Source: Breznakia blatticola (GTDB lineage: Bacteria > Bacillota_I > Bacilli_A > Erysipelotrichales > Erysipelotrichaceae). From it: a stretch of 32,000 nucleotides of DNA. Each line of letters starts with the position of its first letter. The first letter of the stretch is position 1. The notes beneath the pieces are model-generated. The model did no database searches. It saw nothing but the letters and a program-made list of their open reading frames with translations, and was not told where the DNA came from. Positions 1 to 32,000 of this stretch are shown here, piece after piece. The stretch is taken from contig NZ_SODD01000017.1 of assembly GCF_004365815.1 (NCBI RefSeq), forward strand, positions 11,354 to 43,353. The letters are read 5' to 3'. The position numbers and the translations under genes were made by a program.

Positions 1-1604
1 CCAATGATGTACTAGGTAGTGGTGGCTCTATCGAAATGGATGCAATTGCAGTTTTTGCGGGGGTATTTTTAGTACTCGTGATTATTGAATATGTATGTAA
101 TTACTATGTAGCATATCGTGGGCACGTAATGGGTGCATTTATGGAAGCAGATATGCGTAATGAATTATTTCAACATTACCAAAAGTTAAGTTTTAGCTTT
201 TATGATGATCAAAAAGTTGGACAATTGATGACACGATTAACCAATGATTTATTCTCACTTACAGAATTATATCACCATGGTCCAGAAGATATCGTTATTT
301 CATTTATTCGTATTGTGGGAGCCTTTGCAATCCTATTAGCGATTCATGTTCCATTAACTTTGATCATGTTTGCTTTAATTCCGTTTATGATTATTTTTGC
401 GATTTACTATAATAAGCAAATGAAACGAGCATTTAAAGCCAATCGTCAAAAAATTGGAGATATCAATGCACGTATTGAAGATAGTTTATCTGGAATTCGT
501 GTAGTAAAAAGTTTTGCCAATGAAGAAGCGGAGATGAATCGATTCTCTCATGAAAATAGTTTATGGATTGATACAAAACGTAACTCATATCATAAGATGG
601 GTCGTTTCCATGCTGGAATTGGCGCATTTATCTCAATGCTGAGTGTCATCATTATTATTGGTGGTGCATATTTCATTAGCATTGGGGAAATGAATGCAGG
701 AGACTTGATTGCTTACCTATTATATATATCAAATCTAACCGATCCAATTAAACGTTTAATTAACTTTACAGAAACTTTCCAAGATGGGGTCAGTGGATTT
801 GAACGCTTTATGGAATTATTAGAAATTCATCCAGATATTGAAGATGCACCGAATGCAATTGAATTAAAGGATGTAAAAGGAAATGTAGATTTTGAACATG
901 TATACTTCCGTTATAATGAGAAAAGTGATTATGTACTGCGTGATGTAAACTTACAAGTACAAGCTGGTGAATACATTGCCTTGGTTGGGCAAAGTGGGGC
1001 AGGAAAAACAACGATGTGTTCCTTGATTCCACGTTTCTATGAATTAAGTGATGGAGTGATTCGTATTGATGGAATATCAAATCGTGATGTTACATTATCC
1101 TCTTTACGGAATCATATTGGAGTTGTACAACAAGATGTCTACTTATTTGCAGGAACAATTATGGATAATATTGCCTATGGAAATCCAAATGCAAGTGAAG
1201 AAGATATTATCCGTGCAGCTAAACAAGCCAATGCGCATGATTTCATTGTTGAATTAGAAGATGGGTATGATACAGATATTGGATCTCGTGGAGTCAAACT
1301 ATCCGGAGGACAAAAACAAAGAATTTCGATTGCCCGTGTTTTCTTGAAAAATCCATCAATTCTTATTTTTGATGAAGCAACAAGTGCTTTAGATAATGAA
1401 AGTGAAAAAGTTGTTCAAGAATCACTGGAACAACTAGCAAAAAATAGAACGACATTTGTGATTGCGCACCGTTTAACTACAATTAAAAATGCACAACGCA
1501 TTGTAGTCTTAGGTGAATCTGGAATTGATGAAGTAGGAAGTCATGATGAATTACTCGCTAAAAATGGTGAATATGCAAAATTGTATGAAATGCAATTTAG
1601 ATAA
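1..1604 (+). CDS. ABC transporter permease/ATP-binding protein (type I exporter half-transporter), 5' partial
   Basis: The reading frame is open from base 3 with no stop before the ATG at 36, so the gene begins upstream of the window. A TM-rich exporter domain is followed by an NBD with Walker A GQSGAGKT, signature LSGGQKQR and Walker B ILIFDEATSALD. Confidence 0.9.
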   Translation, partial: NDVLGSGGSIEMDAIAVFAGVFLVLVIIEYVCNYYVAYRGHVMGAFMEADMRNELFQHYQKLSFSFYDDQKVGQLMTRLTNDLFSLTELYHHGPEDIVISFIRIVGAFAILLAIHVPLTLIMFALIPFMIIFAIYYNKQMKRAFKANRQKIGDINARIEDSLSGIRVVKSFANEEAEMNRFSHENSLWIDTKRNSYHKMGRFHAGIGAFISMLSVIIIIGGAYFISIGEMNAGDLIAYLLYISNLTDPIKRLINFTETFQDGVSGFERFMELLEIHPDIEDAPNAIELKDVKGNVDFEHVYFRYNEKSDYVLRDVNLQVQAGEYIALVGQSGAGKTTMCSLIPRFYELSDGVIRIDGISNRDVTLSSLRNHIGVVQQDVYLFAGTIMDNIAYGNPNASEEDIIRAAKQANAHDFIVELEDGYDTDIGSRGVKLSGGQKQRISIARVFLKNPSILIFDEATSALDNESEKVVQESLEQLAKNRTTFVIAHRLTTIKNAQRIVVLGESGIDEVGSHDELLAKNGEYAKLYEMQFR

Positions 1605-1614
1605 GGAATAAACC

Positions 1615-2145
1615 ATGGAAAATAAACCGAAAAAAGAAGCACTAACAAGTCAAAGACGTGACGCGATTTTAGATGATTTAAAACATACAACACAACCACT
1701 TAACGCAACAAAACTTGCGCAAAAGTATGGAGTATCAAGACAAATCATCGTTGGTGATATCGCGATACTTAAAGCTAGACAAGAACCAATTGTGGCAAGT
1801 GTCAAAGGATATCTATACTTACGTGAACATGACGAGTATTATACGATTGCATGTAAACACGAAGAATCACAAACTGGTGATGAACTTTCTTTGATTGTTG
1901 ATCAAGGTGGAATCATTGTGAATGTAATTGTTGATCATCCATTATATGGTGAACTAATTGGTCAACTGGATATCCATTCACGTTATGATGTAAAAGCATT
2001 TGTGGAAAAAAGTAAAAGCTTAGGTGCTCGTAACTTAAGTGAATTAAATGATGGCGTCCATTTACATACGATTCAATGTCCAAATGAGGAAACATTTGAA
2101 CGGATTAAAAACGTATTGCGCGAACATCATTATTTATACGAATAG
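1615..2145 (+). CDS. niaR: NiaR/YrxA-type transcriptional repressor (HTH_11 + 3H domain)
   Basis: 176 aa. N-terminal HTH (LNATKLAQKYGVSRQIIVGDIAILKA) and C-terminal 3H-type motifs (DHPLYGEL, DGVHLHT) closely parallel B. subtilis YrxA as I recall it. It starts 10 nt after the ABC gene stop. Confidence 0.8.
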   Translation: MENKPKKEALTSQRRDAILDDLKHTTQPLNATKLAQKYGVSRQIIVGDIAILKARQEPIVASVKGYLYLREHDEYYTIACKHEESQTGDELSLIVDQGGIIVNVIVDHPLYGELIGQLDIHSRYDVKAFVEKSKSLGARNLSELNDGVHLHTIQCPNEETFERIKNVLREHHYLYE

Positions 2146-2152
2146 AGAGAAT

Positions 2153-2192
2153 GCGATATGACGTAAGAAAAATTACGCATGTCGCTTTTTTT
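2153..2192 (+). terminator. Rho-independent terminator after niaR
   Basis: Stem GCGATATG(A)CGTAA / TTACGCATGTCGC with one bulge and one G-U pair, loop GAAAAA, followed by a run of 7 T. Confidence 0.75.
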
Positions 2193-2229
2193 GTGCATGG
2201 TCATATCAAAAACATAGTATAATACAACT

Positions 2230-4860
2230 ATGAGATTACAACAGATCAAAGAACATACCATGATTTTAGCACCATCCTATTTACACAAACAATTACGTAG
2301 TGATTTACTCAAGCAGACAAATGGCTTAGCAAACGTAAGTATTATGAGTGTGGATACGTATCTAGCAAGTTTACTAAGGAATAACTATGATGCATATCCA
2401 TATCAATGTTACTTAGCGATGCAAGATTTAGCACTTACGTATTTTGCGGGTGTAAAAGATAATACCGACTTCATAAACGAAGTCGTTCAATTTGTGGATG
2501 ATGTAAATTTCTATGGTATAGATGCAAATCAATTAAAAGAAAGTGATGTCTATTTAAAAGAATTGAAAGACATTGTTTTTAACTTGCTAACAATACCAAG
2601 TGCAAGCAAGGAACAACGGGAACGATTGTATGCTCTTGATGATGCATCAAATATCGTAATTATCGATGACTTTGCAAATGAAAGACATCGATACATTTAT
2701 GATGTACTCCAACAAAAAGGAGCAACACATATTGCCCCAAATCTTGTTCAACCAAACAAGGAATTTTACTATGTCTTAAATAAGAAAGAAGAATGTGAAG
2801 CTGTGGCACGTTATATCATTGGACATGATATTGATGTGAGTAAAGCAAAAATGACATTGTTAGATACATCGTATCAACCATTTATTGAACAGATATTTGA
2901 TCGTTACCATATTCCGTATTCATTTCAAAGTTTACGTAAGAAAAATCGTATGATTTTTTCATTCACGAGTTTACTTGCGTATTATCTACAACCAGATAGT
3001 GAACATTTAGCTGCCTTATTTGAAACAGAGGTTTTTGTTCATCCAAAGGCACAAGCATTTGTAAATTATGTGCAAAGCTTTCAGTGTACACTTGAGGATA
3101 GTTTTACACGCATGGAAGATCATGTTGATGCTGCTCACAATACCATTGATGCAAATACGCGCGAAGCATTCAAAAAATTGGAACTTGATGCACGTGAAGT
3201 AAAAACTGAAGTATATGAGAAGCTAAAATATTTACTATCATGTTTTTTGCAAGAAGCAATTGTATACATTGAACAACTTGTGGTAGATAATAGTAGTTTT
3301 ACAAGTATTGAAGATGTGCAAACCATTCGTCAAATTCGTAAAGAAATTAAAATTAGCTACACCTATATAAATGAAAAAACAATTTCGTTATTTATTGAGC
3401 GCTTAGAAGCATTGCAACTCAAGCAATCCAAAGAAATGTTAGGCTTACAAATTGGTGAACTTACACAGCCGACAAAAGAGATGGACTACCATTTTGTACT
3501 AGGTGCTACGGCCAATCATTTTCCTGGATTTGTTGCTAAGAGTGGCTTGTTTTCAGAAAACTATATTAAACATACCGACTATCCAAGTTTAGAAAGTCGT
3601 TATGAATTTCATGTACAACAAGCAATCGATTCTTTACAGACAAGTCAAAATCTTATCGTATTTTATGCAACCAGTGGACTTGATGGAAAGGTTCAACAAC
3701 CTTCACTAGAAATAGAAACACTGATGCAACAACAAGCAAAACCATATCCATTACCATTTGCATATCAAATGTATCAAGTTGATACAAACTTACAACCAAC
3801 ATATGCAAAAGCATTATTTCAAAAAGATGGAATGTATATGGGTTCAGTATCCGCTTTTGAAATGTATGCAAACTGTCCATATAAGTATTTCTTGCGTCAT
3901 GGTTTAAAAATCTATGAAGAAGCAAAAAATCCATTAGATAACTCAACGACAGGTACACTCATGCACTATATTTATGAGTCGCTTACTTCACAAATGGGAA
4001 AAAACTATGCTAGTGCATCATGTGCAGAAGTTGCGCATTTGATAGCTAGAGAAAGTAAAGCACTTGCAGATGTATATGTGCAAAATGCAAAACAACTACA
4101 AATGAGTCAAGAACGCTTATTACAATCCCTTATGCAAAACCTGGCATATTTAGAAATGTTTGAAGAAACAAGTCATTTAGTACCCACTGCTTTTGAGTAT
4201 GAATTTTATGCAACCATTCCAACAACTCACGCAAACGTAAAATTGCATGGATATATTGACCGTTTGGATATGAACCGCGATTTTGTAAGTGTCATTGACT
4301 ATAAAAGTAGTGCAAAGAAACTAGATTTAAAAGAAGTACGTAAAGGTATGAAACTTCAACTTCCTACATACTTATATGTGGCACATCATGAATTCCAACG
4401 TCGTCCAGTTGGTGCATACTACTATAGCTTACAAAATGGAAAACAAGCTGCATACTATGCAAAGATGAACCGAGGAAAACTAATCGAACAAAGCGAAGAA
4501 GGTCGTAAGCAAAACTTTGAGAAAACAAAGAAATTATCTGGTTGGACCACATCTACAGATTTCCAAGTGATGGATCAGGATGAACGTTTTATTGATGGCA
4601 TTGCAAGAAAGAAAGATGGAAGTTTTAGTGCATCAACAAAGATTTATAATATTGAGGCAGTTGAAACCTTATTAAAAGCAAATTTAGAACGAATTGTGGA
4701 CAACTTAATGCAAGCCAATATTCGCATTGAACCAGTTAGTTGTGCATACTGTAAATATCAAGATATTTGTCATAACCGCAAAGATGGATATGAAAGAGAT
4801 ATGTTAGATGTCGATCAAGATATCTACTTAGTTGGAAAGTTAAAGGAGGAAAGTCAGTGA
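2230..4860 (+). CDS. addB: Helicase-nuclease complex subunit B (AddB/RexB type, no Walker A)
   Basis: C-terminal PD-(D/E)XK nuclease motif (GYIDRLD ... VIDYKSS) and Fe-S Cys set (ANCPYKYF ... CAYCKYQDIC) typical of AddB. No GxxxxGK[ST] anywhere in the N-terminus, as in RexB of lactic acid bacteria. The stop overlaps the addA GTG start (GTGA). The start is uncertain (ATG 2230 or ATG 2260) and neither has an SD. Confidence 0.8.
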   Translation: MRLQQIKEHTMILAPSYLHKQLRSDLLKQTNGLANVSIMSVDTYLASLLRNNYDAYPYQCYLAMQDLALTYFAGVKDNTDFINEVVQFVDDVNFYGIDANQLKESDVYLKELKDIVFNLLTIPSASKEQRERLYALDDASNIVIIDDFANERHRYIYDVLQQKGATHIAPNLVQPNKEFYYVLNKKEECEAVARYIIGHDIDVSKAKMTLLDTSYQPFIEQIFDRYHIPYSFQSLRKKNRMIFSFTSLLAYYLQPDSEHLAALFETEVFVHPKAQAFVNYVQSFQCTLEDSFTRMEDHVDAAHNTIDANTREAFKKLELDAREVKTEVYEKLKYLLSCFLQEAIVYIEQLVVDNSSFTSIEDVQTIRQIRKEIKISYTYINEKTISLFIERLEALQLKQSKEMLGLQIGELTQPTKEMDYHFVLGATANHFPGFVAKSGLFSENYIKHTDYPSLESRYEFHVQQAIDSLQTSQNLIVFYATSGLDGKVQQPSLEIETLMQQQAKPYPLPFAYQMYQVDTNLQPTYAKALFQKDGMYMGSVSAFEMYANCPYKYFLRHGLKIYEEAKNPLDNSTTGTLMHYIYESLTSQMGKNYASASCAEVAHLIARESKALADVYVQNAKQLQMSQERLLQSLMQNLAYLEMFEETSHLVPTAFEYEFYATIPTTHANVKLHGYIDRLDMNRDFVSVIDYKSSAKKLDLKEVRKGMKLQLPTYLYVAHHEFQRRPVGAYYYSLQNGKQAAYYAKMNRGKLIEQSEEGRKQNFEKTKKLSGWTTSTDFQVMDQDERFIDGIARKKDGSFSASTKIYNIEAVETLLKANLERIVDNLMQANIRIEPVSCAYCKYQDICHNRKDGYERDMLDVDQDIYLVGKLKEESQ

Positions 4861-7800
4861 GTCTAAATCAAGAACAACAACGTGCAGTTGCTGCTAGAAA
4901 TACGAATATTCTTGTATCTGCAAGTGCTGGTGCTGGAAAAACAAAAGTTTTGATTGAACGACTCATGTCTTTAATCACACAAGATAAAGTAGAAGTTAGT
5001 GAAATACTTGCTATGACTTTTACAGAAGCGGCAGCAGCAGAGATGAAAAAGCGACTTGCAGCATCTCTATCAAGTACGTACGAACAAACAAAGGATCCAT
5101 TTCTAAAAGCGCAACTGGCAAATTTAGAAAGTGCAAACATCTCAACAATTCATGGATTTTGTTTGCGTATTTTAAAAGAATATTACTACATGATTGATCT
5201 ACCTAAAAAACGTGTCAATCATCCATTAGATGAACAACAAGCAAGTATGCTAAAAACAAATGCACTAGAAAGTGTACTAGCATATGCCTACCAACAACCA
5301 TGGTTTCCAAGCTTCGTGGAAGTTTTTAGTGATCGACCAGAATCATTAGGAACTTTGGAAGCATCCATCAATCAATATGCAAATGTGGTAAATGCAAAAG
5401 CAGATCCACAAGCATATATAAAACACTGTATGGATTACTACAAACCTATTGATACAATTGCACAGTTACCTAAAGATATTCAACACTATTTCTTTCAAGG
5501 AATCGAACTAGAACTAGATGTACTTATTGATGCACTAACACAAGTAGAATTTGAATATAGTGATGAAAGTAATCTTGTAAAAGAAGAACGTTACCAGAAA
5601 GCAAAGGCTGCCATTCTTGCACGTGATTATGAAAGTTATCGTGCAGTATTAAAAGCAACGGTGCAACTAAAAAGTCCAGCCAAAACCAAAAGTGCATATT
5701 ATACGACAATTGCAGAAGTGGAAGATCGTTTACTGCAACAAGCATTTAGTGAAAAAGAGTATGTGAGTTTCCATAATGCAAATGTTGAAGTAATGCATCA
5801 CTTTATTGAGTTAACCCAAATGTTTCTTGCGCATTATGAAAAAGAAAAGCAAGAATACGAGTGTATTGATTTCTCGGATATGGAACACTATGCAATTGCT
5901 ATACTACAAGCAAAAGGTGGGCATGTCGCAAATCTTTTAAAGCAACAGTTTAAAACGATCATGGTAGATGAATTCCAAGATAGTAATGATGTTCAAGATA
6001 CACTAATTAAACTCATTGCGAAAGAGGATAATGTCTTCCGTGTTGGTGATATTAAACAATCTATTTATGGATTTCGTAATGCTTCACCAGAAATTATGAA
6101 AGGCTTTATCGATACACCTGATGCAAAAAATGAAGTGATTTTCTTTAAGTACAATTATCGTAGTAAAGAAAGTATTGTAGAGTTTACCAATCAATACTTC
6201 AAGGCACTGATGAATATTGAAGGACTTTCTTCATCTTATGAAAGTGATGATGTTGTTAGTGTGGGTCGTGACCAACAAAAGGAAAATAATGTACCTGTGC
6301 AAATTCACATTATTGATAAGAACTTAAAGAAATCAGATGCATGGGCAGAAACACCAAATGATTTAACGACTTCATATATTGCTAATCAAATTCTAAAAAT
6401 AAAAGCAGAAAAAGGATATGCATTTAAAGACTTCGCGATTTTAGTTCGTGGCAATGCTAAAATGAAAAGCATTAACGAAGAATTAAGTGAACTAGGAATT
6501 CCATGTTTTTATGCAAATGCAGAAGACTTCTATAAAAATGTAAGTATTACATCCGTTATTTCTTTTGTTAAGGCGTTGGTGAATATGCATGATGATCATA
6601 ATTTTATTGCTTTATGTACATCTTGTTTCTATCAAATTCCTGCAAATGATCTAGCAAAAGCAAAACTAGAAAAAGCTGAAGATAGTAGTTATGCAACGTA
6701 TTTTGAAAATGATGAACGACTTGCATCTTTCTATGAATTACGTGAACACATTTACAAACAACCTGTTTCAAAAGTGATGAAAAGCATCTATGATATTAAC
6801 GATTTCTATATGTCGTATACGACGTTACAAGATAAAGCAAACTTGGATTTACTTTATGAAATTGTATGTCAGAAAGAACAAGAAGAGGCAATGGGAATTC
6901 AGGGCTTCTTACGTTATATTGAGCAAGTACAAAATCTAAAAGTACCAGAAGCATTTCCATTAGGTGAAGGAGATGATGTCGTTCGTTTGATGACGATACA
7001 TAAATCCAAAGGATTGGAATTTAAAGTTGTCTTCTTAGTAAGCTCACAAAACAAGAATGCACAATCCAATTTTCTAGCAACAGATGATGAACTTGGAATT
7101 GCAGTTGACTATGTGGATGCCAAAAACTATCAGATTTATAATGATATTAGTAAAATTGCAATTAAGAATAAACAGTATCTTAATTCACTTGAAGAAGAAC
7201 TACGTGTTTTGTATGTTGCTATTACGCGAGCGGAGTGTGAGATGCATGTTGTAGGAACGGGAAATGAAACCGAAATACTTGATGCAAACTTCCAGAACTT
7301 CTACAATACCAAAGGGTTTATATGGTGGATGCGTATGGGGTTACATGATGTTGATGCATCGTTATACCACATTGAGTATGTTGATGAAGTGTGGACAAAT
7401 CAAACACAAGAAACAAAGAAAATGGAATACACGCAAACATATTACGATAAACAAGCAAGTGAAGTTGTATTTGCTTCACCAAGTGATAGTGAAACATTTG
7501 TGCAAAAACCACAGCCATTCTCTTTACAAGAGGATGTCGGCTTTGAAAGAGGGAGCAATCTTCACCGTATGGTAGAAGTCTTACCTAATACAACTTGGGA
7601 TGATGCATTGCTAACACAAGTAGCAAATGCAGAAGCGATTACATTGCATGCACATGATATGCAAGTCTTACAAAAACTACAAAATGAGCAGTTGTATCAG
7701 CAAGCATCAAGTTTTCATGAAGTGTATCATGAGTTTGCATTTATGGTTAAAGATGATCAAGAAATCATGCATGGATATATGGATTATCTTGCAATTGATG

Positions 7801-7982
7801 AAACCGATGTAATTATGATTGATTTTAAAAGTGATCGTGGAGTAGATGAACAAGTTTTATACACAAGATATCACCAACAAATCAAAGCTTACCAAAAAGC
7901 ATTACATATTTTATATCCAACGAAAAATATTCAAACGTATATTTATGCATTTGAATTAGCAAAAATGATTTTAATTAAGTAA
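4857..7982 (+). CDS. addA: ATP-dependent helicase/nuclease subunit A
   Basis: UvrD-family motifs (Walker A SASAGAGKT, VDEFQDSN, TIHKSKGLEF, YVAITRA) plus a C-terminal RecB-type nuclease motif (GYMDYLAIDETDVIMIDFKSD). SD AAGGAGG at 4843-4849 lies 7 nt before the GTG at 4857. Confidence 0.9.
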   Translation: MSLNQEQQRAVAARNTNILVSASAGAGKTKVLIERLMSLITQDKVEVSEILAMTFTEAAAAEMKKRLAASLSSTYEQTKDPFLKAQLANLESANISTIHGFCLRILKEYYYMIDLPKKRVNHPLDEQQASMLKTNALESVLAYAYQQPWFPSFVEVFSDRPESLGTLEASINQYANVVNAKADPQAYIKHCMDYYKPIDTIAQLPKDIQHYFFQGIELELDVLIDALTQVEFEYSDESNLVKEERYQKAKAAILARDYESYRAVLKATVQLKSPAKTKSAYYTTIAEVEDRLLQQAFSEKEYVSFHNANVEVMHHFIELTQMFLAHYEKEKQEYECIDFSDMEHYAIAILQAKGGHVANLLKQQFKTIMVDEFQDSNDVQDTLIKLIAKEDNVFRVGDIKQSIYGFRNASPEIMKGFIDTPDAKNEVIFFKYNYRSKESIVEFTNQYFKALMNIEGLSSSYESDDVVSVGRDQQKENNVPVQIHIIDKNLKKSDAWAETPNDLTTSYIANQILKIKAEKGYAFKDFAILVRGNAKMKSINEELSELGIPCFYANAEDFYKNVSITSVISFVKALVNMHDDHNFIALCTSCFYQIPANDLAKAKLEKAEDSSYATYFENDERLASFYELREHIYKQPVSKVMKSIYDINDFYMSYTTLQDKANLDLLYEIVCQKEQEEAMGIQGFLRYIEQVQNLKVPEAFPLGEGDDVVRLMTIHKSKGLEFKVVFLVSSQNKNAQSNFLATDDELGIAVDYVDAKNYQIYNDISKIAIKNKQYLNSLEEELRVLYVAITRAECEMHVVGTGNETEILDANFQNFYNTKGFIWWMRMGLHDVDASLYHIEYVDEVWTNQTQETKKMEYTQTYYDKQASEVVFASPSDSETFVQKPQPFSLQEDVGFERGSNLHRMVEVLPNTTWDDALLTQVANAEAITLHAHDMQVLQKLQNEQLYQQASSFHEVYHEFAFMVKDDQEIMHGYMDYLAIDETDVIMIDFKSDRGVDEQVLYTRYHQQIKAYQKALHILYPTKNIQTYIYAFELAKMILIK

Positions 7983-8017
7983 AAAAGTGTCACATCCATT
8001 TGGATGTGACACTTTTG
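7981..8017. terminator. Bidirectional terminator between convergent addA and the ABC permease gene
   Basis: Perfect palindrome AGTGTCACATCCA-tt-TGGATGTGACACT (7986-8013), flanked by A6 on the left and T4 on the right. It sits exactly between the two stop codons. Confidence 0.8.
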
Positions 8018-11000
8018 TTAGTCTACTGATTTTAATGCTTGTAGCATATCTTCTTTACGTAGTTTTTGATTAACAAAGATACCAAGAATAAAGGTAACTG
8101 TGGCAACTAAGATGATTGAGACAATAAATCCCATCAGACCAGTTGTTGGATCAAACATTACGTCTTCAGGTGGAACAACATTCAAGATATATAAGTGGAG
8201 CAATCGACCAAAGATAAATCCAGTCAAAATACCAAGAATGGTTAATGTAATTGTTTCTCGATAAATATACATGGTAACTTCTTTATCATAGAATCCAAGA
8301 ACTTTAATCGTTGACAATTCACGAATTCGTTCAGAGATATTGATGTTTGTGAGGTTGTAGAGAATGACAACAGCCAATAATGAAGCAACAATAATTAATA
8401 CAGTCATAATCATATCTAAAGCATTTACAATTGTATCAATTTGGGTGATCAAAGTTGTGTTTTGCACGATTCCTTTAACCCCAGGTAAATCCATAAATAC
8501 TGCTGCTTGTGTATTTGCATTAGTAATTGAGCGATTATGCAAACTTACAAAGTATGCGTTATCGGTATAGTCTTGGTTGAATACTTGTTCATAGGTAGTT
8601 TCATTCATGAATGCAAAGTGTCCCATATACATCTCACAAATTCCACCAACTTTCATTTCATAGCTATTGTTGTTTGCATCTTGCATAACAATAGTATCAC
8701 CAATACTAACATCAAATGATTTTGCAAGACGTTCACTGATTATGATACTTCCATCTTCTAGTGAGATTTTTTCTTTCCCCTTACGTTCTTCCAAGGTAAT
8801 GTAATTACTTAATTTTGCAGTGTCACTTGGGACAAGAAGTTTAACATCTTGCTTATCACCTGAGGTATTTGGTGTGACATGTAATTCACTATAATGAATT
8901 GGCATACTATATTTGATAGCCTCATTACGTAATTGTTTTTCTAAGTTATCGCTTTGTGCTTGTTGGATCGTTGGATCTTTTGCGATGATCATATCATAGG
9001 TGATAATCTCACCAAATTGATGATCTCCAATCCCAGAAATTGAGTGTTGCATACCAAATCCTGCAAATAACATCGTTACTGCACCACAAACACCAAAGAT
9101 GGTCATAAATGCACGTTTTTTATAGCGGAAGAGATTTCTTGCAGTGACTTTGTGTGTAAAACTTAAACGTGACCACAAAGGACGAATTCTTTCTAGTAGA
9201 ATTTTACTGCCCGCTTTTGGGGATTTTGGTTGTAAAAGTATGCTTGGACGATTTTTTAGTTCACGACTTGCCACCATATATGCTGGTAGTACTGCACTAA
9301 GTAAAGAAAGAATTAGTGCAATCAAACTAATGGTGAAGTAAAAGTGGAACTCAATAGGTGGAACTGTAAAGCCAACACTGTACGCTTTATAAACGATAGC
9401 AGGTAATAGTGTGTGTCCAAGAATGGTACCGATGAAGGTTCCAATCGTTCCAGCAAGTAAACCATAAACTGTGAATTTTTTACGAATGTCCTTGTTTTCA
9501 TAACCAAGTGCTTTTAATGTTCCTAGATTGATTCGATCTTCATCAACAAATCGTGTCATGGTAGTAAATGTTACCAATGCAGCCACAAAGTATAAAAAGA
9601 TGGGAAATACATTTGCTAAACTATCCACAATTGTGGCAATACTTCCATAGATTTTATATCCTTGCGAACCAGGAGCTTCTTTTCTTGATTGAATTGCATA
9701 TGCTGGTAACTCTAAAGAATCTAAACTATCTTCGTATTGCGAGAGTTTTGATTTTGCATTAGCAAGTTCTTTTTCGATATCACTGCGTTTTTCATCAAAT
9801 TCCGCTTGCTTGCTTTGATAAGTTGTTTTACTTTCTTGCAAAGTTGCACTTGCTTGAGTAAGTTGATTTGCACCTTCTGTTTTCTTTGTTTCAAAACCTG
9901 CTTCTTGATTTTGTAGTTCGATTTGTCCTTGCTGAAGCTGCACTTCACCAGCACGAATTTGACGATCTGCTTGCTCTAACTGCACTTTCGCATTTTCAAT
10001 CGCTGTTGTGGCTTGTGTAAGTTGTTGCGTGTAGGCTGTTAGATTTGCTTGGACAACTTGTAAGGTAGCACTTGCTTCTGCTTTTTGCTGGTCGGTAGCA
10101 GTAGGATCATTGATCACAGCTTGTAAAGTTGTTTCTTGTTGCTTCAATGAAGTAATGGCAGCTTCTAATTGCGGTTTGCTTTCGTTATATGTTTGCAATT
10201 TTGCTTGATAGGTTGTCAGATTGTTTTGATAGGCATTTTTAGCCTGTGTTAATGTAGTTTCGCTTTGTCTAAGAGTATTTCTAGCATCATTGAGTTTTAC
10301 TTGTCCATCTTGAATGGCTTGATTGTACATCGCTTGTTTGTTTGCTAGTTCGAGTTCACCTTGTTCAATTTGCAGCTTTGCATTTGCCAATTGTTCTTTT
10401 GTGTTATCAAATGTTTGTTGCGCATCTAGAAGGTTTTTATTTCCTTCATCAAGTTGCCTTTGAACATCTGCTTTAACTGATTGCAAACGGAGTTTTGGTT
10501 GGTCAGCTAGTAACTCATTTAGTTCTTCTTTGTGTTTGAGTAATCTAGTAGCATAAGTATCACTATAGGGGTCTACACTAGCAATATCCTCATACGTAAG
10601 TCGAGCGATCATAAATATATCACTATCAAATGCTTCAGTTGAAATGACTGCGTAGTGTGATAAATCTCCGGTACCAGCTGTAGATGCACCTTGATTTACA
10701 TTAGATATAATTTCTGTTGAATTTACAAAACCAACAATGGTAAAAGTGTGCGTGTTTAATGTAGTGTTTCCACTTAAGTCTTTTTTCTCATGAAATGAAA
10801 TGGAATCACCAATTGCATAGTCCTTTTTTAAGTTTTCTTGTAATGCGATTTCCTTTTTGCTTTTTGGCAAACGTCCTTCTTTTACATCGAATGTTGAGAT
10901 ACGTTCTGTTTTAGAAAATAATCGAACTGCTGTATGTTCGTTTTTAATAGTCACATCTTTTAAGTATCCATATTCAATATCTTTGGCGGATGCTTGATTG

Positions 11001-11230
11001 ATGATATTTACATCTTCTTGATTTAATCCATAGTCTGCAATAATCGATAAATCTGCAGTATGATGGTCTTGGAAATAATTGCTTCCAGTCACTCGCATAT
11101 CAGGACCAGTTACTTTGAGTCCAACAAGAGCGAATGAACCTAATGCCATCAAACAAACGATGGAGAAGAAACGACTCTTTGATTTTTTGAAAGAGCGAAA
11201 GATTTCTTTACGTAATGCTAATTTCTTCAT
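8018..11230 (-). CDS. Fused MacB/FtsX-type ABC transporter permease (8 TM) with a long coiled-coil insert in the first extracytoplasmic domain
   Basis: Two FtsX-like 4-TM modules, each preceded by a large extracytoplasmic domain. Residues ~232-508 (track numbering) are a Q/A/T/L/N-rich heptad-like segment. I prefer ATG 11230 (MKKLALRKE...). The track's GTG 11242 overlaps the upstream TGA and is an alternative. Confidence 0.85.
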   Translation of the reverse strand: MKKLALRKEIFRSFKKSKSRFFSIVCLMALGSFALVGLKVTGPDMRVTGSNYFQDHHTADLSIIADYGLNQEDVNIINQASAKDIEYGYLKDVTIKNEHTAVRLFSKTERISTFDVKEGRLPKSKKEIALQENLKKDYAIGDSISFHEKKDLSGNTTLNTHTFTIVGFVNSTEIISNVNQGASTAGTGDLSHYAVISTEAFDSDIFMIARLTYEDIASVDPYSDTYATRLLKHKEELNELLADQPKLRLQSVKADVQRQLDEGNKNLLDAQQTFDNTKEQLANAKLQIEQGELELANKQAMYNQAIQDGQVKLNDARNTLRQSETTLTQAKNAYQNNLTTYQAKLQTYNESKPQLEAAITSLKQQETTLQAVINDPTATDQQKAEASATLQVVQANLTAYTQQLTQATTAIENAKVQLEQADRQIRAGEVQLQQGQIELQNQEAGFETKKTEGANQLTQASATLQESKTTYQSKQAEFDEKRSDIEKELANAKSKLSQYEDSLDSLELPAYAIQSRKEAPGSQGYKIYGSIATIVDSLANVFPIFLYFVAALVTFTTMTRFVDEDRINLGTLKALGYENKDIRKKFTVYGLLAGTIGTFIGTILGHTLLPAIVYKAYSVGFTVPPIEFHFYFTISLIALILSLLSAVLPAYMVASRELKNRPSILLQPKSPKAGSKILLERIRPLWSRLSFTHKVTARNLFRYKKRAFMTIFGVCGAVTMLFAGFGMQHSISGIGDHQFGEIITYDMIIAKDPTIQQAQSDNLEKQLRNEAIKYSMPIHYSELHVTPNTSGDKQDVKLLVPSDTAKLSNYITLEERKGKEKISLEDGSIIISERLAKSFDVSIGDTIVMQDANNNSYEMKVGGICEMYMGHFAFMNETTYEQVFNQDYTDNAYFVSLHNRSITNANTQAAVFMDLPGVKGIVQNTTLITQIDTIVNALDMIMTVLIIVASLLAVVILYNLTNINISERIRELSTIKVLGFYDKEVTMYIYRETITLTILGILTGFIFGRLLHLYILNVVPPEDVMFDPTTGLMGFIVSIILVATVTFILGIFVNQKLRKEDMLQALKSVD

Positions 11231-11235
11231 TGAAA

Positions 11236-11937
11236 TCACCACTCAATCTCACGAATTGATTTTGGTTGCTCATTGACTTCGATACTTTGTACCTTGGCAT
11301 CACGCATGCGGATGACTCGATCTGCAATTGGTGCTAATGCTCCGTTGTGTGTCACGATAATCACGGTTGCACCTTGCTTGCGTGACATATCTTGAAGGAT
11401 TTGTAAGACCTGTTTACCTGTATTGTAATCAAGAGCACCCGTAGGTTCATCACAAAGTAGAATTTTTGGATTTTTTGCAACTGCACGAGCGATGGCAACG
11501 CGCTGTTGCTCCCCTCCTGATAGTTGGGTTGGAAAGTTGTTGATTCTTGATTGTAGACCTACACTTTTTAAGACTTCAACAGCATCACTTGCATCTTTTA
11601 CAATTTCGCTGGCAAGTTCAACGTTTTCCTTAGCTGTAAGATTTGGTACTAAGTTATAAAATTGGAAGACAAATCCGACATCATTTCGTCGATATGTAAT
11701 AAGCTCTTTATCTGAATATGCTGCAATATCATGGCCATCAATAATCACTTGGCCACTATCATTGCGATCCATACCACCTAATATATTTAAAATTGTCGAT
11801 TTACCGGCACCAGAAGCACCTAAGATAATCGCTAGTTCACCTTTCTCAATTGAGAAGTTCACCTTATCGTTTGCGGTGATCGTTGTATCACCCATCTTAT
11901 ATTCTTTTGTACTATCAATAATATCAATGTAACTCAT
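11236..11937 (-). CDS. ABC transporter ATP-binding protein (MacB/LolD-type NBD)
   Basis: Walker [10 protein letters not shown], signature [14 protein letters not shown], Walker [14 protein letters not shown]-loop VTHN. It is immediately upstream of the permease and tightly coupled to it. Confidence 0.9.
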
Positions 11938-11963
11938 AAATTACCTCCTTTATGAACAACGTG

Positions 11964-12010
11964 TTGATTTTAGTAAAACCTAGTATATAATGTGTTAAGT
12001 GAATCTTCAA
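11964..12010. promoter_or_regulatory. Overlapping divergent sigma-A-type promoters (tetR on +, ABC operon on -)
   Basis: + strand: TTGATT (11964-11969), 16 nt, TATAAT (11986-11991). - strand: TTGAAG (complement of 12005-12010), 17 nt, TATACT (complement of 11982-11987). The -10 boxes overlap face to face. Confidence 0.4.
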
Positions 12011-12052
12011 TAATCAAAATATTGGGATGTGTTCATTTAAGGAGTGAGATAT

Positions 12053-12676
12053 TTGAGTACACAAAGACACACAGAAACAACAAACAAAATTAAGAAAACC
12101 TTCACAAAACTTTTAAAGGAAAAAGGGCTTGATGCAATGAGTGTTACAGATATTGCACGTGGTAGTAAAATCAATCGTGGAACATTCTATTTACACTATT
12201 TAGATAAATATGACTTAATGGATAAAATGCAAGATGATTTAATCCATGATTTGACATTGATTTTGGATGATCAGAAAGAATGTACAGAAAGTAATACTCC
12301 ATCAAGTATCTTTAGTTATGCGCAAATAGTGAAAGCATTACAATACGTAAAACAAGAATTTGCATTTATTGAAACTCTCACTGGTGAAAAAGGGGATCCA
12401 AAGTTTGTGGCTCGTTTTAAAGCATATATTGCAGAATTGATAAAAGAAAAAGTACAACATTCGCAAAATCTGAAAATGGGCATGGATTATCTTCCAAAAG
12501 ATTATGCTGATGAGGTTTTATTATCAGGGGTGTTTTCTATTATTTTACTATGGATTGATAAAGGTGCAATTGAAACGCCAGAGCAAGTTGCTGATATGAT
12601 TATACAAGTTTGTGAACAGTCCATGTTTGGTCCGTTTCAAGTGGATACAACCAAGACAAAAGAAAAAGAGCTTTGA
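12053..12676 (+). CDS. TetR/AcrR family transcriptional regulator
   Basis: N-terminal TetR HTH (MSVTDIARGSKINRGTFYLHYLDKYDL). AAGGAG at 12039-12044 fits the in-frame TTG at 12053 (8-nt spacing). The track's GTG 12044 overlaps the SD itself. The gene is divergent from the ABC pair. Confidence 0.85.
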   Translation: MSTQRHTETTNKIKKTFTKLLKEKGLDAMSVTDIARGSKINRGTFYLHYLDKYDLMDKMQDDLIHDLTLILDDQKECTESNTPSSIFSYAQIVKALQYVKQEFAFIETLTGEKGDPKFVARFKAYIAELIKEKVQHSQNLKMGMDYLPKDYADEVLLSGVFSIILLWIDKGAIETPEQVADMIIQVCEQSMFGPFQVDTTKTKEKEL

Positions 12677-12684
12677 GCTCTTTG

Positions 12685-13209
12685 TTATCGTTGATATAAA
12701 TTTGTTCCTTGTGCATCTAAAGCGATCGTGATAGGAAAATTCTCGACAGTTAGTTTTAAAATGGCTTCTGCACCTAAATCAGCAAAAGCTACAGGCTCTG
12801 CTTTTTTAATGCATTTCCCTAATAAAGCACCAGCCCCACCAATGGCAACGGCGTAGAGTGCTTGATTTTTTATAATTGAATCTTTGACTGCTGAACTTCG
12901 ATATCCTTTTCCAATGGTACAACTTACACCTAAGTCATAAAGTGTTGGTGCATAAGCATCCATTCTTGCAGATGTTGTAGGACCTGCACTACCAAAGGTA
13001 TGTCCTGGTTGTGTTGGGGTTGGTCCAACATAATAAATGGTTGCATCTTGTAAATCAAAGGGAAGAGATTCATTGTTTTGAATCATTTCAAACAAACGTT
13101 TATGCGCCGCATCTCTAGCTGTATATAATTCACCACTAAGATAAATGAAATCTCCGGTTTTTAAGTCTTTCATTTTATCTTTGGTTAAAGGTAGTTGAAT
13201 GTGTTTCAT
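12685..13209 (-). CDS. Fe-S hydro-lyase beta subunit (class I fumarate hydratase / L(+)-tartrate dehydratase beta type)
   Basis: Family-typical sequence (GPTTSARMD, AVAIGGAGAL). The start was moved to the ATG at 13209 (MKHIQLPL...), which forms an ATGA overlap with the alpha-subunit stop (tcat at 13206-13209 on +). The track start 13245 would overlap the alpha gene by 40 nt. Confidence 0.85.
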   Translation of the reverse strand: MKHIQLPLTKDKMKDLKTGDFIYLSGELYTARDAAHKRLFEMIQNNESLPFDLQDATIYYVGPTPTQPGHTFGSAGPTTSARMDAYAPTLYDLGVSCTIGKGYRSSAVKDSIIKNQALYAVAIGGAGALLGKCIKKAEPVAFADLGAEAILKLTVENFPITIALDAQGTNLYQR

Positions 13210-14066
13210 GATAGTACCTCTTTTGCATGTCTTGTAATATGGCAAGAAATATTTACGGCTACAGGTAATCCTGCAATATGTGTAGGAAAGTATTCTACAT
13301 TAATTGCAAGTGCAGTGGCATCACCACCAAATCCTTGCGGTCCAATTCCTGTTTCATTGGCAAGTTGCAGCAATTTCTTTTCAAGTTTCGCATAAGCGGG
13401 ATTGTTATTAGGTGTGCGACTATCGCGAAGTAATGCTTTTTTTGCCAGAACTGCAGCATAATCGAAAGTACCACCAATACCAACACCGACAACCATTGGT
13501 GGACATGCATTTGGTCCAGCATTTTTAATTGCCTCAAGTACCGTTTGAATCACACCTTCTTCACCATCAGCAGGAGTAAGCATCGTTAGAGTGCTTTTGT
13601 TTTCTGAACCAAAACCTTTAGCAGCTACTTCAATGATGACCTTTTCACCAGGTATGATCTCTGTATATAAGATGCATGGTGTATTATTTTTCGTGTTGAT
13701 ACGTTCGTATAAGGGATCATCGACAACTGATTTTCGTAAGTAACCAGCTTCATATCCAGCTGCAACTCCTGCGTTGACAGCTTGGGTTAAATCTCCATCA
13801 ATTAAATGTACATCTTGTCCAATTTTTAAAAATACAATTGCCATTCCTGTATCTTGACATACAGGAATTTTTTCTTGCTTAGCGATTTCAGCATTTTCTA
13901 AAAGAATACCTAAAGTATTCTTCGCAAGTTCATTTGTTTCTTGTGTATTTGCTTGTTGTAAGAGTTCATATATATCACTTGGATAGTTTACATTAATATC
14001 TTGCACCATTTTAGTAAGTGCATCGCGGATTGCATGTACGCTTATTTCTTTCATGAGGTTCTCCAA
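13206..14066 (-). CDS. Fe-S hydro-lyase alpha subunit (class I fumarate hydratase / tartrate dehydratase alpha type)
   Basis: 286 aa with the PVCQDTGMAIVF motif characteristic of this family. The start codon abuts the malic-enzyme stop (14066/14067). Confidence 0.85.
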   Translation of the reverse strand: MENLMKEISVHAIRDALTKMVQDINVNYPSDIYELLQQANTQETNELAKNTLGILLENAEIAKQEKIPVCQDTGMAIVFLKIGQDVHLIDGDLTQAVNAGVAAGYEAGYLRKSVVDDPLYERINTKNNTPCILYTEIIPGEKVIIEVAAKGFGSENKSTLTMLTPADGEEGVIQTVLEAIKNAGPNACPPMVVGVGIGGTFDYAAVLAKKALLRDSRTPNNNPAYAKLEKKLLQLANETGIGPQGFGGDATALAINVEYFPTHIAGLPVAVNISCHITRHAKEVLS

Positions 14067-15221
14067 TTACTTGTTTGCTTCGGCTTTTACAGCATTAGCC
14101 ACAACGGTAACGACATCTTTATTAAATGAATTTGGAATAATGTAGTCTTCGTTTAGTTCCTCATCTTTTACGACAGAAGCGATTGCTTTAGCAGCAGCAA
14201 CTTTCATTGCTTCCGTGATTTTAGCTGCTCTTGCATCAAGTGCACCTCTAAAGATTCCAGGGAATACTAATACATTATTAATTTGATTTGCAAAATCACT
14301 ACGTCCAGTTGCAACAATACGAGCACCACCTTCTTTTGCGACATCCGGCATAATTTCTGGAACTGGATTTGCCATCGCAAAAACAATTGCATCAGAATTC
14401 ATAGTACGTACCATTTCTGCACTTACAATATTTGGTGCGCTTACACCAATGAAAACATCTTTGCCTTTCATAATGGTTGCTAAGTCACCAGTTTGTTTGT
14501 TGGGGTTTGTGATATTTGCCATTGCAGCTTGTGCTTCATTCATCCATGTTTCACCTGGACAAAGTGCACCTTTTAAGTCAACTAAAGTGACATCTTTGGC
14601 TCCAATTTGTAGAAGTAACTTGCAAATACTGATACCTGCAGAACCAGCTCCATTGATAACGATACTTGCTTGTGCGATACCTTTCTTTACCAACTTTAAT
14701 GCATTGATAATACCAGCACTTACCACAATTGCAGTTCCATGTTGATCATCGTGGAAAACTGGAATATCACATTCTTCAATTAAACGTCTTTCGATTTCAA
14801 AACATCTTGGTGCACTAATGTCTTCTAAATTGATTCCACCAAATGTAGGGGCAAGTAGTTTTACGGTACGAATGATTTCTTCCGTATCTTGTGTGTCTAA
14901 ACAAATAGGGAAGGCATCAATATCAGCAAACTCTTTAAATAGAATTGCCTTTCCTTCCATCACAGGCATTGCAGCTTTTGGGCCAATGTTACCAAGTCCA
15001 AGTACGGCACTTCCATCTGTCACAACAGCTACGAAGTTTCCTTTATTCGTATAGGTATATATCGCATTATCATCTTCTACGATTTCACGACATGGTTGAG
15101 CAACACCTGGAGTATATGCTAATGATAGATCTTCCATGTTTTTCACTTCAACTTTTGATGTGACAGCAAGTTTCCCTCTATGTTTCTTATGTAATTCCAA
15201 TGATTTTTCGTAAACGTCCAT
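14067..15221 (-). CDS. NAD(P)-dependent malic enzyme (short prokaryotic form)
   Basis: Motifs LSLAYTPGVA, VVTDGSAVLGLGNIG, GINLEDI, FHDDQHGTA, INGAGSAG. The start was moved to the ATG at 15221 (MDVYEKS...), preceded by GGAG with 7-nt spacing. The track start 15245 has no SD. Confidence 0.9.
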   Translation of the reverse strand: MDVYEKSLELHKKHRGKLAVTSKVEVKNMEDLSLAYTPGVAQPCREIVEDDNAIYTYTNKGNFVAVVTDGSAVLGLGNIGPKAAMPVMEGKAILFKEFADIDAFPICLDTQDTEEIIRTVKLLAPTFGGINLEDISAPRCFEIERRLIEECDIPVFHDDQHGTAIVVSAGIINALKLVKKGIAQASIVINGAGSAGISICKLLLQIGAKDVTLVDLKGALCPGETWMNEAQAAMANITNPNKQTGDLATIMKGKDVFIGVSAPNIVSAEMVRTMNSDAIVFAMANPVPEIMPDVAKEGGARIVATGRSDFANQINNVLVFPGIFRGALDARAAKITEAMKVAAAKAIASVVKDEELNEDYIIPNSFNKDVVTVVANAVKAEANK

Positions 15222-15397
15222 ATGATCACTCCTTTTTATCTTCATTATTATACATCAGAGTGATTGGATTGGTGATATAAATCTTATATTTTAGTAGTTT
15301 ATGATAGAAAAGGATAATAAAAACAGTGATAATTTATGATGTAATTTAGCTAAGAAATTATATATGAATACTCTTTATATCATATTGATTGTCATGC

Positions 15398-15426
15398 TTT
15401 ACAACACATGCACACAATAATAAAAT
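15398..15426 (+). promoter_or_regulatory. Candidate sigma-A promoter upstream of the sigma-factor gene
   Basis: TTTACA (15398-15403), a 17-nt CA-rich spacer, TAAAAT (15421-15426). Confidence 0.35.
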
Positions 15427-15454
15427 AGCCCTTGTGTGAATTTTTAAAAAGTGT

Positions 15455-15479
15455 CCAACCTTTTGGACTTTAAAAAGTC
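15455..15479 (+). promoter_or_regulatory. ECF-like promoter motif, site 1 (upstream of the sigma gene)
   Basis: CCAACCTTTTggactttaaaaAGTC. It has the same 9-mer and the same spacing as the sites at 16810 and 19463, and lies 34 nt before the ATG at 15513. Confidence 0.4.
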
Positions 15480-15512
15480 TTACGTATATGATGTGTGAAT
15501 GAGGAGTTTTAA

Positions 15513-16808
15513 ATGAACAAACGGATAGATGTAACTTATGTGCGAAAGTTACAAGAAGGAGACCTTACTGCCTTGGAGGAAATATATCGTTTTTACCAAG
15601 GGCCAATATATTATTATGCACTTTCAATTTTGAAAAATAAGCACGATGCAGAAGAAGTTATGCAGGAAGTGGTGTATAAAGTGCAAACAAGAATTCATCA
15701 ATTAAAGAATCCAGAGTCTTTTCATTTCTGGATGTTTTCTATTGCATCAAATGAATGTACTTCACGGTTGCGTGTACGTAAGCGATTCATCCAAACCGAT
15801 GAAGAAAACACACTTGAAGAGGTGATAAAAGCAAAAAATAACCAAATTAATGATTTTAATAATTCGACACTAATGGGTGCAATATTAAATTCATTTCAAA
15901 AATTAAGTGAGAATAATCGAAGGACAGCTGAACTACGTTACTTGAGTGGACTAACTTTAGAAGAAATCGCAAAAGCAACACATGTGGAAACGAAAACTGT
16001 AAAGAGTAGGTTGTATGAAGTACGAAAGATGGTCTCAAGTGACTTGAAAGAGCAAGGTTATCATCCACGTAAATATTTTACATTTTTGGGGATTCCACTG
16101 TTTTATAAGGAAATGCAGTTAACTTTTCTTAAAGAGCGAAATAAAGTTCTATTAAAGGACTATTCGTCAATGCAAACATTGATGCAAATTATCACTAATG
16201 CAGAAAAGATTAGTCTATTTTTAAGTTGTGCAATTGCATCGGTAGTAATAACTCCCGTAATACCAGCAATAGTTAACGTTCCAACAAATGATTTGATTGT
16301 ACTTCCTGCAACTGCATCAAACATTCAGTATAAAAAGTCTGATCGTATAGGTGTTATTGATACAATCTCATATATTCAAAATCCAATTGCTGGTCCTTTA
16401 GAAGTACGGGTGTATGTATACGATATGTCAAAAATAGAAAATATCTCTATTACTTATGAAGGTATTGAATGTAACTATCAAAAATATGAGACTTATGTAG
16501 GTATAAACGTTGTTAAAAATGGAAGATATCACGTACGAATAAATAATGATGAAAAGTTTTTTGACGTAACAAATATTGATTATGATATTCCGATTGTTGA
16601 AAGATTGGATTTTTATGATGATTCATTTGAAATCGTTGTTAAGGTAACTGTGAATCAAGTAGATGTTGAGAAGTCGTATCTATTGATTGATCAACAAAGA
16701 GTATCGTTTCCAAAAGATTTTATTGTGTCTGTGAAAGATGCAGAAAATGTCGATGTGATCTTAGTTGATGATAAAGGAAATGAAAATTGCTTTAATTTTA
16801 AAAAATAA
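15513..16808 (+). CDS. ECF-type sigma-70 family factor fused to a TM helix and a ~175-aa extracytoplasmic C-terminal domain
   Basis: Region 2 (DAEEVMQEVVYKVQTRIHQLKNPESFHFWMFSIASNECTSRLRVRKR) and region 4 (RRTAELRYLSGLTLEEIAKATHVETKTVKSRLYEVRKMV) with no region 3. One hydrophobic helix ISLFLSCAIASVVITPVIPAIV (16209-16274), then a beta-rich domain of unknown family. SD GAGGAG is 6 nt before the ATG. Confidence 0.8.
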   Translation: MNKRIDVTYVRKLQEGDLTALEEIYRFYQGPIYYYALSILKNKHDAEEVMQEVVYKVQTRIHQLKNPESFHFWMFSIASNECTSRLRVRKRFIQTDEENTLEEVIKAKNNQINDFNNSTLMGAILNSFQKLSENNRRTAELRYLSGLTLEEIAKATHVETKTVKSRLYEVRKMVSSDLKEQGYHPRKYFTFLGIPLFYKEMQLTFLKERNKVLLKDYSSMQTLMQIITNAEKISLFLSCAIASVVITPVIPAIVNVPTNDLIVLPATASNIQYKKSDRIGVIDTISYIQNPIAGPLEVRVYVYDMSKIENISITYEGIECNYQKYETYVGINVVKNGRYHVRINNDEKFFDVTNIDYDIPIVERLDFYDDSFEIVVKVTVNQVDVEKSYLLIDQQRVSFPKDFIVSVKDAENVDVILVDDKGNENCFNFKK

Positions 16809-16809
16809 A

Positions 16810-16834
16810 CCAACCTTTAAAAGGTAAGTGCGTC
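16810..16834 (+). promoter_or_regulatory. ECF-like promoter motif, site 2 (upstream of the surface-protein gene)
   Basis: CCAACCTTTAaaaggtaagtgCGTC, i.e. AAC-N16-CGTC, the textbook ECF -35/-10 geometry. It starts 2 nt after the sigma gene stop. Confidence 0.5.
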
Positions 16835-16936
16835 GTACTGGTAAGGATATATATGTGTGAGGAGGTAGCAATGATCAAGAGAAGAAAAGTGTAAATGTTT
16901 TAACAAAAGTTATGTGTGAAAATAAAGGAGGAAACT

Positions 16937-19363
16937 ATGTTAAAAAGAAATAAAAAATTTTTAGTTTTATTAATAGCAGTTATGTTTATTACAAGTACTG
17001 GTTTTACTGATGAAGTACAACCAAACGAAATCAATGAACCAATTGAAGATGAACAAACGACTTACGAAGAGAAAGTATTAGAAGATGAAAAAGAAGACAC
17101 CAATGTATTTATAGTAGATGAAGAAAATACAACGCAAGAAGACGTTGTAGAAAAAAGTATGAATAATTTGACTCGTGCTACTGATGAAAGAGTCATATAT
17201 GCACAAGATAATATTGGAGTTGAATGGATATTGTATGCTGATGGAGAATTGGTTATCCATGGTGGTACCATCAATATCATTACAGATTCAAGCAAACGAT
17301 ACTTCAAACAATATTCAGATATTATCACCTCTATTACCTTCGCTGGAGATGTATACTATACACGCCCAGATGGAGGACTTGGTAACTATATGTTTGCTGA
17401 CTTAAAAAACTTAGTAACTGTGAATAATTTTGATCGATTTAAATTAAGTGGAGATGCATCTGGATTATTTATAGCGTGTGAAAAGTTGAAAAATATCGAT
17501 ACAACAAATTTTGCCACTGACAATATTACAAATTTTACAATGATGTTTTCCTATTGTGAGTCACTTGAGTATATAAATGTAAGTAATTGGAATGTAGATA
17601 ACGTAACATCTATGTGGTCAATGTTTAGTCATTGCTATTCATTAAGAGAAATCGATATATCACAATGGACGTTTAAAAATGCAACTGATATTTCCTATGT
17701 GTTTTATAGATGTCGAGAATTGTTAGAACTTGATTTTTCTAGTATGGATCCAGTTAATGAAGTCACTAAGGAAAAGATGCTTGGTAGTGAGCTAGCAAGC
17801 TCAATGAGAAACAAACTGCGTAAAATAACACTTGGTAAAACCGCACTAGGTGCTAATACAGATATATATGCCAGAGATTGGAGAGAACTTGATACAGGCA
17901 TCGTTCATTCGGCTAAATTTTTGGATACACACGATACAAGTAAAACAATTACCTATATTTGGGATGCGAAGCATGCAGTTTTCTATAATCCAGCAGGTGG
18001 AACATTGACTGGTCCTGCAAAAGAGGAAGTTGATGTTATAGAAAGTTCATTTACTAAACCAACAGACCCAACACATGAGCATGCTACATTTGTAAGATGG
18101 TTTACTTCAAGATGGGATTATGATAAAAAAGAGCTTATTTATGAAGAATGGGACTATAGTAGTATTCCAGTTCTAAACATGCCTTATACTACTGAAGTGT
18201 ATGCAGAGTGGGACTACGATACTTATAAAATTTCATATGAATTAAATGGTGGAACGATTAGTCAATTATATCCAACAGAATACAAGTATAATACAGAAGT
18301 ACGGGGATTTAACACTCCATCTAAGGAGGGATATTTCTTCCTTGGATGGTATGATGCAAATGAGGGTGGTAACAAAGTAACTTCGATTAGTTCAACAGAA
18401 TTTGGTGATAAAAAACTATATGCACGTTGGTCTCCTAGAATGTATCAAATAACTTATGAACTAGATGGCGGAACAAACCACGACTCAAATCCAAGTTCAT
18501 ATGCATACGATACAGGTGTGAGCAAACTTGAAAATCCAACGAAAGAAGGATATACATTCATTGGATGGTTTGATGATGTAAATGAAGGTAATCAAATTAC
18601 AAGCATCGATAAAAAGTCAAAAGAACATGTAACGATTTATGCACGCTGGATGGCAAATCAATATGCAATCATTTATGAGCTAAATGGTGGAATTAATGAT
18701 ACAAATAATCCGACTTCATATGCTTACGAACTAGGGGTAGACACATTTGAAGAGCCGACAAAATATGGACATACTTTTTTGGGATGGTATGATGCACCTG
18801 AAAAAGGTAATCAAATCACAAATATAGCGAAAGATTCTATTGGTCATAAAACACTATATGCAAAATGGAAAGTAAATGATTACAAGGTAAACTATGAGTT
18901 AGATGGTGGAATAAACTCCCTTGATAATCCAATGCAATATACATACGGTATTGGAGTGAGTGAATTTGAAAAACCGAATAAAGAAGATTACACATTTATT
19001 GGTTGGTTTAATGCAGCAGAAGATGGAAAAGAGATTACTAATATTGATGGTTCAACTGCTGAAGATGTAACATTATATGCACGTTGGAAAAAGAACGAGA
19101 AACCTACACCTCCTAGTGAAGAACCATCAAAACCTATTGAAAAACCAAATGACGATAAAAACAGTAATACAAATATAACCGATACAAATAATGACAAAGC
19201 AAATGTGAATGCAAGTGTAGCTCCTACTTTTAGCGGAACACAAGCAAACGCACAAACTCCGGTTGATACAAGTGATAGTGTGAATCGAGATGCTCTATTA
19301 TATGTTGGTATAATTTCGTTGTTATCGATTGTAGTTTTATTAAAAAGAAAACATTCAATTTAA
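16937..19363 (+). CDS. Cell-surface protein: signal peptide, BspA-type LRR (DUF285-like) region, five Listeria-Bacteroides (InlB B-repeat/Flg_new) repeats, Pro/Asn/Lys-rich stalk, C-terminal TM anchor
   Basis: The start was moved to ATG 16937 (MLKRNKKFLVLLIAVMF...), preceded by AAGGAGG at 16925-16931. The track's GTG 16916 lies in the leader. LRR units have the form W-N/T-v-x-N-v-T-x-M-x-x-MF-x-x-C-x-x-L. Repeats have the form Y-x-I-x-YELNGG...NP..Y.Y...........P.K.GY.F.GW.......G..IT.I........LYA.W. C-terminus is ALLYVGIISLLSIVVLLKRKHSI. Confidence 0.85.
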   Translation: MLKRNKKFLVLLIAVMFITSTGFTDEVQPNEINEPIEDEQTTYEEKVLEDEKEDTNVFIVDEENTTQEDVVEKSMNNLTRATDERVIYAQDNIGVEWILYADGELVIHGGTINIITDSSKRYFKQYSDIITSITFAGDVYYTRPDGGLGNYMFADLKNLVTVNNFDRFKLSGDASGLFIACEKLKNIDTTNFATDNITNFTMMFSYCESLEYINVSNWNVDNVTSMWSMFSHCYSLREIDISQWTFKNATDISYVFYRCRELLELDFSSMDPVNEVTKEKMLGSELASSMRNKLRKITLGKTALGANTDIYARDWRELDTGIVHSAKFLDTHDTSKTITYIWDAKHAVFYNPAGGTLTGPAKEEVDVIESSFTKPTDPTHEHATFVRWFTSRWDYDKKELIYEEWDYSSIPVLNMPYTTEVYAEWDYDTYKISYELNGGTISQLYPTEYKYNTEVRGFNTPSKEGYFFLGWYDANEGGNKVTSISSTEFGDKKLYARWSPRMYQITYELDGGTNHDSNPSSYAYDTGVSKLENPTKEGYTFIGWFDDVNEGNQITSIDKKSKEHVTIYARWMANQYAIIYELNGGINDTNNPTSYAYELGVDTFEEPTKYGHTFLGWYDAPEKGNQITNIAKDSIGHKTLYAKWKVNDYKVNYELDGGINSLDNPMQYTYGIGVSEFEKPNKEDYTFIGWFNAAEDGKEITNIDGSTAEDVTLYARWKKNEKPTPPSEEPSKPIEKPNDDKNSNTNITDTNNDKANVNASVAPTFSGTQANAQTPVDTSDSVNRDALLYVGIISLLSIVVLLKRKHSI
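17975..19087 (+). repeat. In-frame tandem coding repeats, 219-bp period (73 aa): one divergent plus four canonical units
   Basis: The conserved terminal Trp codons fall at 18209, 18428, 18647, 18866 and 19085, exactly 219 bp apart. The units are diverged at DNA level, so this is not a recent duplication. Confidence 0.85.
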
Positions 19364-19371
19364 TGACTAAG

Positions 19372-19403
19372 GACTTTGTAGTAAATACTATGAAGTCTTT
19401 TTT
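19372..19403 (+). terminator. Rho-independent terminator after the surface-protein gene
   Basis: Stem GACTTTGTAGTA / TACTATGAAGTC (two G-U pairs) followed by T6. Confidence 0.7.
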
Positions 19404-19462
19404 GTTGAATCAAGGGGATTCTCGATAAATTGAAAAATAAAGTGATTTTCCTTACGAAAAAT

Positions 19463-19487
19463 CCAACCTTTTTCAAATATATGCATC
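19463..19487 (+). promoter_or_regulatory. ECF-like promoter motif, site 3 (upstream of the orphan structured locus)
   Basis: CCAACCTTTTtcaaatatatgCATC, with the same 9-mer and spacing as sites 1 and 2. It lies downstream of the terminator at 19372-19403, with no annotated ORF behind it for ~230 nt. Confidence 0.35.
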
Positions 19488-19653
19488 TAATTAATAGAAG
19501 GTAATTAGATTATTATTCTTCTTAGGATAGCCTATGTCCTACAAACTTCCTTATAAAACACACACATAAACACACAAACGGAAAAACACTAGGCGGGTAT
19601 TTTATACCAAGTACAATTGAGGGATTGTACACTACTTACTATTTAGGTAAGTA

Positions 19654-19693
19654 AAAAGGTCAACTTTGCATGTATATGTTAAGTTGACCTTTT
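19654..19693. terminator. Strong orphan hairpin (terminator or attenuator) in intergenic DNA
   Basis: Perfect 13-bp stem AAAAGGTCAACTT / AAGTTGACCTTTT with a 14-nt loop. The A4/T4 flanks are part of the stem, so the U-tract is short in either direction. Confidence 0.6.
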
Positions 19694-19728
19694 CCATTAT
19701 AAGATGGTTATAAACGGAGTTGATGTTT

Positions 19729-20199
19729 GTGAAATCCCTATGGCATTCAGCATACAAAGATGGTAGTATTTTAGTAACGGAATTATCGTTCATGCTATGG
19801 CGGAAAGGCGAGGGGATAATGAGTAAGTATCAAGATGAAAAACTAGGGAATCAATTCTTGGGACAACTGAAAGACTTAAAAGATATTCATAATTATCATG
19901 AGTATGTTGATTTTGTGCGTCATTATATTGAGTACATTTGGGGAGGAAATACAAAGTTATTGGATACCAATCCATTTGGTGTAACATTATTAGCTACACA
20001 TGAAGAATATGATGAAACGATTGCAGTTGTGGTGTTGTATCAAAGTAGTGATGTTGCATATGAGCAAATTATGAGTGCTCTTGAGGGACAAGCATATATG
20101 CAAACCAACAGTTTAAGTGTGATTAGTAATCAGTCGATGGATGCGGCTGCTAAAACACTAGCAGAAGATCATTCCATCCTATATTTTAAATTCTCGTAA
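19729..20199 (+). CDS. Hypothetical small protein with degenerate Mrr-like (restriction-endonuclease-fold) sequence pattern
   Basis: Open frame 19720-20199. Plausible starts are GTG 19729 (GGAG 9 nt upstream) or ATG 19819 (MSKYQDEK...). Family assignment is by eye only; see findings. Confidence 0.5.
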   Translation: MKSLWHSAYKDGSILVTELSFMLWRKGEGIMSKYQDEKLGNQFLGQLKDLKDIHNYHEYVDFVRHYIEYIWGGNTKLLDTNPFGVTLLATHEEYDETIAVVVLYQSSDVAYEQIMSALEGQAYMQTNSLSVISNQSMDAAAKTLAEDHSILYFKFS

Positions 20200-20245
20200 A
20201 AAACGTTCAGTTGTGTCGCATGATAGACAAACTGAACGTTCTTTT
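20198..20245. terminator. Bidirectional terminator between the hypothetical ORF and copB
   Basis: A6, stem AACGTTCAGTT (20202-20212) / AACTGAACGTT (20230-20240), then CTTTT. It lies between convergent stops. Confidence 0.75.
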
Positions 20246-22214
20246 ATAATTTGAGCATCATTGCGTTAATTGCAACAATGATGGTTGATGCACTCATCAA
20301 AATAGCACCAATTGCAGGAGATAGTATGATACCAAATGGTGCCAATACACCAGCAGCAAGTGGGATTGCAATGATGTTATATCCTGCTCCCAACCATAGG
20401 TTTTGCATCATTTTTCTAGTTGTGTTTTTTGCAAGTGAGAAGAAGTTTAGTATATCCAGTGGATTGCTTTTTACAAGTACGACATCTGCGCTATCGATCG
20501 CAACATCAGTACCTGCACCAATAGCTACACCGATATTAGCACGACTTAATGCAGGGGCATCGTTAATTCCATCACCGACCATCATGACTTTTTCACCATG
20601 CGCTTGATAGGTTTGAATGATATGCTCTTTATCTTGCGGTTGCAAGGAACTTTCCACTTTATCAATATGTAATAATTGCTGTACTTTGGATGCAGCTTTT
20701 TCATTATCACCTGTTAGCATCATGGATGTGATACCTTTTTCTTTTAAGCCTTGAATAAAGGTTTTTGCATCTTCTTTGATTTCATCACCTTGTGCAATAT
20801 AACCAATCAATTGCTCGTTTTCTAGCAAGTAACTAATTGCATATCCTTTTTCACTAAGCATATCAAATGTAGTTTTATCGTAGTTAATTTGATGTGTATC
20901 CATATACGAGTGAGATACCAATAGTAACTTTGTATTTTGGTCTAGGATACCTTGTAAACCAATGCCTGGTAAGGTCTCAATGTTTGATAGCGAAACTGGT
21001 TTAATTTGTTTTGCCTTCGCATCATTTAAAATACCAAAAGCAAGAGGGTGACTACTTTCACTTTCAAGACCTGCCATGTATGCAAGGATTTGGTTATCAT
21101 CATATTTTGTGGAAACAGATTGTATTTCTTTTACTTTAAATTTTCCCTCTGTAAGGGTTCCGGTTTTATCGCTCATTACTATTGTAATTTTATTTGCGAT
21201 TTCAAGAGCAGTACGTTTACGAATCAGAATTCCATGTTTTGCACCAATGGATGTGGAACGAGCTACAACAAGTGGAATGGCTAAACCAAGAGCATGAGGA
21301 CATGCAATAACAAGAACACTCACCATACGTAATAAAGCTGTACTTACATCTTTGCTGAGTATCAACCAAATGATGAAACTTGCAATACCAACACCGGTAG
21401 CGATATAAAATAAATATTTAGCGACCACATCACTAATGGATTCAACTTTTGATTTCTCTTTTTGCGCATCACTGACTAGTTTCATAACCTGGGAAATATA
21501 ACTTGCATCACCAGTTGCGTGAATTTTCATCGTCAGTGAGTGATTTCCATTTTGCGATCCACCAATAAGTGTATCATTTATCTGTTTTGTGATTGCTCTT
21601 GATTCTCCAGTAACAAGCGATTCATCAACACTTCCCGAACCATCAATAAGCACTCCATCTGCAGGAATGCGTTCTCCTGCTTTTACTAGGACGATATCAT
21701 CTTTCTTTAATTGTTCGATCGGTGTATCTAGATAACTTCCATCACTTTGCTTTACACTAGCAACACTAGGTAATAGTTTTGCCATACTTTCTAGAGCATC
21801 ACCAGCTTGCATAACACTTTTCATTTCCATCCAGTGTCCAAATAACATAATTACAATCAAGCTTGCAAGTTCCCAAAAGAAGTCCATCACATGTGGTTGC
21901 AAGTGCAGTATATAATTAACAACAAATGCATACAGACTATAAATATATGCAGTGGAAATACCAAGTGCGATTAGTGACATCATCGCAGGTTGGCGCATCT
22001 GTATTTCCATTTTCGCACCACTTAAAAAAGGACTACCACCATAGAAGAATAGTACAGTTGAACATAGTAAGACAAGCCAGTGGCTACCTGTAAATTGTAT
22101 GTGAATGGGTAATTGAAGTCCCATCATGTTAGATAATAAGAAAATTGGAATTGCCAGTATAAGGGAGATAAAGAACTTTTGTTTGAGGTTTTTCATATGC
22201 ATCATATGTGCCAT
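20244..22214 (-). CDS. copB: CopB-type (P1B-3) heavy-metal/copper P-type ATPase
   Basis: [21 protein letters not shown]6 motif CPHALGLA, and GYN ... MSAST in the last TMs (CPH/MSxST signature of the CopB subgroup). It reads as near-collinear with Enterococcus hirae CopB (from memory) starting at its [14 protein letters not shown] segment. The start was moved to ATG 22214 (MAHMMHMK...) with GGAG 8 nt upstream. The track's GTG 22223 overlaps the SD. Confidence 0.9.
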
Positions 22215-22284
22215 AAAAATCACTCCTTTCCTATAAGCCTATCCTATCATAGCCAATTTGTTTACGTGGTCTAGATGCACGCAA

Positions 22285-22317
22285 TAAAAAAGGAAACATG
22301 TAGTATAACATGTTCCC
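22285..22317 (-). terminator. Rho-independent terminator after the alcohol dehydrogenase gene
   Basis: On the - strand: GGGAACATGT-tatact-ACATGTTTCC followed by T6. Confidence 0.75.
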
Positions 22318-22325
22318 GATTCGAA

Positions 22326-23324
22326 TTATGCATTCATACTTTCTTCTAAAATAGCTTTAACATCTTCTTTACTCAGTGTTTTGTAGCCACCAGTGTTTAG
22401 TGGGGTACCAGCAACAATGCCATCATACATTTCAGGAGTAACGCCTAAGTCTTTAACACTTAAGACAAGTCCGAGTTCTTTCATGAAGTCTTCCATTGCT
22501 TGTAAACCTTCAAGGGCAATTTGTGTATCATCTTTGTCTTGTGCTTGTACATTCCAAACGTTCATAGCATAGCGTTTAAATTTAGCCACACCATAAGGTA
22601 AAATCATTTTATAGTATGGAATTGATACAGCAGAAAGTGTCATTCCGTGTGTTGCATCAGTATACGCACCAATTGATTGTCCAATCATATGAACTTCCCA
22701 GTCTGTTGTTTTTCCAGCAGCAACAAGTGTATTTAGTGCCCAAGTAGATGTCCACATAATGTTACTTCTAGCTTCATAGTCCATTGGGTTTTTCACGGCA
22801 ATTCTTGCGCTGTGAATTAATGATTTTAGTAAGCCTTCCATAATGTAGTCTGATGTATTATCATCATTTCCTGAAAAGTATTGTTCAAGAATATGTGACA
22901 TAATATCGAAACATCCAGCAACCATTTGATACATTGGAACTGTAAATGTGTACTCTGGGTTTAAAATCGCAAATTTAGGGAATACATTTGGACCGTATAC
23001 ATGTCCAATTTTTAAATTTGTCTTCGGATTCGTAATAACAGATCCTCCATTCATTTCAGAACCAGTTCCTACCATTGTAAGAATACAACCAACAGGGATG
23101 ATTTTATTGTCTACTTCTTCCATTCGTAAATAGTACTTATCCCATGGATCTTCTTCGCAGTATGTACTCACTGAAACTGCTTTAGCATAGTCTACAGTGG
23201 AACCTCCACCAAAAGAAAGCATAACTTTTGGTCCGTAGTTTAGTAGTTCTTCTTTTAATGAAGCAAGTGCGTCTTTTCCAAAATGTAATTTGGTTGGGTT
23301 ATAGTATGTAAATGTACCTAACAT
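22326..23324 (-). CDS. Iron-containing alcohol dehydrogenase (YqhD/BdhA subfamily) carrying an in-frame ~56-aa internal deletion; possibly non-functional
   Basis: The N-terminus FTYYNPTKLHFGKDAL...KVMLSFGGGS runs directly into TVDYAKAVS...DPWDKY. Metal-site residues appear retained (CFDIMSHILEQ, HMIGQS...THG). The start is ATG 23324, with AAAGGAGG 7 nt upstream. The track's 24-codon 5' extension covers the promoter and is rejected. Confidence 0.8.
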   Translation of the reverse strand: MLGTFTYYNPTKLHFGKDALASLKEELLNYGPKVMLSFGGGSTVDYAKAVSVSTYCEEDPWDKYYLRMEEVDNKIIPVGCILTMVGTGSEMNGGSVITNPKTNLKIGHVYGPNVFPKFAILNPEYTFTVPMYQMVAGCFDIMSHILEQYFSGNDDNTSDYIMEGLLKSLIHSARIAVKNPMDYEARSNIMWTSTWALNTLVAAGKTTDWEVHMIGQSIGAYTDATHGMTLSAVSIPYYKMILPYGVAKFKRYAMNVWNVQAQDKDDTQIALEGLQAMEDFMKELGLVLSVKDLGVTPEMYDGIVAGTPLNTGGYKTLSKEDVKAILEESMNA

Positions 23325-23361
23325 GGTATTTCCTCCTTTGTTGTTTCCAACATCTATTTGC

Positions 23362-23392
23362 ATTCTACAGGCTAAAGTTAACTTTAGGTCAA
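23362..23392 (-). promoter_or_regulatory. MerR-style promoter: -35 TTGACC, 19-nt spacer containing a perfect 16-bp palindrome, -10 TAGAAT
   Basis: The - strand reads TTGACCTAAAGTTAACTTTAGCCTGTAGAAT. The palindrome CTAAAGTTAACTTTAG is at 23372-23387. The -10 lies ~38 nt upstream of the ADH ATG. Confidence 0.5.
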
Positions 23393-23784
23393 GCATAAAA
23401 TAAAAAAATAATCCGTCTATGACAAAAATGCTTTATTTCATAACATTAAGCATTTGTAAGAACTGTAAGGTGGTATAACTATCCATGTAAGGGAAACCCC
23501 CTTATTGACACACATACACATGAATGAAAAACTGTGCCTGCACTGTACGGTTTTGGACACTTCGGGTGTTTTTTTTATACCTTTTCAGTCAAATGCTTTA
23601 TATTTTGAAATCATGACAAACAATATGACATCATAATCACAAATACCATTCTTTCAAATGAATCTATATGTTATAATTAGTCTCGAAAAGAGCAAACTTT
23701 ACATAAAATAGTTATTTATACAATTGACTATATCGTTTGCTACTGCTTTTATTAACAATGAGATGCTAAGGGAGTATAGCTGGT

Positions 23785-24498
23785 ATGGAAATTTCGAAAT
23801 TGAAATATATCTTGATCTATGAAGATTTAAAGAAGAGAATTAGAAAAGGTGAATTCGTAATTGGTGATTTAATTCCAAGTGAACCGGAATTAGGAGAACA
23901 CTATAACGCAAGTAGAATTACTGTACGCCGTGCAGTTCAAATGTTAGTGGAAGATGGATTCTTACAAAAGAACCATGGTGTTGGAACCATTGTCATGAGT
24001 AACAAAGAATCGCTTCAATTACGAAGTTTGAAAAGTTTCTCAGAAGAACAAAAAAACTCGGATTACTCATCAAAGGTCATTCGTTATGCAATTGATGCAG
24101 ATGCAACGACATACATTCAATCGATGTTGAAAGTACCTAAAGAAAGCAAAATCAGTTTCCAAGAAAAACTGTATTATAAAGATGATGAAGTTATTGGTTT
24201 ACAAAGGGTAAACTTTCCAAACTATATTAACTTCACAGATCAAGAATTAGAAAATGAATATCTGTCTTTATATAAGCTATGTGAAGAAAAAGGATATAAA
24301 GTTAAAAATGCAGAGGAAACTATTGAGTCGGTCGTGTCCGATAGTACCTTATCGGAGTATTTTGGAATTCCAGTAGGTTCACCATTGTTGCATATTAAGC
24401 GTGTAACAATTGATTCGATGAATCGGATTGTGGAATTTGCAGAAATCTATTATCGTGGAGATAAGTATCAATATAAGGTGTCATTAGAGTCTGAATAA
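23785..24498 (+). CDS. GntR family (HutC/UTRA subfamily) transcriptional regulator
   Basis: N-terminal winged HTH (LIPSEPELGEHYNASRITVRRAVQMLVEDGFL) and a ~160-aa C-terminal effector domain of UTRA length and pattern. Confidence 0.85.
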   Translation: MEISKLKYILIYEDLKKRIRKGEFVIGDLIPSEPELGEHYNASRITVRRAVQMLVEDGFLQKNHGVGTIVMSNKESLQLRSLKSFSEEQKNSDYSSKVIRYAIDADATTYIQSMLKVPKESKISFQEKLYYKDDEVIGLQRVNFPNYINFTDQELENEYLSLYKLCEEKGYKVKNAEETIESVVSDSTLSEYFGIPVGSPLLHIKRVTIDSMNRIVEFAEIYYRGDKYQYKVSLESE

Positions 24499-24506
24499 CG
24501 ATATGT

Positions 24507-24544
24507 AGGAGTGTTGTTGCTATAAACAATAGACTCCTTTTTTT
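24507..24544 (+). terminator. Rho-independent terminator after the GntR gene
   Basis: Two-part stem AGGAGT-g-TTGTT / AACAA-tag-ACTCCT followed by T7. Confidence 0.7.
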
Positions 24545-24574
24545 ATTGCCTAAATACGATTTTTTATTTTATCG

Positions 24575-24603
24575 TTTACATTTCAAAAAATACATACTAT
24601 AAT
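24575..24603 (+). promoter_or_regulatory. Sigma-A promoter of the PTS/ARH operon
   Basis: TTTACA (24575-24580), a 17-nt spacer, TATAAT (24598-24603). Confidence 0.55.
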
Positions 24604-24615
24604 CAAGTTAGACAT

Positions 24616-24635
24616 TAAGACGTTATAACGTCTTA
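24616..24635. promoter_or_regulatory. Perfect 20-bp palindrome just downstream of the -10: candidate GntR operator
   Basis: TAAGACGTTA|TAACGTCTTA. The core cGTtaTAaCg fits the loose GntR/HutC GT-Nx-AC operator pattern. Confidence 0.5.
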
Positions 24636-24667
24636 TCTGCTAAGTAATGTTTAAGAGGAGGTATAAG

Positions 24668-26047
24668 ATGAAAACAACAACAAAGTTGGCAGAAGATTTA
24701 CTCACTTTCATGGGAGGTGAAGAGAACATTGTTTCAATTACACATTGTGCTACAAGATTGCGTCCAAAATTTAAGGACATTAAAAATGTACGTGTAGATG
24801 AAATAAAGAACTTAGATGGTGTAACTGGTGTAGTAGAGAAAGAATCAGGATTTCAAATTATTATAGGGACACATGTAGTACATGTATATGATGAAATCAT
24901 CAAATCTTTCAAAGAAGAAGTCGGAAGTGCTACATCACAAGATCGTGATGAAAAAAAGAATTACTTAAATGAGTTTGTGCAATTGGTTGTGAGTATATTC
25001 TCGCCGCTACTGCCATTACTTGCTGGATCTGGATTAATTCGGGGATTTACCATTCTAGCAAACGAAGTAGGAATATTATCAACAACAAGTACAACGAACT
25101 TAATTCTGACATTAACTGCAACATCCGTATTTTACTTTTTACCGCTATTAGTTGCAGTAACAAGTGCAAAGCGTTTTAAAACAAGTCCATATATTGCGGT
25201 TGCTATATTAGGTGCCTTAATTATGCCTGACTTTATTAACCTAGTTGTAGATAATGGTGGAAACATGATTGATCTATATGGGATTTCAATGCCAGTATTC
25301 AACTACACAAGTCAAGTCATTCCAGCAATCGTAATGGTATGGATTCAATCAAAAATGGAAGCATTTATGATTGAAAAGATTCCAACGAGTTTACATATGA
25401 TTGTCAATCCAACAATTTTGATGTTAGTGCTTGTCCCACTAACGATTGGCGTGATTGGACCGATTGGAAACTATGTAAGTATTGGAGTAGCTCAAAGTGT
25501 AGAATTTATTGCTTCAGTTAATCCAATTTTAACGGGTGCATTTATTGGGGGAATTTGGAATGTACTGATTATGTTTGGAATTCACTGGGCACCAAATACG
25601 ATGGTAGTCATTCCAGAAATTGCTAGAACAGGATCATCAGCATTAATTGCCTATGCGGCAAACTCCAATTTTGGAATGAGTGGAGCAGCCTTTGCGATTT
25701 TCTTAAAGTCAAAAAATAAGAAATTACGAAACTTCTCATTAACTGCAATTACTTCAGTTATGTTATCAGGGATTGTAGAACCAGCAATCTATGGAATTGG
25801 TGTGAAATATAAAACACCATTAATTGCAGGATGTTTAGGAGCTGCACTTGGTGGAGCATTTATGGGAATGTTTGGAGTAGTCGGTAATGCATTTGTCTTT
25901 GGTGGACTTACGACAATTCCAGCATTTGCTGGTGCGACGCTTTGGGCGTATGTGGTTGGACTACTAATTTCATTTGTTGCCGGTATGATATTAACATTTA
26001 TTATGGGAGTCAAAGATCCTGAAGCAGAAATGAACGGAGGACGTTAA
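24668..26047 (+). CDS. PTS transporter subunit EIIBC (glucose/sucrose/beta-glucoside superfamily), no EIIA domain
   Basis: EIIB phospho-Cys motif ITHCATRLR. Polytopic EIIC with a GIVEPAIYG (GITEP-like) motif. The start was moved to ATG 24668 (MKTTTKLAEDLL...) after GAGGAGG at 24655-24661. Confidence 0.9.
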   Translation: MKTTTKLAEDLLTFMGGEENIVSITHCATRLRPKFKDIKNVRVDEIKNLDGVTGVVEKESGFQIIIGTHVVHVYDEIIKSFKEEVGSATSQDRDEKKNYLNEFVQLVVSIFSPLLPLLAGSGLIRGFTILANEVGILSTTSTTNLILTLTATSVFYFLPLLVAVTSAKRFKTSPYIAVAILGALIMPDFINLVVDNGGNMIDLYGISMPVFNYTSQVIPAIVMVWIQSKMEAFMIEKIPTSLHMIVNPTILMLVLVPLTIGVIGPIGNYVSIGVAQSVEFIASVNPILTGAFIGGIWNVLIMFGIHWAPNTMVVIPEIARTGSSALIAYAANSNFGMSGAAFAIFLKSKNKKLRNFSLTAITSVMLSGIVEPAIYGIGVKYKTPLIAGCLGAALGGAFMGMFGVVGNAFVFGGLTTIPAFAGATLWAYVVGLLISFVAGMILTFIMGVKDPEAEMNGGR

Positions 26048-27078
26048 TGAATTTAAACAAAAAAATTGAATCGACACTAGGGTTAGCTGCAATTGCAGAT
26101 GCGATGGGAGCAGCAACTGAAAACTTAACTCGCGCACAAATTATGGATATGTATGATGGTCCAGTTACAGACTTTAAAAAACCAGGAGTAACTGCATTTG
26201 CCTTAGGTAATGAAGCAGGGGAAGTAACAGATGACTTTTCCCAAATCTATTTTCTATCAAAATCAATTTTGAAAAATGGTGGAAAGATTGATAAGCAAGC
26301 AGTGATTCAAGCAATCTTAGATTGGTCAGAAGTTCCAAGATACTTTAATCGTTTTGCTGGACCAACCACAAGAACGGCAATTGCGATGTATAAAGATCCA
26401 AATACAGAAATGAAACCATTGCCTGGAGCAGTAACTGTGGATTATGCATCAAAAGCTACCAACGGAGGAGCAATGAAAATTGCACCAGCAGGTTTATTAC
26501 ATCCAGGAGATATCGAAGGTGCGATTCGTGATGCAATATGTATTACAAGTGTTACCCATGATAACTCATTAGCAATTGCTGGAGCATGTGCAGTTGCAGC
26601 AGCAACAAGTGCAGGATTGTTGGAGTCTAGTAGTATGGATCAAGTTATTGCAGCAGGAATTTATGGAGCAGTACGAGGCTATGATATTGCATGCGTAGAA
26701 TCTAGAGATGTAGCAGGGTCAAGTCTAATCAAACGGATTCATTTAGCAATTGCGATAGCTAATGAACCAAGTACGAAAGAACAAAGACTACAAAAACTTG
26801 CAGACATTATTGGAAATGGATTGCATGTATGTGAAGCTGTACCTTGTGCATTTGGAATTATGGAATTAAATAAAGATAGTGCAATGCAAGCAGTATATGA
26901 TGCTGTGAATATCGGTTATGATACAGATACGATAGCAACGATTGTTGCGACGATGGTAGGACCTTTTGTTGATACAGAGGATGCACACTACCAAGAACTA
27001 TTTAAGAAAGTTCAAGAAATGAATAACATGGATATTGTACAACTTGCTAAAGACTTAACTGAAGTTGTAAATGGATAA
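26047..27078 (+). CDS. ADP-ribosylglycohydrolase (ARH/DraG) family protein
   Basis: N-terminal LGLAAIADAMGAATE and C-terminal GYDTDTIATIVATMVG metal-site motifs of the ARH fold. The ATG overlaps the PTS stop (TAATG). SD GGAGGA is 5 nt upstream. Confidence 0.85.
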   Translation: MNLNKKIESTLGLAAIADAMGAATENLTRAQIMDMYDGPVTDFKKPGVTAFALGNEAGEVTDDFSQIYFLSKSILKNGGKIDKQAVIQAILDWSEVPRYFNRFAGPTTRTAIAMYKDPNTEMKPLPGAVTVDYASKATNGGAMKIAPAGLLHPGDIEGAIRDAICITSVTHDNSLAIAGACAVAAATSAGLLESSSMDQVIAAGIYGAVRGYDIACVESRDVAGSSLIKRIHLAIAIANEPSTKEQRLQKLADIIGNGLHVCEAVPCAFGIMELNKDSAMQAVYDAVNIGYDTDTIATIVATMVGPFVDTEDAHYQELFKKVQEMNNMDIVQLAKDLTEVVNG

Positions 27079-27079
27079 G

Positions 27080-27110
27080 AAAAGAGATGCCGCAGTTGGC
27101 ATCTCTTTTT
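27080..27110. terminator. Bidirectional terminator between the ARH gene and the DeoR gene
   Basis: Perfect 10-bp stem AAGAGATGCC-gcagtt-GGCATCTCTT with an A-rich left flank and T-rich right flank. It overlaps the DeoR stop. Confidence 0.8.
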
Positions 27111-27891
27111 AGATATTAAATAGTGGTTCTAAAGTAATCGTTTCTACACCCATTTCACGAATGCTGTATAGCTCTGTCTCATTTGCAGATGTGTCAGTAA
27201 TTAAATAATCAAAATCTGTAATTGCACCAGAGACAAAACTGTATATATTTCCAATCTTAGTATGATCAGCTAATAGGAATGTTTGTCCAATACAGTTTTT
27301 TATCATGATTTCATTAATAGTGACTTCTTGTTGGATTGCAGTTGTCATTCCATTTTTTGAAGTTAAACCACTGCATCCAAGAAAACATTTTGTGGCACTA
27401 ATCTTTTGTAAGTTGTTTAAGGCAAAGTCACCGACAAGCGCTTCTTTTGGTGTGCGTAATTCACCACCGGTTAAGAAGATGGATACTTTAGGATCAAAGT
27501 TTGACATAATCACTTTACCATTGTTTGTAATAACAGTTACATGTTTATCCTTTATATATTTCAATAACAAGAGTGCAGTAGAACTTGTATTGATGAAGAT
27601 GGTATCACCCTCTTCTACAAAGTTTGCTGCATATTTTGCGATTGCATGTTTATATGGTTCATTACTAGCTAAGTGATCATCAATACTAACAAAGTGTTGA
27701 ATTAATTTTGCTCCACCATAAAATCGTTCAATCGCTCCTTTTTCTTCCCAGTACTGCAAGTCACGACGAATGGTTAACTGTGATACTTGAAGTGATTCTG
27801 CCAAATCTTCAACTGTGACACTGCCATCCGTTTGGATTTTTTGCATGATTCGATTTCTACGTGAATCGACAATCGATTTACTCATTTTCAT
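27109..27891 (-). CDS. DeoR/GlpR family transcriptional regulator (UlaR-like by context)
   Basis: N-terminal HTH (VTVEDLAESLQVSQLTIRRDLQYWEEKG) and a DeoR C-terminal sugar-phosphate-binding-type domain. It sits across a divergent promoter region from the ula genes. Confidence 0.85.
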   Translation of the reverse strand: MKMSKSIVDSRRNRIMQKIQTDGSVTVEDLAESLQVSQLTIRRDLQYWEEKGAIERFYGGAKLIQHFVSIDDHLASNEPYKHAIAKYAANFVEEGDTIFINTSSTALLLLKYIKDKHVTVITNNGKVIMSNFDPKVSIFLTGGELRTPKEALVGDFALNNLQKISATKCFLGCSGLTSKNGMTTAIQQEVTINEIMIKNCIGQTFLLADHTKIGNIYSFVSGAITDFDYLITDTSANETELYSIREMGVETITLEPLFNI

Positions 27892-27911
27892 AATAGATAC
27901 CTCACCCTTTA

Positions 27912-28700
27912 TTACACGATAGACTTTAATTGTTTAACTGTAGTTGAAGTTCCTGCTATTTGATTGATATCTTCTAGTAAAACTTGCAACTTTTTTTGAT
28001 TTCCAATTTCTTTAGCAACTGGTAGATATTCCAAAAAGTATAGTGCTGCTTCACGGTTGTTCATCTGTGATAATTGCACTTGTTTAAAAGAACTATTACT
28101 TTTCTTCATATCATTCATAAGACGATAATATACGCCATCAATGAAATCCCAAGAGTACATTGGTTTTACAACTTGCTTCTTTTTGGTTTTCATTTGTTGT
28201 AGTTGTTTTAATTTTTTATAGTGTTGCTTTGCTTGCGTTTTATTTGCTAATCGATAGTTTGAATAAAATGCTGTAAATTCATATACAAGTTTTGCATCAA
28301 AACTTGTATGATAACTATCTTTATGTGTTTCTAGATAATCTAAGTTTGCTTGAAAATTACCCGTATCAATATTATAAAGGGTATCGTACGTTAAGTCTAA
28401 ATCTTTATATTGTTTAAATATATCAAATCGTACGAGTTTTTGTTTATAGGCATTTGCTTTTTCTGGTTGTAAGTCATAAGCAAGAGAGAGAATCATCTTT
28501 CGATGGAGTGTTTTTACATATTCTCCCAAACAAGCAATAGCCAGAAATACAATGGCAATAACTGCAAATATGATCTTTGCAGTCACATCTTTAGTATTCA
28601 CAATAATGTTGATACTATAGATTGCAAAGATGATAAAGATAATATATGTCAGAATGGTTTTTGTTTTATCAGAAAAACTCTGTAGTTTGAAAAATTTCAT
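27912..28700 (-). CDS. Hypothetical membrane protein (2 N-terminal TM helices plus a ~190-aa helical K/Q/Y-rich domain)
   Basis: TM1 ILTYIIFIIFAIYSINIIV, TM2 IIFAVIAIVFLAIACLG. SD GAGG is 7 nt upstream of the ATG, and a consensus promoter lies upstream. The stop is 20 nt before the DeoR start. I recognise no family. Confidence 0.6.
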   Translation of the reverse strand: MKFFKLQSFSDKTKTILTYIIFIIFAIYSINIIVNTKDVTAKIIFAVIAIVFLAIACLGEYVKTLHRKMILSLAYDLQPEKANAYKQKLVRFDIFKQYKDLDLTYDTLYNIDTGNFQANLDYLETHKDSYHTSFDAKLVYEFTAFYSNYRLANKTQAKQHYKKLKQLQQMKTKKKQVVKPMYSWDFIDGVYYRLMNDMKKSNSSFKQVQLSQMNNREAALYFLEYLPVAKEIGNQKKLQVLLEDINQIAGTSTTVKQLKSIV

Positions 28701-28726
28701 ATGTGTACCTCTCGATTTATAAATAA

Positions 28727-28755
28727 ATTATATGTTCGCTTTGAACGTTTGTCAA
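28727..28755 (-). promoter_or_regulatory. Consensus sigma-A promoter for the membrane-protein/DeoR operon
   Basis: The - strand reads TTGACA (complement of 28750-28755), a 17-nt spacer, TATAAT (complement of 28727-28732). The spacer contains GTTC-gcttt-GAAC. Confidence 0.6.
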
Positions 28756-28810
28756 ATCATATTTTGAACTATTTACAAGTATATGGTCGCTAAAGCGGTT
28801 ACATTTTGAT

Positions 28811-28854
28811 AAAACAATCATATAATAATCAAAACAATCATAAAATAAGATTGT
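28811..28854. promoter_or_regulatory. Candidate operator repeats upstream of and overlapping the ulaG promoter
   Basis: 12-nt direct repeat AAAACAATCATA at 28811-28822 and 28831-28842 (20-bp register). Inverted repeat ACAATC (28834-28839) / GATTGT (28849-28854), the latter overlapping the -35. Confidence 0.35.
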
Positions 28855-28879
28855 CAATCGTTCATAATTGATTTAGTAT
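28851..28879 (+). promoter_or_regulatory. Candidate sigma-A promoter of the ula operon
   Basis: TTGTCA (28851-28856), a 17-nt spacer, TAGTAT (28874-28879), ~35 nt upstream of the ulaG ATG. Confidence 0.5.
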
Positions 28880-28914
28880 GGAGTTGTAAAAAGACGAAGT
28901 CACAAGGAGGTAAC

Positions 28915-29973
28915 ATGAGTAAAATCAACGATATGACTAGAGAATCATGGATTCTTGGAGCCTTCCCTGAGTGGGGAACATGGCTAAATGAAGAAATCGA
29001 TAGTGAAGTTGTTCAACCAGGAACATTCGCTATGTGGTGGATTGGTTGTGTTGGTGTTTGGTTCAAAACAGAAAACAATACAAACATTGCCATCGACTTA
29101 TGGTTTGGAAATGGTAAACGTACAAAGAAAGTTAAAGAAATGGCTGAATTCCACCAAATGCGTAATATGACAGGTGGACGTATGACGCAACCAAACTTAC
29201 GTGCAGCACCAATTACATATGATCCATTTGCTGTAACTGATGTAGATGCAGTTTTATCTACACACTATCACAATGATCATATTGATCCATTTTTTGCAGC
29301 AGCAGTTATGCAGAATGTAAAACACGATGTTCCATTTATTGGTCCACTTGAAAGTGTAAAAAAATGGTTAAGTTATGGAGTTCCTGAAGAACGTTGCCAA
29401 GTCGTAAAACCTGGAGATGTTGTAAAAATTAAAGATGTCGAAATTGTTGTACTAGATAGTTTTGATCGAACATGTTTAGTTACAGCTGATGAAGACATTC
29501 GTGGAGTACTTCCTGATGACATGGATGATAAAGCAGTAAACTTTTTAATCAAAACACCTGCTGGTAATGTTTACCACAGTGGAGATTCACATTACTCAGT
29601 CCGCTATGCAAAACACGGAAAAGATCATGACATTGATATTGCCTTTGGTTCATATGGAGAAAACCCTCCAGGTAACCAAGATAAAATGACATCTGTGGAT
29701 ATCTTGCGTATGGCAGAAGCACTTAAATGTGAAGTAGTCATTCCATTACACTACGATGTTTGGACAAACTTTAAAGCAGATCCAAATGAAATTCGTATGT
29801 TATATGACTATAAAAAAGATGCATTAGATTACAAATTCCACCCATACATTTGGGATGTTGGTGGAAAATATGTTTGGCCTACAGACAAAGATAAAAAAGT
29901 ATATCACTATCGTAGAGGATTTGAGGATGCGTTTGAAGATGAACCAAACGTACCATTCCCAAGTATTTTATAA
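28915..29973 (+). CDS. ulaG: L-ascorbate-6-phosphate lactonase (metallo-beta-lactamase fold)
   Basis: Collinear with E. coli UlaG over the whole length ([59 protein letters not shown]). SD AAGGAGG. Confidence 0.9.
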
Positions 29974-29975
29974 TT

Positions 29976-30452
29976 ATGAAAATGCTAGATTACTTATATG
30001 AAAATGATTTAGTCCGATTCGAAAAAGGTGTAGGCGATTGGCGAGAAGCCATCCGTATTGGATGTCAAAATATGATTGATAAGAAATTTATCACAGAAAC
30101 ATATGTTGATGAAATCATTGAGTGTGTGGATACACATGGTGCGTACATTGTACTCCTTCCAGGAGTTGCAATGCCGCACTCAACAGATAAAAGCACAGGG
30201 GTTCTAGGAACTGGAATTGGTTTTACGAAATTTGATTCAGATATTGAATTTGAAAAAGATAACCCTGAAAAAAGCGCGACGTTATTCTTTACGCTAGCTG
30301 CAAAGGATGCAAATGAACATAGTAATAACATTTCAAGACTTTCATCAATGTTGATGGAAGAAGGTGTAGTTGAAGACTTGTTAGCTATGGAAACAATGGA
30401 TGACTTTCTTGCAGTTAGAGAGAAATATAAAAACATAATTGAGGAGGATTAA
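29976..30452 (+). CDS. ulaC: PTS ascorbate-family EIIA component
   Basis: PTS_EIIA_2-type protein with the phospho-His context LLPGVAMPHS. Similar to E. coli UlaC (LAPGLAMPHG). No clear SD; ATG 29982 is an alternative start. Confidence 0.85.
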   Translation: MKMLDYLYENDLVRFEKGVGDWREAIRIGCQNMIDKKFITETYVDEIIECVDTHGAYIVLLPGVAMPHSTDKSTGVLGTGIGFTKFDSDIEFEKDNPEKSATLFFTLAAKDANEHSNNISRLSSMLMEEGVVEDLLAMETMDDFLAVREKYKNIIEED

Positions 30453-30458
30453 TAAACT

Positions 30459-31913
30459 ATGGATTTCTTAATGGGGATTTGGGAGTATTTTGCCAGCAAT
30501 ATTCTGACACAGCCGGCATACTTCATTGGATTTATTGTATTAATTGGGTACATGTTATTGAAGAAACCGTTCTATCAAAGTATCGCAGGATTTCTTAAAG
30601 CAACTGTTGGTTACTTTATTTTATCGGTTGGATCTGGAGGATTGGTTAATAACTTTAGACCAATCTTAGTTGGATTAAAAGAACGTTTTGATTTGAGTGC
30701 AACAGTAATTGACCCGTATTTTGGTCAAAATGCAATCACAGATGGGGTTCAAGAAACATTTGGACGTACATTTGGAGATGTTATGATGTTGCTTCTAATT
30801 GCCTTTATCTTTAACTTAATTTTGGTTCGTTTAAAGAAATGGACAAAACTACGTGCTGTATTTACAACAGGAAACGTACAAGTACAACAAGCTGCAACAG
30901 CATTCTGGTTGATTCTATTCTGTTTCCCTGAGTTAGGACGTATTGAAGTATTGATCGTAATGGGTGTATTACTTGGATTATACTGGGCAGTTGGTTCAAA
31001 TTTAACTGTAGATATCACGCAAGAAGTTACAGATGGTGCTGGATTTGCGGTAGCTCACCAACAAATGTTTGGTATTGCATTAGCATCTTGGGCAGCAAGC
31101 AAAATGAAGTTTAAATCAAGTAAACAAATCGAAGATATTAAATTACCTGGATTCTTATCAATTTTCAATGAAAACATGGTATCAACAGCAATTCTAATGC
31201 TATTATTCTTTGGAATTATCTTAGTAGTTCTTGGACAACCATACTTAATTGAAGCTGGATTTATGAAAGAAGGACAATCATTCTTCTTCTACATTCTTAC
31301 TACTGCATTACACTTTGCTGTATACTTGGCAATCTTGCAACTTGGGGTACGTACATTCGTTGATGAACTTACAGAATCATTCCACGGTATTTCAAACACA
31401 TTACTTCCAGGAGCAGTTCCAGGAATCGATGTATCTGCATCATTGGCATTTGGTAGTTCAAATGCAGTAACGCTAGGGTTCTTATTTGGGGCATTAGGGC
31501 AATTCTTAACAATTGGAGCATTGATTTTATTCAAATCACCAACAATTATTATTGCAGGATTTATCCCAATGTTCTTCGATAATGCAGCAATCGCTGTATA
31601 CGCTAACAAAAAGGGTGGAATTAAGGCAGCATGTCTATTACCATTCGTATCAGGAATTATTCAAGTTCTAGGTTCAGCATTAATTGCTACATGGGTAGGA
31701 CTTGCACAATACGGAGGATACCTAGGAATGTTTGACTGGGCAACTGTATGGCCAATGTTCACAGTAATTATGAAGTTCTTAGGATATGTAGGTATCGCAG
31801 CTGTTGCTATTATCCTACTTGCAATTCCACAATTACAATATCGTAAACGTAAAGATACATATTTCTTAATTACTGACGATTACGATGCATACTTAGAAAA
31901 AGTAAAGGCTTAA
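30459..31913 (+). CDS. ulaA: PTS ascorbate-family EIIC permease
   Basis: Collinear with E. coli UlaA/SgaT (QEVTDGAGFAVAHQQMF, FNENMVSTAILM, GVRTFVDELTESFHGIS, GFIPMFFDNA). SD GAGGAGG. Confidence 0.9.
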   Translation: MDFLMGIWEYFASNILTQPAYFIGFIVLIGYMLLKKPFYQSIAGFLKATVGYFILSVGSGGLVNNFRPILVGLKERFDLSATVIDPYFGQNAITDGVQETFGRTFGDVMMLLLIAFIFNLILVRLKKWTKLRAVFTTGNVQVQQAATAFWLILFCFPELGRIEVLIVMGVLLGLYWAVGSNLTVDITQEVTDGAGFAVAHQQMFGIALASWAASKMKFKSSKQIEDIKLPGFLSIFNENMVSTAILMLLFFGIILVVLGQPYLIEAGFMKEGQSFFFYILTTALHFAVYLAILQLGVRTFVDELTESFHGISNTLLPGAVPGIDVSASLAFGSSNAVTLGFLFGALGQFLTIGALILFKSPTIIIAGFIPMFFDNAAIAVYANKKGGIKAACLLPFVSGIIQVLGSALIATWVGLAQYGGYLGMFDWATVWPMFTVIMKFLGYVGIAAVAIILLAIPQLQYRKRKDTYFLITDDYDAYLEKVKA

Positions 31914-32000
31914 TTCAACCGATGCGCACCTAACTTAGATTGTTACATGTATGATGATACATTGAAATGTAAGATTACCATATAAAAATAAGGAAGGTAA

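Follow-up and report, generated by a model that had tools for sequence, protein, structure and literature searches.

A promoter-like motif shared by a fused ECF sigma gene, a surface-protein gene and a predicted small RNA unit in Breznakia blatticola

The DNA analysed here (the window, 32,000 nucleotides in all) comes from Breznakia blatticola (Erysipelotrichaceae), an insect-gut bacterium. A sigma gene, a surface-protein gene and a non-coding unit lie in series on the same strand (Table 1). In the product of the first gene, sigma2/sigma4 regions (aa ~1-185) are followed by a lone transmembrane helix at aa ~231-258 and, at aa ~280-431, by an all-beta ectodomain of tandem Ig/FN3-like type. The protein matches Sigma70_r2, r4_2 and Sigma70_ECF in Pfam and exceeds the cutoff of TIGR02937, the generic ECF superfamily model in NCBIfam; no equivalog or subfamily model of NCBIfam is passed. 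The structural matches of the sigma part are SigW, AlgU and sigmaE (Foldseek). A single transmembrane segment is predicted from hydropathy in all 6 aligned family members, and the AlphaFold model of the ectodomain is all-beta (pLDDT 85.8), with a fold that Foldseek places as Ig/FN3-like. The C-terminal extension contains no Pfam domain, FecR-like or other, no CBM-type Pfam match was found in the ectodomain, and a separate anti-sigma gene is absent. The sequence-only reading of this DNA had proposed a fused sigma gene here, which is borne out by the ECF domains, TIGR02937, the structural matches and the fused C-terminal helix and ectodomain. B. blatticola encodes at least four paralogous fused ECF sigmas (P0001, P0002, P0003 and P0005).

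The Flg_new repeat model of Pfam matches the surface protein four times, and the NCBIfam matches of this protein are List_Bact_rpt, PARCEL and internalin-like repeats. The LRR/B-repeat adhesin predicted earlier at this position is thus recovered as a DUF285/BspA-LRR protein with Flg_new and Listeria-Bacteroides repeats. Its mRNA leader consists of two modules, and the arrangement of the first, including a short upstream reading frame, recurs in one of the paralogous loci (L093).

Table 1. Features of the sigma locus and of a related element elsewhere in the window
Feature	Position	Strand	Details
Candidate housekeeping-type (sigma-70-like) promoter, TTTACA-17-TAAAAT	15398..15426	+	Consensus scan 10/12; consensus match only
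Site 1, predicted ECF-type promoter of sigma gene, CCAACCTTT-N12-AGTC	15455..15479	+	-35 at 15455-15463, -10 tetramer at 15476-15479; matrix rank 1st of 63,914
Predicted sigma mRNA 5' UTR, putative sRNA pairing site	15487..15512	+	ATGTGTGA at 15491-15498; Shine-Dalgarno GAGGAG at 15501-15506
Fused ECF sigma gene, 431 aa	15513..16808	+	Pfam, NCBIfam, hydropathy, AlphaFold models, Foldseek
Site 2, predicted ECF-type promoter of surface-protein gene, CCAACCTTT-N12-CGTC	16810..16834	+	Matrix rank 3rd of 63,914
Surface-protein mRNA leader module 1, putative sRNA pairing site	16853..16894	+	ATGTGTGA; Shine-Dalgarno GGAGG; 7-codon uORF MIKRRKV* at 16871-16894
Surface-protein mRNA leader module 2, putative sRNA pairing site	16912..16936	+	ATGTGTGA-N7-AGGAGG; Shine-Dalgarno region of surface-protein gene
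Surface-protein gene, 808 aa	16937..19363	+	Signal peptide, DUF285/BspA-type LRR region, C-terminal hydrophobic anchor (Pfam, NCBIfam)
Intrinsic terminator of sigma/surface-protein transcription unit	19369..19400	+	Terminator scan: 14-bp stem, then T-run
Site 3, predicted ECF-type promoter of small non-coding unit, CCAACCTTT-N12-CATC	19463..19487	+	Matrix rank 2nd of 63,914
Predicted sigma-dependent sRNA, ~200 nt	19494..19696	+	5' hairpins, unpaired core, 3' terminator hairpin; folding z-score
sRNA core, CTTCCTTATAAAACACACACATAAACACAC	19546..19575	+	Anti-Shine-Dalgarno segment and CACACAUA; complementary to UAUGUGUG…GGAGG leaders
Terminator-like hairpin ending sRNA	19654..19695	+	13-bp stem, then UUUUCC
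Leader-like element, AUGUGUAUGUGUGUCAAUAAGGGGG, 5' of truncated Fe-ADH-like ORF	23486..23530	-	Best predicted sRNA partner in window, -26.4 kcal/mol

A search of both strands finds CCAACCTTT on the + strand only, at 15455, 16810 and 19463; these three places are also the only matches of the full pattern CCAACCTTT-N12-NRTC. The expected count of the 9-mer in the window is 0.23, and three or more copies are seen in none of 100 dinucleotide-preserving shuffles. Its single-mismatch versions are no commoner than chance predicts (7 in the window against 7.7 expected), and the four extra one-mismatch 9-mers are all on the - strand. All three exact copies are intergenic, in a window with only 6.8% intergenic DNA. 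Each is preceded by an A-rich tract and is co-oriented with, and 5' of, a unit: the sigma gene (from 15513), the surface-protein gene (from 16937) and the non-coding stretch. The three copies with none elsewhere on either strand, their coordinates, the AAC-N16-xxTC spacing and the A-rich, intergenic, + strand context had all been read accurately by eye. The -10 tetramers differ among the sites, and only that of site 2 matches the canonical CGTC. Site 2 begins 2 nt past the sigma stop codon, and the terminator scan finds no terminator between them. The sigma-70-like candidate 5' of site 1 is a possible source of basal sigma expression.

The layout recurs in paralogous loci. Every paralogous sigma locus has its own variant of AAC-N16/17-xxTC before the sigma gene, and in L001, L085 and L093 the variant also stands 5' of the neighbouring surface-protein gene. 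The variants are TTCAAACT…ATATCTAAC in L001 (2 copies), CCAACATT-N10-TCCGTCaTATA in L085 (4 copies), CMAACYTTTT…CTCCT in L093 (3 copies), GAACCA-N13-GCATCwAA in L090 (2 copies) and GAAC-N17-CGTC in L005 (2 copies), while the sigma genes of L091 and L092 are preceded by GAAC-N17-CGAC or -TGTC. A leave-one-locus-out matrix, trained only on the sites of the other loci and then scored on the tested locus, places the three window sites at the top of 63,914 positions, with scores of 26.8, 24.7 and 23.4 and a next best of 10.1. The sites of L085 rank 1st to 4th, and 12 of 12 sites fall within the top 0.1% of their own locus. Since the paralogous loci keep variants of the same geometry and the three window sites come out on top with a matrix built from other loci, the autoregulated ECF mini-regulon suggested from the sequence is well supported by comparison.

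With at least three other paralogous sigmas in the genome, the assignment of the sites to the adjacent sigma rests on this co-variation of motif and locus. The motif might instead be recognised by another factor, either one of these paralogs or a DNA-binding regulator with CCAACCTTT as its operator. Operator sites are typically palindromic, and perfect palindromes do overlap site 1 (GTCCAA-CCTT-TTGGAC) and site 2 (ACCTTT-A-AAAGGT). However, these two palindromes differ from one another and none is seen at site 3, whereas all sites keep the -35 and -10 blocks at a fixed distance, with an A-tract in front, which is a hallmark of promoters rather than operators. Together with the presence in each paralogous locus of its own variant before its own sigma gene and neighbours, this makes recognition by another factor quite unlikely, and the adjacent sigma remains the preferred candidate.

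New here are the terminated, non-coding ~200-nt unit behind site 3 and the units of like layout (promoter, core and terminator) in two paralogous loci, L085 (12773-12948) and L093 (6277-6430). The window unit has a folding z-score of -5.1 to -5.7 and matches no Rfam family; its folding and terminator agree with the non-coding structured locus that had been suspected after site 3. By eye, no ORF is common to the three units, and blastn and nhmmer give no link among them, as they are too diverged. Homology is instead suggested by position, promoter, architecture and a core of ~19 nt, which in L093 (TTCCTTAT-T-AAAACACACAC) is nearly identical to that of the window. The longest word common to the three is 12 nt, a length reached by 4 of 500 shuffles. 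The sigma and adhesin mRNAs have UAUGUGUG…GGAGG leaders, to which the core, 5'-CUUCCUU…CACACACAUA-3', is complementary; the core is predicted to be unpaired. Its probability of being unpaired is 0.78, compared with 0.35 for the remainder of the RNA, and over the window, L085 and L093 RNAs the values are 0.69-0.78 for the cores and 0.35-0.42 for the remainder.

Site 3 could also be the promoter of the ORF at 19819-20199, with the ~200-nt stretch as a 5' leader containing a transcription attenuator rather than a trans-acting sRNA. This ORF lies on the same strand and starts ~120 nt 3' of the unit, and the weak U-tract (UUUUCC) of the final hairpin makes read-through plausible; some read-through past this weak T-run is possible in any case. 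A leader is nevertheless an unlikely role for the stretch. In L085 a further ECF-type promoter and a 1122-aa gene come after the corresponding unit, and in L093 the unit ends in a strong terminator, beyond which lies a convergent radical-SAM gene. The ORF itself has no family assignment in Pfam or NCBIfam and no counterpart annotated beside the L085 or L093 units, and what is conserved is no attenuator structure but the unpaired anti-SD/CACACA core.

The duplex of the core with the sigma leader (-20.4 kcal/mol) is the best among 24 initiation regions, and the three Shine-Dalgarno regions 3' of sites 1 and 2 are the top three of the 24, with -17.2 kcal/mol for leader module 1 and -17.9 kcal/mol for module 2. 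The observed pairing of the window core outdoes 1000 of 1000 shuffled cores; equal or better pairing was obtained by 0, 4 and 23 shuffled cores per 1000 for the window, L085 and L093, respectively. Among predicted targets, the sigma start region ranks first or second in all three loci, and with both strands searched the best non-self target is the sigma initiation region in L085 (-25.7) and in L093 (-22.1). A complementary core and a sigma start ranked first or second in three loci point to a sigma-dependent feedback sRNA. The cores pair about as well with the leaders of other loci, so that no compensatory co-variation across the loci compared proves the core-leader interaction. The pair of leader and sRNA motifs is absent from L005 and L088-L092, with no pairing signal in L088, and is confined to one sub-clade.

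The strongest predicted partner in the window lies outside the locus, on the opposite strand (Table 1). A degenerate copy of site 1 precedes this element, and the upstream sequence (CCAAAACC…) scores -12, not as a promoter. The element may be either a fossil copy or a further sRNA target. It retains AAGTGTCCAA of site 1 together with a leader-like AUGUGU…GGGGG, yet has lost its promoter score, which indicates that copies of the module arise and decay. One might then regard all of the repeats as neutral remnants of a promoter-plus-leader duplication, with site 3 and the 23.5-kb element decaying, partly inverted and functionless. This seems highly improbable. The three 9-mers of the window are identical, and loci whose sigmas are 41-45% identical to that of the window keep the motif geometry, A-tract, sRNA core and terminator while their flanking non-coding sequence has diverged beyond detection. 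Elements kept amid diverged flanks indicate selection.

Most likely, the membrane-anchored sigma switches on its own gene, the neighbouring adhesin gene and an sRNA predicted to damp both. A cell-surface signal would lead to release or activation of the sigma part by regulated proteolysis, on the model of IutY and of anti-sigma proteolysis. The sigma would then guide RNA polymerase to promoters of the form CCAACCTTT(-35)-N12-xxTC(-10), giving positive autoregulation from site 1, the BspA-LRR/Listeria-Bacteroides-repeat surface protein from site 2 and the ~200-nt RNA from site 3. The RNA core may pair with the leaders and mask three Shine-Dalgarno sequences, those of the sigma mRNA, the 7-codon uORF and the surface-protein mRNA, placing a delayed negative feedback on a self-amplifying sigma loop. 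Taken jointly, the three motifs as cognate promoters of the adjacent sigma, in a loop with an adhesin and a feedback sRNA, are a likely reading of the locus.

The sequence-only reading did not recognise a described system here. This holds for the combination, which is new, but not for the components: autoregulated ECF promoters, an IutY-type fusion and ECF-dependent sRNAs are all known. Promoters of the B. subtilis SigW, SigX and SigM type have a -35 AAC, a spacer of 16-17 nt and a -10 CGT. The window sites resemble these in the AAC -35, the (C)GTC or ATC -10, the AAC-N16/17 spacing and the position 5' of the sigma gene and adjacent targets. They differ in the extended -35, CCAACCTTT, and the loose -10 (AGTC, CGTC, CATC), both specific to this paralog; the sigma itself passes only TIGR02937 and lacks a separate anti-sigma gene. 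ECF sigmas usually control their own expression, lie next to the genes that they regulate and recognise promoter motifs particular to their (sub)group (PMC7826278), and the motif here is likewise group-specific.

IutY of Pseudomonas putida is a membrane-spanning protein with both sigma-ECF and anti-sigma functions, activated through Prc/RseP proteolysis; according to PMC7593790, no other cell-surface signalling protein fuses the two. In the window sigma, too, a single chain joins an N-terminal ECF sigma in the cytoplasm, through one predicted transmembrane segment, to a C-terminal domain on the outer side. It differs from IutY in its host, which belongs to a Gram-positive lineage (Erysipelotrichaceae), and in its ectodomain, a tandem beta-sandwich of Ig/FN3-like type in which no FecR-like Pfam domain is found. 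The annotation shows no TonB-dependent receptor partner in the vicinity, and the presumed target is an adhesin-like surface protein rather than an iron transporter. Activation by proteolysis would be shared by analogy. C-terminal extensions are described in 19 ECF groups, e.g. ECF41, ECF42 and ECF263 (Casas-Pastor et al. 2021; PMC7826278). As in those descriptions, a long extension of the ECF core replaces a separately encoded anti-sigma factor, but the extensions named there are SnoaL-like, TPR, Cys-rich, DUF1835 or 5-7 transmembrane helices. Among the published groups as described there, no Firmicutes or Erysipelotrichia group was found to combine a tandem Ig-like ectodomain with just one transmembrane helix.

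The SigI/RsgI systems of C. thermocellum comprise many paralogous sets in one genome, whose membrane-spanning sensors have a beta-rich ectodomain and respond to cues from outside the cell. Each set has its own promoter variant, is autoregulated and controls cell-surface protein genes. Signalling by RsgI of Clostridium thermocellum is proteolytic (PMC10328401, PMC12203970). The present system shares the many paralogous sigma/sensor modules per genome, the beta-rich ectodomain and the own promoter variants, and presumably also the autoregulation and the surface-protein targets. However, SigI does not belong to the ECF sigmas and has its anti-sigma factor RsgI as a separate protein, whereas here sigma and sensor form one chain, and the ectodomain has no CBM-type Pfam match.

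MicA, RybB and MicL of E. coli and Salmonella are sigmaE-dependent sRNAs. FoxI and FoxJ of Fusobacterium nucleatum are described as sigmaE-dependent as well (PMC9546586, PMC11005410). As far as these descriptions go, the predicted unit is similar in being a small terminated RNA with an ECF-type promoter, the non-coding arm of an ECF regulon, and in its unstructured seed complementary to translation-initiation regions of envelope or surface-protein mRNAs. It differs in having no Rfam match and in being encoded within the sigma locus and duplicated along with it. Rather than abundant porins, it is predicted to target the mRNA of the sigma itself and that of a co-induced neighbour, which would amount to direct feedback.

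The 9-mer CCAACCTTT occurs at positions 15455, 16810 and 19463 (sites 1, 2 and 3), all on the + strand, and a scan of both strands of the window, which is from Breznakia blatticola (Erysipelotrichaceae), found no further copy, as a sequence-only reading had reported. The three copies compare with 0.23 expected, and none of 100 shuffles gives three. The full pattern CCAACCTTT-N12-NRTC matches at the same three window positions and no others, and one-mismatch variants of the 9-mer are found at chance frequency in the window, the four extra ones all on the - strand. Each site is intergenic, in a window of which 6.8% of the bases are intergenic, and has an A-rich tract on its 5' side. The spacing AAC-N16 is maintained in all three, with the tetramers AGTC (site 1), CGTC (site 2) and CATC (site 3). 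These features had also been claimed in the earlier reading, as had the exact ECF match at site 2 (AAC-N16-CGTC), and all of them hold. Site 1 lies 34 nt 5' of the start codon of the sigma gene, and site 2 begins 2 nt past its stop codon; a terminator scan found no terminator between the sigma and surface-protein genes. Site 1 also overlaps a perfect palindrome, GTCCAA-CCTT-TTGGAC (15453-15468), and the terminator scan picked this up as a terminator-like feature of the - strand. A different palindrome, ACCTTT-A-AAAGGT (16813-16825), overlaps site 2, and none was seen at site 3.

Features of the window and of the related sigma loci, with locus-specific promoter motifs.
Feature	Locus	Position	Strand	Description
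Promoter motif	L001			TTCAAACT…ATATCTAAC; 2 copies, before sigma gene and before its neighbour
Promoter motif	L085			CCAACATT-N10-TCCGTCaTATA; 4 copies
Promoter motif	L093			CMAACYTTTT…CTCCT; 3 copies
Promoter motif	L090			GAACCA-N13-GCATCwAA; 2 copies
Promoter motif	L005			GAAC-N17-CGTC; 2 copies
Promoter motif	L091, L092			GAAC-N17-CGAC or -TGTC; before sigma genes
Promoter-like motif	L088			CCAACCTTTTT; 2 copies flanking sigma gene; -10 element unclear
Housekeeping-type promoter candidate	window	just upstream of site 1		TTTACA-17-TAAAAT; consensus scan
Fused ECF sigma gene	window	15513-16808	+	431 aa; sigma part is the first ~185 residues
uORF	window	16871-16894		7 codons, MIKRRKV then stop; in surface-protein leader, after first ATGTGTG + Shine-Dalgarno module
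uORF	L093	~4163-4183		MESITQ then stop; in surface-protein leader, after first ATGTGTG + Shine-Dalgarno module
Surface-protein gene	window	16937-19363	+	secreted; DUF285/BspA-type LRRs; four Listeria-Bacteroides repeat model matches
Terminator	window	19369-19400		good; after surface-protein gene
3' hairpin of site-3 unit	window	19654-19695		13-bp stem, then UUUUCC
Unit resembling site-3 unit	L085	12743-12948		promoter 12743, terminator ~12905-12947; after surface-protein gene
Unit resembling site-3 unit	L093	6247-6430		promoter 6247, strong terminator 6389-6428; after surface-protein gene
Leader-like element	window	23486-23560	-	AUGUGUAUGUGUGUCAAUAAGGGGG; preceded by AAGTGTCCAAAACC…

ECF-dependent promoters have an AAC-containing -35 element and CGT or GTC in the -10 element, separated by ~16-17 nt. 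In the paralogous and related loci used for comparison, locus-specific variants of the motif keep one geometry, seen at nine sites of sub-clade paralogs as well as at the GAAC-type sites of L005 and L090-L092. A candidate site lies 5' of every sigma gene in L001, L005, L085 and L090-L093; none was found before the sigma gene of L089, and L088 has a weak resemblance alone. A position matrix trained only on the nine sites of L001, L085 and L093 was scanned over the window, and sites 1-3 take the top three ranks of 63,914 positions (scores of 26.8, 24.7 and 23.4, with the next best position at 10.1). In the reverse tests the four L085 sites occupy ranks 1-4, and 12 of 12 sites fall within the top 0.1% of their own locus. 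ECF sigma factors usually autoregulate, adjoin their targets and use group-specific promoters (PMC7826278). Based on the cross-locus matrix ranking and the fit to this general pattern, sites 1-3 probably serve as cognate promoters for the adjacent sigma factor. The proposal that the sigma factor autoregulates through site 1 is supported by the location of this site before the sigma gene, the conservation of the motif in relatives and the top matrix ranks, and the top-three rank of site 2 similarly favors its reading as an ECF promoter of the surface-protein gene.

Two additional ECF-type sites were observed several kb from sigma genes. One is intergenic in L091 (4258-4285, GAACGATTT…ACGACTAAT) and precedes glycogen-synthesis genes; the other precedes a 114-aa ORF in L092 (8503-8527, GAACC…TGTCTTATATA). 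Their distance suggests that some paralogs may have targets beyond the adjacent gene. In L001 (1287-1520) a housekeeping-type promoter, TTGACA-17-TATTAT, lies upstream of the sigma promoter of P0002, a B. blatticola paralog. It is followed by ~200 nt of non-coding sequence that contains CTTTCCTTATGTGTGTAAAG and ends in a strong terminator, and a remnant of a sugar-kinase C-terminus sits just 5' of it. This stretch may encode a small RNA of another type, or may be debris.

The sigma part of the encoded protein consists of sigma2 and sigma4 domains alone (Pfam Sigma70_r2, aa 25-91; Sigma70_r4_2, aa 123-172; Sigma70_ECF, aa 10-178), with neither sigma1.1 nor sigma3, which places it among the ECF (group 4) factors. 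It scores 81.4 bits against TIGR02937 (cutoff 42.9), a generic model and the only NCBIfam model passed, and its top structural matches in Foldseek are SigW, AlgU, sigmaE, SigK and CnrH. A single hydrophobic segment is predicted at aa ~231-258 in all six aligned family members. The predicted structure has a helix (H218-246) followed by a beta-rich domain (aa 280-431), and this all-beta C-terminal domain (model pLDDT 85.8) resembles tandem Ig/FN3 ectodomains. The predicted topology thus has an N-terminal sigma-ECF part linked by one transmembrane segment to a C-terminal domain outside the cytoplasm, all in a single chain. A cognate anti-sigma factor encoded next door is typical of ECF sigma factors, though not universal. 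No separate anti-sigma gene lies beside this sigma gene, the neighbors being the malic enzyme and surface-protein genes. Pfam gave no domain in the C-terminal extension, FecR or otherwise, nor did it find a TonB-dependent receptor in those flanking genes to which it was applied.

Members of the fused-sigma family are ~420-460 aa long. With an exhaustive HMMER search, >100 clusters (50% identity) gave full-length matches, so the first search, with its 6 proteins, had wrongly suggested a very small family. Named sources are B. blatticola, B. pachnodae and Erysipelotrichaceae bacterium MTC7, and the genome scan adds Breznakia sp. PF5-3; no characterized member was found. In the scan of the genome collection with the full-length family alignment, L005 is the sole full-length relative among the matches listed, which are mostly generic ECF sigma factors. 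Scans of metagenomic and viral sequences with the ectodomain alignment gave no matches. Of the B. blatticola paralogs P0001, P0002, P0003 and P0005, the comparison covers the locus of P0002 (L001). P0003 is probably on the same contig as the window (43,353 nt), outside the 32-kb stretch. Members also cluster in B. pachnodae, where a second one lies 2-10 kb from the first (L090, 20938; L092, 13191). Nine further loci likewise have a same-strand gene after the sigma gene. These downstream genes are mostly LRR, Flg_new or large adhesin-like, and those of L089 and L092 have no recorded domain match.

The leader of the surface-protein gene carries a tiny uORF in both the window and L093. Since the two share their placement and not their peptide, the uORF may be regulatory or may be left over from duplication of a sigma leader.

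The terminator that follows the surface-protein gene indicates that site 3 opens a separate unit. The ~200 nt 3' of this site fold far better than shuffled sequence (z of -5.1 and -5.7). Over the whole window, no Rfam match was obtained at gathering thresholds, with only miRNA noise at E<=1 around site 3, and a tRNA scan returned nothing. Units of similar organization are present in L085 and L093; that of L093 is flanked by two terminators and a convergent gene, and is therefore clearly independent. All three units consist of an ECF-type promoter, a 5' hairpin, an unpaired core and a 3' terminator. Core sequences are CUUCCUUAUAAAACACACACAUAA for the window, CAUUCCUUAUUAAAACACACAC for L093 and CUUCCUUUCCACACAUAUA for L085, and the predicted probability of the core being unpaired is 0.69-0.78, compared with 0.35-0.42 elsewhere in each RNA. 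Searches with blastn and nhmmer from the three units showed no link among them and no further copies. Scans with the core pattern gave 13 metagenome and 2 viral matches; the flanks of the 13 are unrelated, and these were attributed to chance.

A small peptide encoded by the unit was considered as an alternative product. ORFs of 11 codons occur in the window and L093 units, with no sequence relationship between them, and L085 is without one, so this idea was rejected; by eye, no ORF is common to the three units. It seems fairly likely, if less so than the promoter assignment, that the site-3 unit yields a discrete RNA. The earlier suggestion that site 3 drives a non-coding transcript gains support from a predicted structured and terminated unit with counterparts in L085 and L093. 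Downstream, the start of an ORF given as 19720-20199 (+, 159 aa) is probably an internal ATG at 19819, for a length of 126 aa (MSKYQDEK…). The shorter ORF (19819-20199) matches neither Pfam nor NCBIfam models and lacks an annotated counterpart beside the L085 or L093 units.

The predicted targets of this RNA are the leaders of the sigma and surface-protein mRNAs. In the window, ATGTGTGA has three copies, all of them in these leaders downstream of sites 1 and 2 and each shortly before a Shine-Dalgarno sequence. The combined stretch UAUGUGUG…GGAGG is reverse-complementary to the core. When 24 initiation regions of the window are ranked by pairing with the core, the first three are those of the sigma gene (-20.4 kcal/mol), the surface-protein gene (-17.9 kcal/mol) and its 7-codon leader uORF (-17.2 kcal/mol), and the next best reaches -14.5 kcal/mol. 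The chance of these three regions filling the top three of 24 is 1 in 2024. With both strands included, the sigma initiation region is also the best non-self partner in L085 (-25.7, next -19.2) and in L093 (-22.1). When the core is shuffled with its dinucleotides preserved, the observed pairing is equaled in 0 of 1000 cases for the window, 4 of 1000 for L085 and 23 of 1000 for L093. The cores pair about equally well with the leaders of other loci, so there is no compensatory covariation. Leader and sRNA occur together in a single sub-clade, at the window locus, L085 and L093; L001 has the leader motif alone, and the pair is absent from L005 and L088-L092. A candidate sRNA in L088, on the - strand after the second CCAACCTTTTT, was rejected, the sigma initiation region ranking 664th of 4240; there is no pairing signal at this locus.

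The ranked leader pairing and the shuffle tests lead us to propose a sigma-dependent feedback sRNA. Such an RNA would cover the ribosome-binding sites on both the sigma mRNA and the mRNA of the co-induced neighbor, a form of negative feedback. We offer this mode of action tentatively, at somewhat less than an even chance. A wider scheme is more speculative still: in one Breznakia sub-clade, every membrane-tethered ECF sigma module might have its own sigma-dependent anti-Shine-Dalgarno sRNA, directly silencing translation of the sigma and adhesin mRNAs (the latter via the uORF leader) and converting a self-amplifying switch into a pulse generator. Because the promoters are paralog-specific but the sRNA cores interchangeable, the modules would be insulated transcriptionally and would inhibit one another at the RNA level, with just one or a few adhesins displayed at any time.

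Over the whole window, the strongest predicted pairing of the core (-26.4 kcal/mol) is with a leader-like element at ~23.5 kb on the - strand. The sequence preceding it, AAGTGTCCAAAACC…, is a degenerate copy of site 1 (AAGTGTCCAACC…), and was rejected as a fourth promoter with a matrix score of about -12. Together, these features suggest that a promoter-plus-leader module was copied and then decayed. The element could be a fossil of this kind, or an extra target of the sRNA. The domain-model match of the nearby Fe-ADH-like ORF (22326-23396, -) starts at position 80 (residue 55), and no Shine-Dalgarno sequence was seen before its ATG. Approximately 50 nt upstream is a 17-codon ORF (MDSYTTLQFLQMLNVMK, then stop) with a strong Shine-Dalgarno sequence. 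The Fe-ADH-like gene may be truncated or a pseudogene.

As read from sequence, the locus appears to be a compact, self-contained signaling module: a sigma-fused surface sensor, a cognate promoter code and one adhesin-type output gene, to which one sub-clade adds a predicted built-in RNA brake. The paralog-specific promoter variants provide a ready set of possibly orthogonal sigma/promoter pairs, and the large number of sigma/adhesin pairs suggests how a bacterium of the insect gut selects the surface protein that it displays. If confirmed, the site-3 RNA would be an ECF-dependent sRNA of Erysipelotrichia acting directly on the mRNA of its own sigma factor.

Compared with autoregulated ECF promoters, sites 1-3 are ordinary members in kind. 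ECF-dependent sRNAs include MicA, RybB and MicL. FoxI and FoxJ are also of this type (PMC9546586 and PMC11005410). Like the MicA, RybB and FoxI type, the site-3 unit is predicted to have an ECF-type promoter, an intrinsic terminator and an accessible seed directed to initiation regions. However, it could be placed in no Rfam family, and it is predicted to target its own sigma factor and the adjacent target of that factor. A comparable protein is IutY of P. putida, in which a sigma-ECF part is fused to a membrane-spanning part (PMC7593790), and by analogy activation may occur through site-1 and site-2 proteolysis (PMC7593790). Unlike the IutY type, the B. blatticola sigma factor has no FecR domain and no TonB-dependent receptor nearby, carries an Ig/FN3-like ectodomain and occurs in an Erysipelotrichaceae host. 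C-terminal extensions are known from 19 ECF groups (PMC7826278), and the B. blatticola protein resembles these in carrying a fused part instead of a neighboring anti-sigma factor. The claim that the system was not recognizable as a described one stands in part: in the sections of the literature covered, no ECF group of this lineage with a single transmembrane helix and a tandem Ig-like ectodomain was found, but the promoters, the fusion and ECF-dependent sRNAs are all of known kinds. Although the sigma factor is not of that family, the multi-paralog arrangement is closest in function to the SigI/RsgI sets of C. thermocellum.

Follow-up and report, generated by a model that had tools for sequence, protein, structure and literature searches.

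Known sigma/anti-sigma fusions and related membrane sensors

The fusion of a sigma factor with its anti-sigma factor is not a new concept, as precedents are given by IutY and by the groups ECF48, ECF52, and ECF53 (PMC8999054, PMC5411451). IutY of Pseudomonas putida (ECF243) is a sigma/anti-sigma hybrid of cell-surface signalling, which becomes active when it is cut by Prc and then by RseP (PMC5411451, PMC8999054). For the ECF48/ECF52/ECF53 proteins, a function as one-component systems that are switched on by proteolysis has been proposed (PMC8999054, PMC5826349), and this mode of activation was predicted or partly shown for them (PMC8999054).

The gene described here is located at positions 15513..16808 on the + strand of the window, i.e., the whole stretch of 32,000 nucleotides from Breznakia blatticola that was analyzed. 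According to its ORF, domain matches and relatives, it encodes a membrane-anchored ECF sigma/anti-sigma-like fusion of 431 amino acids with an ATG start. As in IutY, an N-terminal cytoplasmic ECF sigma factor, a single transmembrane (TM) helix and a C-terminal extracytoplasmic domain are combined in one chain, and both have relatives in which sigma and anti-sigma factor come from two genes. However, IutY acts in a Gram-negative host, has a FecR-type periplasmic anti-sigma domain, receives its signal from a TonB-dependent receptor and serves siderophore uptake, whereas the protein of the window belongs to a Gram-positive-type Erysipelotrichales host, has a tandem Ig-like ectodomain without similarity to FecR and is found beside LRR adhesins. 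The actinobacterial ECF48/ECF52/ECF53 proteins (e.g., SCO4117) also carry a fused C-terminal extension with a TM and an extracytoplasmic domain. Their extensions contain a ZAS-type zinc-finger anti-sigma domain, to which ECF52 adds a Pro-rich region and a carbohydrate-binding domain. In contrast, the protein of the window has no Cys/His motif in its cytoplasmic segment of ~50 amino acids, has another ectodomain and comes from another phylum.

SigV/RsiV and other Bacillus pairs are activated by regulated intramembrane proteolysis and have autoregulated promoters of the AAC/CGT(C) type. The protein shares with them a Firmicutes ECF sigma factor and a single-pass extracellular sensor, and possibly also such promoters, but in the Bacillus pairs sigma and anti-sigma factor are separate polypeptides. 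RsiV is cleaved at site 1 by signal peptidase and at site 2 by RasP. The RsiV ectodomain families were not detected by Pfam in the window protein or in the 77 full-length members of its family (395-480 amino acids). Clostridium (Acetivibrio) thermocellum possesses several paralogous SigI/RsgI modules per genome, each consisting of a sigma factor and a membrane sensor, and each module adjoins, and presumably controls, genes for a particular extracellular protein. Multiple paralogous modules per genome, each beside a gene for an extracellular protein, are also characteristic of the family described here. SigI is, however, not of the ECF type, and RsgI, which is a protein of its own, combines an RsgI_N domain with carbohydrate-binding ectodomains that vary, whereas in the window family sigma factor and sensor are fused and all paralogues have one ectodomain fold. 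Finally, ToxR, CadC, and TcpP have a similar topology, in which one chain carries the DNA-targeting domain in the cytoplasm and the sensor outside, with one TM helix between them. They use an OmpR-type winged helix and act tethered, whereas the cytoplasmic module of the window protein is a sigma factor and must bind core RNA polymerase; a Trans_reg_C domain (OmpR-type winged helix) was not found in the window protein by Pfam.

Architecture of the fusion protein

The fusion gene is preceded by the Shine-Dalgarno sequence GAGGAG (15501-15506), and its upstream neighbor is a divergent malic enzyme gene. No Rfam match was found in the window. The predicted order of the protein is an ECF sigma core, a cytoplasmic segment of ~50 amino acids, a single TM helix and a tandem Ig/FnIII-like ectodomain, so that sigma core and extracytoplasmic domain are present in one chain with the sigma core on the cytoplasmic side. 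An earlier note, made from the sequence alone, had claimed a complete ECF sigma factor at the N-terminus, a linker of ~45 amino acids behind it and a beta-rich ectodomain belonging to no placeable family. All three were borne out, as both sigma domains lie within aa 1-186, ~45-50 amino acids separate the sigma factor from the TM helix and the ectodomain consists of two predicted beta-sandwiches without a Pfam match.

Sigma region 2 (15585..15785, + strand, aa 25-91) was identified by Pfam Sigma70_r2 (E 6e-11, 42.4 bits vs. a cutoff of 24) and region 4.2 (15879..16028, + strand, aa 123-172) by Sigma70_r4_2 (E 1.2e-7, 31.7 bits vs. a cutoff of 25.7). The same search gave a Sigma70_ECF match at aa 10-178 and no match past aa 186, and neither Sigma70_r3 nor r1 was found in the protein at E<=0.1. 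With regions 2 and 4.2 and without regions 1.1 and 3, the protein is assigned by its sequence to the ECF sigma factors (group 4) of the sigma-70 family. The only NCBIfam model above its cutoff is the generic superfamily TIGR02937 (sigma70-ECF, 81.4 bits vs. a cutoff of 42.9), and none of the NCBIfam equivalog or subfamily models (SigM, SigV, SigW, SigX, SigY, SigZ, and others) reaches its cutoff. The short linker between sigma2 and sigma4 (aa 91-117) is disordered in the AlphaFold2 model. The sigma core looks functional, because the typical positions of regions 2 and 4 are nearly invariant across the family (A46, Q51, L64, F70, W73, L141, E151, and I152) and because its model superposes on the structures of SigW, sigmaE, AlgU, and CnrH. 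The best superpositions are those with anti-sigma-bound sigma factors (SigW-RsiW, CnrH-CnrY), which may only reflect the default compact state produced by AlphaFold.

Comparable to the sigma-like domain of PhyR, the N-terminal domain could also be a mimic of a sigma factor or a decoy, which would make the protein a membrane regulator titrating another factor. Weak PhyR_sigma-like Pfam matches in two family members point in this direction. This is nevertheless very improbable, since Sigma70_r2 and Sigma70_r4_2 are passed by all 77 members, the nearly invariant positions are those typical of core binding and -10/-35 recognition, ECF-type AAC/CGTC motifs precede the sigma and neighboring genes by the expected distance, and neither a receiver domain nor a NepR-like partner is seen in the loci examined.

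The cytoplasmic juxtamembrane segment (16038..16208, + strand, aa 176-232) starts with the conserved motif DLKxQGYxPxKYxS, and a helix is predicted by AlphaFold2 at aa 193-211. An anti-sigma domain (ZAS zinc finger, FecR_N, RskA, or similar) was not found by Pfam in aa 176-260 at E<=0.1, nor in the extensions of the 77 family members at E<=0.001. In the window protein the segment contains no Cys, no HxxxCxxC and no Cys/His zinc motif. It is possible that it forms a short class-II-like anti-sigma helix.

The single TM helix (16209..16274, + strand, aa 233-254) includes prolines at aa 248 and 251. Its segment behaves as a TM helix by hydrophobicity, charge bias and AlphaFold2, as the earlier note had assumed: the Kyte-Doolittle mean over 19 residues peaks at 2.31 (aa 236-254), in the only such segment of the protein, and AlphaFold2 places the helix at aa 218-246 with a shallow and at aa 220-253 with a deeper alignment. 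A hydrophobic segment is found at the identical alignment position in 6/6 close homologues and exceeds a Kyte-Doolittle value of 1.6 in 64 of the 77 family members. In the family, K+R residues flanking the segment number 1.95 on the N side vs. 0.87 on the C side and D+E residues 0.56 vs. 2.12, which is consistent with an N-in/C-out topology. P248 is invariant in six close relatives, and P, G, or N occur within the TM segment of 65/77 members. Such residues are common in TM helices and not specific to S2P substrates.

The helix is followed by an extracellular stalk (16275..16343, + strand, aa 255-277), which has a pLDDT below 50 in both models and is not conserved in sequence. An AxA-like motif in this stalk (aa 266-269, ATA followed by S) was considered as a signal-peptidase site and rejected, as it is not conserved among close relatives.

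The remaining part is the predicted ectodomain with two Ig/FnIII-like beta-sandwiches (16344..16805, + strand, aa 278-431). With a 34-sequence alignment AlphaFold2 predicts these at aa ~282-352 and 361-430 with a pLDDT of 93-98. The conserved motif NIDxxxP joins the two sandwiches, further conserved motifs are NGxY and (K)SY, and the positions N336, G337, Y339, I355, D356, P360, and S388 are nearly invariant. Searched with Foldseek, the ectodomain gave generic tandem Ig/FnIII matches only (best E 9e-5, TM-scores 0.2-0.33). Pfam detected no family in the extensions of the 77 members and, for the ectodomain, no bacterial Ig-like family (Big_13, Big_7, and others) above its gathering score; NCBIfam gave no match to the ectodomain, and no PDB sequence was matched by the C-terminal profile (best E 0.43). 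Weak matches of this profile (E 4e-6 to 1e-3) are giant surface proteins rich in Big_13/Big_7 repeats. Among close paralogues, the ectodomains share 27-40% identity vs. 50-65% for the sigma cores.

The fusion family and its split relative

Five full-length relatives are 36-44% identical to the window protein. A profile of the C-terminal part, searched against 1.84 billion proteins, identified 103 cluster representatives, 82 of them at E<1e-10. Sigma70_r2 and Sigma70_r4_2 are present in 77/77 of the full-length representatives found in this way by the C-terminal part alone, and therefore the fusion is not a product of chance or assembly. With the 34-sequence C-terminal alignment, a word-indexed search for homologues returned two proteins only, a search for related loci with alignment A2 only the MTC7 locus, and for the family proteins P0003 and P0005 no contig location was found. 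The named members are Breznakia blatticola, B. pachnodae, Breznakia spp., Thomasclavelia sp., a Coprobacillaceae MAG, and Erysipelotrichaceae MTC7; all of them are Erysipelotrichales, a taxonomic range that rests on the organism names of the cluster members. Several paralogues are found per genome. A literature search returned no paper on such fusion proteins, and the family of ~100 sequence clusters appears to be previously undescribed.

A split version was identified at locus L013. Here, a standalone ECF sigma gene for 188 amino acids (3426-3992) is followed after a gap of 8 nt by a gene (4001-4768) encoding P0091, a protein of 255 amino acids with an N-terminus of ~62 amino acids, a TM helix and an ectodomain as in the fusions (E 4.8e-9 against the C-terminal profile). 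P0091 is carried by 12 contigs. Its cytoplasmic N-terminus is homologous to the juxtamembrane segment of the fusion, and the L013 sigma factor and P0091 align colinearly with the fusions, the junction of 'EGG∗' and 'MPKHISV' falling on QGYxPxKYxS. The presence of such a split pair of sigma factor and TM-ectodomain protein means that the extension of the fusion has, by sequence, a homologue that occupies the classical anti-sigma (+1) position. The split relative documents a gene fusion or fission.

This split arrangement in another lineage could also speak for an artefact, in which the ORF arose from separate sigma and anti-sigma genes of one genome by a frameshift, a lost stop codon or misassembly. 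The probability of this is negligible, as the frame is uninterrupted, the motif QGYxPxKYxS at the junction is conserved, and the fused architecture and length are common to 77 cluster representatives, which are independent and come from many samples. A frameshift or assembly fusion, which the earlier note had named as a possible objection, is refuted by the profile search with its 103 representatives and by the two sigma domains retained in every full-length relative.

Adjacent surface-protein genes, promoter-like motifs and proposed activation of the sigma domain

As claimed before, no separate anti-sigma gene follows the fusion gene. The next gene (16937..19363, + strand), its likely target, encodes a surface protein of 808 amino acids with a likely ATG start at 16937 behind the Shine-Dalgarno sequence AAGGAGG. 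The protein has a signal peptide, DUF285/LRR_5 (BspA-type) repeats and five Flg_new repeats (Pfam E-values: Flg_new 4e-60, DUF285 4.9e-16, LRR_5 2.1e-6) as well as a C-terminal sorting signal composed of VDTSD, a TM segment and KRKHSI. It is likely a secreted, cell-wall-sorted adhesin of the BspA/internalin type, as predicted from these features. No terminator-like site was found between the sigma and adhesin genes, and a terminator-like hairpin with a T-run (19369..19400, + strand) ends the two-gene cassette.

A co-occurrence of the fusion with BspA/Flg_new surface proteins, which had been proposed as a check, was found, as analogous genes follow the relatives in eight other loci. Nine loci have a readable gene 3′ of the fusion, and in all nine this gene encodes a large signal-peptide protein. 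LRR or DUF285 repeats (BspA/internalin-like) are present in 6/9 of these proteins and an LPXTG-like sorting signal in most; their composition is heterogeneous, with LRR_5/DUF285, LRR_4, Flg_new only, or no Pfam family. Locus L012 contains two tandem fusion-adhesin cassettes. Together with the split homologue, in which a standalone sigma factor precedes a TM-ectodomain protein in the anti-sigma position, this co-occurrence at related loci strengthens the earlier reading of the protein as a sensor and sigma factor in one polypeptide.

Promoter-like sites were identified upstream of both genes of the cassette. Site P1 (15440..15490, + strand), upstream of the sigma gene, consists of the -35-like element CCAACC (15455-15460), which is preceded by an A/T-rich tract, and the -10-like element AGTCTTAC (15476-15483). 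Site P2 (16795..16845, + strand), upstream of the surface-protein gene and directly after the stop codon of the sigma gene, consists of CCAACC (16810-16815) and CGTCGTAC (16831-16838). Both share the exact 9-mer CCAACCTTT, which occurs in three copies in the window vs. 0.23 expected, a number that is reached in none of 100 shuffles. All three copies are intergenic and on the + strand, and in two of them, P1 and P2, GTCnTAC follows at a fixed offset. The motif copy of P1 lies 58 nt before the ATG of the sigma gene and that of P2 directly before the adhesin gene. In front of both genes the spacing is CCAACC, 15 nt, (A/C)GTC, P2 reading AAC-N16-CGTC with CGTC in the -10 element. P1 and P2 thus resemble ECF-type promoters and would function as those of the sigma and adhesin genes. 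The third copy belongs to site P3 (19448..19498, + strand) behind the adhesin gene, with CCAACC at 19463-19468 and the weaker -10-like element CATCTAAT at 19484-19491, which reads ATC rather than GTC. The ORF following P3 (19720 or 19819 to 20199) has no family match in Pfam.

Similar bipartite motifs are repeated locus by locus, with four sites in L004, two in L010, two in L001, and three in L013; a regular expression that was used in part of this analysis was designed after sites had been seen. In L015, AGAACG-N16-CGTCATA occurs twice. A two-block position-weight matrix was trained on 10 sites, which came from the window and from L004, L006, and L010. In the loci kept aside for testing (L001, L008, L009, L011, and L012) its scores were no higher than those of shuffled sequence. 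Therefore, only locus-specific motif pairs are claimed and there is no single promoter model for the family. An unbiased ungapped 30-nt identity scan, which has a high background in AT-rich DNA, was significant for L004, L010, and L001 only; the pair of the window was not significant.

From the architecture, the family, the split homologue, the neighborhood and the promoter-like motifs we infer, at somewhat better than even confidence, an autoregulated sigma/anti-sigma fusion that is freed by regulated proteolysis and drives its own gene and the adjacent adhesin gene. It would be a single-pass protein, in which a cytoplasmic ECF sigma factor (aa 1-~182) is fused to a homologue of its own membrane anti-sigma factor. 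At rest, the sigma domain would be kept at the membrane, and the juxtamembrane helix would probably mask it as well. When the ectodomain receives a signal, the protein would first be cut at site 1 on the outer side of the membrane and then, within the membrane, by a protease of the S2P type. The freed sigma domain would then guide RNA polymerase to promoters of the AAC...(C)GTC type, namely that of its own gene, resulting in positive autoregulation, and that of the adjacent gene for the sortase-anchored BspA/internalin-like LRR adhesin. Several such sigma-adhesin cassettes are present per genome. The sigma fusion probably switches on the adjacent surface-adhesin gene.

Hints of proteolysis are the P, G, or N residues in the TM segment, the proline that is invariant in the close clade and an S26 signal-peptidase gene, which directly precedes the fusion gene in two loci (L011 and L015) that belong to one subfamily. 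One of these two S26 genes lies together with the fusion gene inside an operon flanked by promoter motifs. Alternatively, this S26 gene could have a role in the assembly of adhesins or pili.

The sigma factor might also act tethered like ToxR and CadC, with the full-length protein bringing RNA polymerase to the membrane and starting transcription of the adjacent adhesin gene there. In this way, a large surface protein would be transcribed, translated and secreted in a coupled manner, and the ectodomain would exert its control via conformation or oligomerisation, not cleavage. Several observations fit, namely the missing recognisable anti-sigma domain between sigma4 and the membrane, targets that appear to be adjacent only (the three sites of the window lie less than 4 kb apart) and encode secreted proteins, and tandem Ig/FnIII ectodomains, which are typical of receptors signalling by dimerisation. 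Such an action is nevertheless unlikely. IutY, the sole experimentally characterised sigma/anti-sigma fusion, requires proteolytic release (PMC5411451), and partial data for SCO4117 (ECF52) also indicate proteolysis (PMC8999054). Moreover, the split pair implies that the membrane part acts on a free sigma factor, which follows the logic of an anti-sigma factor, and a tether of ~50 amino acids would leave little room for a complex of holoenzyme and promoter at the membrane. If true, tethered action would be new for sigma factors.

In a further reading, the ectodomain of the sigma/anti-sigma fusion may monitor the cognate surface protein or its sorting and secretion pathway rather than an external ligand, providing feedback or quality control of adhesin display. 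The ectodomain of each paralogue would then be matched to its own neighboring LRR protein. The strict one-to-one pairing of fusion and adhesin gene, which extends to the tandem cassettes of L012, the several paralogues per genome and the faster divergence of the ectodomain compared to the sigma core are in line with this. In addition, LRR proteins commonly bind Ig-like domains, the fold matches include InlB-MET and SALM5-PTPdelta, and in L015 the ectodomain-only paralogue P0083 is encoded in the same operon as the fusion gene. However, these arguments are purely circumstantial, the downstream proteins are heterogeneous, and the conserved ectodomain motifs (NGxY, NIDxxxP, SY) look structural, unlike ligand-binding residues. 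Monitoring of the adhesin is regarded as a minor possibility, slightly more probable than tethered action. A membrane-resident sigma factor whose ectodomain binds its own LRR adhesin or the host ligand of this adhesin is rather improbable. In that case the tethered sigma factor would recruit RNA polymerase to the membrane-proximal adhesin gene, the adhesin would be transcribed, translated and exported where its engagement is sensed, and the genome would hold a set of private, orthogonal sensor-sigma-adhesin circuits.

The preferred reading of a fusion released by proteolysis concerns a family of ~100 clusters with a previously unnamed tandem Ig-like sensor domain, whose named members belong to the Erysipelotrichales, i.e., Firmicutes of insect and mammalian guts. 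The promoter-like motifs seem to vary from locus to locus, and for this reason the family might be a source of compact, orthogonal, membrane-gated sigma switches that could be used in synthetic biology. Together with these motifs, the pairs of fusion and adhesin genes offer a concrete model of how surface adhesins may be controlled in these poorly studied gut bacteria.

Architecture and family of the sigma factor fusion

The gene at 15513-16808 (+) is an uninterrupted ORF of 431 aa, with its ATG located behind GAGGAG. Pfam matches to Sigma70_r2 (aa 25-91), Sigma70_r4_2 (aa 123-172) and Sigma70_ECF (aa 10-178) were found in the encoded protein, and no Pfam match beyond aa ~186. The generic sigma70-ECF superfamily model is the sole NCBIfam model above cutoff; for SigM, SigV, SigW, SigX, SigY and SigZ the protein scores far below every cutoff. 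A single strongly hydrophobic segment (aa 233-254) peaks at 2.31 (Kyte-Doolittle 19-residue mean).

AlphaFold2 models were made of the whole protein (6-sequence alignment) and of aa 176-431 (34-sequence alignment). In these predictions, sigma2 and sigma4 are followed by a juxtamembrane helix at aa 193-211 and a long TM helix; beyond it come a stalk that is disordered (aa 255-277) and two beta-sandwich domains (aa ~282-352 and 361-430, pLDDT 93-98). In a Foldseek comparison with the PDB, the N-terminal half superposes on ECF sigma structures, e.g., SigW, sigmaE, AlgU and CnrH. That this domain is a sigma mimic is unlikely. The C-terminal half retrieved only generic tandem Ig/FnIII proteins, like cytokine receptors, the C. 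thermocellum CbhA Fn3 modules, titin and NCAM (best E 9e-5, TM-scores 0.2-0.33), and a profile of the C-terminal part had no match among PDB sequences. The earlier note had described a complete ECF sigma factor, a single TM helix at aa 233-254 and a beta-rich ectodomain that it could not place in a family; this anatomy is correct in every detail.

In the window, positions 16001-17000 have a G+C content of 0.30 and a GC skew of +0.27, against a window average of about 0.34-0.35. This stretch spans the 3′ half of the fusion gene and the start of the following adhesin gene, and may reflect low-complexity ectodomain coding or a horizontal origin of the cassette.

Only five full-length relatives (36-44% identity) were found by a word-indexed search, originating from Breznakia blatticola, metagenomes and Erysipelotrichaceae bacterium MTC7. 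They are colinear end to end, with the hydrophobic segment at the matching position in all. Full HMMER with a profile built only from the part after sigma4 (A2), run on 1.84 billion cluster representatives, matched 103 proteins at E<1e-3, of which 82 reached E<1e-10. In 77 of them, with lengths of 395-480 aa, the matched part is C-terminal. Sigma70_r2 and Sigma70_r4_2 are present in 77/77 of these full-length members, which refutes an artefactual fusion, and no Pfam family was found in the extension of any. The hydrophobic segment exceeds 1.6 in 64/77; the remainder are Gly/Ala/Ser-rich and score 1.2-1.6. Across the family, the charges flanking the TM segment (K+R 1.95 inside vs. 0.87 outside; D+E 0.56 vs. 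2.12) fit an N-in/C-out topology.

The named members, from B. blatticola, B. pachnodae, unclassified Breznakia, Thomasclavelia sp., a Coprobacillaceae MAG and Erysipelotrichaceae MTC7, all belong to the Erysipelotrichales and are annotated merely as 'RNA polymerase sigma factor'. B. blatticola carries at least four paralogues, one of which (P0003, 464 aa) is probably located on the same contig outside the 32-kb window. A few weak A2 matches are giant surface proteins with Big_13/Big_7-type Ig-like repeats, in agreement with the predicted ectodomain fold.

A split version of the system

The short A2 matches are mostly fragments, and some are complete. Among them is P0091 (255 aa), in which ~62 N-terminal residues precede a TM helix and the ectodomain known from the fusions. 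At locus L013 (3426-4768) its gene follows that of a 188-aa standalone ECF sigma factor, with its start codon 8 nt after the sigma stop; it is present on 12 contigs. Concatenated, the two proteins align colinearly with the fused ones, and the stop/start junction ('...MEGG*' / 'MPKHISV...') aligns exactly with the conserved fusion motif QGYxPxKYxS. Judged by this colinear pair, the window protein is a sigma factor joined to a homologue of the membrane protein encoded at +1, the classical anti-sigma position. The genes downstream of the split pair encode a 546-aa sorted protein and a pilus-adhesin-like protein with VWA and GBS104-like_Ig domains.

The cytoplasmic piece of the window protein comprises ~50 aa with one predicted helix. 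No zinc motif was found in it, and no Pfam anti-sigma domain either here or across the 77 members, so that a direct masking of the sigma factor by this short piece is no more than plausible.

Adjacent surface proteins and promoter-like sites

The window is ordinary chromosome, with genes for an AddAB-like nuclease/helicase, ABC transporters, fumarate hydratase, malic enzyme, a P-type ATPase and PTS systems. A 262-aa ORF (27912-28700, -) flanked by the genes of a DeoR regulator and a metallo-beta-lactamase-fold protein matched no Pfam family at E<=1e-5.

Directly downstream of the fusion gene, an 808-aa adhesin is encoded (16937-19363, +). Its features are a signal peptide, BspA-type repeats (DUF285/LRR_5), five copies of Flg_new and, at the C-terminus, a sorting signal (VDTSD, TM, KRKHSI). 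The gene is followed by a terminator-like hairpin (19369-19400). The co-occurrence with BspA/Flg_new surface proteins, a check proposed in the earlier note, was confirmed, as a surface protein gene lies downstream of the fusion in 9/9 loci with a readable downstream gene. Its products carry DUF285/LRR_5 and Flg_new (L001), Flg_new_2 (L004), LRR_5 (L006) or LRR_8 (L008); L010 encodes a 390-aa protein, an LRR_4 and Bact_surface_Ig-like protein and a giant of 5054 aa. The L011 protein (525 aa) carries the sorting signal VKTGD, and that of L015 has 518 aa. L012 (4061-11422) harbors two tandem sigma-LRR cassettes on one contig, with a serpin gene just upstream. That the ectodomain monitors the adhesin encoded next to it, and no external ligand, is a less likely reading.

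The C-termini of the surface proteins (window 19240-19363; L001, L004, L006, L008, L011, L012, L013, L015) share [VI][DPK]T[GSN]D, a TM helix and a K/R tail. This non-canonical LPXTG-like sorting signal on the fusion neighbours suggests a lineage-specific sortase signal. In the Breznakia clade, 'AP.[FY].G' is conserved ~10 residues upstream of it.

Three exact copies of the 9-mer CCAACCTTT were counted in the window against 0.23 expected (0/100 shuffles reach three), each of them intergenic and on the + strand. They lie 58 nt ahead of the sigma ATG (P1, 15455), directly after the sigma stop codon ahead of the adhesin gene (P2, 16810) and beyond the adhesin terminator (P3, 19463). At equal offset, P1 has GTCTTAC, P2 GTCGTAC and P3 a weaker ATCTAAT. 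The -10 of P2 reads CGTC, giving AAC-N16-CGTC, the typical geometry of Bacillus ECF promoters.

Four sites at L004, two at L010 and those of L006 can be aligned to the window sites, the consensus being A/T-tract, TCCAAC(C/A)TTT, N12, CGTCTTA(C/T). Further, locus-specific pairs are TCAAACT...ATCTAAC (L001, twice), CCAGAAAA-N14-CGTCTTA (L008, twice), CGAACC...GTnTAnAT ahead of both sigma genes of L012, and TGAAC...TCTAAT (split system, three times). At L015, AGAACG-N16-CGTCATA (GAAC-N17-CGTC) precedes both the apparent operon of the fusion gene, with the order DUF1307-P0083-S26-sigma, and the 518-aa gene. A matrix from ten sites performed no better on held-out loci than on shuffled sequence, an unbiased 30-nt identity scan was significant for L004, L010 and L001 only, and the regular expression behind the cross-locus sites was written after these had been seen. 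The claim is therefore restricted to locus-specific ECF-type motif pairs, which fit autoregulation as well as regulation of the adjacent gene; no validated regulon is claimed.

ATGTGTGA is found at three places in the window (15491-15498, 16853-16860, 16912-16919), a count not unusual against 2.5 expected. Every copy lies within a short leader, downstream of a promoter-like site and upstream of a Shine-Dalgarno sequence; GTGTG-rich leaders were also found in L001 and L004. The ~90-nt leader between P2 and the adhesin start codon contains a mini-ORF of 7 codons (MIKRRKV*, 16871-16894) with a strong GAGGAGG Shine-Dalgarno, which may encode a leader peptide or have arisen by chance. Behind P3 follow a CA-rich tract (19556-19580), a 13-bp hairpin (19655-19697) and an ORF (19720 or 19819 to 20199) without family assignment. 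The region 19463-19830 had no Rfam match and could be a leader or small RNA.

Proposed mechanism and relation to known systems

The best-supported reading of the combined analysis is an autoregulated sigma/anti-sigma fusion: the sigma factor would be freed from the membrane through regulated proteolysis and would then transcribe its own gene and that of the adjacent adhesin. For proteolysis there are only hints, namely helix-destabilising residues in the TM segment of the family, with a proline invariant in the close clade, and the linkage to an S26 signal peptidase. In one Thomasclavelia-like subfamily (L011, Thomasclavelia, 5396-5944; L015, 4001-5228; L016), the S26 gene directly precedes that of the fusion. 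At L015 the S26 gene is in turn preceded by P0083, an ectodomain-only paralogue (TM and tandem Ig, without sigma), and a DUF1307 lipoprotein-like gene belongs to the same apparent operon. A sigma factor that acts while tethered to the membrane would need no such cleavage and seems less likely.

For the proposed release by proteolysis, IutY of Pseudomonas putida is the closest experimentally studied precedent. The same mechanism was predicted for the actinobacterial ECF48/52/53 and partly shown for SCO4117 (PMC8999054, PMC5826349). The principle of joining a membrane-spanning regulatory extension to an ECF sigma factor is already known. In the literature search, no Firmicutes/Erysipelotrichia family was described that at once has this tandem Ig-like ectodomain, for which Pfam and NCBIfam hold no model, lacks a recognisable anti-sigma domain, is strictly paired with genes of sortase-anchored LRR adhesins and occurs in multiple cassettes per genome. 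The family is set apart here by Pfam/NCBIfam models and literature, and may correspond to an existing but uncharacterised ECF group number. The sigma-fusion family, whose basic logic has precedent, is solid and well populated and comes with a testable regulatory model.
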